A stretch of 64,000 nt of DNA from an uncultured Alphaproteobacteria bacterium (GCA_963777635.1 CAVZSB010000004.1:2096-66095); one strand, 5' to 3'; counted from the stretch's first letter, positions 1 through 64,000 are shown. A program made the numbers and translations. Notes: generated by a model from the letters alone, not told the origin.

Positions 1-4
1 AATT

Positions 5-58
5 TACACCCCGGCACCAAGCGCAAACCGAACTCCGGGCGTCGGCACGCGTTCAGAA
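5..58. repeat. Copy 1 of a ~54-bp intergenic repeat (TACAYCCCGGCACCAAGCSCAAACCGAACTCCGGGCGTCGGCRCGCGTTCAGAA)
   Basis: Matches 2423..2476 with only 3 mismatches when aligned by eye. Both copies abut the 3' end of a minus-strand gene. Confidence 0.8.
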
Positions 59-72
59 ATCCGGGGCGACGA

Positions 73-915
73 TCACTCGGGCCGCGTATTCGTGCCATCG
101 TCATCCGCCCCTCCGAACTCAGGGAGGTACCGGCCGAAGTTCAATTCGAAGTCGCTCCGAACGCCGTAACCGATACCACGGAGCTTGGGGCGGCGCGCCT
201 GCGCACTGGGCCAAGTCAGCATTGGGAAGATCATGTCGTTGCTCGACTGAAGCTCGGTAGCCGTCGGCGTCCCGAACCGATTGATCTGGGCCTTGGCTGC
301 GGCTAGCACTTCACGGTCGAATGAGGCCAGGCGCCGGACGAGCGTATCGACAAATAAGTCGAGGTTGTCATCGTCCAGCGCGCGGTTCACCCAGCCGTAG
401 CGCTCGGCGATATCAGCATCGAAATCGTCGGCGCTGAGGACGATCTCGAGTGCGCGCGAGCGGCCGACCACGCGCGGAAGCCATTCTAGCGCTCCGCCGC
501 CCGGGATCAGTCCAACGCCGACCTCAGGATTACCGAATAGGGTGTTTTGCCGACTTGCAAAGCGCATGTCGCAGGCCAGCACGAACTCGTTACCTATGCC
601 ACGTGTGCGGCCACAAATCTTGGCGATGCTCACGATCGGCGCGGACGAAAGGCGCAGGACAAAGTCGCGCCAAAGGTCCAGTATCTCTGGGCGTTCAACG
701 GCCTTGGCTACGTCGAGATGGGCAATAAAAAAATCCGGATTCGCCGACTGGAACACTACGACCTTCACGGACAAGTCCGCCTCAAGGTCGGTCATCAGCG
801 CTCCCAATTCGGCGATCGTTGCGGGAACAAACATGTTGATCGGCGGGTTGCTGAAAGTGATCGTCCACCGGCCGGGATCGGTGCGGTTAGCGTTGAACTG
901 CGAAGCGTCAGGCAT
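73..915 (-). CDS. enoyl-CoA hydratase/isomerase (crotonase) family protein
   Basis: Crotonase-like sequence (FQSANPDFFIAHLD..., GGGALEWLPRVVGRSRALE). Start set at the internal Met (MPDASQFNANR...); the upstream part of the 348-aa ORF is Ser/Arg-rich junk overlapping the neighbouring gene. Confidence 0.75.
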   Translation of the reverse strand: MPDASQFNANRTDPGRWTITFSNPPINMFVPATIAELGALMTDLEADLSVKVVVFQSANPDFFIAHLDVAKAVERPEILDLWRDFVLRLSSAPIVSIAKICGRTRGIGNEFVLACDMRFASRQNTLFGNPEVGVGLIPGGGALEWLPRVVGRSRALEIVLSADDFDADIAERYGWVNRALDDDNLDLFVDTLVRRLASFDREVLAAAKAQINRFGTPTATELQSSNDMIFPMLTWPSAQARRPKLRGIGYGVRSDFELNFGRYLPEFGGADDDGTNTRPE

Positions 916-955
916 GGCGCATCTCCTACCTTCAGAGCGTTGTACGCCGAAGTCT

Positions 956-2194
956 TCAGATCGTTTTGCGAAGCGGTCTAAAGCCCGCGCGGACCTCTTC
1001 TGAAAAGAGCTTCGGCTGTTCCCAAGCAGCGAAGTGTCCGCCTTTGTGGAGCTTGTTATAATGGATGAGTTTGGGATACGCCCGCTCGGACCAACTCCGC
1101 GGAGCTGGATAAAGCTCATCAGGGAACACGCTCACGGCGACTGGAATGGAGGAGACGCCTTTAACAGCAAAAAAGGAGGCGCCCTTGTTTTCCCAGTATA
1201 GACGAGCCCCGGAAATCGCCGTGTTCGTCAACCACGTGATCGTGATGTTGTCGAGGATGTCATCGCGCGTGAGGCCTTCGGTCTTTCCGTCGAAGGCGCG
1301 GGCGATGAGTTCGTAGCTGCGTGCGTCGTGGTCAAGAAAGTAGGCCGCCAAGCCCACGGGCAAATCGGCGATTCCGTAAAGCGTTTGCGGTCGCAACCCC
1401 ATCTGGAACCCATAGCCGATGCCCTTTGCATAGACGAAGCTTAGCCGCTCGTAAGCGAGCTTCTCGTCGGCCGAGAGACCTGCTGGCGTCGGCGCGCCCG
1501 AAAAAGCCGCTTTGTCGATGTCAAGTGGAATCACGTTTGCCATGTTGGTGTGAATGCCAAGCAATTCCGGCGGCGCCTGAACACCCATGTGGTCGACAAT
1601 GATCGCGCCCCAATCGCCGCCTTGCGCCACAAAATGCTTGTACCCAAGGCGCTTCATGAGCTCGACCCAGGCGCTTGCGATGTGAGCGGGGTCCCAGCCG
1701 GTATTGGTCGGCCTGCCCGAGAAGCCGTAGCCCGGCATCGAGGGGATCACGATATCGAACGCGTCCGATGCACTTCCTCCATGGGCCGTAGGATTAGTCA
1801 GCGGATCGATAATCTTCAGCTGCTCGACGATTGAGCCAGGCCACCCATGCGTGACAATGAGTGGCAACGCATTTTGATGATTAGATCGAACATGGATGAA
1901 ATGAATGTCCAGCCCATCGATTTCGGTAATGAATTGCGGTAAGGCATTGAGCCGCGCCTCGCACTTGCGCCAGTCGTAATCCGTTGCCCAATAGCGCGCG
2001 AGCGCCTGCATTGTCGCTAGCTGGACGCCTTGCGATGCATCCGTGACAGTCTCCCGCTCGGGCCAGTTTGCCGCGTTTATGCGTCTTCTCAAATCGCCGA
2101 GTGCTTCTTCCGAAGCTTTGAAATGGAAGGAACGAATTGCGCTGCCTTCGAGTGCTTCAGCCGAATGCGCGGGCGACGATGAACCTGCGGACAT
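956..2194 (-). CDS. epoxide hydrolase (alpha/beta hydrolase with EH N-terminal domain)
   Basis: FHFKASEEALGDLRRRI..ANWPE N-terminal EH domain and HGWPGS motif. Start taken at MSAGSSSP. Confidence 0.8.
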   Translation of the reverse strand: MSAGSSSPAHSAEALEGSAIRSFHFKASEEALGDLRRRINAANWPERETVTDASQGVQLATMQALARYWATDYDWRKCEARLNALPQFITEIDGLDIHFIHVRSNHQNALPLIVTHGWPGSIVEQLKIIDPLTNPTAHGGSASDAFDIVIPSMPGYGFSGRPTNTGWDPAHIASAWVELMKRLGYKHFVAQGGDWGAIIVDHMGVQAPPELLGIHTNMANVIPLDIDKAAFSGAPTPAGLSADEKLAYERLSFVYAKGIGYGFQMGLRPQTLYGIADLPVGLAAYFLDHDARSYELIARAFDGKTEGLTRDDILDNITITWLTNTAISGARLYWENKGASFFAVKGVSSIPVAVSVFPDELYPAPRSWSERAYPKLIHYNKLHKGGHFAAWEQPKLFSEEVRAGFRPLRKTI

Positions 2195-2422
2195 AATCGT
2201 TCTCCCCAATAAGCGAGTGGAGCTGCGACTTAAACTCGGCGTGTAATGATGCCATTGCAGCTGCACGCCGAGCAATATGCTGTGAAAAAGGTAACGCTCA
2301 TTTTACTCAAACCAAAATTCAGAAATTAAATGAAGACGTCGTTCAAAAATAATCCGAAGCGATCAGAACGCGTTTGATGAACCTTACGTGACACGGGCAC
2401 AGAAAAGCCCAAACCGAAGATA

Positions 2423-2476
2423 TACATCCCGGCACCAAGCCCAAACCGAACTCCGGGCGTCGGCGCGCGTTCAGAA
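2423..2476. repeat. Copy 2 of the ~54-bp repeat
   Basis: See 5..58. Includes the stop codon (2471..2473) of the hydroxyacid dehydrogenase gene. An extra partial copy AAGCCCAAACCGAAG lies just upstream, at about 2404..2420. Confidence 0.8.
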
Positions 2477-3712
2477 CCGCAGCGCCCGCTCGTGCCGGAC
2501 CGTGAGCGAGCGCGTCTCTTCGACGCTATGGGCGCCCAACTGCCCGAGCGCGGCCTGCGTCTCTTCGATCAGGAGATCGATGACGTGCCCGGGACCGTGT
2601 TCGCCCAGCGCGCCAAGCCCCCACAGGAAGGCTTTGCCGGCGAAAGCCGCCGCCGCACCCAGCGCGCAAGCGCGCACCACGTCGCTGCCGCTGCGCACGC
2701 CCGAATCCACCAGAACCGTTGCGCGTTTGCCGACTTGCCGCGCGATAGCCGGAAGCGCGTCGATCGGCGCCGGCAATGCTTCGATTTGCCGTCCACCGTG
2801 ATTGGAAACCACAATTCCGTCGACGCCAAGCGACACCGCCATCTCGGCGTCCTGCGGATGCAGGATCCCTTTGACGATCAGCGCCCCCTTCCAGCGATCG
2901 CGGTACATTTTCACTTCGTCCCACGTAAAGGCGCCGCGCATCTCACGCTGCCCAAACGCAATCACCTCGTTGAGCGAAGCATTCTCCCCGACATACGAGC
3001 GCAGATTGGCAAAGCGCGGGATGCCGTATTTCCGCAGCGCCATGACCCAGCCGGGCGCCCGCAGGATCTGCGCAAGAATGGCGAGATCGATGTTGAACGC
3101 GCCTGCGATCCCCGTTGCCACTTCACGAGGCCGCGTCGTGCGTACTGGCACATCGAGCGTCAGGACCAGCGCGTGGCAGCCCACTGCCTCGGCGCGGCGG
3201 ACCAGATCGAGACCGACGGCGTGGCCGTTCGCTGCCAGGCGATAGAGCTGGAACCAAAAGACATCGGGGGCGACCGCCGCGATTTCCTCGATGGTCGCGC
3301 CGCCGGCGGTGCTCAACGTGTAGGGAATGCGGGCGCGCTGCGCGGCGCGGGCAAGATGAGCATCTCCTCCCGGCCAAATGATCGACGGGCCGCCCATCGG
3401 CGCCACGCCGATTGGCGCGCTATAGCGCCGGCCGAAGAGTTCGATGTCGCACGGCGGCAGCGACGGCATGACGCCATACCGAGGGACGATCTCGATGGCA
3501 TCGAAGGCAGCCCAATTGCGCTTGATCCCGGCATCGTCCTTTCCCGAACCGCCGTCCGAATATTCAAATGCGAAATGCGGGATGTGGGTGCGCGCACGCC
3601 GTCGCAGGTAGTCGACGCTCGGGTAATGCCGATGAAGCAGTGCGTAGTGCGGGCTGCGGCTATAGGCGGATGGCTTCTCTTGTGGCGCCACTAAAGCCGT
3701 CGTGTCGTGCAT
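2471..3712 (-). CDS. FMN-dependent alpha-hydroxy acid dehydrogenase (L-lactate/mandelate dehydrogenase-like)
   Basis: Family-typical N-terminus (DYLRRRARTHIPHFAFEYSDGGSG) and C-terminal VVSNHGGRQ motif. Confidence 0.85.
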   Translation of the reverse strand: MHDTTALVAPQEKPSAYSRSPHYALLHRHYPSVDYLRRRARTHIPHFAFEYSDGGSGKDDAGIKRNWAAFDAIEIVPRYGVMPSLPPCDIELFGRRYSAPIGVAPMGGPSIIWPGGDAHLARAAQRARIPYTLSTAGGATIEEIAAVAPDVFWFQLYRLAANGHAVGLDLVRRAEAVGCHALVLTLDVPVRTTRPREVATGIAGAFNIDLAILAQILRAPGWVMALRKYGIPRFANLRSYVGENASLNEVIAFGQREMRGAFTWDEVKMYRDRWKGALIVKGILHPQDAEMAVSLGVDGIVVSNHGGRQIEALPAPIDALPAIARQVGKRATVLVDSGVRSGSDVVRACALGAAAAFAGKAFLWGLGALGEHGPGHVIDLLIEETQAALGQLGAHSVEETRSLTVRHERALRF

Positions 3713-3796
3713 GGGCTTTCTCCCGGAACGCCACCATAGCCGGTTTTGGGCGCTGCATTTTCAGCCTTTATCCTCTCGGGCCGCGGCAAACCGACC

Positions 3797-4816
3797 TCAG
3801 CGGGAATTATAAGCCCAGGTCATGTAGACGCCGCCCCAGGTGAAGCCGCCGCCAAACGCCGCGATGATGAGCCGGTCGCCGGCCTTGAGCCTCTTCTCGT
3901 AATCCCACAGGCAAAGCGGGATCGTGCCGTTAGTGGTGTTGCCGTATTTCTGGATCGTCACCATCACACGCTCCGGCGGAAGCTTCATGCGCTCGGCGGT
4001 GGCTTCGATGATGCGCTTATTGGCCTGATGCGGCACCAGCCAATCGACCGTCTTGGCCGTCAGACGGTTGCGCCGCGTCAATTCGGTTGCTACTTCGGCC
4101 ATGCGCGCGACGGCATGTTTGTAGACCGCGGCCCCTTCCTGGTGGACATAATGCAGGCGCTTGGCGACGGTTTCCGCCGACGGCGGCATGCGACTGCCGC
4201 CGGCCTTCTGATGCAGATGCTTCGCGCCCGCGCCGTCGGAGGAGATCATCGTGTCAATGATCCCGTATTTTCGGTTCGGCTCGAGAAGCACGGCGCCGGC
4301 GCCGTCGCCGAAAAGAACGCAGGTCGCGCGGTCGGTATAGTCGATGATCGCCGACATCTTGTCGGCGCCGACCACGATGATCTTGCGATAGGTGCCTGTT
4401 TCGATGAATCGCGCCGCGATGGTGAGCGCATAGACGAAGCCGGAACACGCCGCCTGCACGTCGAAGCTGCCGATGTTGCGGATATCCACCATGTCGCAGA
4501 TCAGATTGGCGGTCGAAGGAAAAACAAAATCCGGCGTGGTCGTGGCGCAGATCAGAAGATCGACATCGCCCGGCGCGGTGCCGGTCTTCTTCAGGAGACC
4601 GCGCACGGCCTCGGCGCCCATATGCGATGAACCAAGGCCCTTACCCTTGAGAATGTGCCGTTCTTTGATCCCGGTGCGTTCGACGATCCATTGGTCGCTG
4701 GTCTCCACCATCCGCGCCAGTTCGGCATTGGTGAGAATGTCGGGGGGCACATAGCCGCACACGCCAGTGATGGCGGCGTGTATCGACGATTTTCGCCTGA
4801 TGGTTTTCTTCTTCAT
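3797..4816 (-). CDS. fabH: beta-ketoacyl-ACP synthase III (KAS III)
   Basis: ITGVCGYVPPDILTNAEL...SDQWIVERTGIKERH, active-site ACSGF, C-terminal GGGFTWG. Confidence 0.9.
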   Translation of the reverse strand: MKKKTIRRKSSIHAAITGVCGYVPPDILTNAELARMVETSDQWIVERTGIKERHILKGKGLGSSHMGAEAVRGLLKKTGTAPGDVDLLICATTTPDFVFPSTANLICDMVDIRNIGSFDVQAACSGFVYALTIAARFIETGTYRKIIVVGADKMSAIIDYTDRATCVLFGDGAGAVLLEPNRKYGIIDTMISSDGAGAKHLHQKAGGSRMPPSAETVAKRLHYVHQEGAAVYKHAVARMAEVATELTRRNRLTAKTVDWLVPHQANKRIIEATAERMKLPPERVMVTIQKYGNTTNGTIPLCLWDYEKRLKAGDRLIIAAFGGGFTWGGVYMTWAYNSR

Positions 4817-4918
4817 TCGCCCGTGACGGGTGGCTGCTCGATCACGAGCGTTTCCAGATAGCAGGAGGGTTAGGGCATTGCATAGGGCGACGCCGGCAAC
4901 AAGCCATTTACTTTGGTC

Positions 4919-6121
4919 CTAGGGTGCGCCGGCGAGGTCGCGACGGCCATGCCGGGCGATATCGAGGACAATTGCCGCGGCCTTGGCGCTCGGCGCCGCA
5001 TCGAGCTGCATGATGCCATCAAGCCGCGCAAAGGCGTCGACCTGCCGCAACCGCTCCGGCGTATCGGAAAACAGCGGCACCAGTGCATCCGCAAGCCGTT
5101 GCGGCGTGCAATCGCGCTGCAAGAATTCCGGCACGACGTTCTCGCCGATGACCAGATTGGCGAGGATCACGCTGGTCAGTGTTTTTTGCAGGCCCACAAG
5201 CCGGGCAATGAGTTCCTCGATGAGCGTGACCTTGTAGGCGGCAACGGTGGGGACGCCGGCAAGCGCGAGTTCAAGCGTCACCGTGCCGGAGGCCGCCAGC
5301 GCGACACGGGCGCAGCGGAATGCGGCCCACTTCTCGGCCGGATCGACCACGATGCGCGGGGCCACCGCCCAGCCGGCAACGTCGGCGCGCGCTTCCGCGG
5401 CAAGGTGGGGCAATGTCGGCAACACCAGTTCCATGGGGCCGATGCGGCTGCCCACACGTGCCAGGGCGTCGCCAAAGACCGACAGCAGCCGGCGGACCTC
5501 GCTCGTGCGGCTGCCTGGGAGCACCAGAACAAGCGGGGGCGCGCTCTGCCGGCGCACCGCTTCGTCCGCCCCAGGACGCAACTCCGACAGCCGCTCGGTC
5601 AACGGATGCCCGACATAGGCGCAGGGGGGACCGCCGAGCCGCAGATGCGCGGCCGGCTCGAACGGCAGGATCGCGAGCACGCAATCGACATATTCGCGCA
5701 TCGCCCGGGCGCGCCCCGGCCGCCACGCCCATACCGAGGGCGAGACGTAGTCGATGATCGGGATCGAAGGCGCGCGGGCGCGCACGCGGCGTGCAACGCG
5801 GTGGGTGAAATCGGGGCTGTCTATGATGACGACCGCGTCCGGACGGGCTGCGATAATCGCATCGGCCGTTTCGCGAATGCGCCGCAAAATCATCGGCAGG
5901 CGACGCGGAATGGCGCTGACGCCGATAATGGCGAGATCGTCGATCGGAAAGGGGCTCGCGATTCCGGCCGCCGCCATGGCGCGGCCGCCGACGCCGGCGA
6001 GGTTAAGCGGCCCACCGCTGGCCATGAGCGCGCGCGCAAGCGCCGCCCCCAGCGCGTCGCCGGATTCCTCCGCCGCAACGAAGTGGATCGACAGCGGGCG
6101 CGGCCGCGGCGAGCCGTTCAT
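4919..6121 (-). CDS. lpxB: lipid-A-disaccharide synthase
   Basis: LpxB-like sequence along its length. Position downstream of lpxA-lpxI matches the conserved cluster. Confidence 0.9.
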   Translation of the reverse strand: MNGSPRPRPLSIHFVAAEESGDALGAALARALMASGGPLNLAGVGGRAMAAAGIASPFPIDDLAIIGVSAIPRRLPMILRRIRETADAIIAARPDAVVIIDSPDFTHRVARRVRARAPSIPIIDYVSPSVWAWRPGRARAMREYVDCVLAILPFEPAAHLRLGGPPCAYVGHPLTERLSELRPGADEAVRRQSAPPLVLVLPGSRTSEVRRLLSVFGDALARVGSRIGPMELVLPTLPHLAAEARADVAGWAVAPRIVVDPAEKWAAFRCARVALAASGTVTLELALAGVPTVAAYKVTLIEELIARLVGLQKTLTSVILANLVIGENVVPEFLQRDCTPQRLADALVPLFSDTPERLRQVDAFARLDGIMQLDAAPSAKAAAIVLDIARHGRRDLAGAP

Positions 6122-7014
6122 GCGGACTTTTCCTCGGGCACACCGACGAAGAAAATCTTCGCCAGATCGGCGGCTGCGGTCAGCCGTGCAGGGTCGGCTA
6201 CGATCGTTGCGCCGGCGGTGACGGCAAGCCCGGCAAGACCGGCTCGCGCGACATTCTCGACCGTTTGCGGCCCGATGGCAGGCAGATCGAAGCGGCGATC
6301 CTGACTGGGCTTTGGCGCCTTGACCAGAACGCCGACCCCCGCGGGCGTGGTCACGCGGCCCTGCCCACGCAAATCGGCGATGCGAGCAAGCAGATTGTCG
6401 GTGCCTTCAGCCGCCTCCACGCCGAGCACGTGGCCATCGGCGACGACCACCGCCTGGCCCACGTCGAACGGACCAAGCGCCGCGATCACTGCAAGCGCGC
6501 GAGCAATGTCCGTCCGATCACGCGGCGACGGCTCGTGACGACCCAGGACGCCTTCGGGCGCAACTATTTCCGGCGCCACGTCGCTCACACCAATGATGCG
6601 AACGCCGTTTTCCTCGAACAGGCTGGCCAGCCCCGACAGGAGCCGGTCGTCGCCGCCGCGAAAAAATCCGATGACTCGCGGCATCAACCGGATCGACAAC
6701 CAGTCCAGGCGGATCTGCGTAAGCGCCGGCCGCAGCATGGTGCCGATGAACAACGCCTCCCGGCAGTTTTCGGCCCGGGCGAGACGGAAGAAACGTCCAG
6801 CCTGCCCTATCGCGATCCAATGGTGCGCGTAGCGCTCGACTAGTTTGGGGTCGGCCCAGCCACGCACGGCAAACATCACCGGCCGGCGGCCGCGCCTTAC
6901 AATTGCCTCGGCGACCGCACTCGGAAAGCTGCCGCCGCCGCAAATCACCGCAACCGAAGCGGCTTCGGCGGCAACGACGGCCGTGCCCGAGGCATCAGGA
7001 TGCATCGTGATCAT
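6118..7014 (-). CDS. lpxI: UDP-2,3-diacylglucosamine diphosphatase LpxI (DUF1009)
   Basis: Sits between lpxA and lpxB, as in alphaproteobacteria. DUF1009-like motifs (FDLPAIGPQTV, GLAGLAV). Confidence 0.85.
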   Translation of the reverse strand: MITMHPDASGTAVVAAEAASVAVICGGGSFPSAVAEAIVRRGRRPVMFAVRGWADPKLVERYAHHWIAIGQAGRFFRLARAENCREALFIGTMLRPALTQIRLDWLSIRLMPRVIGFFRGGDDRLLSGLASLFEENGVRIIGVSDVAPEIVAPEGVLGRHEPSPRDRTDIARALAVIAALGPFDVGQAVVVADGHVLGVEAAEGTDNLLARIADLRGQGRVTTPAGVGVLVKAPKPSQDRRFDLPAIGPQTVENVARAGLAGLAVTAGATIVADPARLTAAADLAKIFFVGVPEEKSA

Positions 7015-7816
7015 CGTCGGCGCCGCCGCGCGCGACGCGCGGACGCATCAGGGGCCGCTTGCCGCCAGCGCGGATGAACGCAATGACCTTCTCGACCAGT
7101 GGATCGCCGGCGAACTCGCGGGCAACGGCATCGACGCAATCGGCGAGCCGACCACCGGCAAAGAAGATACCGCGATAGGCGCGGCGCAACCGGTGCATCT
7201 CGGCTCGCGTCGCGCCCCGGCGCCGCAGGCCGACGACGTTTAGTCCGACCAGCGCGCCGGTCTGGCCGAGCGCAAAGCCGAACGGAATGATGTCGTCGCG
7301 CGCGGCCGACATGCCGGCCATCATCGCGCCTTCGCCAATCCGAACGAATTGATGAATGGCGACGTGGCCGCCGAGGAAGGTATGATCGCCGACGGACACA
7401 TGACCGCCGATCACCGCATTGTTGGCAAACGTTACATCGTTGCCGACATCACAGTCGTGTCCGACATGGGAACCGACCATGAAAAAGCAGCGGTCGCCAA
7501 TGCGTGTTATCCCGCCGCCATCCTCGGTGCCCGTATTCATGGTGACGCTTTCGCGCAGCTCGCAGCGGGCGCCGATGACGAGGCGGGTCGGACCGCCGCG
7601 ATAGTGCACCGATTGCGGCGGCGTGCCGAGCGACGAGAAGGGATAGACAACAGAGTCCTCGCCGACGGTGGTAACGCCGGATACATGAACGTGGGCGATG
7701 AGGCGAACGCCGTTTTTTAGCTCAGCCTGCGGACCGATCACGCAATACGGCCCGACCTCCACTCTTTCGCCAATACGCGCGCCATCGGCAACGCGCGCGG
7801 TCGCGTCGATCGCCAT
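6995..7816 (-). CDS. lpxA: acyl-ACP--UDP-N-acetylglucosamine O-acyltransferase
   Basis: Hexapeptide-repeat protein with an LpxA C-terminal domain. Follows fabZ. Confidence 0.92.
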   Translation of the reverse strand: MAIDATARVADGARIGERVEVGPYCVIGPQAELKNGVRLIAHVHVSGVTTVGEDSVVYPFSSLGTPPQSVHYRGGPTRLVIGARCELRESVTMNTGTEDGGGITRIGDRCFFMVGSHVGHDCDVGNDVTFANNAVIGGHVSVGDHTFLGGHVAIHQFVRIGEGAMMAGMSAARDDIIPFGFALGQTGALVGLNVVGLRRRGATRAEMHRLRRAYRGIFFAGGRLADCVDAVAREFAGDPLVEKVIAFIRAGGKRPLMRPRVARGGADDDHDAS

Positions 7817-8272
7817 CTATTCCTCGGTCACGATCGCGCCGACTTCGGCCTCGGCGATCAGCGCGCTGCCGACCTTCGCTTCGGCGCGGTACCACCACAT
7901 GTTGCGGCGCTGCGCGATCTTGTCGACGTGATATTCGAGGGTGTCGCCGGGCACCGCAGGCTTCCGGAATTTGGCCTTGTCGATGGTCAAGAAAAAAACC
8001 GAACGCGGATTGTCGCGGCGCGGCATGTTGGTCAGGCACAGCACGCCTGCGGTCTGCGCCATGCCCTCGATCACCAGCACGCCAGGCATGACCGGGTTGT
8101 TGGGAAAGTGGCCGAGGAAATGCGGCTCGTTGAAGGTGATATTCTTGATGCCGATGCCATGTTCGTCGCCGCGCATGTCGATGACGCGATCGACCATGAG
8201 AAACGGGTAACGATGCGGTAACAGCCGCAAAATCTCGCGGATATCGGCAACGCCGAGGGTCTCTGCATTCAT
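7817..8272 (-). CDS. fabZ: 3-hydroxyacyl-ACP dehydratase
   Basis: [13 protein letters not shown]...[12 protein letters not shown] motif. Confidence 0.95.
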
Positions 8273-9321
8273 CCCTCTTCACCTTCGGTCTTGCCGCGTC
8301 CGCGGGTGAGCTTCCTTACCACCGCCACTCCCTTCATGAAATCGCGTATCGGCTCCGCCGGAGATCCGACCCAGCGGCCGCCGGCCGGAATGTCGGTCAT
8401 AACCCCCGCCTTCGCGCCCAGCATCGCGCCGGCGCCGACAGTGACGTGGTCGGCAAGGCCGACCTGCCCTCCCATCATGACGAAATCCCCCACTTCCGAG
8501 CTGCCGGATATGCCGGTCTGCCCCGCGATCAAACAGTGCCGGCCGATGCGGACGTTGTGCGCAATTTGCACCAGATTGTCGATCTTGGTGCCTTCCCCGA
8601 TGACGGTGTCACGGGTCGAACCGCGGTCGATCGTGCTATTGGCGCCGATCTCGACATCGTCCTGAATGATCACCCGGCGGGTCTGTGGAATCTTCTGATG
8701 ACCTCGCGGCGAGGGAAGATAACCGAACCCGTCCTGACCGATGCGGACGCCGGGATGAATGATCACGCGATCACCGATGAGCGCATGAGTGACCGACGCG
8801 CCGGCGCCGATCGCGCAGTCGCGTCCGATCGCGACACCCGGCCCGACCACGGCACCAGCCGCGATCAGCGTGCCCGCGCCGATTTCGGCGCCGGGTCCGA
8901 TCACCGCCAGCGGGTCGATGGTCACGCCCGCCTCGATCCGCGCCGAAGGATGCACGTGCGCGGCCGCTGCATGCCCGCTGGTGCCGAACAGCGAGATCGG
9001 CCGCAGCGCCGAGGGAAACAACGCTCGCGCCACCGCAACGAATGCGCGGTACGGCTCCGGCGCGACCAGCACGGCAAGGCGATCCGGCGCCTTCGCCTCA
9101 AAACGCGGCGCCAACAGGCATGCCCCTGCATGGGTGATGGCCAACGCATCGAGATATTTTGCGTTGTCGATGAAAGTAATGTCTGAAGCGCGCGCCGTAT
9201 CGAGCGGCGCAATGTTGCCAATGCGCCGATCGACTGGAACGTCCCCACGCGGCTTGGCGCGCGTGAGCGTGACGATCTCGCCGATCGTCAGCTCGCGGTT
9301 GGTTGAGAAGAAATCCGGCAT
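8269..9321 (-). CDS. lpxD: UDP-3-O-acylglucosamine N-acyltransferase
   Basis: Left-handed beta-helix hexapeptide repeats. LpxD position between bamA and fabZ. Confidence 0.92.
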
Positions 9322-9354
9322 GCGCCCGGCCTCAACGTAGGTCGCAAGGCGCGA

Positions 9355-11980
9355 TCAGAACCGCGTTCCGCCACCGAACTGGAAAAACTGGGTGCGGTCA
9401 TACGGCTGCTTTAGGAGCGGATAGGCGAGATCGAACCGGAGCGGACCAAACGGCGAATCCCAGATGATGCTGCCACCGACGGCCACGCGCGGCATCGCCG
9501 TGTCGGTGTATTGCATGGCGCAATTGCCGCAGAGAAAGGTCGTGCCGTTGGAGGTTGTTATAGCGCCGTTGACTTCCCCATTCGCGGGCCACGACGTCTC
9601 GTCCCTTATAGCCCCACTCCGAACCGGAATCGATGAACACCGCGCCGCGTATTCCGGCATCCTTGGGCAGGAAGTAGAACGGGTACTGGAACTCCAGGCT
9701 GGCGCCCCAATACTTGGTGCCGCCGATGGCGTCGTTGGCCGTGGCGGAGGTGATGTCGCGTGGCCCGATGCCGGCTGGCGCAAAGCCGCGGACCAGATTG
9801 GGACCCATCTTGAAGTCGTCAAGCATGCGCACATAGCCGCTGCCGTTGGCGCAAGTATCTGCCGCGCAATTGGTCAGGCCCAGCATGTCGCCGCCTTGCA
9901 GATGCAGAATGCCGACGAGATCCGGGGTCACCTCGTAATAGCCGCGTACATCCAACACCGAGCGGATATATTTTGCATCGCCGCCGAGACCGGCAAAGTC
10001 CTGGCCGAAGCTGACGAGAATACCGTTGGTCGGATGCTTGTTGTTGTCGAGCGTGTTGTAGGTCAGTCCGTATCCCGCCAGCGACGTCAGATATCCGCCC
10101 TGGGCAAGCTCATAGCGGACCGGCAGCGAGGCCTCGTAGATCGGCGAGCCTCCTGTCGCTGAGTTTCCCGTGCTGAAAAGGCAGTTATTTTGACCGCCCC
10201 CCGCTAGAGCAGCGCCGAAAAGAGGATACGCCTGACCGATAACGCCGGCGGCGGTGGCGGCGTTAATCGCATTGACCGTCGGAAAGGTGGTTGAGAAATT
10301 CGGGTTGGTGTTGTTGCAGTCGTTCAGACTCGACACCAGGTTGATTTGGTTCCAGTAGATCGAATACCGCGCCTGCAAGGAGAGATCTTCGCGCAGCGGC
10401 ACGCCGAGTTTCAGATTGGTGCCGATCGTCTCGGTACCGTAGGAGAGATACGGGCTGGACAACGACTGCCGACCAAACAAGTCGATGCCGCCGGAAAGGC
10501 GCTGATCGAGAAAATAAGGTTCGACGAAACTAAGCTCGGCGCCGCGAATATATTGGCCGTACGTGGCCGAAGCCTTGCCGTAGCGGCCGGTTCCCAAGAG
10601 ATTGCGTTCGGAAATCGACACCTGCGCCATGAAGCCGTCTGCGGTCGAATAGCCGCCCATGACCGAAAAGTCGCCGGTCGATTGTTCCTCGACATCGACG
10701 TTGATCACGACGCGATCCGGCGCCGAACCGGGCTCGTTTGTGACCTTCACGGTTTTGAAAAAGCCGAGACTTTTGATCCGGCGCTCGGCGCGATCGACCA
10801 GGGCGCGATTGTAGGGGTCGCCTTCGGAAATATCGAACTCGCGCCGGATCACATACTCCCGGGTGCGCGTATTGCCGCGAATATTGATGCGCTCGATATA
10901 GGCCCGCGCGCCTTCATCCAGGAGAAAGACGACGCTGATGGTACGGTCCTGCGGGTTGCGGTCACCGCGCGGGCGTACCGTGGCGAACGGGTAGCCGTGC
11001 TTGCTGATTTCGACCGTCACGTCCTCGACGGTCTTTTCGACCGCGTCGCTGTTGTAGATATCGCCCCGCCTCATCCGCAGCACATGACGAAGCGATTCCG
11101 AATTGACCGCGCGGATGTTGGACTGAACCTCCACCGTGCCGAAGCGATATTGCTGCCCCTCCTCGATCGTGAAAGTTATGATGAATCCCTTGATCGCCGG
11201 ATCATACTCACCAACCGCGGAGACGACCTGGACGTCGGCGTAACCGTGGCTCAGATAGAAGCGCCGGAGCAGATCGCGGTCGGCTTCGATCCGATCGGGA
11301 TCGTAAACGTCCGTGGTCTGCAAGAAACTCAGGAAATTCGACGTCGAGGTCTTGATGACCTCCTTGAGGCGATAGTCCGAATAGGCGTGGTTGCCGACAA
11401 AAATGATGGACTTCACGCCGGTCTTTTCGCCTTCTCTGATCTCAAAGATCAGGTCGACGCGATTGTTCGGCCGTTCGATGATTTTGGGGGTCACCTGGAC
11501 GTCGAAGCGCCCGTTGCGATGATACACCTCGATGATGCGCTGAACGTCGGCCTGCACCATGGCGCGCGACAGCGTACCGCGGGCTTTTGACTGCAGTTCC
11601 TGCGTGATCTGCTCATCCTTGATCTTGTTGTTGCCCTCGAAGGCGAGCCGATCGATGACCGGCGCCTCTACGACGGTCACAACAAGCCGGTTGCCCGAGT
11701 GGGAAATCCGGATGTCCTGAAACAGCCCCGAGGCATACAGCGCCTTCAGTGCGGAATCGATCTTGGCGGCGTCGATATGTTCGCCGGGCGCAACCCTAAA
11801 GTATGAGCGGATGGTGTCGGCATCGACGCGACGATTGCCCTCGACGACAATAGCGGACGCGCTGGCGCCCGTTTCGGCAGGCTGGGCAAGTGCCGAGCCT
11901 GACGGAACGCCAAACAACGCTACGGCGAGGAGCATGCCGGCCACGACAAGCCCTCGCCTTACCCGCACACACATATTCAT
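9355..11980 (-). CDS. bamA: outer membrane protein assembly factor BamA, with an apparent 1-nt frame break near 9603..9605
   Basis: The 860-aa ORF (9398..11980) has a signal peptide, a POTRA region and a barrel, but its last ~70 aa are nonsense. The overlapping 159-aa ORF (9355..9834) carries the canonical barrel end ...GGSIIWDSPFGPLRFDLAYPLLKQPYDRTQFFQFGGGTRF. The frames join at WGYKG / DETSWPANGEVNG. Confidence 0.9.
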
Positions 11981-12147
11981 GCGCTACGCGCCCTTATTCC
12001 CCTCGTGGCCACCCCCACAGGCGGGTTCGTCGCAGTCTCCCTCAGCTTACGTCTCAACCTCGTGACAAGTCCTCTCGCCTCGAGATTGGCGCCGGGGCCC
12101 GCCCGGGTACCATCGTCCCCCAACCGCTCCCCCAAAGCGGCTGTCCC

Positions 12148-13299
12148 CTAGGACGTCGTCAGATGAACGATGTCATTAAAAGTTGCAAATATCATCAACA
12201 TAAGAACGATCGCGAGACCGATGCGAAAACCCACCTCCTGAGCCCTTTCCGACAGCGGACGACCGCGAATAGCCTCAATACCATAGAACAAAAGGTGACC
12301 GCCATCGAGCAGCGGGATCGGAAAGAGGTTAAGAAGCCCGATCGATATGGAAAGGACGGCGGCAAGCTGGATGAGCGGAACAAAACCGAAACTCGCAACC
12401 TGCCCCGACATCTGCGCGATGCGGATCGGGCCACCAAGCTGGTTGGCCGCCTCGCGGCCGGAGATGACACCGCCGATGTAGCTCAGCGTGCGGTCAACGA
12501 CAGACCAGGTTTCCTGAACGCTCAGCCAAATGGCGTCGAGCGGAGCGACCGGGTGTAATTTCAGATCCTCCGGCGCCATCGAACGGCTTATGCCGAGAAT
12601 TCCGACGTGCTGCACATTGCCGAAATTGTCCTTGACCTCTTTGAGAGTCGGCGTCGCCTTCAGGACCTTCTCCGTCCCGTCACGCTCGATGGTGATCTCA
12701 AGCGCTTCTCCGGCGCTCGCACTCACAAAACGCTGCATCTCGGTGAAATTGTCGATGTGATGCCCGTTGATGGCGAGGACCACGTCACCGGGCATGAATC
12801 CGGCCTGCTCCGCCGCGCTGGCGGGCTGAACCGCGTCGACACGCGCGCTCATCGTCTGCTTGCCGTAGATCATGAAAACCCCGGCGAAGATCACGATGGC
12901 CAAGAGAAAATTCGCCAGCGGTCCAGCGACGACGATGGCCGCGCGCTTGGGCACGGGTTGGAACATGAAACTTTCAGCACGTTCCTGCGGATCCATGTTT
13001 GCACCGCGCGAGACGTCGGGCACGCTTGCCGCATTTTCATCGCCGAAAAACTTCACAAAGCCGCCGAGCGGGATGGCCGAGATCTTCCAGCGCGTCCCGT
13101 AGCGATCATTGAAGCCGACGATTTCCGGTCCGAAGCCGATAGAGAAGACCAGAATCCGCACTCCGCACCAGCGGGCGACGAGGAAATGACCGAGTTCGTG
13201 GAAGAACACGACAAGGCTGAGGACGAACAAAAAGGGAATGAGATAGCCCACGACGCCACCGCCGAGCGCATGCAAATGCGCCAATAGATTGGTCCCCAT
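12148..13299 (-). CDS. rseP: RIP zinc metalloprotease RseP
   Basis: HELGHFLVAR zinc motif, PDZ region and multiple TM segments. Start at MGTNLLAHL; the longer ORF prefix is Pro/Ser/Arg junk. Confidence 0.9.
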   Translation of the reverse strand: MGTNLLAHLHALGGGVVGYLIPFLFVLSLVVFFHELGHFLVARWCGVRILVFSIGFGPEIVGFNDRYGTRWKISAIPLGGFVKFFGDENAASVPDVSRGANMDPQERAESFMFQPVPKRAAIVVAGPLANFLLAIVIFAGVFMIYGKQTMSARVDAVQPASAAEQAGFMPGDVVLAINGHHIDNFTEMQRFVSASAGEALEITIERDGTEKVLKATPTLKEVKDNFGNVQHVGILGISRSMAPEDLKLHPVAPLDAIWLSVQETWSVVDRTLSYIGGVISGREAANQLGGPIRIAQMSGQVASFGFVPLIQLAAVLSISIGLLNLFPIPLLDGGHLLFYGIEAIRGRPLSERAQEVGFRIGLAIVLMLMIFATFNDIVHLTTS

Positions 13300-13342
13300 G
13301 ACGCCTATCCCCACCCCTGAATGACCCAACCCACTTGTAACG

Positions 13343-14566
13343 CTAGGATGCCATTGCGGCAATTTCGGGCAAGAGGCCGGCCGCCAGCCGTCTTGCATTA
13401 TGGTCAACGGCGAGCGCGTCCTCGACGGACTGGGGCTCGGCGACCGTGCCCTGCCGCTCTGCCGCATCAAGCGTCGCCTCGACCAAGGCGGGAATACCGC
13501 TAAATCCGAGACGCCGCCCAACGAATTCAGCCACCGCAATCTCGTTTGCGGCGTTGAGGACCGTCGGGGCGGCGCCACCGGCTGCAAGCGCCCGGCGGGC
13601 CAAAGCCAGCGCCGGAAAACGCTTCAAATCGGGCTCTTCGAACGTCAGCGAGGCGACACGCGCAAGATCGAGCCGGGCGGCGGGCGTCGCCATGCGTACC
13701 GGCCAAGCCAGGCAATGGGCGATCGGAATGCGCATGTCGGGCGAGCCGAGTTGGGCGACCACGGAGCCGTCACGGTATTCCACCAGGCCATGAATCACGG
13801 ATTGCGGGTGGACGACCACGTCGAGGGCATCCGGTCCGAGCGCAAATAAGTGATGAGCCTCGATGAGTTCGAGACCCTTATTCATCAGCGTCGCCGAATC
13901 GATCGTAACCTTGGGTCCCATCGACCAGGTCGGATGCTTGAGCGCCTGCTCAAGCGTCACTTTGCGAATCGCTTCAAGCGACCAGGTGCGAAACGGTCCG
14001 CCCGACGCAGTCAGGACGATGCGGCGCACGTCCTCGCGGCGGCCCGCGCCAAGCGCCTGAAAAATCGCATTGTGCTCGGAATCGACCGGCAGAACGGTTG
14101 CGCCCGCAGCGGCTGCCCGGCGCATGAACAAAGCGCCTGCACAGACCAGGCATTCCTTGTTGGCGAGAGCAACGGTAGCGCCACGCTCGGCTGCGGCCAG
14201 CGTCGGCTCCAAGCTCGTTGCACCGGTAATCGCTGCCATCACCCAGTCGGCGGGACGCTGCGCCGCTTCGACGATCGCGGCGGCGCCGGCGGCCGCCTCG
14301 ATGCCAGATCCGGAGAGTTCGGCTTTGAGTTCGCCATACGCATCGGGATCGGCGACGGCGGCAAATCGGGCGCCAAGTTCGCGCGCCAGGCGAGCAAGCG
14401 ACGCGGCGTTACGATGCGCGGTCACTGCTTCGACGCAATAGCGCCCGGCCTCCTGCCGCAACAGGTCGACCGTGCTGGAGCCGATCGAACCGGTGGCGCC
14501 CAACAACGTCACCGCGCGCGGCGCCGACGCCAATTCCGCTCTTGCCAGCGGCTGGGTGTTCTTCAT
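13343..14566 (-). CDS. dxr: 1-deoxy-D-xylulose-5-phosphate reductoisomerase
   Basis: [17 protein letters not shown]-terminus and Dxr-like sequence throughout. Start at MKNTQPL. Confidence 0.92.
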
Positions 14567-14570
14567 CCGC

Positions 14571-15452
14571 CTACCATACCAGCAAGCCGCGGGCCGGCGC
14601 AGCCGTCCCTTGGCGCAGCAGGCCGATAAGAAGGGCGGCAAAAGCAGCGACCAGGAACCCGTCGATACGATCCATCAATCCGCCATGGCCGGGGATCAGG
14701 TGGCTCGCGTCTTTCGCACCAAAACGCCGTTTGATCGCCAACTCGAAGAGGTCCCCGGCTTGCGCGAGGACGGAAAGCACCAACGCCATAACGGAAACAA
14801 TCCCCAGCTTACCGACACCGTTCGCATAGGCGACCGCCACCCCGGCGGCAACCCCCCCGATGAGGCCGCCAACCGCGCCAGACCACGTCTTCTTTGGGCT
14901 GACGCTGGGCCACAACAAAGGGCCGCCAATGCTACGCCCGCAGAAATAGGCAAAAATGTCGGTAATCCATACAATTGCGAACAGGAATAGAAGTGCCGTG
15001 AGACCCCATTCCGGATCTCCGCGCAACAGCGCCGGGCCGAGAAAAGCCGCCCCTGCATAGACCACCCCGCCCATGGCCCAAATGCCGGCGGTCGAGGCCG
15101 GTTCTTCCCCCGGCCAGGCGAACTTGGCAAACCCGGCCAATATGGCCCCTACTGCGATCGCGCCCCAGGCCAAATCGGGCGAATGAATGCCGGCGAAGAC
15201 CAAGCCGCCGAACAGCGCGGCCCATCCCGGTACCAGAATCCGCGGATCGGAGCGATGCGCTACCAGCGCCGTCCATTCCCAGAGAACGCCGCCCGCCCCA
15301 AACGCACACAGCGCAAGAAATATCCAGCCGCCGGCATAGGTAGCCGCCAGCGTCACCGGAGCGAGCACGGCGACCGATGCCACGCGCAGCGTCAGGTTGC
15401 TGGCGCGGGCCCTGCGTCCACCGGAGCCGTCCGATTGGTCAGACCGCGTCAC
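14571..15452 (-). CDS. cdsA: phosphatidate cytidylyltransferase
   Basis: Signature [25 protein letters not shown]. Start proposed at the GTG overlapping the uppS stop (GTGA); the exact start is uncertain. Confidence 0.85.
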
Positions 15453-16222
15453 GATCCGGTATTGGCGACCAGTCCGCCGAAACGGCGCTCGCGGCGGCGG
15501 TATTCCGCGATCGCCCCTTCGAGCGCGGCACGGTCGAAATCGGGCCAGTTGATCGGCACGAAAACAAGCTCGCTGTAGGCCGCCTGCCACAACAGGAAGT
15601 TGGAAAGCCGCTGCTCGCCGCTGGTCCGGATAATCACGTCGGGATCGGGGATATCGGGCGCGAGAAGATAGCCGCCGAGGCGCTCGGGCGTTATCTCATC
15701 GGCCGAAAGCCGTCCCTCCGCCACCTCGATCGCGAGCAGCCGCGCGGCGTTCGCGATCTCCTGGCGCGCACCGTAGTTGAACGCCACGAGCAAGGTCAGC
15801 CCGTCGTTGCCGCGCGTCAGATCTTCGGCTTCTTGCAGCAACAGACAGATGTCGCGGTCGAGACTCTTGCGCTCGCCGATAATGCGAACGCGCACGTTGC
15901 TTTTATGCAGTTCGGCAAGGTCTTTGCGGATGAACCGGCGCAACAGACCCATAAGGTCGCTGATTTCCGACAGCGGCCGCGACCAGTTTTCCGAGCTGAA
16001 GGAGAAAATCGTCAGCGCGGAAATGCCCAAATCGGCCGCGGCTCGCACCGTCCGGCGCAAAGCCTCGACGCCGCGCCGATGGCCCTCGATCCGCGGCAAA
16101 CCGCGCGCAGCCGCCCAGCGCCCGTTGCCATCCATAATGATGGCGACATGGCGCGGCACCTCGAAAGAGTCGTCCCCGTGCGGGATCGGCTCGGCCGCAT
16201 TGCTTCTCGCCGCGTCGCTCAA
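15449..16222 (-). CDS. uppS: di-trans,poly-cis-undecaprenyl-diphosphate synthase
   Basis: [15 protein letters not shown] motif and ...[15 protein letters not shown]. Confidence 0.95.
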
Positions 16223-16782
16223 ACCGTCATGATCTCCTTTTCCTTGCCAGCAAGCAGCTTGTCGACCTCGCCGATCGTGGCGTCGGTCGCTTTCTGAACC
16301 TCCGCCGATTGCCGCTCGTGATCGTCCTCGCTGATCTTGTGGTCCTTCTCAAGCTTCTTGAGCAGGTCGAGCCCGTCGCGCCGCACGTGACGTACGGCCA
16401 CGCGTGCCGCCTCAGCGTATTTGTGCGCGACTTTCGCCAGTTCGCGGCGCCGCTCCTCGTTGAGCTCGGGAACGCGCAGCCTGATGACCTGCCCTTCGGT
16501 CGAAGGCGTCAGCCCGAGATTGGCACTGGAAATGGCTTTCTCGACGGCATGGATCATCGTTCGGTCCCACACCTGAACGTTGAGAAGCCGCGGCTCGGGA
16601 ACGCTGATCGTGGCCAGCTGATTGAGCGGCATGTGATTGCCGTAAGCGTCGACCTGGACGTGCTCCAGTAGTGCCGACGAAGCGCGGCCGGTGCGCAAAC
16701 CGCTGAGTTCCTGCTTGAGCGAGGCGATCGCGCCCTGCATGCGGCGCTTGAGGTCATTCATGTCGAATGTCGCTGTTGCCAT
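16219..16782 (-). CDS. frr: ribosome recycling factor
   Basis: RRF sequence ([10 protein letters not shown]..., NVQVWD...) in the conserved pyrH-frr-uppS context. Confidence 0.95.
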
Positions 16783-16832
16783 GGTGCCCTCCTGCGATCC
16801 GATCGGTCGCTTTCACCCGCTGACGCCGACCG

Positions 16833-17549
16833 TCAGCCGACCGTGGTGAAGTGCCCCTGCCCGCGCAAAACGGTCTCGATCGCGCCATGCGCCCGGATCG
16901 AAAAAACGATGATAGGCATACGGTTCTCCCGGGCAAGCGCGAACGCGGTCGCATCCATGATTTTTAGGTTGCGGTCGAGCGCCTCCTGATGATCGAGGCG
17001 CTCATACCGCTTGGCGTTCGGATCGCGCTTTGGATCGGCAGTATAGACGCCGTCGACATCGGTGGCCTTGAGCACGGCGTCGCACCCCATCTCGGCGGCG
17101 CGCAAAACGGCCGTCGTATCGGTCGTGAAGTATGGATTGCCGGTGCCGCCGGCGAAAACGATGATGCGGTCATCCTCGAGATGCCGCAATGCACGCTGGC
17201 GCTCGTAGGTCTCGCAGACCTGCGGCATCGCCAGCGCCGACATGGTTCGCGCACTGACGCCGGCGCGTTCGACGGCGGTTTCCAGAACCAGCGCGTTCAT
17301 CACCGTCGCCAGCATCCCCATCGAATCGGCGGTTGGCCGCGACAGGCCATTTTCGGAAATCTGCGCCCCGCGCAGAATGTTGCCGCCGCCGACCACAACA
17401 CCTAATCCAATTCCCATCTTGTGGGCGGCAACCAGATCGGCCGCGAAGCCGTCGATGGTCTGCTGGTGGATGCCGAATTTTTCGGGCCCGCTCAGGGCTT
17501 CGCCGGAGAGCTTGACGATCACGCGTCGGTAGTTCGGCTTCGTCATCGC
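16833..17549 (-). CDS. pyrH: UMP kinase
   Basis: [13 protein letters not shown]..., [10 protein letters not shown]. Start at MTKPNYRR. Confidence 0.95.
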
Positions 17550-17637
17550 AACGTTCCGCCCCGTGCGCACCGATTCCAGGCGCCGGCTTTACGGCTATCG
17601 CATCCGCACACGAAACAACAGGGCCGCCCCGTGATCC

Positions 17638-18561
17638 TCAGTGGGTGCCGGCCAGCGCCGCAACTTCGCCGCCGAAATCTCCGTCGGGGCGGTCGATTCC
17701 TTCGCCGAGAGCAAAGCGGACGAAGCCCGCGATCTTGACCGGCGCACCGGCCTTTCCTTCACTCTCCTTGACCGCCTGCGCCACGCTCTTCTTGTCGTCG
17801 AAGATAAAGCCCTGGTCGAGCAGGCAGACTTCTTTGTAGAAGGTCTTGAGGCCGGACTCGACGATCTTGTCGATCACGTTCGCGGGTTTGCCCTGCGCCT
17901 TGAACTTGTCCGCGAGCACGTTCTTCTCGCGCTCGATCGTTGCCGCGTCGAGCCCGGAAGAATCGACCGCCTGCGGATTGGCGGACGCGACATGCATCGC
18001 CACCATGCGGCCGAAGGCCTTGAGCTCGTCGGTATTGCCGGCCAATTCGAGCGCCACGATCACGCCGATCTTGCCAAGGCCGTCACTGACCGAGTTGTGC
18101 ACGTAGCTCGCCACGACCCCTTTGCCGACCGAAAGCGCGGCGGCCCGGCGCAGCGTCATGTTCTCGCCGATCTTGGCGATGGTCTCGTTGATCGCATCGC
18201 TGATTGTGCGATCGCCAACCGGCGCGGCCAAAATCTTCGCCACGTCCGGTCCGGTACCCAGCGCGACGTCCGCGATCATCTTGACCAGGCCCTGAAACAG
18301 GTCGTTGCGCGCGACGAAATCGGTCTCCGAGTTCACCTCGACGACGACGCCCTTGTTGGCGGCAATCGCGATGCCGATGAGCCCCTCGGCCGCGACCCGC
18401 CCTGCCTTCTTCGCCGCCTTGGCGAGCCCCTTTTTGCGCAGCCAGTCGACCGCGGCCTCGAGATCGCCGCTCGTTTCGCCGAGCGCCGCTTTGCAATCCA
18501 TCATGCCGGCTCCGGTCTTCTCGCGGAGCTCTTTCACCATGCTTGCGCTGATGTTCGCCAT
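17638..18561 (-). CDS. tsf: translation elongation factor Ts
   Basis: [24 protein letters not shown]-terminus. Start at MANISA. Confidence 0.95.
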
Positions 18562-18594
18562 TTTTCCAATCCTCGATGGCAATTCGCCTGCGGC

Positions 18595-19593
18595 TTACTC
18601 GGCCTCAGTCGCCATCTGTTCCTTCGCTCGCGCAATCCAGCCTTCGACGCGGCCGGGAAGCCCGACCTCTTCGCCGACATTGTGGGCAGCGACCGGGGAG
18701 AATTCGGCGATCTGCCAGACGTGGAAGATGCCGAGGTCGTTAAGCTGTTTTTCGATGGCCGGCGACACGCCGGGGAATTTTTTGAGGTCGTCGGCGACGC
18801 CGCGCGGACCGGACAGCGGCTGGAAGCCGAGCTTCTCGGTCTCCGGCGGCAGTTCCTCGACCAGCGGCTCGGCCAGCGCGCCGACGTCGATACGCTCGCC
18901 CTGCCCGCGTGAAATCCCGTCGATCACCGCCTTGGCGACCAGGTCGCAATAAAGGGTGATGGCGCGGCTCGCGTCGTCATTGCCGGGGATGACGTAAGTG
19001 ATGCCAACCGGATCGCAATTGGTGTCGACGACGGCCGCCACCGGAATGCCAAGGCGTCGCGCCTCCTTGATGGCGATGTCTTCCTTGTTGGTGTCGATGA
19101 CGAACACCATATCGGGCAATCCGCCCATATCCTTGATGCCGCCGAGCGCGCGATCGAGCTTGTCGCGCTCGCGTTGCAGCGTCAGCCGCTCTTTCTTGGT
19201 GTAGCCCTGCGCTTCGTTGGAAGAGAGCATCTCCTCCAGCGTCCGCAGCCGCTTGATCGAATTGGAAACGGTTTTCCAGTTCGTCAGCGTGCCGCCGAGC
19301 CAGCGCGAATTTACATAATATTGCGCTGATTTCTTGGCCAATTCGGCAATCGCGTCCTGCGCCTGCCGCTTGGTGCCGACGAACAGGATGCGTCCGCCAT
19401 TCGCCACCGTGTCGCTGATCGCCTGCAAGGCGCGATGCAGCATCGGCACGGTTTGCGTCAAGTCGACGATGTGGATGTTGTTGCGGGTGCCGAAGATGTA
19501 CTCAGCCATCTTCGGATTCCAGCGATGGGCCTGATGGCCGAAATGCACGCCAGCTTCCAAAAGCTGGCGCATGCTGTAGTCGGGCAGCGTCAT
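18595..19593 (-). CDS. rpsB: 30S ribosomal protein S2 with a C-terminal extension
   Basis: [20 protein letters not shown] core, plus a tail of about 80 aa ([32 protein letters not shown]...). Confidence 0.93.
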
Positions 19594-19787
19594 AATCATT
19601 CTCCGGTTGATCCGCCGCGGACCGATGAGCCCGGCCGGTTGGCCGGACACCGGACGGCTTTTGAGGCCAAGGTCCGCGTGTGAGATTGGGCGCCTTATAT
19701 AGGGATAGTCCCCACCAACGCAACTTGAACCTTGCCGACCGCGCCGGCGGACGATCGATCCGCCGAAATCCCCGTGAAAGAGCCGCC

Positions 19788-21485
19788 CTAGAGCCCCCGG
19801 CGTTTTCGCTTCTTGGCGGCTTTCTTGGCCGCGAGGCGGGCCGCGGCAGCGCTATCCTCGCCCCGCATCGCCGCGCCAACTTCGGCCAAGTCGCCCGGTT
19901 GCTGGGAGGGCGAAGCGCCGAGCCTCGCCCGATCGAGGACGAAGCGGGCATAGTCGTCCATATCCCCGGCAAACGGCACGATGCGGCCATCGGCCGTCAG
20001 CCACAGCCGGTCCGCCACCAGCTCGATCAACGAGCGGTCGTGGGTGATGAGGATGACCGCGCCCTCATAATCGTTGAGCGCATCGAGCAGCGCACGGCGG
20101 CTGTCGATGTCGAGGTGGTTCGTCGGCTCGTCGAGGATGAGGAGGTGCGGCGCCGCCATCGCCACGAGATTGAGGAGAAGCCGCGCGCGCTCGCCGCCGG
20201 AAAGATTGGCGACCGTGGTTTCCTGTTTGTCGAACGAGAGCCCGAACTGCGCCAGCCGCGAACGCCGCGACAATTCACTGTCGTCCGGCCGCTCGCGGCG
20301 CATGATCTCCAAAGGCGTATCGGCCGGGTCGAGCGCCTCGATCTGATGCTGATGAAACCAGCCGACGCGGATGCGTTGCTCGCGTTTCATGTGGCCGGAT
20401 TGCAGCGGCAACGCTCCCGCAACCATCTTGGCGAATGTCGACTTGCCGGCGCCGTTGACGCCGAGAAGTCCGATGCGGTCATCGACATCGAGCCGGAGAT
20501 TGAGATTGCGCAGGACCGGCGCGCCGTCATAGCCGACCGCCGCCGCTTCAAGCTGGATCAGCGGCGGCGCCAGCGGCCGCGCCGGCGACGGCAGCGTAAA
20601 CGGCGCGACGCGCTGCTCGACGACCTCGGCGATCGGTTCAAGCTTGGCGAGGCGCTTGACGCGCGACTGCGCCTGCGCCGCTTTGCTCGCTTTGGCCCGG
20701 AACCGGTCGATGAAGCGTTGCAGATGCGCGCGTTCGGCCTCCTGCTTCACCCGCGTCGCCGCCTGCAGCCGCGTCTTTTCCGCGCGCCGCGTTTCGAACG
20801 CGTCGTAGCCGCCGGTGTAAAGCTCGAGCTTGCCGTCGCTCAGATGCAGGATGGCGTCGACGGAATTGTTGAGCAGCTCGCGGTCATGGCTGACGATCAG
20901 CGCGGTATGCGGATACTTCTTGAGCCGCGCTTCGAGCCAAAGCGCGCCTTCGAGGTCGAGATAGTTGGTCGGTTCGTCAAGCAGAAGCAGTTCGGGCTGC
21001 GCGAACAGCGCGGCCGCCAGCGCGACGCGCATGCGCCAGCCGCCGGAGAACTCCGCCATCGGGCGATGGAGGTCGGCCTCGGCGAAACCGAGCCCGCTGA
21101 GGATTTCGGCAGCCCGCGCCGGCGCACGGTCGGCGTCGATTTCGTTCAGCCGCTGATAGATTTCCGCAAGCTCTTCGGGCTCGGCGGTTTCGAGTTCCGC
21201 GTTGAGCGCTTCGCGCTGCGTGTCGGCGGCCAGGATGGTGTCGAGGAGACTGATCGGCGTGGCCGGATGCTCCTGATCCACCGAGCCGATCCGCGCCGCC
21301 TTCGGCAGCAGGATCTCGCCGCTCAAGGGAACGAGATCGCCGAGGATGATCTTGAACAGCGTCGATTTGCCGACGCCATTGCGCCCGACCAGCCCGACCT
21401 TGGCTCCGGTCGGAATCGCCACGGTCGCGGAATCGAAAAATCGCCGGCCCCAGGCGTCAAAAATGAGATTCTCAATCCGAAGCAT
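19788..21485 (-). CDS. ABC-F family ATPase (two ABC domains, no TM domain)
   Basis: Two Walker A motifs ([18 protein letters not shown]), two signatures ([16 protein letters not shown]) and a basic C-terminal tail. Start at MLRIENL (ATG 21483..21485); the upstream 253 codons of the ORF are Arg/Gly junk overlapping dnaE. Confidence 0.88.
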
Positions 21486-21586
21486 AGCGCGGCCAGCCGA
21501 CAAAGGTTTGTTGTGGGAAGAAAGCGGCCGCTCTTTAACGCACCACGCGCCGGATAGCGAGAGGAGATGTTGTGCGACGGCGCGAC

Positions 21587-24500
21587 TTACAGCGCCTCGA
21601 CCGTCACCACGCCCGACACCGCCTTGATGGCGCCGGCGATCTGCGGCGAAACCTTGAAGCGTCCCGGCAGCTTCACCTCGACCTCGTTGCCGTTGCCGAG
21701 CATCAGCACCATCGACACTTCGCCGTCGCCGTGATCGGCGCCGCTGCGTCCGGCGGCAAGCTTGATCGGCTCGAGCCGCCGCGCCACGCCTTCGATCGGC
21801 GCATCGTCGCGCAAGAACACGCGCAAGCCCTTCTGCATTTTCGCCGCCGCCTGATCGAGCGGCTCGGCCGACTGGATGCGGGCGCGCACCTCGTCGCCTT
21901 GAACTTCGGCGGTGAGAAACAAAAGCACCGCCGTGCCGGGCTCCAGCAGATCGCGGTATTGCGCCAGGCCCTCCGCGAACAGCACCGCCTCGTAGGCGCC
22001 GCTCGGATCGGACAGGCCGATGATGCCCATCTTGCTGCCGTTCCTGGTGCGGCGTTCGGTGCGCGCGACGACCGTGCCGGCGACCCGGCCGGCGCTGGCG
22101 CCGGCTTTCACGGCGCGGGAAAATTCGACCCACGACTGAACGCGCAGCCGCTTGAGCGCGGCGGCATAGTCGTCGAGCGGATGACCGCTGAGGAAAAAGC
22201 CGACCGCCTCGTATTCGCGTTGCAGGCGCTCCGCCGGCAGCCACGGCTCGACCGCCGGCAGCGCGATCGGGACCGGCGCCGCCGCGCCGCCGAACAACTC
22301 CGACTGGCCGATCGCGGCATCCTCATGGGTACGCTGCGCGGTGGCGAGCATGGTGTCGATGGCCGCAAAGGCGCGCGCGCGATTCTTCTCGATCGCGTCG
22401 AAGGCGCCGGCGGCGACGAGGCTTTCCAGCACGCGCCTGTTCACCGCGCGCGGGTTGGCGCGGCTGGCGAAATCGGCAAGATCGGCGAACGGCCGCTCGC
22501 CGCGGGCGGCAAGCAGGCTTTCGACCGCCTGCCGGCCGACGCCGCGCAACGCCGCCAGCGCGTAGTGAATGGTGTTGCCCGCGACATCGAACTCGACACC
22601 CGAGCGGTTGATCGAGGGCGGCTCGACCTTGATGCCGAGCCGCTCGGCCTCGGCGCGGAATTCGGCGAGCTTGTCGGTGTTGCCCATGTCGAGCGTCATC
22701 GAGGCGGCCAGGAATTCGACCGGATAATTCGCCTTCATGTAGGCGGTCTGATAGGCGACGAGCGCGTAAGCCGCGGCGTGGCTCTTGTTGAAGCCGTAGT
22801 CGGCAAAGCGCTCCAGCAATTCGAAGATCGCTTCGGCGTGACCGGACTCGACGCCGCGCGCCACGGCGCCGGAAACGAACCGGTCGCGCTGGGCCTTCAT
22901 CTCACTGCGAATCTTCTTGCCCATGGCGCGGCGCAGCAGATCGGCTTCGCCGAGCGAGTAGCCGGAGAGCACCTGCGCCGCCTGCATCACCTGTTCCTGA
23001 TAGACGATGACGCCGTAGGTCTCGCGCAGGATTTCTTCGAGTTTCGGATGGATGAAATCCGGCAGCTCGGTGCCGTGCTTGCGCGCGCAATAAGTCGGAA
23101 TGTTCGCCATCGGGCCCGGCCGGTAGAGCGCGACCAGCGCGATGATGTCCTCGAAGCGGTCGGGACGCATGTCGATCAGCGCCCGCCGCATGCCCGCGCT
23201 TTCCACCTGGAACACGCCGACCGTCTCGCCGTGCGCCATCATCTCGTAGGACTTGGCGTCGTCGAGCGGCAGGTTGGAGAGATCGATGTCGATGCCGCGC
23301 CGCTTGACGTGCTTCACCGCGAGATCGAGCACGGTGAGCGTTTTCAACCCCAGAAAGTCGAACTTCACCAGTCCCGCCGGTTCGACCCATTTCATGTTGA
23401 ACTGGGTCACCGGCATCAGCGATTTCGGATCGCGATAGAGCGGCACCAGTTCGGCCAGCGGCCGGTCGCCGATCACGATGCCGGCGGCGTGGGTCGAGGC
23501 GTGGCGATGCAATCCTTCAAGCTTTTGCGCGATGTCGAATGCACGCTTGGTGACGGGGTCGCGATCGCGCTCGGCCTGCAAGCGGGGCTCGTCCTCGATC
23601 GCGCGGCCGAGCGTGACGGGATTGAGCGCATTCTGCGGCACGAGCTTGCAGAGCTTGTCGACCTGCCCGTACGGCATCTGCAACACGCGTCCGACATCGC
23701 GCAGCACGCCGCGCGCCTGCAAGGTGCCGAAGGTAATGATCTGCGCCACCTGCTCGCGGCCGTATTTCTCCTGCACGTAGCGGATCACTTCATCGCGCCG
23801 GTCCTGACAGAAATCGATATCGAAGTCCGGCATCGAGACGCGTTCGGGATTGAGGAAGCGCTCGAACAGCAGCCCGAAGCGGATCGGATCGAGATCGGTG
23901 ATGGTCAGCGCGTAGGCGACCAGCGAACCCGCGCCGGAGCCGCGGCCCGGACCGACCGGAATGCCCTGCGCCTTCGCCCACTGGATGAAATCGGCGACGA
24001 TGAGGAAATAGCCGGCGTATTTCATGCTCTCGATGACGCCGAGCTCGAAGGCGAGCCGGTCGTGATAGTCCTCGGCGGTGTGGCCGGGCGCGATCGGATG
24101 CCGCGCCAGGCGGCGCTCCAGTCCGGCGCGCGCGGCGCGGCGCAGTTCCTCCGCCTCGTTGGCCTGCGCCGTCGTCTTGCTTCCGCTCAGCCCGGAGAAG
24201 CGCGGCAGGATCGGCGCCAGCGTGCGCGGGCGGAACGCGCAGCGTTCGGCGATTTCGACCGTCGCCGCCAGCGCTTCGGGCAAATCGGCAAACAACGCCG
24301 CCATTTCGGCGCGGGTCTTGTAGCGATGCTCGGGCGTGAGCTGGCGGCGCTCGCCGTCGGCGACCAGCCGGCCCTCGGCAATGCACAAAAGCGCGTCGTG
24401 CGCTTCGTAATCCTCGCGGGCGGCGAAGAACGGCTCGTTGGTGGCGACAAGCCGGATGCCGCGCGCATACGCCAGATCGATCAAAGCCGGCTCGGCCAGC

Positions 24501-25063
24501 CGCTCGGCCGGCATGCCGTGGCGCTGCAACTCGATGTAGAGGCGATCGCCGAACAGCCGTTGCAATTCCTCACAGCGGGCGACGGACAGAGCGCCCTGCC
24601 CGGCGGCGATCGCGGTGTCGAGCGGACCGTTCGGTCCGCCGCTGAGCGCGATCAGGCCGTTGGCGGCTTCCGCCAGCCACGACAGCTTGATGTGCGGCTG
24701 CTCCGACTGCTCGGTATCGAGATAGGCGCGCGAGCAAAGCCGCAACAGGCTCCGGTAGCCCTCCTCGCGTGCGGCAAGGAGCACGATCCGCGCAAATCCC
24801 TGCCCCATCGCGCCGGGGCGATTGTCCTGGTCGCCGAAATCGACGCCGAGCGCGCAACCGACAATCGGCTGGATGCCGGCGCCCGCCATTTTCTCGGAGA
24901 ATTCCAGCGCCCCGAACATGTTGTCGGTGTCGGTGAGCGCCAGCGCCGGTTGCCGGTCCTTCTTCGCAAGCTCCGCCAGCCGCGCGATCGGCAGCGCGCC
25001 TTCCAGCAGCGAATAGGACGAATGGACGTGCAGGTGCACGAAACCGGGGGTCGCGGCGGCCAT
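21587..25063 (-). CDS. dnaE: DNA polymerase III alpha subunit
   Basis: 1158 aa. PHP domain N-terminus (FVHLHVHSSYSLLEGA), DnaE core and an OB-fold C-terminus. Confidence 0.97.
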   Translation of the reverse strand: MAAATPGFVHLHVHSSYSLLEGALPIARLAELAKKDRQPALALTDTDNMFGALEFSEKMAGAGIQPIVGCALGVDFGDQDNRPGAMGQGFARIVLLAAREEGYRSLLRLCSRAYLDTEQSEQPHIKLSWLAEAANGLIALSGGPNGPLDTAIAAGQGALSVARCEELQRLFGDRLYIELQRHGMPAERLAEPALIDLAYARGIRLVATNEPFFAAREDYEAHDALLCIAEGRLVADGERRQLTPEHRYKTRAEMAALFADLPEALAATVEIAERCAFRPRTLAPILPRFSGLSGSKTTAQANEAEELRRAARAGLERRLARHPIAPGHTAEDYHDRLAFELGVIESMKYAGYFLIVADFIQWAKAQGIPVGPGRGSGAGSLVAYALTITDLDPIRFGLLFERFLNPERVSMPDFDIDFCQDRRDEVIRYVQEKYGREQVAQIITFGTLQARGVLRDVGRVLQMPYGQVDKLCKLVPQNALNPVTLGRAIEDEPRLQAERDRDPVTKRAFDIAQKLEGLHRHASTHAAGIVIGDRPLAELVPLYRDPKSLMPVTQFNMKWVEPAGLVKFDFLGLKTLTVLDLAVKHVKRRGIDIDLSNLPLDDAKSYEMMAHGETVGVFQVESAGMRRALIDMRPDRFEDIIALVALYRPGPMANIPTYCARKHGTELPDFIHPKLEEILRETYGVIVYQEQVMQAAQVLSGYSLGEADLLRRAMGKKIRSEMKAQRDRFVSGAVARGVESGHAEAIFELLERFADYGFNKSHAAAYALVAYQTAYMKANYPVEFLAASMTLDMGNTDKLAEFRAEAERLGIKVEPPSINRSGVEFDVAGNTIHYALAALRGVGRQAVESLLAARGERPFADLADFASRANPRAVNRRVLESLVAAGAFDAIEKNRARAFAAIDTMLATAQRTHEDAAIGQSELFGGAAAPVPIALPAVEPWLPAERLQREYEAVGFFLSGHPLDDYAAALKRLRVQSWVEFSRAVKAGASAGRVAGTVVARTERRTRNGSKMGIIGLSDPSGAYEAVLFAEGLAQYRDLLEPGTAVLLFLTAEVQGDEVRARIQSAEPLDQAAAKMQKGLRVFLRDDAPIEGVARRLEPIKLAAGRSGADHGDGEVSMVLMLGNGNEVEVKLPGRFKVSPQIAGAIKAVSGVVTVEAL

Positions 25064-25229
25064 AGGGTTAGATACTCGCGGGAAGCGATTCTGCGAGCCG
25101 CGAGGATGCGGCCTGGCCTGCCGCGCTGTCCATGCCGGCGCGCACGGCCGTCACCGCTGCGCACAGGATGTTTGGCCCAAATGTCTGGCCTCAAGCCGTG
25201 GTTTGCCCGCGCGCGATAGCGAACGCAGC

Positions 25230-25311
25230 GCCACTCCAACGCTCAAGCCACCAAACTCAGACCACCCCAAGCATCAGACCACGCCAAGAACTAAGCCACA
25301 CCAAGAACTTG
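25230..25311. repeat. Five degenerate tandem units (14-18 bp), plus-strand consensus GCCAC-N-CCAAG(A)AC-TCA
   Basis: Units at 25230..25245, 25246..25259, 25260..25276, 25277..25294 and 25295..25311, read directly from the sequence. The array overlaps the last codons and stop of the 32-aa ORF. Confidence 0.7.
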
Positions 25312-25389
25312 CGCCCAGACGGCGACCATGGCCAGAAACAGGCTGATCGATGCGAGCGCCAGAGCCTCCTCGGCAACCGCGCGAACCAT
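25291..25389 (-). CDS. 32-aa hydrophobic small protein MVRAVAEEALALASISLFLAMVAVWAQVLGVA (candidate SOS-induced membrane peptide)
   Basis: ATG at 25387..25389. It is preceded by SD GGGGGAGAG (25395..25403) with a 5-nt spacer. One predicted TM helix follows a short charged N-terminus. The promoter and LexA boxes lie immediately upstream. The ORF lies inside the junk 77-aa ORF of the track. Confidence 0.55.
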   Translation of the reverse strand: MVRAVAEEALALASISLFLAMVAVWAQVLGVA

Positions 25390-25411
25390 GATGTCTCTCC
25401 CCCTCGCTATA

Positions 25412-25452
25412 GAACGAAAAGAGAACATAGTTCTTATATTGTTCGGAGTCAA
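25412..25452 (-). promoter_or_regulatory. sigma70-like promoter with two inverted alphaproteobacterial LexA (SOS) boxes
   Basis: Minus strand reads TTGACT(-35, 25447..25452)-N17-TATGTT(-10, 25424..25429). GAAC-N7-GAAC (25430..25444) fills the spacer. GTTC-N7-GTTC (25412..25426) overlaps the -10 and the predicted TSS. Confidence 0.65.
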
Positions 25453-25573
25453 ATGGGGGGCGACGTTACACGTTACGGCCCCAACCTCAGCATGTAGATT
25501 TGGGGGTGCGCAACGAATGCGCACGTCCCAATAGCCGATCTATTCCGGGTCTTGCTGGCTTGGGATCGCCCTA

Positions 25574-26413
25574 ATGGACGGCCGGGGGATGCTGAAGGGC
25601 TATTTTGACGATAGTGGCACACACGGACATGCGCCGATTGTGCTCGTGGGAGGAATTTGCGGCACAGAATGGCAAATACGGTCTTTGGAAAAGGCGTGGC
25701 GAAAGCACATCGAGCGTCCTCTTGATGGACTCAAAGACCGGGTTAGGCGCTTTCACGCCTATGGATGCCATAACAGCAAGGGCGACTTTACGGGGTGGAC
25801 TAGAACAGAAACTGACCTTTTCTGGCATCAACTACAAACGGAAATTATCAAATCGCACGTCGCCGCTTACGGGATCGCTTGCGTACGCCAGGATTGGGAT
25901 GACCTGATAACAGGTCATGCTCGAACCATCTACGGCAATGCAGAGCAAATGTGCATCAAAAATTGCTTCGTGAAAGCGCTCGCGTGGGCTTCGAATAGTA
26001 CCTTTGACCCTGTCATGACTTTCGTTTTTGACAATAGACCCGCCAGTATTCAGAACGAAGCGCAGGTTGTTTCGAACACTTTTGAAACCGGGAGACCCGG
26101 CGAAACGCCTCAAGTAGCAGGCACCGCGTTTCGGAGCTCGTTCCAAACATTACCGTTGCAGGCCGCCGATTTAATTGCTTGGGAACTTTATCAGTTTGCC
26201 AACGATATTTTTAGCGGCGCTGCTGACATGGGCAAACCCAACCGGAAGCAACTGCAATATCTGATGCAGAATATGACTTTCGAAGCTCAATTCGCGCGAC
26301 GCGAAAGTATCAAACATATTGCGGAACACGTTGAAAGCCGCGATCCGGAGATGATTGCTGCCGCCGCGGACTATTTTAGGAATTCGATTGCTTCTTATCC
26401 TTCGAAAGGGTGA
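25574..26413 (+). CDS. DUF3800 domain protein
   Basis: N-terminal YFDDSGTHG (DUF3800 D-x-SG motif) and C-terminal LPLQAADLIAWELY (LQxADxxA motif). Visibly lower GC than the flanks. The start could instead be the ATG at 25589. Confidence 0.7.
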   Translation: MDGRGMLKGYFDDSGTHGHAPIVLVGGICGTEWQIRSLEKAWRKHIERPLDGLKDRVRRFHAYGCHNSKGDFTGWTRTETDLFWHQLQTEIIKSHVAAYGIACVRQDWDDLITGHARTIYGNAEQMCIKNCFVKALAWASNSTFDPVMTFVFDNRPASIQNEAQVVSNTFETGRPGETPQVAGTAFRSSFQTLPLQAADLIAWELYQFANDIFSGAADMGKPNRKQLQYLMQNMTFEAQFARRESIKHIAEHVESRDPEMIAAAADYFRNSIASYPSKG

Positions 26414-26577
26414 CGTTCTTGAGGGCCTGCCCTAAGACCTCTTTAACATCCGCGCCGACTTCCTCGACGGGTTCGACGAACCGATACAATTCTTGTGGAT
26501 CGGCGGTTTTGTCGACTTGCAGTGCAAGGCACCAACCATATCTCAGTTATGAGGGTTAGCTGTGGAGGAATTTTCAA

Positions 26578-26802
26578 ATGGATAAACGATTAGAAATCAG
26601 CCCGCGCGAAGCGGAGGAACTTATCAACGGAATGGGTCGCATCGCCACGGTTCACCTACATGACGATGGTCTCGTAACCGCGACTGCAATAAGTGTCGAT
26701 CCGGCCGACCCGCGAATCCAAAACGAAGTTGACAATTTTCTGTACGAAATTCAGCGGAAGTACCGTATTGTTAAGAAGGTCGCCAAAGCTACTTGGCGAT
26801 AG
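26578..26802 (+). CDS. hypothetical 74-aa protein
   Basis: GGAGGA SD 8 nt upstream of the ATG. Same strand and low-GC block as the DUF3800 gene. No family recognised. Confidence 0.5.
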   Translation: MDKRLEISPREAEELINGMGRIATVHLHDDGLVTATAISVDPADPRIQNEVDNFLYEIQRKYRIVKKVAKATWR

Positions 26803-26817
26803 GAGCGGAAACCGACA

Positions 26818-26899
26818 ATGGCCTCTATCGCAACCGCTCCGAAGGACGGGCGCGAAATCACGCTCTGGGCGAATCTCGCTCCGCTCGATCGCTATGGAT
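26818..26899 (+). pseudogene. small ORF (MASIATAPKDGREITLWANLAPLDRYG...) interrupted by the IS3-family element; remainder at 29621..29685
   Basis: Removing 26900..29617 plus one GAT copy restores a 48-codon ORF ending in TAA at 29683..29685. The TAPKDG N-terminal motif recurs in phage-associated small proteins (from recollection, not searched). Confidence 0.45.
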
Positions 26900-26927
26900 T
26901 GGAGTGCGCCCCTAGAGCCGGACGGGA

Positions 26928-27221
26928 TTACGCGGCGGTTTTGACCGTCTGCCGGGCGTGAACTTCCTCGAACCGGGCCGGGCTCAGATAGCCGAGCGCG
27001 GAATGGAGTTTGCGAGTGTTGTAAACCTCATCGATAAAGCGGGGAAGATCGGCAGTTACATCCTCGAAGGTTTCGTAGTCCATCAGATAGACAGCTTCGA
27101 CCTTCAGTGTCTTCATGAAGCTCTCTGCCTTGGCATTGTCGTAGGGGTTCCCGCGCCGCCCCATCGAACCAACGAGGCCGTGGTCGGCGAGCAGGCCACG
27201 GTAGAGCTCGGACGCATATTG
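26928..27221 (-). pseudogene. IS3-family transposase OrfB, C-terminal fragment (rve domain end)
   Basis: ...[42 protein letters not shown]... continues directly from ...HHSDRGSQ at 28685. Confidence 0.88.
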
Positions 27222-28681
27222 GGTGGATTCAAACGTTCGTCGCAACGCGATCCTTCTCGGCTGATAGAAGTAGCCGGTCAAGCAATTCTGCGGGCGTTTT
27301 CCAATCAAGCGTTTTGCGGGGCCGTGAGTTGAGGGCGGCTGCTACTGCGGCAATCTCGTCAGCGCTGTGCATGCTGAGGTCGGTGCCTTTGGGGAAGTAC
27401 TGCCGCAGCAGCCCATTGGTGTTCTCGTTTGTGCCGCGCTGCCATGGGCTGTGCGGATCGCAGAAGTAGACTTGGACGCCCGCGTCGATCGTTAGGCGTG
27501 CGTGCTGAGCCATCTCAGCTCCTTGATCCCAAGTCAGCGACCGACGCAGGTGCTCAGGCAAGGTGATGATCGTGTGCGTGATGGCGTCGCGCACCGCGTC
27601 GGCACCATGTCCAGCGAGGGCGGGTCCGTTCTTCACGCGAGCGTCGCGGCCATGACCCGGCATGCGCGGCAGGTGCAGCAACAGAGTGAATTGAGTCGTG
27701 CGCTCTACCAATGTCCCGATCGCCGAACTGTCAAGACCCAGGATGAGATCTCCCTCCCAGTGCCCTGGCACTGCGCGATCAACTGCTTCCGCTGGACGTT
27801 GGCTAATCATGATCTCGGAAGAGATGAAGGCCTTGCCTCGTCCGCGCGTGCGCGTCCTCGGTATCCGGAGCGGTCGCCCGGTGCGCAAGCACGCCGTCAG
27901 CTCGCGCCGCAGCGCGCCTCGTCCTTGAACGAACAGCGCTTGGTAGATGGCTTCATGGCTAATGCGCATGGTCTCATCGTCCGGGAAGTCGACCAAGAGT
28001 CGGCGGGCGATCTGTTCTGGGCTCCAGGCGTTTGACCAGCGCCGATCTTTTCGCCGCCCATGTCGACGGCCTTTCCAGGACACGGCCGGGCCGGGCACGA
28101 GAGTGCCGCTCGGAGTGACGACGATGCCAGCCAATCGCTCCTCCACATAGGCTCGCAACGCCGCATTCTCCGCAAGCTTCCCCGGTTTTGGCCGACGAGC
28201 GGCTCGTTCGGCGTGCCATTGCGCTGTTGTGGCGCGGTACTCCAGACCGCCGCTTCGAGTGGCAGCATTGCGCCGCAACTCCCGTGAGATCGTCGATGCC
28301 GCCCGCCCAAGCCGACGAGCAACCTCCTGCATTGAATAGCCCTGCGCGCGAAGGACTGCGATTTCCTCCCGCTCTGCAAACGAGAGATAACGTCCCGAAA
28401 GCGGTTTGGCCGATCGTCCAAACATCGCCGGTGATATTCCCCCTGCTGTCCGGAACCATCGTGTCCCTACCGCCGGCGGCACACCGGCCGCTAGCGCAGC
28501 ATCCCCGCTCTCCAAGCCTATCGCGATTCCGGCCCAGAAGCGCCGCCGCTCATCTCGTCCTGCCACGGCGGGTCGACCTGGTGAGAACAATGGCGCCCGC
28601 CCAGACCGATCCGAACGCCGCTTCCGAAGTTTCATCGCAACCCCCTTCATCAGAGCGTTGCGACCACCACTTGAGTTCGCC
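27222..28681 (-). mobile_element. IS30-family insertion sequence (1460 bp) nested inside IS3 orfB
   Basis: Imperfect ~27-bp terminal IRs: GGTGGATTCAAACGTTCGTCGCAACGC at 27222..27248, and GGCGAACTCAAGTGGTGGTCGCAACGC as reverse complement of 28655..28681. A 3-bp target duplication TTG is present at 27219..27221 and 28682..28684. Confidence 0.88.
27229..28635 (-). CDS. IS30-family DDE transposase
   Basis: [27 protein letters not shown] and [28 protein letters not shown] motifs. Start preferred at the second ATG (28633..28635), which has an AAGGGGG SD; the first ATG is at 28648..28650. Confidence 0.9.
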
Positions 28682-29188
28682 TTGCGAGCCTCGATCCGAG
28701 TGGTGAACGCAGCCCTTGGGGGGCTGCCGCGCTCGGATGGCCGCCTTCAAGGCAGCAACGGCTAGGCGCGCGTCGATTGAGCGGCTGATCGCATAGCCGA
28801 CCACCCGACGTGACCAGGCATCGAGGACGGCGGCCATATAGACGAAGCCGGCGGCGATCGCGATGTAGGTGATATCTGCCACCCAAACCTGGTTCGGGCC
28901 GTCAAGGATCCTGTGACGGGCGAGGTCGGGGAAGATCGGGCCGTCGTGGTCGCTGTCAGTCGTGGTTACGAACCGCTTGCGGCGCTTGGGTTGCAGGTCG
29001 TTCTCGCGCATGAGACGGCGGGTTTTTTTGGAATTGACCACTATGCCGCGATGACGCAACTCGGCGCCAACCCGGCGATAGCCATAGGCTTCGAACTCAT
29101 CGCAGATCGCGATCATGGTCGTGACCAGCGCGGCGTCGTCGATCGGCAATGACGGAACGTCATAGTAGGTGGAGCGCGACAGGCCCAT
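28682..29188 (-). pseudogene. IS3-family transposase OrfB, N-terminal fragment
   Basis: ...VWVADITYI...AAVLDAWSRRVVGYA...HHSDRGSQ, then the frame runs into the IS30 end. Its ATG overlaps the orfA stop (ATGA at 29186..29190). The orfB frame stays open upstream, consistent with OrfAB frameshifting. Confidence 0.85.
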
Positions 29189-29538
29189 CAGCCGGCATCC
29201 TTCGGCGATGGAGAGGTCACGGGGCCGGTGATGACGGATGTACTCGCGCTTCTCGGCCGCGGCGTGCTTTTCAGAGCCCCCTTTAGAAACTCGATTTCCA
29301 GGGCCTGCCGACCGACCATGCGTTCAAGCGCCGCGATCTTTGCCTCGTAGTCCTGAAGCAGATCAGCCGCCTGGGCATCATCATCGAACGCCCCAGCTTC
29401 AAACTTCCGTACCCAGATTCTGATGAGGTTACGCGAGATGTCGTGTCTGCTGGCGAGAGCATACAGTGTCTCGCCCGCAATGAAGTCCTGGGCGACCTGC
29501 CGTTTGAACTCGACGCTGTGGGTGCGGTGCTTGGCCAT
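29188..29538 (-). CDS. IS3-family transposase OrfA (HTH)
   Basis: MAKHRTHSVEFKRQVAQDFIAGETLYALASRHDISRNLIRIWVRKFE..., followed by a leucine-zipper-like LEIEFLKGALK. Confidence 0.88.
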   Translation of the reverse strand: MAKHRTHSVEFKRQVAQDFIAGETLYALASRHDISRNLIRIWVRKFEAGAFDDDAQAADLLQDYEAKIAALERMVGRQALEIEFLKGALKSTPRPRSASTSVITGPVTSPSPKDAG

Positions 29539-29681
29539 GGCTTCCATCCTCTGAAAAGCCCGGCAGCCCCGGTCAATTCCCAATCTGCAATCTGTCCACC
29601 GTCAGGGGCGCACTCCAGATTGGCTACCGGTCTAAAGGAAAATCGGCCCGGACCGCCATCCTCGCCTTCTCGACGAACTCC

Positions 29682-29912
29682 CTAACCCGCTTTCGCGGCG
29701 CGGATTTCCCGCTCAAGCTTTCGCTTCTTTTCCAACAGCTCGACAAGCCGGCCGCTCAATTCCTCGAACGCCGTAACGAAATCATTGTGCTCGGGGTCGG
29801 TCCAGGCGTGGCCTTCGCCGATGGCCCTTTGCCATTCTATTCGCACGGTTTCGGAAAGGTCCGCCAATTCCCTGGAAACTGCGGCCAGTTGGTCTTGCAA
29901 GGATTTTGTCAT
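29682..29912 (-). CDS. hypothetical 76-aa coiled-coil protein
   Basis: MTKSLQDQLAAVSRELADLSE...LLEKKRKLEREIRAAKAG. No family recognised. Start chosen at the internal Met. Confidence 0.4.
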   Translation of the reverse strand: MTKSLQDQLAAVSRELADLSETVRIEWQRAIGEGHAWTDPEHNDFVTAFEELSGRLVELLEKKRKLEREIRAAKAG

Positions 29913-30049
29913 GCGATGGAATATGCCCGCTTCGGCCGGGCTGGCAAGCCTTTGCGCGGCGTTATTCAAACCGACCTGCCTGCCCAAAGCGGTGCGGAAA
30001 ACTGATTGTGCCTCAGTTTGGATTTGATCGGAGCGATTGGCCCAGCCTT

Positions 30050-30427
30050 TTACCGGAACGCCGATCTTCTAATGCCGGTGTAAACAGCGAAACCAGCCGC
30101 AATGGATGTTCCTAGAACAATTGCTGCGGTTTGCCTGAGAGTTTCGACTGGATAGAGGCCGGTCATGACCATGGAAATGCGCCCGGCGACGACGACAACA
30201 AGAAACGTAATGGCCAATATCGCCGCGCGCCGTTTCATGGTGAGAATGAGAAAACCGGCCGCGGCGTAGAGAGCACCAACGATTGCACCAGCATAGGCAG
30301 AGACCGCGCCCTGAGCGGTATGAAGGCCGAAAAAGTTGTGGGTGAAGCCCGTAACAATCTCGGCAAAACCAAAGACAATCATCAGCGATGCGATGATCGT
30401 CATATCGCATGGGCGGCGTTGGTCCAT
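30050..30427 (-). CDS. hypothetical integral membrane protein (about 4 TM segments)
   Basis: Hydrophobic segments IIASLMIVFGFAEIV, AGAIVGALYAAAGFLIL, AILAITFLVVVVAG and AIVLGTSIAAGFAVY. Start at Met48 (30427) or Met56 (30403) of the track ORF. Confidence 0.5.
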   Translation of the reverse strand: MDQRRPCDMTIIASLMIVFGFAEIVTGFTHNFFGLHTAQGAVSAYAGAIVGALYAAAGFLILTMKRRAAILAITFLVVVVAGRISMVMTGLYPVETLRQTAAIVLGTSIAAGFAVYTGIRRSAFR

Positions 30428-30506
30428 AGCGCTCGTCGGTCCGCAATGTGGGCCAGGCGCGACGGCGCTCCGGCTTACCGTTGAATTCAGACTGATCACT
30501 ACCGGA

Positions 30507-30615
30507 AAACCAAGCCTTCCATGCAACGCGGTTCCGCTGCGACAGATACGCATGGCTCTGCAAACCAAGGTTTCTCAGCAACGCGGTTCAGCCGGCACAA
30601 ATCCGCATGGCTTGT
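30507..30615. repeat. Two directly adjacent ~54-bp tandem copies (about three quarters identical by eye)
   Basis: AAACCAAGCCTTCCATGCAACGCGGTTCCGCTGCGACAGATACGCATGGCTCTG at 30507..30560 versus AAACCAAGGTTTCTCAGCAACGCGGTTCAGCCGGCACAAATCCGCATGGCTTGT at 30562..30615. Confidence 0.7.
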
Positions 30616-30827
30616 TCATCTTCCGCTCAGGAACGCCGGGGTAATCAGGGCGTTGTGCAACGGTCGCGTTCAGCTCTTACGATGATTTCCATCATGCGAA
30701 GTGGCCGGATCGCGGTCGTCGCCAGCCGTGGCTGGGGCGAGCCACGCAGTTGCTGGCGTTACGTAGTTTGGCGTTATGTAGCCGTGTGTTTTCACGCTGT
30801 TCCCTCACCCCCAAAAACGAGGCTCTC

Positions 30828-31043
30828 ATGCGAAAAATCACCCTGACTTTGGCTGCCGCGGCGTTGGTGCTCGGCTCGCTGGCCGTAGCGAATGCCCAGA
30901 CCCAGGGCGCTTCGAAGCTCAACGCGCAGGCGCAGAACGCGACCCCGATCGTGAAGTTTGCCGGATGCCGCGGCTGGGGCCGATGCCCCCCCGGCCGTTT
31001 CTGGGCCTGCGGCCCGCGCGGCTGCTTTTGCCGCTGGTGCTGA
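30828..31043 (+). CDS. secreted Cys/Trp/Arg-rich small protein (71-aa precursor, about 48-aa mature)
   Basis: GAGG SD 5 nt upstream. Sec signal MRKITLTLAAAALVLGSLAVANA|QTQ. C-terminal CRGWGRCPPGRFWACGPRGCFCRWC has 6 Cys, 5 Arg and 3 Trp in 25 residues. A hairpin terminator follows. Confidence 0.65.
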   Translation: MRKITLTLAAAALVLGSLAVANAQTQGASKLNAQAQNATPIVKFAGCRGWGRCPPGRFWACGPRGCFCRWC

Positions 31044-31075
31044 TGAACGCTCCGAAACCGGAATGATCGTTGTTC

Positions 31076-31103
31076 GAGGCCGCCTCCGGGCGGCCTCTTT
31101 TTT
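31076..31103. terminator. Rho-independent terminator between the convergent Cys-rich peptide gene and lolD
   Basis: GAGGCCGCC-TCCG-GGCGGCCTC stem-loop followed by TTTTTT on the plus strand. Confidence 0.75.
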
Positions 31104-31126
31104 CCGGGATGCCGTCTTCGCCGCGC

Positions 31127-31861
31127 TCAGTCGAGCTCGACGACCGTGCCGTCGCGGATGGTCACGCGGCGATCCATTTGCGCCGCAATGTCGAGGTTGT
31201 GGGTGGCGACGACGGCGGCGACGCCGGAAGCGCGCACCAATTCGCCGAGCGTGGCAAAGACCCGTTCGGAAGTGCGGACATCGAGATTGCCGGTGGGTTC
31301 GTCGGCCAGAAGAATCCGCGGCGCGTTGGCGACGGCGCGCGCAATCGCGACGCGCTGCTGCTCGCCGCCCGATAATTCCGCCGGCCGATGCGTCAGGCGA
31401 TCCTTGAGCCCGAGATACGACAGCAATTCGGCGGCGCGGGTTCGCGCCTTGTCCTTTTTAAGGCCGCCGATCATCTGCGGCAGCATCACGTTTTCCAGCG
31501 CCGTGAATTCCGGCAGCAGGTGGTGGAACTGATAGACGAAGCCGATGTCGGTGCGGCGGATGCGGGTGCGCTGCATGTCGGTCAGGTGCGAGGTGGCGAC
31601 CCCATCGATAAAAACTTCGCCGGAATCGGGATGTTCGAGCAGGCCGGCGATGTGCAGGAGCGTTGATTTGCCGGCACCGGACGGCCCCACCAAAGCCACC
31701 GACTGGCCGGGCCAGACCGCGAGCTCGACGCTCTTGAGAATGTCGAGCGTGGTGTCGCCCTGCCGGAAGCGCCTGGATATCTCGTGCAGGAGCACGATCG
31801 GGCGAGCTTCACCGGCGGCAGTCGACGGCGCAGACTCCATGCTGGTCGTTATCTCATCCAT
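31127..31861 (-). CDS. lolD: lipoprotein-releasing ABC transporter, ATP-binding protein
   Basis: [37 protein letters not shown]. Adjacent to the LolC/E permease gene. Confidence 0.9.
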
Positions 31862-31870
31862 CGCGCGCGG

Positions 31871-33142
31871 TCACTCGTACCGCAAGGCTTCGACCGGATC
31901 GAGCCGCGCCGCCCGCCATGACGGATAGAGCGTCGCCAGGAGCGACAGACCGAGCGCCATCACGACCACCGCCGTGGTTTCGCTGACATTCATTTCCGCG
32001 GGAAGCCGCGACAGGAAATAAAGCTCGGGCGAGAACAAATCGGTCCTGGTGAGCCAGGACAGAAACAGGCGGATCGACTCGATGTTCATGCAGACAATGG
32101 TGCCGAGCAGAAAGCCGACGACCGTGCCGACCACGCCGATCGAAGCCCCGGTGATGAGAAAAATGCGCATGATCGCCCCCTGGGTCGCGCCCATGGTGCG
32201 CATGATGGCGATGTCGGTGCCTTTGTCCTTCACCAGCATGATCAGGCCGGAGACGATGTTGAGCGCCGCCACCAGCACGATCAGCGTCAGGATCAGGAAC
32301 ATCACGTTGCGCTCGACCTGAAGCGCATTGAAGAACGTGGCGTTGCGGGCCCGCCAGTTGATCATGTAGATCGGCCGCCCGGCGATTTCGTTGATCGCTC
32401 GCTGATAGCTGTCGACCTGATCCGGATCGTCGGTATAGACCTCGATCGCGGTCACGTCGCCGGCGCGGTTGAAATAGGCCTGCGCTTCGGACAGCGGCAT
32501 GAAGACGAAGGCGGCGTCGTATTCCGACATGCCGATCTTGAACACCGCGGCGATCTTGTATGACTTGATGCGCGGCGTGGTGCCCATCGGCGTTACCGCG
32601 CCGCGCGGCGCCACCAGAGTGAGATTGTCGCCGGCCCGCACCGAAAGCTGCTCCGCCAGCCGAACGCCGATGGCGATCCCCTGCCCCTCGTCGAAGTTCT
32701 TGAGCGTGCCGCCCGGCTGGATGTTCTCCGAGATCGAGGAAAGCTTCGCCAGGTCGCTGCCGCGAATGCCGCGCACCAGCACGCCGGAGGCGTTGAACGG
32801 CGAGGACGCGAGCGCCTGACCCTCGACGATCGGCGCGGCGAGCCGCACCCCCGGCACCTTCGAGACCCGCTCGGCGACGGCCTGCCAATCGGTGAGCGGA
32901 GATTCGAGCGGCTGGATCAGCAGGTGGCCGTTGAGGCCAAGTATCTTCTCCAGCAGCTCCTGGCGGAATCCGTTCATCACCGCCATCACGATGATCAGCG
33001 TCATCACGCCGAGCGTGATGCCGAGAAAGGAGAAGCCGGCAATGACCGAGATGAAACCTTCTTTGCGCCGCGCACGCAGGTAGCGCAGCGACAGCATCCA
33101 CTCGAAAGGCGCGAAGGGATGAGTGCCGGTCAACTCTCGCAT
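31871..33142 (-). CDS. lipoprotein-releasing system permease (LolC/E family)
   Basis: FtsX-like permease with a MacB-type periplasmic domain. N-terminus FEWMLSLRYLRARRKEGFISV. Confidence 0.9.
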   Translation of the reverse strand: MRELTGTHPFAPFEWMLSLRYLRARRKEGFISVIAGFSFLGITLGVMTLIIVMAVMNGFRQELLEKILGLNGHLLIQPLESPLTDWQAVAERVSKVPGVRLAAPIVEGQALASSPFNASGVLVRGIRGSDLAKLSSISENIQPGGTLKNFDEGQGIAIGVRLAEQLSVRAGDNLTLVAPRGAVTPMGTTPRIKSYKIAAVFKIGMSEYDAAFVFMPLSEAQAYFNRAGDVTAIEVYTDDPDQVDSYQRAINEIAGRPIYMINWRARNATFFNALQVERNVMFLILTLIVLVAALNIVSGLIMLVKDKGTDIAIMRTMGATQGAIMRIFLITGASIGVVGTVVGFLLGTIVCMNIESIRLFLSWLTRTDLFSPELYFLSRLPAEMNVSETTAVVVMALGLSLLATLYPSWRAARLDPVEALRYE

Positions 33143-33173
33143 TTTGATAAGGTCCTAGAGAGACTACCGAGTT

Positions 33174-34595
33174 TCACATGATTCTGGCGGTTTCAAGCCG
33201 CGAAAGATCGCGCTGCGGCACGACAGCGCACAGCTTTAGGGTCACAGCATTGCGGCCGGCTGCAGCGCCGAGGGTGCCCCCAAGCCGGGCCAGCGCGTCG
33301 TCGGGCGTCATGAGTTCCCGCGAACCGTCGGAGCGGCGCTTGACCTCGACCTTGCCCTCGGCCAGCCCGCGCGGCCCTACCAGGATCTGCCACGGAACGC
33401 CGATCAGGTCGGCGGTGGCGAATTTCGAGCCCGGCCGTTCGTCCAGATCGTGATAGAGCGTGTCGACACCCTTGGCGCCGAGCGCCGCGTATAGCCGCTC
33501 GCAGGCGGCGTCGGTGTCGGTGCCGCCCTGTTTGAGGTTGAGGATGGCGACGGTGAACGGCGCCACCGCATCGGGCCAGCGGATTCCCGCCTCGTCGTGA
33601 AATACCTCGATCAGGGCGGCGACCAGGCGGGTCGGTCCGATGCCGTATGAACCCATATGCACGGCGCGGTCGATGCCGTCGGAACCGGTCACCAAAGCTT
33701 TCATCGGCTCGGAATATTTGGTGCCGAAATAGAATACCTGGCCGACTTCGATGCCGCGGGCCGATATCTGCTTCTCCGGCGGCAGCTTTGCGAACGCGGC
33801 CGCATCGTGCTTGTCCGAGGTCGCGGCATAAAGCGCGGTCCATTTGTCGACGATGGTTTGCAGGCCGGAAACGCTGTCGAAATCCACGTCGGCGCCGGGC
33901 ACGGCGAAATCGAGATAGTCGCGGTGGCAGAACACCTCGCTCTCGCCGGTATCCGCAAGCACGATGAATTCGTGCGAGAGATTGCCGCCGATCGGACCGC
34001 TCTCCGCCACCATCGGGATCGACTGCAAGCCCATCCGCGCGAAGGTGCGCAGATAGGCGACGAACATGCGGTTATAGGCGTGCTTGGCGCCGTCAAAATC
34101 CACGTCGAAGGAATAGGCGTCCTTCATCAGGAACTCGCGCCCGCGCATCAGCCCGAACCGCGGCCGCACCTCGTCGCGGAACTTCCATTGCAGATGATAG
34201 AGATTGAGCGGCAGGTCCTTGTAGGAGCGCACATAGGCGCGGAAGATCTCGGTGATCATTTCCTCGTTGGTCGGGCCATAGAGCATGTCGCGCTCATGGC
34301 GATCCTTGATGCGCAGCATCTCCTTGCCGTAGGCCTCGTAGCGCCCGCTTTCGCGCCAGAGCTCCGCCGACTGGATGGTCGGCATCAACAGCTCGATGGC
34401 GCCCGAGCGGTTTTGCTCCTCGCGCACGATCCGGCACACCTTGTCGAGGACGCGCAGGCCGAGCGGCAAGAATGCGTAAATGCCGGCCGCCTCCTGGCGG
34501 ATCATGCCGGCGCGCAGCATCAGGCGGTGGGAGACGATCTCCGCCTCCTTCGGCGTCTCGCGCAGGATGGGCAGGAAGTAGCGGGAAAGGCGCAT
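33174..34595 (-). CDS. proS: proline--tRNA ligase (short form lacking the INS editing domain)
   Basis: [35 protein letters not shown]-terminus. Start at the internal Met; about 470 aa. Confidence 0.93.
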
Positions 34596-34927
34596 GAAAT
34601 CTCGTTGTTTCGCTGGACGGGAATCGTCGCGGCAGTGAATCCGCAACGGCGCCGGAATTACAAGGGGGCCGTCTTGGAGCATCGCCTGCGACAAAGGCGC
34701 TCCGGATTAAATTTTTTTGTCATCGGCCGCCGCTAAGATGATGACATTGGGCCAAAGATCGAGTACTTACCCAATGCGCGATCCCGGCGCGGCGTATCAG
34801 CATCCGGGAAGGCGGTCCAAGTCTCGGGAGGATAGTCGGACGGCGCGGATTCAACGCTGCCGCTGCGGAATAACGCTTAAAATCGCGAAAGAATAGCGCG
34901 GATCAAGGATCACAAAAAGATCTCTTG

Positions 34928-34954
34928 GCAGGGCCTTGGCCCTGCTATTTTTTT
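34928..34954 (+). terminator. Orphan plus-strand Rho-independent terminator
   Basis: 7-bp GC-rich stem GCAGGGC/GCCCTGC with loop CTTG, followed by TATTTTTTT. No plus-strand gene is listed upstream. Confidence 0.6.
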
Positions 34955-34971
34955 GCCGGTTGCGATGGGCA

Positions 34972-35238
34972 TCAGCCCATCCCAATCAGCCGGGACAGGC
35001 CCTGGAGTGTCACCAGCCGGTCGACATAGACCACGTAGCAGGCAGCGAAGATCAAGACCGAAACCACGGTCGTCCATAACAGCTTGCGGCCCAGATTGGG
35101 GATCGACGGCGCGCCGGGATCGGTGCCGGGAACGAACTCGCCGCTCTCATGCTGGCTGCGGATTCCCAACGGCAGCACGCCAAACAGCACAACCCACCAG
35201 ATCAGGAAAAAGATGGCGAAGGCGGTGGTGAGCGGCAT
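34972..35238 (-). CDS. DUF1467 family membrane protein
   Basis: MPLTTAFAIFFLIWWVVLFGVLPLG...GTDPGAP is typical of DUF1467. Confidence 0.8.
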   Translation of the reverse strand: MPLTTAFAIFFLIWWVVLFGVLPLGIRSQHESGEFVPGTDPGAPSIPNLGRKLLWTTVVSVLIFAACYVVYVDRLVTLQGLSRLIGMG

Positions 35239-35325
35239 GGTACCTCTTTAGCGTAGCATGATCTTTTCGGAAAACCGGCGTCCACCCCGGATCAAGTCCG
35301 GGGCAGGCTTTTTCCGGATCATGCT

Positions 35326-35730
35326 TCAGCGCTGTTCCAGTTCGACCAGGGTACCGGAAAAATCCTTCGGATGCAGGAACAGCACGGGCTTGCCGTGGGC
35401 GCCGATGCGCGGCTCGCCGTCGCCCAGCACGCGCGCCCCGGTCTTCTTCAGCGCATCGCGCGCCGTGCGGATATCGTCGACCTCGTAGCAGACATGGTGC
35501 ATGCCGCCATCCGGATTGCGCTCGAGGAATTTGGCGATCGGCGAATCCTCGCCAAGCGGCTCGAGCAGTTCGATCTTGGTATTCGGCAGCGTGATGAACA
35601 CCGTGGTTACACCGTGATCCGGTTGCGGCACGGCAGCCGATACGTCGGCGCCCAGCACGTCCCGATAAACCGCCGCCGCCTTGCCGATATCGCGCACCGC
35701 GATCGCCACGTGATTGAGCCTGCCGATCAT
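35326..35730 (-). CDS. mce: methylmalonyl-CoA epimerase (VOC/glyoxalase fold)
   Basis: MIGRLNHVAIAVRDIGKAAAVY...HHVCYEVDDI...FLHPKDFSGTLVELEQ. Confidence 0.85.
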   Translation of the reverse strand: MIGRLNHVAIAVRDIGKAAAVYRDVLGADVSAAVPQPDHGVTTVFITLPNTKIELLEPLGEDSPIAKFLERNPDGGMHHVCYEVDDIRTARDALKKTGARVLGDGEPRIGAHGKPVLFLHPKDFSGTLVELEQR

Positions 35731-35770
35731 GTCTTGCTCCTGCTGCGCTCCGGCACACTTCCTTCCTGAC

Positions 35771-35789
35771 CTCCCCCCTTGAGGGGGAG
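35771..35789. repeat. C5/G5 hairpin repeat (CTCCCCC-CTTGA-GGGGGAG)
   Basis: Same hairpin motif as the two copies at 45742..45808. Confidence 0.6.
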
Positions 35790-35832
35790 CCGAAGAATTC
35801 GCACTGCCAATCATCGGACGATATCTATACCT

Positions 35833-37110
35833 TTAACGGCCGAATTTCGCCTTCAGCTGATCCCGGATCGGCCCCAGGATGCTCGTCTTCTGCGTTTCGG
35901 CGCCCGCGAGGATGTCCTGCACGATGTCTTTCGGCGACCGGCCGCCCCAGCCGGCGTCGCGGAAATAGATGTTCGCCGCATTGCCGACGACATAGGTGCT
36001 CCACGCCGCCGCAAGACCCTGCGGCAAGGCGGTGATGACAGTGCTGGTGCCCAGCGTGACGGTCCGCAACAGGTCGGCGGCGAGATGCAGGCCATACTCG
36101 GCCGCCGCCATCAGCCCCCAGGCCCTTAAGATTTCCAGGACCATCCCCTGCGCGTTCTTGAGCGAAAATTCCGTGCCGTAGATCGCGCCGATGCGCTGGA
36201 CCATCATGGCGTCGCTGGCGACGCCGGCGAGAATGTCGAAGACCGGCACCGGATTGGCGCCGACCACGAGCGCCTTGCCCAGCATGAAATAGTAGATCAG
36301 CCGCGTGACCTCCTTGCCGCGCACCTGCTGCTTCAACAGCTTGATCTGCTCGCTCACGTCGGTCGCAAACAGACTGGCGTTAAGCGCAATAATCGCCTTG
36401 CCCTCGCGGTCGAGGACTTCGAGCATCCGCGCTTCCAGAAGCTCGATCCGCGGCTTTGGCTGAAAGCGGATAATCTCGATGGTGCCGTCGGCCTTGTGGA
36501 TTTCGCGCTCGGCCTCGCGGGGAGCCGCGGCGGCGAACACGATATCGGCGGCGCCGATCCGGTGGCCGATCTTGCGCAGAATGGACTCGGAAATCTCCTT
36601 GATCTGCGCGGGCCCGTACAGATCGGCTTTGTTGATGACCAGCAGCACCGGCTTGTGCAGATCGCACAGCTGCGTGAGGGCCTCGATCTCGACCCGGTTG
36701 AGGTCGCCGTCGGCGACGAACAGCACGAGGTCGGTATAGCGCACCGTCTCCTCGGCGAGCTTGCCCCGCAGCTCGCCCGCCGCCTCGTTGATGCCCGGCG
36801 TGTCGACCAGGACCAGCCTGGTGTTCTTAAATCCGGCCTTGGAGACTTTGTCGGTCGAGCCGTGCTCGGCGGAAACGGCAAAGATCGTTTCGCCCGCGAG
36901 CGCATTAAGAAGCGCGCTCTTGCCCGAGCCGACTTCGCCAAAGGCCGCGATTTCGAGGCGGCCGTTCTCGAGCTTCGCCGTGAACTGCTCGATATCGTGC
37001 ATCTCCTTCTCGATGCTGGCGCGCTCCTGCGGGCGCAGCCTGGAGTCCGCCGAAAGCGTGCGCAGCGCTTCGATCGTATCGGGCAATATCGCTTGATCCT
37101 GGTCTTGCAT
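35833..37110 (-). CDS. GTPase with C-terminal DUF697-like membrane domain
   Basis: G1 GEVGSGKS, G3 DTPG, G4 NKAD. Hydrophobic DUF697-like C-terminal half. Confidence 0.75.
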   Translation of the reverse strand: MQDQDQAILPDTIEALRTLSADSRLRPQERASIEKEMHDIEQFTAKLENGRLEIAAFGEVGSGKSALLNALAGETIFAVSAEHGSTDKVSKAGFKNTRLVLVDTPGINEAAGELRGKLAEETVRYTDLVLFVADGDLNRVEIEALTQLCDLHKPVLLVINKADLYGPAQIKEISESILRKIGHRIGAADIVFAAAAPREAEREIHKADGTIEIIRFQPKPRIELLEARMLEVLDREGKAIIALNASLFATDVSEQIKLLKQQVRGKEVTRLIYYFMLGKALVVGANPVPVFDILAGVASDAMMVQRIGAIYGTEFSLKNAQGMVLEILRAWGLMAAAEYGLHLAADLLRTVTLGTSTVITALPQGLAAAWSTYVVGNAANIYFRDAGWGGRSPKDIVQDILAGAETQKTSILGPIRDQLKAKFGR

Positions 37111-37123
37111 GCGGTTTCCGCGG

Positions 37124-38107
37124 CTATGAGGCGGCTTGGAATTGCAACGCGCGCCCCGGGCTCGGCCTGATGACGCGGCTCAGCAATTGCGTCAGCGCCG
37201 CGATGTCCGGCGACGGCCGCCGCGTTTCAATCCGCAGGGCGCCGCGTGCGTCTTGAATCTCGCGCTGGACCGGGCTCGGTTCACCGGCAACAGACACGAC
37301 GTGATTGCCGGCAAAGCCTACCGGCATTTTTGCGCGGATGGAAAGCAGGATCGCATCGCGGTCGGCGGCGTTGAGCTGATCCGCCTTGTTCAAGACCACG
37401 TAGAGCGGCTTGCGTTTGGCGACAAAACGCGCGATCGCGGCAACCTCGGGAGCGCGCAGGTCCTGGTCGACCACGAACAACACGCCGTCGGTCGCAGCGG
37501 CGGCCTCAGCCAGCGCGGTCACGGAGCGCTCGTCGCCGTCGCTCGGCCCGGCATCGACAAGACGGACGATGTCGCTCGTTTCCGGCTGCGGCGCGCCGGT
37601 CGAAGCCGCAAGCCGCGCGATCAGCGCCGTCTTGCCGGTGTAAGCCGGACCGGTAACGCATAGCGTCGTTCGCGCCGGCACGCTCGCGCGCGGAGGCTCA
37701 AGCGAAGCCGCGGCCGGCGCGTGGCCCAGCCGCTCGATCGGCTGCCGCGCAGCGCGACGGCTTTCAGCTTCCCATTTTGTCGACAGCTCTTTGGCGCGTT
37801 TGGCCACGATCTCGGTGGGCAACGGCAATGGCACCTCGACTTTCGCGGCAATGGCCTTGGGCGATGTTCCCAGCCGGCGCAGCCGGAGCCATGCGACCAT
37901 GCCGACGACCATGAAGAAGCATAGCAACACCACGCCGTAAGCCGCGGCGATATAGGGATTTTTGAGCGCATCGAAGGTCAGCGCGATGTTCGACGCCAGC
38001 CAGACACCTCCGAACAGCACGGCGCAGGCAAGCGCCCCAACCACGAGGCGGATCAGCACCTCGGGCTTGGCGGCAAGCAGTAACAGGGGGGCGAACCACT
38101 TTAGCAT
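37124..38107 (-). CDS. membrane-anchored P-loop GTPase-like protein
   Basis: Two N-terminal TM helices, then GPAYTGKT (P-loop) and NKADQL (G4). Paired with the upstream GTPase gene. Confidence 0.65.
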   Translation of the reverse strand: MLKWFAPLLLLAAKPEVLIRLVVGALACAVLFGGVWLASNIALTFDALKNPYIAAAYGVVLLCFFMVVGMVAWLRLRRLGTSPKAIAAKVEVPLPLPTEIVAKRAKELSTKWEAESRRAARQPIERLGHAPAAASLEPPRASVPARTTLCVTGPAYTGKTALIARLAASTGAPQPETSDIVRLVDAGPSDGDERSVTALAEAAAATDGVLFVVDQDLRAPEVAAIARFVAKRKPLYVVLNKADQLNAADRDAILLSIRAKMPVGFAGNHVVSVAGEPSPVQREIQDARGALRIETRRPSPDIAALTQLLSRVIRPSPGRALQFQAAS

Positions 38108-38176
38108 CTGTCGCGCCGATCGGTAATTTCACTAAAAATATGAATAGTTTGCGCGTTGGCAATGCGCCGCGCGACG

Positions 38177-39847
38177 TCAAACGTTGAGCACGTGGACGTG
38201 GCAAATCGGCTTTTTGTTCCAGCGCTCTGCAATGGCGGAACGGACGGCGCGCCGGATCGCCTCGGCAACCTCGTCCGGGTCGCGCCGTCGCGGCTTCGGC
38301 AAGGTTTCGAACGCTTGCTCGACAGCGTCGCGGGCGATTTCGGCCATCGCCCGGCCCTTGGCGTCAGCATCCGGAATGCCGATCAATTCGATCTCCGGAT
38401 CGGCCGCCAGGGTGCCCCTCTCGCTGAGCGCCAGCGCCACCGAGACCACGCCGGCAAAGCTCAGCCGGCGCCGGGCCGCAACCGTCCGTGACTCGGCTTC
38501 AATGAGCAGCGAGCCGTCCTTGTAGAGACGTCCGGAAGGCACCTCGTCGACAATCGCCGCCGGCCCGGGCGCGAGCTGCACGAGGTCGCCATTGCGGCAC
38601 ACCAGCACTTGGGGGACGCCGGCGCCGCGGGCGAGCTTGGCGTGCTCGGCCAAGTGCAGCGGCTCGCCATGCGCCGGGATGAGGATTTTCGGCCGAACCC
38701 AGCCGATCATGTCCAGCAATTCGGCGCGCCGCGGGTGCCCGGAAACATGGACCAGATGGTCGCGGTCGGTGATGACTTCGACGCCCTGGGACACCAGCCC
38801 GTTGATGACGCGGGATACCGCGATCTCGTTGCCGGGGATGGTACGGGCGGAAAAGATGACGCGGTCACCGCGAGACAGCGTGACTTCCGGATGCTCATCC
38901 TGGGCGATGCGCGCAAGCGCAGCGCGCGGCTCGCCCTGGCTGCCGGTGCAGAGCGCCAGCACCTTGTCCGGCGGCAGGTAGCCATAGCTCTCCGCGTCAC
39001 GGAATTCCTGAACGCCATCGAGATAGCCGGTTTCGCGCGCGACCTGCACGACACGCTGCATGGCGCGGCCGACCAGGACCACTTCGCGCTCGGCGGCCCG
39101 CGCCGCCGCGGCGACGGCACAAATGCGCCCGACATGGGAGGCGAACGTCGTCACCGCCACGCGCGCCGGCGCGGTGCGGATAAGCTCGGCCAGCGTTTTT
39201 GCGACCTCCGCTTCCGAGGGTGAACGGCCGTCGCGAACGGCGTTGGTGGAATCGCCGACCAGCGCCAGCACCCCTTCGTCGCCGAGCGCGGCGAGCTTCG
39301 CCTGATCGGTCGGAGCGCCAAGGAGCGGCGTGGCGTCGATCTTCCAGTCTCCGGTATGAACCACGATGCCGAGCGGCGTGCGGATCGCCAGCGCGTTCGA
39401 TTCCGGAATCGAGTGCGCGACATTGATGAAGTCGATCGTGAACGGCCCAAGCGACAAGCGCCCGCCGAGCGGCACGACGTTGACCGGGATCGGCGGCGCG
39501 CCCGGCTCGGACAGGCGGCGCGCTTCGAACAGCGCTGCCGCAAACGGCGTGGCGTAAAGCGGCACGTTCAGCCGCGGCCACAGATCCATGAGCGCGCCCA
39601 TGTGATCTTCGTGGGCGTGGGTGAGGACGAGGCCGACGATGTTGCGCCGCTCTTCGATGAGAAAGCGGATGTCCGGCAGGATCAGATCGACGCCGGGCAA
39701 ATGCTCCTCGGCGGCAAACGACACGCCGCAATCGACGATCAGCCATGTCCGCCGCCGCCCATCGCCGACACCGTAGACCGCGAGATTCATCCCGATCTCG
39801 CCGATGCCGCCGAGCGGCGCAAACAAAAGCTCGGGGCCGGCCATCAA
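38177..39847 (-). CDS. rnj: ribonuclease J (metallo-beta-lactamase/beta-CASP)
   Basis: LTHAHEDHMGAL motif and about 555 aa of RNase J architecture. Confidence 0.88.
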   Translation of the reverse strand: MMAGPELLFAPLGGIGEIGMNLAVYGVGDGRRRTWLIVDCGVSFAAEEHLPGVDLILPDIRFLIEERRNIVGLVLTHAHEDHMGALMDLWPRLNVPLYATPFAAALFEARRLSEPGAPPIPVNVVPLGGRLSLGPFTIDFINVAHSIPESNALAIRTPLGIVVHTGDWKIDATPLLGAPTDQAKLAALGDEGVLALVGDSTNAVRDGRSPSEAEVAKTLAELIRTAPARVAVTTFASHVGRICAVAAAARAAEREVVLVGRAMQRVVQVARETGYLDGVQEFRDAESYGYLPPDKVLALCTGSQGEPRAALARIAQDEHPEVTLSRGDRVIFSARTIPGNEIAVSRVINGLVSQGVEVITDRDHLVHVSGHPRRAELLDMIGWVRPKILIPAHGEPLHLAEHAKLARGAGVPQVLVCRNGDLVQLAPGPAAIVDEVPSGRLYKDGSLLIEAESRTVAARRRLSFAGVVSVALALSERGTLAADPEIELIGIPDADAKGRAMAEIARDAVEQAFETLPKPRRRDPDEVAEAIRRAVRSAIAERWNKKPICHVHVLNV

Positions 39848-40635
39848 TCGACCCGCCCTGGCGCGGGTTCGGCCGCCGCGCCGGCAACCGGAAAGACATC
39901 GCCGGCCGCGATCGGCTGCAGTGACCCGTCGGCCAGCCGCAGCAACAACCGGCCGCGTTCATCGAGCCCCTCGCCGCGGCCAAGAATCTCGCTGCCCGGA
40001 AGCCGGACCCGCATATCGCCCATGCTGGCGGCGCGCGCGATCCAATCGGCGCGGATGCCGTCAAACCCGGCGCCGCGACACCATTGGCCGATCCGCCGCA
40101 CCATCGTGGCGGATAGCGCAGCAAACAGGCTTTCGGCGGAGATGTCGGCACCTGCGGCTTTCAGGTCGGTCGCAGGATAGTTCGTTTGCGCCGGATGGTG
40201 CCGGCAATTGACGCCAATACCGATGGCGACGGCGAGTTCCCGTGCCGGCCGCTCGCCTTCGATGAGGATGCCGGCGAGCTTGGCGCCGCCGCAAAGAATG
40301 TCATTCGGCCATTTCAACGCGAGATCGGAGCGCAAGTCCGGCGCGCGATCGAGGATGGCGTCGTGGAGCGCCAGCGCGGCGACGAACGACAATTCCGGGG
40401 CGCATTCAGCCGGCGCCGGATCGACCAGAAGCAACGATGCATAGAGGTTGCCCGGCGCGGAAACCCACGCATTTCCCCGCCGGCCACGGCCCGCGGTCTG
40501 CTGCCGGGCCACGATCCAGAGCGGACCGTGCTCGCCGCCGCGCGCCAGCGTCAGCGCTTCGGCGTTGGTGGATTCCAGCGTTTCATGGGTTGCCAGCCGA
40601 TAGCCCGCCGCCACCGCCGCCGAGTGAAGCTGCAT
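39844..40635 (-). CDS. birA: biotin--[acetyl-CoA-carboxylase] ligase
   Basis: LESTNAEA...QTAGRGRRGNAW...GNLYASLLL motif. ATG overlaps the nuoN stop (ATGA). Confidence 0.88.
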   Translation of the reverse strand: MQLHSAAVAAGYRLATHETLESTNAEALTLARGGEHGPLWIVARQQTAGRGRRGNAWVSAPGNLYASLLLVDPAPAECAPELSFVAALALHDAILDRAPDLRSDLALKWPNDILCGGAKLAGILIEGERPARELAVAIGIGVNCRHHPAQTNYPATDLKAAGADISAESLFAALSATMVRRIGQWCRGAGFDGIRADWIARAASMGDMRVRLPGSEILGRGEGLDERGRLLLRLADGSLQPIAAGDVFPVAGAAAEPAPGRVD

Positions 40636-42071
40636 CAGAACAGCGAATGGGCGGCAGCGCTCGCGACGCCGACCAATGGTCCGGGGAAGAGGACGAAGAG
40701 CAGGTTGAACAGCGCGCAAACCCCGAGCACCACTTTAAGTTCGGCCGGCATGCCGTAAAATGCTTCGGCCGGCTCGTCGAAATACATGGTCTTGACGATC
40801 GCCAGATAGTAGTAGGCCCCGACCACGCTCGCCAGTACGCCGATCACCGCGAGCACGTAGAGCCCGGCGTGGATAGCGGCGAGAAAGACGTAAAACTTGG
40901 CGAAAAAGCCCGCGAGTGGCGGTATCCCGGCCATCGAGAAAAGCAGCATCGCCAGAAAGAACGCCATGGTCGGATGCGTGCGCCCGAGCCCCGCAAGCTG
41001 ATCGATCGTTTCCACCATCCCGCCGCTTCGTCGCATCGCCAGGATCACGGCAAAGGTGCCGAGCGTCATGGTGACGTAGATCGCCATATAGACGAGCACG
41101 CCCTGCACGCCTTCCGAAGTCCCGGCGGCCAGGCCGACCAGCGCAAAACCCATATGGCCGATCGACGAATAGGCCATCAGCCGTTTGATGTTGCGCTGAC
41201 CGATCGCCGCAAACGAGCCGAGCAGCATGGAGGCGATGGAGACGAAAGTGACGATCTCCTGCCACTGCGTGGTGATACCCGGAAAGGCCGTGACCGCGAC
41301 CCGCACGAATATGGCGATGCCCGCCACCTTCGGCGCGGCGGAGAAGAACGCGGTCACTGGCGTCGGCGCGCCCTCATAGACGTCCGGCGTCCACATATGG
41401 AACGGCACGGCCGAGACCTTGAAGCAGAAGCCGGCGAACAAAAACACCAGCCCGAAGACCAGTCCGGTGCCCGCGTTAGTCGCCGCATGCGCGATACCGG
41501 CGAAACTGATCGTGCCGGTGAAGCCGTAGACCAGCGAGGCGCCATAGAGCAGCATTCCCGACGAGAGTGCGCCGAGCACGAAATATTTAAGCCCCGCTTC
41601 GGTCGAGCGCAGCGACGTGCGATGACTGGCGGCCACCACATAAAGCGGCAGGCTCATCAATTCGAGGCCGAGATAAAGCGCGATGAGATCGGCGGCCGAA
41701 ATCAGCATCAGCATGCCGAGCGTCGAGAGCACGATCAGCACCGAATATTCAAACCGCTGCTGGTGTTCCGCGCGGGCATAGTCGATCGACATCAGGATCG
41801 CGGCGGCCGAGCCGAGTAGCGCGAGAATTTTCAAAAACCGGGCGAAATTGTCGACGACGAAGCTGCCGCCGAAGGCGACGAGCTTGCCTTCGGGCAAAAG
41901 AACCACGATCACGCCGGCCACGACGAGCAGCACAATGGCGGCGGCGTCGACCAAAACCACCGATCGCTCGTCGCGATACACCCCGAGCATCAGAAGCGCC
42001 AGGGCGCCCACGCCGAGGACGATCTCGGGCAGGAGCGGCAGCAGGCCGTGCAGCGTCAGCGCCGGATACAT
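40635..42071 (-). CDS. nuoN: NADH-quinone oxidoreductase subunit N
   Basis: Polytopic antiporter-like subunit at the last position of the nuo operon. Confidence 0.93.
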
Positions 42072-42075
42072 CGCC

Positions 42076-43581
42076 TCACCTCGCCAGCGCCGCCGATTGC
42101 ACGCTGCTGACCGCGTGCTGGAAATTGTCGATCAGCTGCGCCACAGATACCGCCGACATATCCAGCACGGGCTTCGGATAGACGCCGAACACGATCGTCA
42201 GGATCAGCAGCGGCGCCAGGATCAACATCTCCCGCGCGCCGATGTCCCGGATATTGAAAAGGTTCGGCTTGGTGAGCTTGCCGAAGATCATCTTGCGGTA
42301 AAGCCACAGCGCATAGGCAGCCGAAAGAATGGTGCCGAACGCCGCGATCGTCGTCACCCAGGTGTTGACGCGGAAGGTGCCGATAAGGGTCAGGAACTCG
42401 CCGACAAATCCGGACGTGCCCGGAAGTCCGACATTCGCCAATGTGAACACCATGAAGGCGAAGGCATAGATCGGCATGCGGTCGACGAGGCCGCCATAGG
42501 CCGCGATCTCGCGGGTATGCATACGGTCGTAGACGACGCCGACGCACAGGAACAATGCGGCCGAGACGATGCCGTGCGAGATCATCTGAAAGATACCGCC
42601 GGCGACGCCCTGTGCCGTCATCGCGAACAGGCCCATGGTGACGAAGCCCATATGCGCCACCGACGAATAGGCGATGAGCTTTTTCACGTCTTCCTGCACC
42701 AGCGCGACCAGCGAGGTGTAGACGATGGCCACCACCGACATCGCATAGATCAGCGGCGCGAGATCGACCGACGCCTGCGGAAACATCGGCAGCGAGAAGC
42801 GCAGCAAGCCATAGCCGCCAAGCTTCAAGAGAATCGCTGCAAGGATCACCGAACCCGCCGTCGGCGCCTCGACATGGGCGTCCGGCAGCCAGGTGTGGAA
42901 CGGCCACATCGGCATCTTGACCGCGAACGAGGCGAGGAAGGCAAACCACGCCCAGGTCTGGAGCGATCGCGGGAACGCGTGATGCAGCAGCGTCGGGATG
43001 TCGGTAGTGCCGGCCTGCCAGTACATCGCCATGATGGCGAGCAGCATCAGCACCGAGCCGGCGAGTGTGTAGAGGAAGAATTTGAAGCTCGCATAGATTC
43101 GGCGCGGGCCGCCCCACACGCCGATGATCAGGAACATCGGAATGAGGGTACCCTCGAAGAACACATAGAACAGCACCAGATCGAGTGCGCAGAAGGTGCC
43201 GACCATCAGCGTCTCAAGGACGAGGAAGGCGATCATGTATTCCCGCACCCGGCTCTGGATCGAGGTCCAGCTCGCCAGGATCGCGATCGGCATCACCGCC
43301 GTCGTGAGGATCACAAACGGCAGCGAAATACCGTCGACGCCCATCGCGTAGTTGATGGCACCGCCGAGCCACGGCCGCTTCTCCAGGAACTGGAAATCGG
43401 CCGATCCGGGATCGAAGCGCCAGACCAGGATGAGCGAGATCGCGAAGATGATGAGTGTCGCCCACAGCGCGACCCAGCGCGCGTTGCGCGCGCCGGCTTC
43501 GTCGTCGTGCAGCAACGCGATGAAGATCGCGCCCACGATCGGCAGGAAAGTGACGACGGAAAGAATTGGCCAACTCGCCAT
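42076..43581 (-). CDS. nuoM: NADH-quinone oxidoreductase subunit M
   Basis: Antiporter-like subunit between nuoL and nuoN. Confidence 0.93.
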
Positions 43582-45674
43582 CAGTGCGGCCCCGCGAACA
43601 TGAACCAGGTGACGAACGCGGCGACGCCGATCAGCATGGCGAAGGCGTAGTGATAGAGATAGCCGGTCTGCAGGCGCACCACGCTGCGCGTAACATCGAG
43701 GACACGCGCGGAGACGCCGTCAGGACCGAAGCCGTCGATCACAAAGCCGTCGCCGCCCTTCCAGAACAGCCGGCCGAGCCACAACGTCGGACGCACGAAG
43801 AGGAAATCGTAGATGCGGTCGAAGTACCAAGCATTGAGCAGGAAGCGGTACAGCACACCCTGATCGCGCGCCAGTGCTTCGGGAAGGTCGGGCCGGCGGA
43901 TGTAGAATTGCCAGGCCACCAGAAATCCGCCGATCATCATGACGGTCGGCGCCAGCTTTGTGCCCAGCGGCAGGTGCTCCATTTCCTCGAGCACCGGGTT
44001 GCCCGGTCCGATCGCCAGCGAATTGCGGAAAAACTCAAGCGCGCCGTGACCTTCGAAAATGTGGATGAAGGGCCAGCCCGCGGCGATCGAACCAAACGCA
44101 AGGATGCCGAGCGGCACCAGCATCGTCAGCGGGCTTTCGTGCGCCGCTTCATAGTGATGTTGATCGTGTGGCGCGCCGTGGAAGGTCTTGAAAATAAGCC
44201 GCCAGGAATAGAACGCCGTTAGCGCCGCGGCGCCGACGGTCATGATGAAGCCGTAGCTTGCGACCGTGCCGGAGATAACGTCATCCGCTTCGATGATGGC
44301 GTCCTTGGAGAAAAACCCGGCAGTTAAGGGAAAACCGGTCAGCGCCAGCGTGCCGATCAGCATCGTCGCGTAGGTGAATGGAATTTTGCGCCACAGCCCG
44401 CCCATCTTGCGGATGTCCTGCTCGTGATGCATGGCGATGATCACCGAACCGCAGCCGAGGAACAAAAGCGCCTTGAAGAAAGCGTGGGTGAACAGGTGGA
44501 ACATGCCGATCGAGTAGGCGCCCGAGCCCATGGCGACGAACATGTAGCCAAGCTGCGAGCAGGTCGAGTAGGCGACAATGCGTTTGATGTCGTTCTGCAC
44601 CAGGCCGACGGTGGCCGCGAACATCGCGGTCGTCGCACCGATGAACAGAACGAAGGATTTGGCGTGGGGCGCCAGCTCGAACAGCGGGGAGAGCCGCGCC
44701 ACCATGAACACGCCGGCAGTCACCATCGTGGCGGCGTGAATCAGCGCCGAGACCGGCGTCGGTCCTTCCATCGCGTCCGGCAGCCAGGTATGCAGCAGAA
44801 ACTGCGCCGATTTGCCCATGGCGCCGGTGAACAACAAAAGACAGATCAGCGTCAGCGCATCGACGTCAAAGCTCAGATAGTGGAAGCTCTTGCCGACCAG
44901 GCTCGGCGCTTGCGCGAAGATCGTGTCGAAGACGATCGATCCGGTCAGCAGGAAGACGGCGAATATTCCAAGCGAGAAACCGAAATCGCCGACGCGGTTG
45001 ACGAGAAAGGCCTTGATCGCGGCGGCGTTGGCCTCCGGCTTGTGGTACCAGAATCCGATCAGAAGATAGCTCGCGAGCCCCACGCCCTCCCAGCCGAAGA
45101 ACAATTGCGCCAGATTGTCGGCCGTCACCAGCATCAGCATGGCGAAGGTAAAAAACGACAGATAGGCGAAGAAGCGCGGCCGGTAGGGATCGTCGGCCAT
45201 GTAGCCGATGGAGTAGAGGTGGACGACGCCGGAGACGGTCGTCACCACGACCAGCATCACGGCGGTGAGCGAATCGATGCGCAGCGCCCAGTCGACCTTC
45301 AGGTCGCCGGAGGTGATGAAGTTGAAGATGGTGACGTGGGCGTCGTGTCCGGCAAAGCCGACATCGTAGAAGGCGTAGCAGGAAAGCGCCCACGAGATGG
45401 CAAGCAGCGTCGTGGTGATCAGTTCCGCCGCCTGCGAACCGCCGGCCGGCTCGGTGACCTCGTCCTCTTCCTGGTGCGAATGATCGAGTTCGGCGTGCGC
45501 AATCCCGGATTCCGGCGCTCCATGCGGGCGATGCTCCGCCACCGGCGCGGCGGCATGCGTGTCATGCGGCGGCGGCGGATCCTCGCCGGGAAGGCGATTG
45601 CGGGCGCCGACAAGCGCAATCGCGCCGGCAATGACGGCGCCGAGAAGCGGCAGGAAGACGATGGCCTCGTACAT
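43581..45674 (-). CDS. nuoL: NADH-quinone oxidoreductase subunit L
   Basis: 697-aa antiporter-like subunit with the long C-terminal extension typical of NuoL. Confidence 0.93.
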
Positions 45675-45741
45675 TACCGCTAATTCCCACGCTTTTTTAG
45701 CAGAGGACGAGAGACAAGTTTAAGCGGGACCCCCACCCCAA

Positions 45742-45808
45742 CCCTCCCCCTTACAGGGGGAGGGAGAACGCAGCCGCAGATCATTTTCCTCCCCCTGAAA
45801 GGGGGAGG
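45742..45808. repeat. Two C5/G5 hairpins in the 188-bp nuoL-nuoK spacer
   Basis: CCCTCCCCC-TTACA-GGGGGAGGG at 45742..45764 and CCTCCCCC-TGAAA-GGGGGAGG at 45788..45808. Confidence 0.7.
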
Positions 45809-45862
45809 ATCAAGGAGGGGGTCGAGTTTTTCTATCTGAATCATGCTTCCGCGAACCGTGGA

Positions 45863-46171
45863 CTAACCCTTCATCAAATTTACGTCTTCGACCGCGATCG
45901 AGCCGCGGTTGCGGAAATAGGCAACGAGGATGGCGAGCCCGATCGCGGCTTCCGCCGCCGCGACCGTCAACACGATCAGAGCGTAGACTTGGCCGACGAT
46001 GTCGCCGAGGAAAGCGGAGAACGCCACCAGATTGATGTTCACCGCCAGCAGAATGAGCTCGATCGACATCAGAATGACGATGACGTTCTTGCGGTTGAGG
46101 AAGATACCGAAAATCCCCAGCGTGAACAGGATCGCGGCGACGGAGAGGTAATGGCCGAGCCCGATGGTCAT
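45863..46171 (-). CDS. nuoK: NADH-quinone oxidoreductase subunit K
   Basis: 102 aa, three TM segments, position in the operon. Confidence 0.93.
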
Positions 46172-46779
46172 GGCAGCCCCTGCCCCGATTCGACCTTGAC
46201 GATCTCGATTGCGGTGGCACGCCGCCGCGCCACCTGGTCCGGGATGCTCTGCCGTTTGGCGTCGGGCTTATGCTGCAGCGTCAAAACGATGGCGCCGACC
46301 ATGGCGACGAGCAGGATCACGCCGGCCGCTTCGAAGTAGTAGACGTAACGGGTGTAGAGCACGAGTCCGAGCGCCTGCGTGTTGCTGACGTCGGGTGAGA
46401 TCGGCGCGGCGATGGCGTTGGGAACTGCGGGATTTATCACCCAGGCGCCCACCACGACCAGAAGCTCGGCGAGAAGGATAGCCCCGATCACGCCGCCGAT
46501 CGGCAGGTAGTTGAGGAAGCCGTGGCGTAGCTCGGCGAAATCGACGTCGAGCATCATCACCACGAACAGGAACAGCACCGCGACCGCCCCGACATAGACG
46601 ACGATCAGTATCATCGCCAGAAATTCAGCGCCCATGAGCACGAACAGGCCGGCGGCATTGACGAAGGCAAGAATAAGAAACAGCACCGAGTGGACCGGGT
46701 TTTTCGACGCAATGACCATGACCGCAGAAGCAACGCACGCCGCGGCGAAGATATAGAAGAAAATGGCCTGGACGATCAT
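46168..46779 (-). CDS. nuoJ: NADH-quinone oxidoreductase subunit J
   Basis: NuoJ-like membrane protein at the expected operon position. Confidence 0.92.
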
Positions 46780-46791
46780 GAGCGCGGCATC

Positions 46792-47280
46792 TCAGCGGTA
46801 CGGCGCATCGAGCGCGATGTTCTGGGCGATTTCGCGCTCCCAGCGATCGCCATTCGCAAGCAGCCGATCCTTGTCGTAGTAAAGCTCCTCGCGCGTCTCG
46901 GCGGCGTATTCGAAATTCGGACCTTCGACAATGGCGTCGACCGGGCAGGCTTCCTGGCACAGCCCGCAATAGATGCATTTCACCATGTCGATGTCGTAGC
47001 GCGTGGTGCGGCGGGTGCCGTCGTTGCGGCGCGGGCCGGCTTCGATGGTGATCGCCTGCGCCGGACAGATCGCCTCGCAGAGCTTGCAGGCGATGCAGCG
47101 CTCCTCCCCGTTCGGATAACGCCGCAGCGCATGCTCGCCGCGGAAGCGCGGCGACAGCGCGCCCTTCTCGAACGGATAGTTCAGCGTCGCCTTCGGCTTG
47201 AAGAAGTAGCGCATCGACAGAAAGAACGCCTGCACGAACTCTTTGAGGAAAATCGAACGGGCTGCTTGATCGAGTGCCAT
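46792..47280 (-). CDS. nuoI: NADH-quinone oxidoreductase subunit I (2x[4Fe-4S])
   Basis: Two CxxCxxCxxxCP ferredoxin motifs ([24 protein letters not shown]). Confidence 0.95.
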
Positions 47281-47281
47281 G

Positions 47282-48328
47282 TCAGCCTCTGAGGACCACG
47301 AGAACGCCGGCCACGATCGCGACCATGGCGAGCGAGATCGGCAAGAACACCTTCCACCCGAGCCGCATCAGCTGGTCGTAGCGATAGCGCGGCACGAACG
47401 CTTTCACCATGGCGAACATGAAGAACACCAAGGTCGCCTTGAGCACGAACCAGACCAGACCCGGAACCCAGGTGAACGGGGCGACCGGAAAAGGCGGCAG
47501 CCAGCCGCCGAGGAACAGGATCGTCGCCATGGCGCACATGGTCGCGATGGCAACGTACTCGCCGAGCATGAACATCATGTACGGCGTCGAGCCGTATTCG
47601 ACCATGTAGCCGGCCACAAGCTCGGATTCGGCCTCGACCAGATCGAACGGCGGCCGATTGGTCTCGGCGAGCGACGAGACGAAGAAGATCACGAACATCG
47701 GCAACAGCGGCAGCCAATACCAGTTCAGTACCGTCAGCCACGGCAAACCGATCAGGGTCGCGACGCCGTGGTTGCGCTGCGCCTCGACGATGTCGGTGAG
47801 GTTCAGCGAGCCGACGCACAGCAGGACGGTAATGATCACGAATCCGATCGAGACTTCGTAGGACACCATCTGCGCCGCCGAGCGCAGCGCCGCGAGGAAC
47901 GGATATTTCGAGTTCGACGCCCAGCCGGCCATGATCACGCCGTAGACCATGAGCGAGGAGATGGCGAAGATGTAAAGGATGCCGACATTGATGTTGGCGA
48001 TCACGATGCCGGCGCCGACCGGGATCACCGCCCAGGCGGCGAGCGCCAGCGTGCAGGTGACGAGCGGCGCCAGGAGAAACACGCCCTTGTTGGCGCCGGC
48101 GGGAATGACCGGCTCCTTGAGCACGAACTTCAGAAGATCGGCGAACGATTGCAGCAGGCCCCACGGGCCGACGACGTTCGGGCCGCGCCGCAGCTGCACC
48201 GCGGCCCAGACCTTTCTGTCCGCGTAAAGCACGTAGGCGATGGCGATGAGCAGAATGACGAGCAGCAGCACGCTTTCCGCCACCATGATCACCAGCGGCC
48301 AGACATAGTCCCAAAAGAACGCTTCCAT
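47282..48328 (-). CDS. nuoH: NADH-quinone oxidoreductase subunit H
   Basis: NuoH sequence (...[22 protein letters not shown]...). Start at MEAFFWDY. Confidence 0.93.
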
Positions 48329-48339
48329 CGTTTGCGTCC

Positions 48340-50418
48340 TTACTCGGCAGCCGTCATGGCCGCGCGCCGGTGGGCGATAGCCGAACATTCGGCCATCACC
48401 GCGGAACAACGCGCGATCGGATTGGTGAAATAGAAGTCGGCGATGTTCGAGCGGAACGGCGCCTTGTCGGCGCTGCCACCCAAAGCCGCAATTTTTTGCA
48501 CATCGGCGGCGTCGCCCGGCGCAATCTGTCCGATGCGCATCATGTGCGGATAGGCCTGATAAAGCGTGCGCCGAAGCGCCGCGAGCGAGTCATAGGGAAG
48601 GCGCTTGCCCAACACGTCCGAAAGCGCGCGCAGGATCGCCCAATCTTCGCGGGCGTCGCCCGGCGGGAAGGAGGCGCGCGTCGCCATCTGCACCCTGCCC
48701 TCGGTGTTCACATAGGTCGCCGACTTCTCCGGATAGGCCGCGCCGGGCAGCACCACATCGGCGCGCGACGCGCCGCGGTCGCCATGCGTGCCGATGTAAA
48801 TAACGAAAGCACCGGGCGCGATTTCGATCTCGTCGGCGCCGAGAAGAAAGAGAATGTCGAGCGTCCCGGAGGCCGCCATCTGCCGCGCCGTCAGGCCGCC
48901 ATCGCCGGGTACGAAGCCGAGGTCGAGCGCGCCGACCCGCGATGCCGCGGTGTGCAGGACGCTATAGCCGTTCCAGCCTTCCTTGACGGCGCCGAGATCG
49001 ATCGCCGCCTTCGCCGCCAGCGACGCAATCGCCGCGCCGTCCGGCCGCGCGAAGACGTCAGCGCCGACGACGACAAGCGGCCGCTCGGCCTTGCGCAACG
49101 TGTCGGCAAAGCTGTGGCGGCCGATATCGGCCAGCGTCTCGGCGCCGGCGCCGAGATAGTCGTAAGCATAGGTGAGCGGGGCTTTGCTGCCGATGAGGCC
49201 GACCGCAAAGCCCTTGGCCGTGCGCCAGCGCTTGCGGATGCGGGCGTTGAGCACCGCCGCATCGCGGCGCGGATTGGTGCCGACGAGAAGCAGCGCATCG
49301 GCTGCGTCAATGCCGGCGATGGTCGCGTTGAAGAGGTAGCCGCCCCGCCCCCATTTGGGATCGAGCATCGAGCCGTCCTGCCGGCAATCGAGGTTGCCGA
49401 CACCCAATCGCGTCATCAAATCCTTGAGCGCGAAGATCTCTTCGGCCGCTGCCAGGTCGCCGACGATCGCGCCCATGCGCTTTGCGTTGGCGCGCGCCAC
49501 CTTGGCGGCAATAGCCGCGAACGCTTCATTCCAGCTCGCCGGGCGCAAGTGACCGCCCTCCCGCACATATGGCTGATCGAGCCGCTGCGTGCGCAGGCCG
49601 TCGACCACGTGCCGGGTCTTGTCCGAAATCCATTCCTCGTTCACATCGTCATTGGTGCGCGGCAGGATCCGCATCACCTCGCGGCCGCGGGTGTCGATGC
49701 GGATCGCCGAGCCGAGCGCGTCCATCACGTCGATGGACTCGGTCTTGTTGAGCTCCCAGGGACGCGCCGCGAACGCGTAAGGCTTCGAAGTCAGCGCGCC
49801 CACCGGACAAAGATCGACGACGTTGCCCTGCAGTTCCGACGTCATCGCTTCTTCGAGATAGGTCGTGATCTCCATATCCTCGCCGCGGCCGATGGCGCCG
49901 AGTTCGGGTACGCCCGCGACCTCGGTCGCAAACCGGATGCAGCGCGTGCACTGGATGCAGCGATTCATCGAGGTCTTGACCAGCGCGCCGAGATACTTGT
50001 CCTCGACCGCCCGCTTGTTCTCGCGGAAACGGCTCTGATCGACGCCGTACGCCATCGCCTGGTCTTGCAGATCGCATTCGCCGCCCTGGTCGCAGATCGG
50101 ACAGTCGAGCGGATGATTGATGAGAAGAAATTCCATCACGCCTTCGCGCGCCTTGCGCACCATCGGCGAGCGCGTCGAGATGACCTTCGGCGTGTTATCC
50201 TTGTTCGGCGGCAGATCCTTGACGCCCATCGCGCAGGACGCCTGCGGCTTCGGAATGCCGACGACTTCGATCAGGCACATGCGGCAATTGCCGGCGATCG
50301 ACAGCCGCTCCTGAAAGCAGAAGCGCGGAATTTCCGCGCCGGCGACCTCGCAGGCCTGTAGCAAAGTGTATTCCGGCGGGACGTCGATCTCTCTGCCGTC
50401 GACGATGAGCTTGGTCAT
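48340..50418 (-). CDS. nuoG: NADH-quinone oxidoreductase subunit G
   Basis: Starts [24 protein letters not shown] (2Fe-2S ferredoxin N-terminus), then the molybdopterin-like domain. The track ORF extends 163 codons upstream because of a frame break in the preceding DUF3291 gene. Confidence 0.93.
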
Positions 50419-50907
50419 GCCGCCCGTCCGTCCGCGCCGCAGCGCGCGGTTTTCCACAATTGTGCCGCGGGCAGGCTTTCCCAGCCAAACGCATGGTCCG
50501 ATGGACCGTGCGCGGCCAAGATGCGCCAGCCGCTCCTTCGCCTCGGTCAGCGTCGGCAAATAACCCGCCGGCACCCACCACATGACGAAATGCGGACCTT
50601 CCATCGCGGCGAACCACTCCGGCCGGCGGCCATAAAAGCGCTTGTGGATGGTCTGCCACACAAACCGTTCCAGCGTTTCGACGCCTTCCCAGACCGACAT
50701 GTTGACGGCCATATTCGGATCGTCGAACGGCCGGATATTCGTGGCGTTGTTGCTCTCGTCCTTCAGCCGCCAGACAAAACCCTTGGTCCGCTCGGCGAGC
50801 GCATTGACCAGGTCAAGGTTGTTCATAAAATCGGCCATGCGCGGATCGTCGGTCGGATACCGCAGGCGTCCGACATTGAGCTGGGCGAGATGTTGCTTGG
50901 CGCTCAT
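50415..50907 (-). pseudogene. DUF3291 domain gene with an apparent 1-nt insertion near 50511..50520, fusing it in-frame to nuoG
   Basis: HLAQLNVGRLRYP...FVWRLKDESNNAT...NMSVWEGVETLERFVW...MWWVPAGYLPTLTEAKERLAHL in frame 0. The expected end AAHGPSDHAFGWESL...GRAA-TGA lies in the +2 frame, with the TGA overlapping the nuoG ATG. Confidence 0.75.
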
Positions 50908-50912
50908 GACGA

Positions 50913-52235
<1,323 letters not shown>

Positions 52236-52251
52236 GGTGTTATCCGCGGCC

Positions 52252-52920
52252 CTAGTCGGTTGTGCCGGCGACCGGCTTGGCAGCCGACGCTTCTTCGCTG
52301 CTCCGGACCGGCATTGTGTAGAGCGATGGATCGGTCAGCGTGTTCGGACCGCCGACCGGAGCGGAGTTTTGCCGATCGATTTGCGGGCCGGGCTTCGGAT
52401 TCCGCCCCGCTGCCAGATCGTTGAGGATGCGGTTAAGCGTCTCCGGCGTGAGATCTTCGTAATAGTCGGCATTGATCTGCACCATCGGCGCGTTGACGCA
52501 CGCACCGAGGCACTCAACCTCGGTCCAGGAGAACGTGCCGTCAGCGGTTATTTCGTTCTCATGGCCGATGGCGCGCTGCAGCACCTCTTTGAGCGCGCCG
52601 GCGCCGCGCAGCATGCACGGCGTCGTGCCGCAGAACTGCACGTGGAAACGGCCGACCGGCGAGAGATTGAACATCGTGTAGAAGGTCGCGACTTCGAGCA
52701 CGCGGATTTTCGCCATGCCGAGCAACTCGGCCGTTGCCTCGATCGCCTTTTGCGGCAACCAGCCGCCGCATTGCGCCTGCGCGCGCCACAGAATGGGGAT
52801 CACCGCGGATTGCTGACGGCCCGGCGGATACATCGCCATTCGCGCTTTCGCCCATTCGAGATTCTCCGGGGTGAAGGTGAAGCTCGGCGGCTGCTTTTCG
52901 GCAAGGCGGCGCACGGTCAT
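52252..52920 (-). CDS. nuoE: NADH-quinone oxidoreductase subunit E
   Basis: 2Fe-2S thioredoxin-like fold ([10 protein letters not shown]...CLGACVNAP) with a Pro/Ala-rich tail. Confidence 0.93.
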
Positions 52921-54110
52921 CGGTCGACCTCCCCGAAAACCACGTCGAGGCTGCCGAGGATGGCTGAAACGTCAGCGAGCATGTGGCCGCGACAAATAAA
53001 ATCCATCGCCTGAAGATGCGCGTAGCTCGGCGCGCGAATCTTGCACTTGTACGGCTTGTTGCTGCCGTCGGCGATCAGATAGACGCCGAATTCGCCCTTC
53101 GGCGCCTCGACGGCGGCGTAGACCTCGCCGGGCGGTACGTGGAAGCCTTCGGTGTAGAGCTTGAAATGGTGGATGAGCGATTCCATCGAGCGCTTCATCT
53201 GCTCGCGGCGCGGCGGCGTGATCTTGTTGTCTTCGGCCACTACCGGACCCTGCGCGTCGGCCGCATGCAGTTTCTCGACGCACTGCTTCATGATGCGCAC
53301 CGACTGGCGCATCTCTTCCATGCGGATGCAGTAGCGGTCGTAACAGTCGCCGTTCTTGCCGACCGGAATATCGAAATCCATTTCGGAATAGCATTCGTAG
53401 GGTTGCGCCTTGCGCAAATCCCACACCGCGCCCGAACCGCGCACCATGACGCCGGAGAAGCCCCAGGCCCAGGCGTCTTCCAGCTTTACAACGCCGATAT
53501 CGACATTGCGCTGCTTGAAGATGCGATTCTCGGTGAGCAGTTCCTCAAGATCGTCGCATACTTTGAGAAACGGATCGCAGAAGGCGGCAATGTCATCGAT
53601 CAGTTTCGGCGGCAGATCCTGGTGCACGCCGCCGACGCGGAAATAGGCCGCATGCATGCGCGAGCCCGAGGCGCGCTCGTAGAAGCCCATCAGCTTTTCG
53701 CGTTCCTCGAAGCCCCAGAGCGGCGGGGTGAGCGCGCCGACATCCATGGCCTGCGTGGTGACGTTGAGAAGATGCGACAGCAGCCGGCCGATCTCGCAGT
53801 AGAGCACGCGGATGACCTGCCCGCGCCTGGGAACGGTGAGATCGAGCAGCTTTTCGGCCGCCAGGCAGAAAGCATGTTCCTGGTTGATCGGCGCGACGTA
53901 ATCGAGGCGGTCGAAATACGGGATCGCCTGCAGGTAGGTCTTGTGCTCGATCAGCTTTTCGGTGCCCCGGTGCAGCAGCCCGATATGCGGGTCGACGCGC
54001 TCGACCACCTCGCCATCGAGTTCAAGCACGAGGCGCAACACGCCGTGCGCGGCCGGATGCTGCGGCCCGAAGTTGATCGTGAAATTGCGCTCGCTCGTCT
54101 CTGCCATCAT
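52917..54110 (-). CDS. nuoD: NADH-quinone oxidoreductase subunit D
   Basis: [26 protein letters not shown]-terminus and ...[13 protein letters not shown]-terminus. Start ATG-ATG at 54105..54110. Confidence 0.95.
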
Positions 54111-54538
54111 GCAACCCGGGCGATCTTCGCGGCTTTCGCCGCAACGCGTGCGTTGAACTTGTCCCACATGACGACGAAGCGTTCGTGGCGGCCTTCGCCG
54201 ATGAGATCGACGCCGTCATGCGCGCTGACCTTGAAGGCGACGCGCTGGCCGACCACCTCCACGCACTCGACGTCGACGGTCACGGTCAAACCCGGCGGGG
54301 TCGCCGCGAGATGGCTCACATCGACGTGCACGCCGACGCTGCCTTCGCCGGCATCGAGATGCCCGGCCAAGAGTTCCGTGCAGGCCCACTCCATCAAGAT
54401 AATCATGAAGCCGGTGGCGAACACCTTGGGCATGGCGGCGATCACCCGCGACTCCGGGTAGGTGTAGGGAACGGTCTTGCTCTCCGCCACCGTGTAGGCG
54501 AGCCGATATGTGAGCCCGGGCTTGAGCGAAGGCTTCAT
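54107..54538 (-). CDS. hotdog-fold thioesterase (FlK-like) inserted between nuoC and nuoD
   Basis: 143 aa. ...[19 protein letters not shown]...[20 protein letters not shown]...[11 protein letters not shown]. Its stop overlaps the nuoD start. Confidence 0.7.
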
Positions 54539-54575
54539 CGTGACGACCTTTTCAAGACCCTGCTCAAGACGCTGC

Positions 54576-55199
54576 TCACGACCCTTGCCCGCCGCCGGTC
54601 TTTGCCGCCTTCTCGTCACCGGGAAGTACGTAGTCGGTGCCTTCCCATGGTGACAAAAAATCGAAGTTGCGGAATTCCTGCGCCAGACGGACCGGCGCAT
54701 AGACCACGCGCTTGAGCTCGTCGTCGTAGCGCACCTCGACAAAACCGGTAAGCGGAAAGTCCTTGCGCAGCGGGTGGCCGTCGAAGCCGTAATCCGTCAG
54801 CAACCGCCGCATGTCGGGATGACCGGTAAACACGACGCCGTAAAGATCGTATGCCTCGCGCTCGAACCAGTCGGCGCCGGGAAAGACCTCGATGATCGAG
54901 GCGACCGGCGCCCCCTCGTCGGTCTCGATTTTCACCCGCACGCGCACATTATGCTTCGGCGAGAGCAGGTGATAGACCACGTCAAAACGCCGTTCGCGGC
55001 CCGGCCAGTCGACCGCCGTGATATCGACGATGTTCCAGAACAGACAGTGCGGATCGTCGCGCAAGAAGCGCATGACCGAAACGATGTCGCCCGCCTCGGC
55101 CTGAACCGTCAGTTCGTGATGCGCTATCGCGTAGCCCTTGACCGAAGCGGCGAGTGCGCCGGCGATTGTTCGGCCGAGAGTGTCGAGGATCTCATCCAT
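54576..55199 (-). CDS. nuoC: NADH-quinone oxidoreductase subunit C
   Basis: NuoC sequence (...[35 protein letters not shown]...). Start at MDEILDT. Confidence 0.93.
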
Positions 55200-55201
55200 C
55201 G

Positions 55202-55774
55202 TCAGCGTTCGATCGTGGAGGTGCGGCGGATTTTCTTTTGCAGCAGGAGCACTCCGTAGAGGAGCGCCTCGGCGGTCGGCGGACAGCCCGGCACATAGAT
55301 GTCGACCGGAACGATGCGGTCGCAGCCGCGCACCACCGAATAGGAGTAATGGTAGTAGCCGCCGCCATTCGCGCACGATCCCATCGAGATCACGTAGCGC
55401 GGCTCGGGCATCTGGTCGTAGACCTTGCGCAGGGCCGGCGCCATCTTGTTGGTCAGCGTGCCGGCAACGATCATCACATCGGACTGGCGCGGCGAGGCCC
55501 GCGGCGCAAAGCCGAACCGCTCGGCGTCATAGCGCGGCATCGACATCTGCATCATTTCGACCGCGCAGCAGGCAAGCCCGAACGTCATCCACATCAACGA
55601 ACCGGTGCGCGCCCAGGCGATGAGATCGTCCGCCGCGGCGACGAGGAAGCCCTTGTCGGAAAGCTCACCGTTCAGGTTCGCAAAAAACGGATCGTCAGCG
55701 CCGATTGGCTTGCCGCTACGCGCCGAAATCAATTCCTGGCGCGGAGTTACGATCGCGGGCTCGCTCAGCTCCAT
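55202..55774 (-). CDS. nuoB: NADH-quinone oxidoreductase subunit B
   Basis: [10 protein letters not shown]...CPPT motifs. The start is ambiguous (55774 or 55795); both overlap the nuoA end. Confidence 0.93.
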
Positions 55775-56142
55775 TCGAGCGCTCCCTTCTTCCATTCATA
55801 AACGAACCCGATCGTGAGCACCCCAAGGAACAGCATCATCGACCAGAAGCCGAACAGCCCGAGCTTGCCGAACGCCACCGCCCAGGGAAACAGAAAGCTG
55901 ACCTCGAGATCGAAAATGATGAAGAGGATGGCGACGAGGTAAAAGCGCACGTCGAATTTCATCCGCGCATCGTCGAAAGCGTTGAAGCCGCACTCGTACG
56001 CCGAGAGTTTTTCCGGATCAGGCTGCTTGTAAGCGAGAAGGAAGGCGGACAGCAGAAGCGCCACCCCGATAACAGCCGCGACCCCGACGAAAACGACGAG
56101 CGGCAAATAGGCAAGTAGCAATTGCTGGAGCGATTGAGTCAT
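55765..56142 (-). CDS. nuoA: NADH-quinone oxidoreductase subunit A
   Basis: 125 aa, three TM segments, YECGF motif, first gene of the operon. Confidence 0.93.
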
Positions 56143-56881
56143 CGGCAGCCCCTCTGGTCGGCCATCATCCCTACCTCAGGAACATGCCCCCCATGCGACG
56201 GCTCCGCCCGAGCCGGGACCGCGCCGTTTTGCCCCGATCGCTGCGGATTTCGCACTGGAAAACAGAACTTTCGTCCCTTAGCGCAGCGCACAAAAAGGTG
56301 CAAGCCGGGTCTGTGTAGAAGCGGCGGAGCTTCAGCGACCGGCAGGACGGTGCCGCTTCCTCACGCAGAATCGGCGGGATATGCGCTCTCCATAAAGTCA
56401 TGTCGTTGCCAAAACGTTCTTGCACCCCGCCGCGGGCAACCAGGAACCTGCGCAAGGGCTCTGGGATATGTCGGAAGCCATGCCGAGCATTTGAACGCAT
56501 CTGACTGATTCTTGATGGCGCTGGACTGAATGCCGCAGCCGAGAACCTGACGCCTTCTTAGCGGCGCCTCGATGTTGACCACTCGGCAACGAGGATGAGC
56601 GTGCCAACGGAGTTGGTCGGGAAGCGGCAAGGCCGAGACGGGCAGCCTAGCCGTGCCGTGCTGCGATTTCGCAACTCGTGCTTACACAGGACAGACGCCG
56701 CCGCGTGAAGCACGCGATCGGCTGTGCGGCCATGTCGCCTGCTCGGCAACAATAACTTCCGAATGTCGCTGGCATCGGCCCGGAGATTGGAAGTAATTTT
56801 GCAACGATTCTCTGGTCTGTGGGCGCTGCGCCTGTCGTCGAATTCTTTGGCCCCCGCAATTTCCACTATGGCAACATCGAA

Positions 56882-57227
56882 ATGAATGGGAATACCTGTC
56901 GATCGCCCTGCTCCACCTGCACGGTGGGTTCTGCGATTTGTTCAGCGCTGTCGCTTGGATCGCCACAGCCGTCGGAGCTCAAGCAGTCGTTGCGGCAAGC
57001 GCACCGTACCGCGCGAGGCGGTCGCGATATCTACTGCGCCGGCGAAACGACCGCCGACGCCCATATCATTTGCGACGGATGGGCGGCGCGCGTCAGCGAA
57101 ATGCCCGATGGCCGCCGCCAAATCGTGTCCTTCCTGTTGCCCGGCGATCTTGTGTCGGCCACCGCTTCTCTCGACGAAACCATGGATCTTTCGGTCGAGG
57201 CCATTACGGAGCTTCGCTACAGCCTAG
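56882..57227 (+). pseudogene. FNR/Crp-family regulator gene (N-terminal Cys cluster plus cNMP-binding fold), truncated by IS701-family insertion
   Basis: C-x3-C-x2-C-x6-C (CRSPCSTCTVGSAIC), then ...GRDIYCAGETTADAHIICDGWAARVSEMPDGRRQIVSFLLPGDLV... The frame runs into the IS end at 57224. No intact HTH is found downstream of the IS. Confidence 0.55.
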
Positions 57228-58673
57228 CACTACTTTGGCAAATTTTTGAGGTGTTGGGCGTTTTTGGGACTCCCGGAAGGCGTTTTGCGTGATTCATAGG
57301 TGGTCGGCATTACGAAGGGCCGACTATGGACGAGACCTGGAAGTCTGATCTTGACCGGTGGCTTTCACCTTTCCTCAGTGCTTTCCGACACAAGGTGCGG
57401 GCACGGATGTGCCCGGTTTATGTTGCGGGGCTGATTGGCGCTGGTGATCGCAAGAGCGTCCAGCCGATGGCGGCACGCGACGGCGAGGTGGGCTATGATC
57501 AACTTCATCACTTCATCGCCAGCGGCGTGTGGGACGCCGCGCCAGTTGAGAAGGCCCTGCTCGCCGAAGCCGACAGGATGGTTGGCGGTGGCGACGCTTG
57601 GCTGATTGTCGACGATACGGCATTGCCGAAAAAGGGCGAGCATTCGGTCGGCGTTGCGCCGCAGTATGCCTCGTCGCTCGGAAAGACCGCCAACTGTCAG
57701 TCGTTGGTCTCGCTAACGTTGGCGTCGCGCGAGGTTCCGGTGATGGTGGGCCTGCGGCTATTCCTGCCCGAAAGCTGGACAGATGATCCCGAGCGCATGG
57801 CGCGGGCTCGTGTGCCAGAAGATAGGCGGGCCGCTCTGACAAAGCCGGAGATCGCGATCGAGGAGATCGACCGCGTCATCGCCTCGGGCGCGCGTTTCGG
57901 ATGCGTCCTTGCCAATTCTGGGTACGGCTCCAGTGGGCCTTTCCGTCAGGCTCTGAGCGAGCGTGGTCTGCAATGGGCGGTGGGGTTGTCGCGACGCCAG
58001 AACGTCTATCCCGCCGACGTTACTCTGATCTTCCCCGTCGCAAAGGCCGGAAAGCCTCGCAAATACCACATCCCTAATCGGCCTCCAATCTCTGCTGAAG
58101 CGTTGTTGGCTGGAGGGAAATGGCAAAGGATCAGTTGGCGGCGGGGCACGAAAGGTCGGCTGACATGTCTCTTCGCCGCCCGCCGTGTCCGTGTTGCGGA
58201 TGGCCATAAGCATCGCATGCTCGATAATCGCATGCAGTGCATGCCGGGCGACGAGGTCTGGCTTGTCGGCGAACGCCGGTCGACTGGCGAGCAGAAATAC
58301 TATGTGTCGAACTTAGCGGCCGATGCGAGCCTCAAGATGCTCGCCGCCACGATCAAAGCCAGATGGGTCTGTGAGCAGGCGCATCAGCAACTCAAGGAGG
58401 AGCTTGGTCTCGACCACTTCGAAGGCAGATCCTGGACTGGGTTACACCGACACGCCTTGATGACCATGATCGCTTACGCCTTCCTCCAATCCCGCCGCCT
58501 CAAAGCAGCGGGACGGAAAAAAAAGAATCGGGGGACCGCCGCCACAGCCAAGCATGCCGGCCATCAGGCAAGCCATCCTCGACCTCTTCGCACGGCCTCC
58601 ACCCAGGCGATGTCCGCACTGTGAGAAACTCCTCGCCGACGCCGTCCAATCTAAAATGCCAAAGTAGTGCTAG
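57224..58673 (+). mobile_element. IS701-family insertion sequence
   Basis: Perfect 17-bp terminal inverted repeat CTAGCACTACTTTGGCA (57224..57240; reverse complement at 58657..58673). The outer CTAG is palindromic, so it may be a 4-bp target duplication instead, making the IS proper 57228..58669. Confidence 0.85.
57326..58624 (+). CDS. IS701-family (ISRso17/COG5659-like) DDE transposase, with C-terminal frame break
   Basis: ...AWLIVDDTALPKKG...ARWVCEQAHQQLKEELGLDHFEGRSWTGLHRH... After the A8/G5 runs (58517..58534), the sensible tail GGPPPQPSMPAIRQAILDLFARPPPRRCPHCEKLLADAVQSKMPK-TAG is in the +1 frame. It ends at 58667, inside the right IR. Confidence 0.85.
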   Translation: MDETWKSDLDRWLSPFLSAFRHKVRARMCPVYVAGLIGAGDRKSVQPMAARDGEVGYDQLHHFIASGVWDAAPVEKALLAEADRMVGGGDAWLIVDDTALPKKGEHSVGVAPQYASSLGKTANCQSLVSLTLASREVPVMVGLRLFLPESWTDDPERMARARVPEDRRAALTKPEIAIEEIDRVIASGARFGCVLANSGYGSSGPFRQALSERGLQWAVGLSRRQNVYPADVTLIFPVAKAGKPRKYHIPNRPPISAEALLAGGKWQRISWRRGTKGRLTCLFAARRVRVADGHKHRMLDNRMQCMPGDEVWLVGERRSTGEQKYYVSNLAADASLKMLAATIKARWVCEQAHQQLKEELGLDHFEGRSWTGLHRHALMTMIAYAFLQSRRLKAAGRKKKNRGTAATAKHAGHQASHPRPLRTASTQAMSAL

Positions 58674-58946
58674 GCAACAGACTCCCGGTTGGATGGGCCT
58701 TGACCGAGACCGACATTATCGGTCTGGGCAGAGCCGGTCGTCAAAGGCGACGCTAGCCGTTGCCGAAAAACCCACTTTGCCGCACGATCTAGCGGATCGT
58801 GCCCGTCAAAACCTAGAATCGGCATGTATCGATCATATGACCTATCATGTGACGGCGCGGGCGACGAAATCGGAAACTCACGTCGCCGCGTCGGCACGAA
58901 AGGTGTCACCGCGTCGGAGCGACTTCTGCTAAGTAATTGAAAACAC

Positions 58947-59023
58947 TGGCGGGAGCGACGGGACTCGAACCCGCGACCTTCGGCGTGACAGGCCGACGCT
59001 CTAACCAACTGAGCTACGCCCCC
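58947..59023 (-). tRNA. tRNA-Asp (anticodon GTC)
   Basis: Reverse complement reads GGGGGCGTAGCTCAGTTGGTTAGAGCGTCGGCCTGTCACGCCGAAGGTCGCGGGTTCGAGTCCCGTCGCTCCCGCCA and folds by hand into a cloverleaf. Anticodon loop CTGTCAC; encoded CCA. Confidence 0.93.
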
Positions 59024-59256
59024 GCGGGCGCGGTCCGCAATTAAGGCCCGCGTCGGCGCAAGTCAAGGATTCTAGCCTGGAATCGGCCTTTTTCGCTTGC
59101 CGTGTAGGTGCCGCGCAACATGTGCGAATGATGCAATATACGCGAAAACATCGGTGGAATCGGCAAAACAAGCGTGGTCAGTGGAAGCCGAATCGTCTAA
59201 TTGCATCGACATGACGGGCACTTTTGGCCCGCCATCGTTTTATCGAGGAGGGTCTA

Positions 59257-59550
59257 ATGGCGACCAAACCAGCCACAACAGTAACATTAAAGCATCTCGC
59301 GGCGAGTGTAGCAGAAGACAATGAACTTTCGAAGAAGCAGGCAGAAGCCATCCTCGGCGGTCTGGTCAGCCAGATCGTCAAGCATCTGAAAAAGGGCGAG
59401 CGCATCCGCATCGGCGGCCTCGGCATCCTGCAAGTGCGCAAACGCGCCGCGCGCATGGGCCGCAACCCGGCGACCGGCGAAGCTATCCAGATCAAGGCGA
59501 GCAAGAAAGTTGCCTTCCGCGCCTCAAAAGAACTGAAAGAAGCTATCTGA
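59257..59550 (+). CDS. HU family DNA-binding protein
   Basis: ...LSKKQAEAILGGLVSQIVKHLKKGERIRIGGLGILQVRKRAARMGRNPATGEAIQIKASKKVAFRASKELKEAI. Start at MATKPATT. Confidence 0.9.
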   Translation: MATKPATTVTLKHLAASVAEDNELSKKQAEAILGGLVSQIVKHLKKGERIRIGGLGILQVRKRAARMGRNPATGEAIQIKASKKVAFRASKELKEAI

Positions 59551-59754
59551 GGCACGACGAGACAAGAGCGGATGACGGAGATTTGGAGGACAGACACATG
59601 GTCCGTCCTCCGTCATCTGTCCTCTAGTGATCCGGTTGGACTGCTCCGCGTTGCGAGTAGACTAAAAGCTTCCGCCCAAATCGGGTCCAAACTTAGTTTG
59701 GCGCCGCCGTCTTCGCGGAATACGTCTCCGCGGAAAACGAGTCGGCGCAAAAGC

Positions 59755-59830
59755 TGGTGGGCGGTGACGGACTCGAACCGCCGACATCCTGCGTGTAAAG
59801 CAGACGCTCTACCAACTGAGCTAACCGCCC
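59755..59830 (-). tRNA. tRNA-Val (anticodon TAC)
   Basis: Reverse complement reads GGGCGGTTAGCTCAGTTGGTAGAGCGTCTGCTTTACACGCAGGATGTCGGCGGTTCGAGTCCGTCACCGCCCACCA. Cloverleaf folded by hand. Anticodon loop TTTACAC; encoded CCA. Confidence 0.93.
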
Positions 59831-60004
59831 TGCGGCGTGATTTATCCCTGCAACATGGCCGCGCGCAAGGGCAGGTTCCATCCGGTGCGCGATTGCCACA
59901 CAGCCGGTTAAAAAGTCACCAGCGTCGGCAGGAGAGTTACGCACGGCAGCGGGCTATGAGATAGTTGCCGTAGAGGCGCGCTTCCGCCCAGAGGGATCAA
60001 TCAA

Positions 60005-60301
60005 ATGCTTCGATCGTTTGTCTTAACGACTGCATTTTTCTTGACCGCGGCGACGCTGGCCTCGGCGCAGCCGCCACAGCCTCCGCCAGTGGGCCGCCCC
60101 ACCCTCCCGGGCCTCCCCAACTTAGGGCAAGGAAGCGAACAGGAGCGCGCCGCCTGCCATCCCGATGTGGTCAAGTATTGCAAGGAGCTGATCAAGGACG
60201 ACGCCAACGCCGATGTTTTTGCCATCCTGAACTGCCTGCAAACCAACCGGCCCAGGATCAGCAGAGCGTGCGGCGAAGTGCTCGCCAGTCACGGCCAGTG
60301 A
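60005..60301 (+). CDS. secreted protein with cysteine-rich-repeat-like motif
   Basis: Signal peptide MLRSFVLTTAFFLTAATLASA|QPP, a Pro-rich linker, then C-HPDVVKY-C...NCLQTNRPRISRAC. Confidence 0.6.
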   Translation: MLRSFVLTTAFFLTAATLASAQPPQPPPVGRPTLPGLPNLGQGSEQERAACHPDVVKYCKELIKDDANADVFAILNCLQTNRPRISRACGEVLASHGQ

Positions 60302-60376
60302 CCGTGCGCCTCTGCGGCACGCGCTCCGTATCCACCGCAGAGACTTTCCTGAATTCGATCCACCGCACAGACGGAT

Positions 60377-60580
60377 CTAATCCGGCGCGTGAAGCGCCGG
60401 AACGCTCGTAGCTTCATCCGCGTCGCGGTCGTCGGCTGCGGAATAGGCCACGTGATCGGCCAGCCGCACCCACGAGTGCGCCAGCGTCAGCCACAGCGCT
60501 TTGTCCTTGTCATCGTTCGAAGCCCGCGCCATCGCCACGCACTCTTCGGCGCATTTTCGATGATCCTGATCGGTCCCCAT
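60377..60580 (-). CDS. hypothetical 67-aa protein
   Basis: MGTDQDHRKCAEECVAMARASNDDKDKALWLTLAHSWVRLADH... No family recognised. Confidence 0.35.
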   Translation of the reverse strand: MGTDQDHRKCAEECVAMARASNDDKDKALWLTLAHSWVRLADHVAYSAADDRDADEATSVPALHAPD

Positions 60581-60876
60581 CACACACCATCCCGACAACG
60601 CTATCACCGGCAACGATTTGAGCCGGCAAGTGAGGCGGGGAATTGATCATCCCGTGGCCGAATGCGGGCCCAGTTTAGACCAATATCGGCGCCGGCTTTT
60701 TCGGCCAAAAAGTGCAGCGCACACACCTCGGTCCGGTTAAAAATACCTTAATAAACAGCGAAATAGCGGCATGCATTTAAATCTTAGCTGCACTGCACCA
60801 AAATCCATGGCGCAGTGCACACCGACCGCTATATTCGTTCCTACGATTCGGTTAGCCGGGGAAAGGAGATTGAATC

Positions 60877-61032
60877 ATGCTTACATCGATCGCACGCCTG
60901 TACCAGGCTTGGAAGCGTCACGAGACCGCCCGTCGCGAACTTTCGCATCTCAGCGACCGCGAACTGGCGGATATCGGTATCACCCGTTCAGACATCGAAC
61001 GGATCGCCAGCGAAGAGGCCGGACATAACTGA
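60877..61032 (+). CDS. DUF1127 domain small protein (51 aa; not in the ORF track)
   Basis: MLTSIARLYQAWKRHETARRELSHLSDRELADIGITRSDIERIASEEAGHN. It has a GGAAAGGAGA SD upstream and a hairpin terminator downstream. LSDRELADIGI.R.DI is the DUF1127 hallmark. Confidence 0.8.
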   Translation: MLTSIARLYQAWKRHETARRELSHLSDRELADIGITRSDIERIASEEAGHN

Positions 61033-61057
61033 TCTGCGAGGCATCGCGTGATCAAAG

Positions 61058-61088
61058 AGCGCCCGCCCACTTGGCGGGCGCTTTTTTA
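61058..61088 (+). terminator. Rho-independent terminator after the DUF1127 gene
   Basis: AGCGCCCGCC-CACTT-GGCGGGCGCT followed by TTTTTT. Confidence 0.8.
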
Positions 61089-61112
61089 CGACCGCTGAGT
61101 CCCAGTCGCCTC

Positions 61113-61202
61113 CGTCATTGCGAGGAGCGCTAGCGACGAAGCCATCCAGTCAGCCTGCGCCGCGTTCTGGATTGCTTCGGCCCGCTGTGCCTCGCAATGA
61201 CG
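61113..61202. repeat. ~90-bp palindromic REP/MITE-like element (CGTCATTGCGAGG...CCTCGCAATGACG)
   Basis: Arms CGTCATTGCGAGGAGCGCTAGCGACGAAGCCATCCAG and CTGGATTGCTTCGGCCCGCTGTGCCTCGCAATGACG are imperfect reverse complements. The element resembles a palindromic repeat common in Rhizobiales genomes (recollection). Confidence 0.7.
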
Positions 61203-61224
61203 ATGTATCGGCGGCGTATCCAGC

Positions 61225-61722
61225 TCACCTTTTGAACAGCCCCATGATCGCCGCCTTGGCCAGCGTATTGAAATGCAGATTGAAGCCGACGACCGCGGCC
61301 GACGTATCCGCTTTCACGTCGAGCTTGTCGGCCTTGACGGCGAACACGGTGAACAGATAGCGGTGCGGATGGTCGCCTTCGGGCGGGCATGGGCCGCCAT
61401 AGCCGGGCGCACCGAAGTCGGTGCGCGTTTGCAATGCGCCCGCAGGCAGCTTGCCGCCTGCGCTGCCAGCGCCCTCGGCGAGTTCGCTCGCATCCGCCGC
61501 GATGTTCACCACGAGCCAGTGCCAAAAGCCCGAGCCGGTTGGCGCGTCCGGGTCGTAGCAGGTGACGGCGAAGCTCTTCGTTCCGGCCGGCGCGCCCGAC
61601 CACTTGAGATGCGGCGACTTGTTGCCGCCGGCGCAGCCGAAACCGAAATCGGCCGACAGGATGAAATCGCTCGGCAGATAGTCGCCGTCCTTGAAACTGT
61701 TGCTGGTGACCGTGAACGCCAT
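61225..61722 (-). CDS. YbhB/YbcL family Raf-kinase-inhibitor-like (PEBP) protein
   Basis: ...SPHLKWSGAPAGTKSFAVTCYDPDAPTGSGFWHW...GYGGPCPPEGDHPHRYLFTVFA. Confidence 0.88.
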   Translation of the reverse strand: MAFTVTSNSFKDGDYLPSDFILSADFGFGCAGGNKSPHLKWSGAPAGTKSFAVTCYDPDAPTGSGFWHWLVVNIAADASELAEGAGSAGGKLPAGALQTRTDFGAPGYGGPCPPEGDHPHRYLFTVFAVKADKLDVKADTSAAVVGFNLHFNTLAKAAIMGLFKR

Positions 61723-61846
61723 GTTGCCGTCTCCTTCGCCGCCCGCGGGCTTTGAGTAACGCGGCGAGGATAGTCATGGATCGGCGGCAGCGAAAGGCGG
61801 TGACGCGCCGTTGGCCGGTTTCCGCCGTGCATGCTAACCAAACGCC

Positions 61847-62326
61847 ATGGCCGTTTTTCCCCTCACGGAGATCGCGTCGCTCCTGCCGGCGCGCGGCGCG
61901 CTGATCGGTCTCGATCTCGGCACCAAAACCATCGGCGTCGCCGTCAGCGATCCGGATCGGCGGCTGGCCACTCCGGTCGAGACTATTTCGCGCCACCGAT
62001 TTTCACTCGACGCCGAACATCTCTTCAAGCTCTCAGGGGAGCGCCATGCCGTCGGCTTTGTGCTCGGCTTGCCGGTCAACATGGATGGAACCGAGGGCCC
62101 GCGCGCGCAAGCGACGCGCGCCTTCGCCCGCAATCTCGCAAGGCTGACCGAGCTTCCGATCGCCTTGTGGGACGAGCGGCTCTCGACCGCCGCGGTCGAA
62201 CGCGCGCTGATCGAAGCCGACGTCAGCCGCGCCAAGCGCAAGGCCGTGATCGATCAGCACGCCGCCGCCTACATCCTGCAAGGCGCGCTCGACCGGCTGG
62301 CAAGGAGCCAGACCGCAGACGCATGA
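61847..62326 (+). CDS. ruvX: Holliday junction resolvase-like protein RuvX (YqgF)
   Basis: LIGLDLGTKTIGVAVSD...GLPVNMDGTEGPRAQATRAF...WDERLSTAAVER. Confidence 0.9.
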   Translation: MAVFPLTEIASLLPARGALIGLDLGTKTIGVAVSDPDRRLATPVETISRHRFSLDAEHLFKLSGERHAVGFVLGLPVNMDGTEGPRAQATRAFARNLARLTELPIALWDERLSTAAVERALIEADVSRAKRKAVIDQHAAAYILQGALDRLARSQTADA

Positions 62327-62422
62327 TCGCGCTGCAACAATGTCACCCGGCGGCCCTGATCACGAAGACGCCATCATCAAACGGCATTTTCAGCCTGGGG
62401 CGGCTTGGCGGGGAGAGTTCCA

Positions 62423-63128
62423 ATGAAGCGGAACCTGGTTGCGGCATTACTGGTTTTCTTTGCAGGTCATGCGTGGGCGGCTGACATGCCGATGCCGGCG
62501 CCCGCACCGCCGCCGCTCTATTTGCCTGAAGCGCGGGTCTACAACTGGACGGGCTTTTACGTCGGCATAAACGGCGGCGGAGCGTTCGGCCTAAGCAACT
62601 GGACCTCGCCTCCACCGGCGACCGGCAATTTCACCGTTAGCGGCGGGCTTGTCGGCGGCACCGTAGGCGCCAACTACCAGCTTGGGCAGCGTCGTGTTTG
62701 GCGTTGAGGCCGACGCCGACTGGAGCAATATCAGCGGCACGACCTTCAATACGTCATGCGCCGGTGTGGGTTGCGAGACGGATAGCGATTGGCTCGCGAC
62801 CGTTCGCGGCCGCGTAGGATACGCGTGGGACCGCTTCCTCGTTTACGGGACTGCCGGCGGCGCGTTCGCCAACGTCCAGGGTTCGGCGGGTTTGTCTTCG
62901 TTCAGCAACTCGACACAGGTCGGCTGGACGGCTGGCGCGGGTGTCGAATACGCGTTCGCGCCGAACTGGACTGCCAAGGTGGAATATCTCTTCGTCGATC
63001 TGGCCAACGCGTCGTGCGGTTCGGCGAGTTGCGGTGGCCTGACAAACACCGGTGCCCCGACAAATACCACGATCACGTTCAACGAGAACATCATTCGCGG
63101 CGGCGTCAATTTCAAATTCGGCTGGTAA
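62423..63128 (+). CDS. Omp25/Omp31-type beta-barrel outer membrane protein, with apparent 1-nt frame break near 62678..62686
   Basis: The signal peptide MKRNLVAALLVFFAGHAWA and WTGFYVGINGGGAFG...GGTVGANYQ are in one frame. LGSVVFGVEADADWS...WTAKVEYLFVDL...GGVNFKFGW continues in the next frame (track ORF 62682..63128). Confidence 0.8.
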
Positions 63129-63195
63129 TTTTATGAAATCCGGGACTAAGCGGCCGCTGCCGACCGATGCGATTTATCAGTACGCGGTCTGAACT

Positions 63196-64000
63196 TCACG
63201 CTTCCGGCAGCGCGCGCTGCAACAACGTCTCCGCCGTCCGCGCATCAATACCGTCGGCGCCGTAGAGCGCGGCGTGCTGCGCAACGAGCCGCGTGCGCGC
63301 GAATCCTTCGACGATTGCGGGCGGTGCGCTCGCCTCGAGCGCGGCAGTCGCCGCAAGGCCCGCAAGCTTGCCCACCGTGATGCGCGCAGCAGCCTCGCTT
63401 TCGAATTCGTTTGCCGGCGCAAACGGTGCTTTGTCGGCGCCGGTCAGCGGCGCGGCCTGCCGCGCCAACTCGCCGAACAGATCGGCGGCCTCTTTGTCCC
63501 GCTTGAGTGCGCGCAGGACGTCGAGACACATCACATTGCCGGAACCTTCCCAGATCGCGTTGACCGGAGCCTCGCGGTAGAGCCGCGGCAGCACGCTTTC
63601 TTCGACGTAACCGTTGCCGCCGAGGCACTCCATCGCTTCATAGATAAAACTCGGCGCGGTCTTGCAGATCCAGTATTTGGCCGCCGGCGTGACGAGCCGC
63701 GCGTAGGCGGCTTCGCGCGGGTCGGTGGCGGCAAGGTCGAATGCGCGCGCCAGCCGCATCACCAGCGCCACCGCGCCCTCGACTTCCAGCGCGAGATCCG
63801 CCAGCACCGCGCGCATCATCGGCTGGTCGTAGAGATGCTTCTGGAACACCGAACGATAGCGGCAATGGTGCACGGCCTGCGCCAGCGCCATCCGCATGAA
63901 ACCGGACGAGGCGAGCGCGCAATCGAGCCGCGTCAATTGCACCATCTGGATGATGGTGCGCACGCCGGCGCCCTCGTCGCCGACCTTCAACGCATAAGCG
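63196..64000 (-). CDS. acyl-CoA dehydrogenase family protein (AidB-like), 5' end beyond the window
   Basis: ...CLGGNGYVEESVLPRLYREAPVNAIWEGSGNVMCLDVLRAL... The reading frame is open to the window edge. Confidence 0.8.
   Translation of the reverse strand, partial: AYALKVGDEGAGVRTIIQMVQLTRLDCALASSGFMRMALAQAVHHCRYRSVFQKHLYDQPMMRAVLADLALEVEGAVALVMRLARAFDLAATDPREAAYARLVTPAAKYWICKTAPSFIYEAMECLGGNGYVEESVLPRLYREAPVNAIWEGSGNVMCLDVLRALKRDKEAADLFGELARQAAPLTGADKAPFAPANEFESEAAARITVGKLAGLAATAALEASAPPAIVEGFARTRLVAQHAALYGADGIDARTAETLLQRALPEA

Follow-up and report, generated by a model that had tools for sequence, protein, structure and literature searches.

SidA, the textbook SOS division inhibitor of the Alphaproteobacteria, is an inner-membrane protein of 29 aa; it binds FtsW and blocks division, and in our searches it is named only via a Caulobacter-type model. 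In Caulobacter, sidA (CCNA_02004) is adjacent to dnaE (CCNA_02003; CC1926), both genes appear in the SOS list, and 40 min of MMC treatment increases sidA by a log2 value of 3.4 and dnaE by a log2 value of 1.18. The sidA promoter is the only entry with two LexA boxes in S6 Table of PMC12700426, and its LexA ChIP peak exceeds those of all other 'early' promoters (PMC12700426). The sidA transcription unit is listed as 3557 bp (PMC12700426); as this is too long for a 29-codon gene alone, the unit must be taken to include dnaE. Our literature search found no SidA counterpart described outside Caulobacter.

Several other small, single-pass membrane proteins are induced by damage and block late division i.e., DidA of Caulobacter (71 aa, activated by DriD) and YneA, SosA, ChiZ and DivS, the last four being SOS inhibitors of Gram-positive bacteria. 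In contrast to the peptide described below, these proteins are larger and have extracytoplasmic domains, and they are unrelated to it in sequence and context; DidA is, moreover, SOS-independent, whereas the gene described here has a LexA-box promoter. SOS-type control of a hydrophobic peptide is also found in the TisB/IstR-1 system of E. coli (TisB, about 29 aa), although its LexA operator differs in type from that of the present locus.

The locus lies in a 64-kb stretch of DNA from an uncultured alphaproteobacterium, which was analyzed as a whole and is referred to as the window. All elements of the putative transcription unit are on the minus strand. The -35 hexamer, TTGACT (25447..25452), was recognized both by a promoter scan and in loci aligned on the LexA box, and is followed by a 17-nt spacer made up of a 2-nt CC and LexA box 1, GAACAATATAAGAAC on the gene strand or GTTCTTATATTGTTC on the plus strand (25430..25444). 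The -10 hexamer, TATGTT (25424..25429), consists of the TAT between the two boxes and the first GTT of LexA box 2, GTTCTCTTTTCGTTC (25412..25426), which overlaps the -10 edge and the predicted transcription start. The start itself is a prediction of the promoter scan and falls approximately 25-30 nt before the ATG. A Shine-Dalgarno sequence, GGGGGAGAG (25395..25403), precedes the ATG by 5 nt, and the ORF that follows (25291..25389; ATG at 25389, TAG at 25293..25291) comprises 32 codons and a stop, encoding the putative membrane peptide MVRAVAEEALALASISLFLAMVAVWAQVLGVA. TTGACT-17-TATGTT was the only sigma70-like site that the promoter scan detected in 24500..26500. An earlier note on this DNA had described the promoter, both boxes, the Shine-Dalgarno sequence, the 5-nt spacer and the 32-codon ORF, and each was found in its place; the distances that it gave, 130 bp to a DUF3800 gene and about 350 bp to dnaE, are likewise correct.

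The two boxes were examined by count and by weight matrix. GTTC-N7-GTTC occurs twice in the 64-kb window, with both copies at this site, 3 nt apart and in opposite orientation. Shuffled versions of the window yield about two copies anywhere, so that the count is unremarkable and it is the adjacency of the copies inside one promoter that stands out. On a matrix derived from 32 Caulobacter boxes at promoters bound by LexA (PMC12700426, S6 Table), boxes 1 and 2 are the best and second-best scoring positions of the window, both strands considered, with 23.1 and 20.0 bits, respectively. The Caulobacter training boxes have a median of 19.2 bits on the same matrix, and the next matches in the window reach 17 bits at most. 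Three LexA-like matches of 14.6-17.0 bits at 12286..13239 were attributed to chance, as they fall inside a membrane zinc-metalloprotease-like CDS (HELGH; HExxH). The site shows the hallmarks of an alphaproteobacterial LexA operator i.e., the GTTC-N7-GTTC direct repeat, a T-rich centre and a position over the core promoter. The peptide gene is very probably LexA-regulated.

For comparison with related genomes, the DnaE N-terminus was scanned against one genome per GTDB species, which gave 80 loci from Xanthobacteraceae, Pseudolabrys, Bauldia and other Hyphomicrobiales MAGs, with identities of 69-86% to the DnaE N-terminus of the window. Given the DnaE relatives found, we place the window organism in an uncultured Xanthobacteraceae lineage. 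Both boxes are conserved in the related loci, where the double box lies about 250-560 bp upstream of dnaE, the distance being about 250-480 bp in the majority of loci. The full operator, GAAC-N7-GAAC-N3-GTTC-N7-GTTC, is perfect in 72 of 80 sequences (79 loci and the window), with the remaining eight having a 4-nt gap, one altered half-site or a shorter spacer. Among 70 loci aligned on the LexA box, cTTGAC is kept in the same register, and in the box-aligned loci the TAT between the boxes is almost invariant, with an information content equal to that of the box half-sites. Reading TAT and the following GTT as the -10 hexamer fits this conservation of TAT and cTTGAC at the level of the half-sites.

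By tblastn, the peptide ORF was recovered in 79 of the 80 loci, the exception being a locus whose sequence is cut off at 256 nt upstream of dnaE. In every one of the 79 usable loci, the ORF is intact and precedes dnaE; it has exactly 32 codons in 77 of them and an ATG start in 78 (79/80 when the window is included). All 80 DNA sequences of the ORF are distinct. Mean pairwise diversity at codon positions 1, 2 and 3 is 0.29, 0.13 and 0.54, respectively, the pooled pN/pS is 0.31 and the median pairwise dN/dS is 0.17. Stops interrupt the other two frames over the ORF in 67 and 22 loci. A GGAG, GAGG or AGGA core is present 4-18 nt before the start in 67/80 sequences, and a purine-rich core in 79/80. 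Because the ORF is intact in 79/79 loci, is most variable at third positions and has so low a median dN/dS, we regard it as almost certainly a real gene, evidently under purifying selection.

The arrangement of operator, promoter, ORF and dnaE is thus conserved. Boxes, Shine-Dalgarno sequence and ORF occur together in 79 of 79 usable relatives, as the earlier note had suggested examining, and substitutions in the relatives are biased to synonymous sites. That note had also named conserved boxes beside a broken ORF as grounds for giving up its reading; no relative that retains the boxes has a broken ORF. Its central proposal, a LexA-repressible promoter ahead of a single-helix peptide of the SidA or TisB type, is supported by these comparative tests as far as sequence can speak to it.

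When the 14 closest sequences are aligned, column identity amounts to 0.74-0.85 in the operator and 0.87-0.92 in the ORF. Right after the ORF stop codon, identity falls to 0-0.4 with many indels, recovering chiefly within the final 140 nt or so before dnaE, where most 20-column windows have values of 0.56-0.82.

The predicted peptide has a GRAVY of 1.68, 19-residue hydropathy windows of up to 2.11 and no charged residue from position 10 to position 32, a profile that fits one transmembrane helix. Residues M1, A9, L12, L17, F18 and W25 are invariant across the family, with R3, E8, S14, A23, Q27 and V28 being near-invariant; S14, F18, W25 and V28 share one face of the helix. Only one copy of the gene is present in the window.

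Likeness to SidA at the sequence level was judged via the NCBIfam model NF033228 (div_inhib_SidA). This model was the best NCBIfam match of the window peptide, which it covers over its full length with 11.8 bits and an E of 0.18, a score that lies far below the curated cut-off of 35 bits and does not make the peptide a SidA member by sequence. Of the 80 family members, 13 matched NF033228 (best E, 0.0069), and the only other NCBIfam model matched by the family was a SepX/GlpR transmembrane segment. Among 150 control peptides, reversed or shuffled, there was no match to the SidA model. Since control peptides do reach E values of 0.011-0.018 against other small hydrophobic families, the match to SidA is not significant alone; it is suggestive because SidA was expected beforehand from the context. 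There was no Pfam match to the peptide even at an E of 10, and Rfam gave nothing relevant.

Taking context and sequence together, the window gene is best read as a LexA-repressed positional counterpart of Caulobacter sidA, and it is probably a distant orthologue of that gene. The first of these readings rests on the position upstream of dnaE, the two-box promoter and the single helix of some 30 residues. As in Caulobacter, the gene shares a strand with dnaE and is its immediate upstream neighbour, and here too the two genes would be co-transcribed; its promoter has two alphaproteobacterial LexA boxes; and the 32-aa product has the size and the single hydrophobic helix that characterize SidA. 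The two systems also differ. SidA has 29 residues and a Caulobacterales host, whereas the window peptide has 32 and belongs to the Hyphomicrobiales/Xanthobacteraceae. The spacer to dnaE is longer and variable at our locus, as compared with what appears to be a few tens of nt in Caulobacter, and dnaE has a separate conserved upstream block. Furthermore, the boxes of Caulobacter sidA lie 49 and 15 bp from the CDS, so that the gap between them may differ from that in the window.

We consider it rather probable that the peptide acts as a SidA-like division inhibitor. For this locus we infer LexA binding, induction by damage, membrane insertion and a division target, and events might unfold as follows. 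In undamaged cells, LexA would sit on both GTTC-N7-GTTC boxes and exclude RNA polymerase. Upon DNA damage, RecA-stimulated cleavage of LexA would free the promoter, and the short leader with its strong Shine-Dalgarno sequence would allow translation of the single-helix peptide and its insertion into the inner membrane. There, by analogy with the action of SidA on FtsW/FtsI/FtsN, the peptide would block the late divisome and so delay division until repair is done. With no terminator in the way, some transcripts would run on into dnaE, for which a modest rise may be expected.

A LexA-controlled peptide could instead be aimed at a different target, for example by modulating a transporter, a protease or envelope synthesis, and would then have only its position and regulation in common with sidA. 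Many small membrane proteins are modulators of larger membrane proteins, and the match to the SidA model is below threshold. Short hydrophobic peptides can also converge, and a common position with sidA is no proof of a common target. Against this stands the coincidence of three independent features of sidA, namely the dnaE position, the two-box promoter and the helix of about 30 residues, together with the fact that SidA is one of only two NCBIfam models touched by the family. We therefore hold a different target to be unlikely, with a SidA-like action on division the favoured reading.

The earlier note had left the choice between a division inhibitor and a toxin undivided. A toxin of the TisB kind would be an SOS-induced type I system in which the peptide depolarizes the inner membrane and leads to dormancy or persistence, held in check by an antisense RNA. 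The peptide is in the same size class as TisB, it has a single hydrophobic helix behind a promoter predicted to be LexA-controlled, and it has a few conserved polar residues (R3, E8, Q27). The other components of such a system are, however, not in evidence. There is no promoter-like site on the opposite strand in 24500..26500 and no Rfam match; both flanks of the promoter-ORF unit are unconserved, which leaves no conserved gene for a partner RNA alongside; and the predicted leader is short with an exposed strong Shine-Dalgarno sequence and no significant fold, whereas that of TisB is long and structured. An antisense RNA encoded entirely within the ORF would escape these criteria. In addition, the gene is single-copy and fixed before dnaE in all relatives, and no match was found in 72,556 plasmids or 50,697 phages; a fixed core-genome site by dnaE with no mobile copies again sets it apart from TisB/IstR-1. 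As none of the testable hallmarks of a type I toxin were found, and as Caulobacter sidA has the same dnaE position and a two-box promoter, the inhibitor half of the earlier proposal is clearly favoured, and we rate a toxin as improbable.

A broader proposal would treat the peptide and dnaE as an ancient alphaproteobacterial SOS module, its two genes staying together because their functions are linked, in which the peptide acts on replication or Pol III, or else as a depolarizing toxin resembling TisB, and is not simply an FtsW inhibitor. We give this, too, a low probability relative to a SidA-like division inhibitor.

The relationship of the peptide gene to dnaE bears on a further alternative. 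The dnaE gene (21587..25063, minus strand) encodes a DNA polymerase III alpha subunit of 1158 aa with the Pfam domains PHP, DNA_pol3_alpha, finger, HHH_6 and OB, and lies on the same strand as the peptide gene, 227 nt downstream. No terminator was detected between the two genes in the window, and terminator-like sites were found there in only 3 of 76 relatives; this absence of terminators suggests co-transcription of the peptide gene and dnaE. Read-through of SOS transcripts into dnaE is accordingly plausible in our analysis, in line with the Caulobacter precedent. The earlier suggestion of SOS control of dnaE is sustained to this extent, although dnaE also has a conserved upstream block of its own.

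This block (25064..25190, minus strand) is non-coding, is located directly upstream of dnaE and has a column identity of about 0.56-0.82 over most of its length. It shows no consistent reading frame across loci, so that its conservation is at the DNA level, and it probably represents a housekeeping promoter and leader belonging to dnaE itself. The block contains, in this order, GGGCCAAACATCCTGTGCGCAGCGGTGA, ATGGACAGCGCGGC and CCGCATCCTCGCGGCTCGCAGAATCGCTTCCCGCGAG, and it includes a GANTC site (GAATC) and the inverted repeat CTCGCGG-N16-CCGCGAG. A second small ORF ending just before dnaE ('..ILCAAV..MDSAA..ASI*') was considered and rejected, since its frame is interrupted or shifted in relatives.

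Between the block and the peptide gene lies a non-conserved spacer (25191..25290, minus strand), which has no terminator and contains degenerate repeats of the end of the ORF. Behind the final 17 nt of the ORF, TTCTTGGTGTGGCTTAG, come three to four degenerate copies, TTCTTGGCGTGGTCTGA, TGCTTGGGGTGGTCTGA, GTTTGGTGGCTTGA and GCGTTGGAGTGGCG (25225..25310); these 14-17-nt repeats of the last codons conform to TTCTTGGyGTGGyyTrA. The copies are common only to the window and to contigs 98% identical to it, and the array behind the stop codon was not scored by tandem repeat finder (TRF). In P0223, a related database protein of 44 aa, the reading frame continues into such a repeat.

On the same strand upstream of dnaE and with no intervening terminator, the ORF might conceivably serve as a cis-acting uORF or leader peptide that tunes dnaE and whose product is irrelevant. 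However, purifying selection extends along the entire peptide, with F18 and W25 invariant, the spacer that separates the ORF from dnaE varies and has many indels, and in relatives the ORF ends some 130-420 nt short of HLHVHS, a conserved motif close to the dnaE start. RNA folding of the ORF-dnaE region likewise revealed no significant structure (z-score, +0.67). We thus regard a cis-acting role as very unlikely compared with a functional membrane peptide. Finally, the idea that a chance ORF sits beside a LexA operator serving only dnaE, for which one could cite the shortness of the ORF and the abundance of spurious ORFs in GC-rich genomes, is refuted by the comparative sequence data (a fixed-length ORF intact in 79/79 loci, codon periodicity, a dN/dS of 0.17 and a conserved Shine-Dalgarno sequence) and deserves next to no credence.

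The distribution of the family was further explored in public sequence data. A phmmer search against 1.84 billion representatives matched 98 clusters, all of the same peptide family at identities of at least 60%, and revealed no bridge to more distant families. The exact 32-aa peptide has already been gene-called on at least four metagenome contigs, and its variants fall into clusters with as many as 168 members across the NCBI, JGI, ENA and Logan data. The peptide, described as unlisted in the earlier note, is therefore unlisted as regards function, whereas its gene has already been called as a 32-aa hypothetical protein in these four collections. All named family members are labelled 'hypothetical protein' in public data. 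Many gene callers start too far upstream and produce 'hypothetical proteins' of 70-136 aa (e.g., P0015, P0036 and P0100, among P0001-P0120), in which the N-terminal extension comes from translation of the promoter and LexA operator and bears the recurring motif E-[HQ]-x-x-N-Y-V-x-x-x-F. A search with four concatenated family peptides returned only such upstream-extended miscalls of the same gene, again labelled 'hypothetical protein'.

The family is thus widespread, being present in 79/80 sampled genomes and on hundreds of metagenome contigs from soil Xanthobacteraceae and their neighbours, and in current gene calls it is either 'hypothetical' or given a false upstream extension that runs through the operator. 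The sidA-dnaE arrangement would accordingly seem far older and more widely spread than annotation indicates. For the Hyphomicrobiales, whose SOS division checkpoint is missing, the peptide offers a concrete candidate. What is new here is an unnamed peptide family in the sidA slot, a finding about annotation and evolution and not a new mechanism.

Metagenomes were also scanned for operators of related design. The two published LexA boxes of Caulobacter sidA gave no matches in the metagenome scan. The pattern GAAC-N7-GAAC-N4-KTTC-N7-GTTC, with its 4-nt gap, returned 120 loci (L085-L204), many of them matching on both strands; two of the 120 carry dnaE, and both of these belong to the same peptide family. 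The fixed positions of this pattern are palindromic, and many of its matches are on unrelated contigs. The matches probably include unrelated GAAC-N4-GTTC contexts. The central GAAC-N4-GTTC resembles the Gram-positive LexA (Cheo) box, and we presume that many of the matches may be of this type.

Upstream of the promoter, the window differs from its relatives. A low-GC DUF3800 gene (25574..26413, plus strand) is followed by an IS30-like transposase (27229..28650, minus strand), a pair of IS3-like transposase ORFs (28550..29583, minus strand) and the ancestral neighbour, a lolD-like ABC ATPase gene (31127..31861). The latter is the first of the next conserved genes, the others being an ORF of permease size and an aminoacyl-tRNA synthetase of class II bearing the anticodon-binding domain common to the Gly, His, Thr and Pro enzymes. 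Because most related genomes have the ABC ATPase gene at a distance of about 0.1-2 kb from the promoter, the window carries an insertion of approximately 5.6 kb (25471..31100), which has a lower GC content and holds the DUF3800, IS30-like and IS3-like genes.

Three metagenome contigs share 98% identity with the window across the peptide gene and dnaE and lose all similarity upstream of about position 25471 i.e., 19 nt beyond the -35 hexamer. Since these contigs diverge at that point, DUF3800 is best regarded as a recent neighbour that lies outside the unit. The suggestion that the operator might also place DUF3800 under SOS control consequently finds no support: the gene is part of a strain-specific insertion, homology with the 98%-identical relatives begins only at about 25471, no promoter-like site was detected on its strand and the boxes are 130 bp from its start codon. 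Other relatives have different inserts at the same place, for example a transposase in L205 and a gene encoding 271 aa in L081, and from these differences the region just upstream of the -35 hexamer looks like an insertion hot spot.
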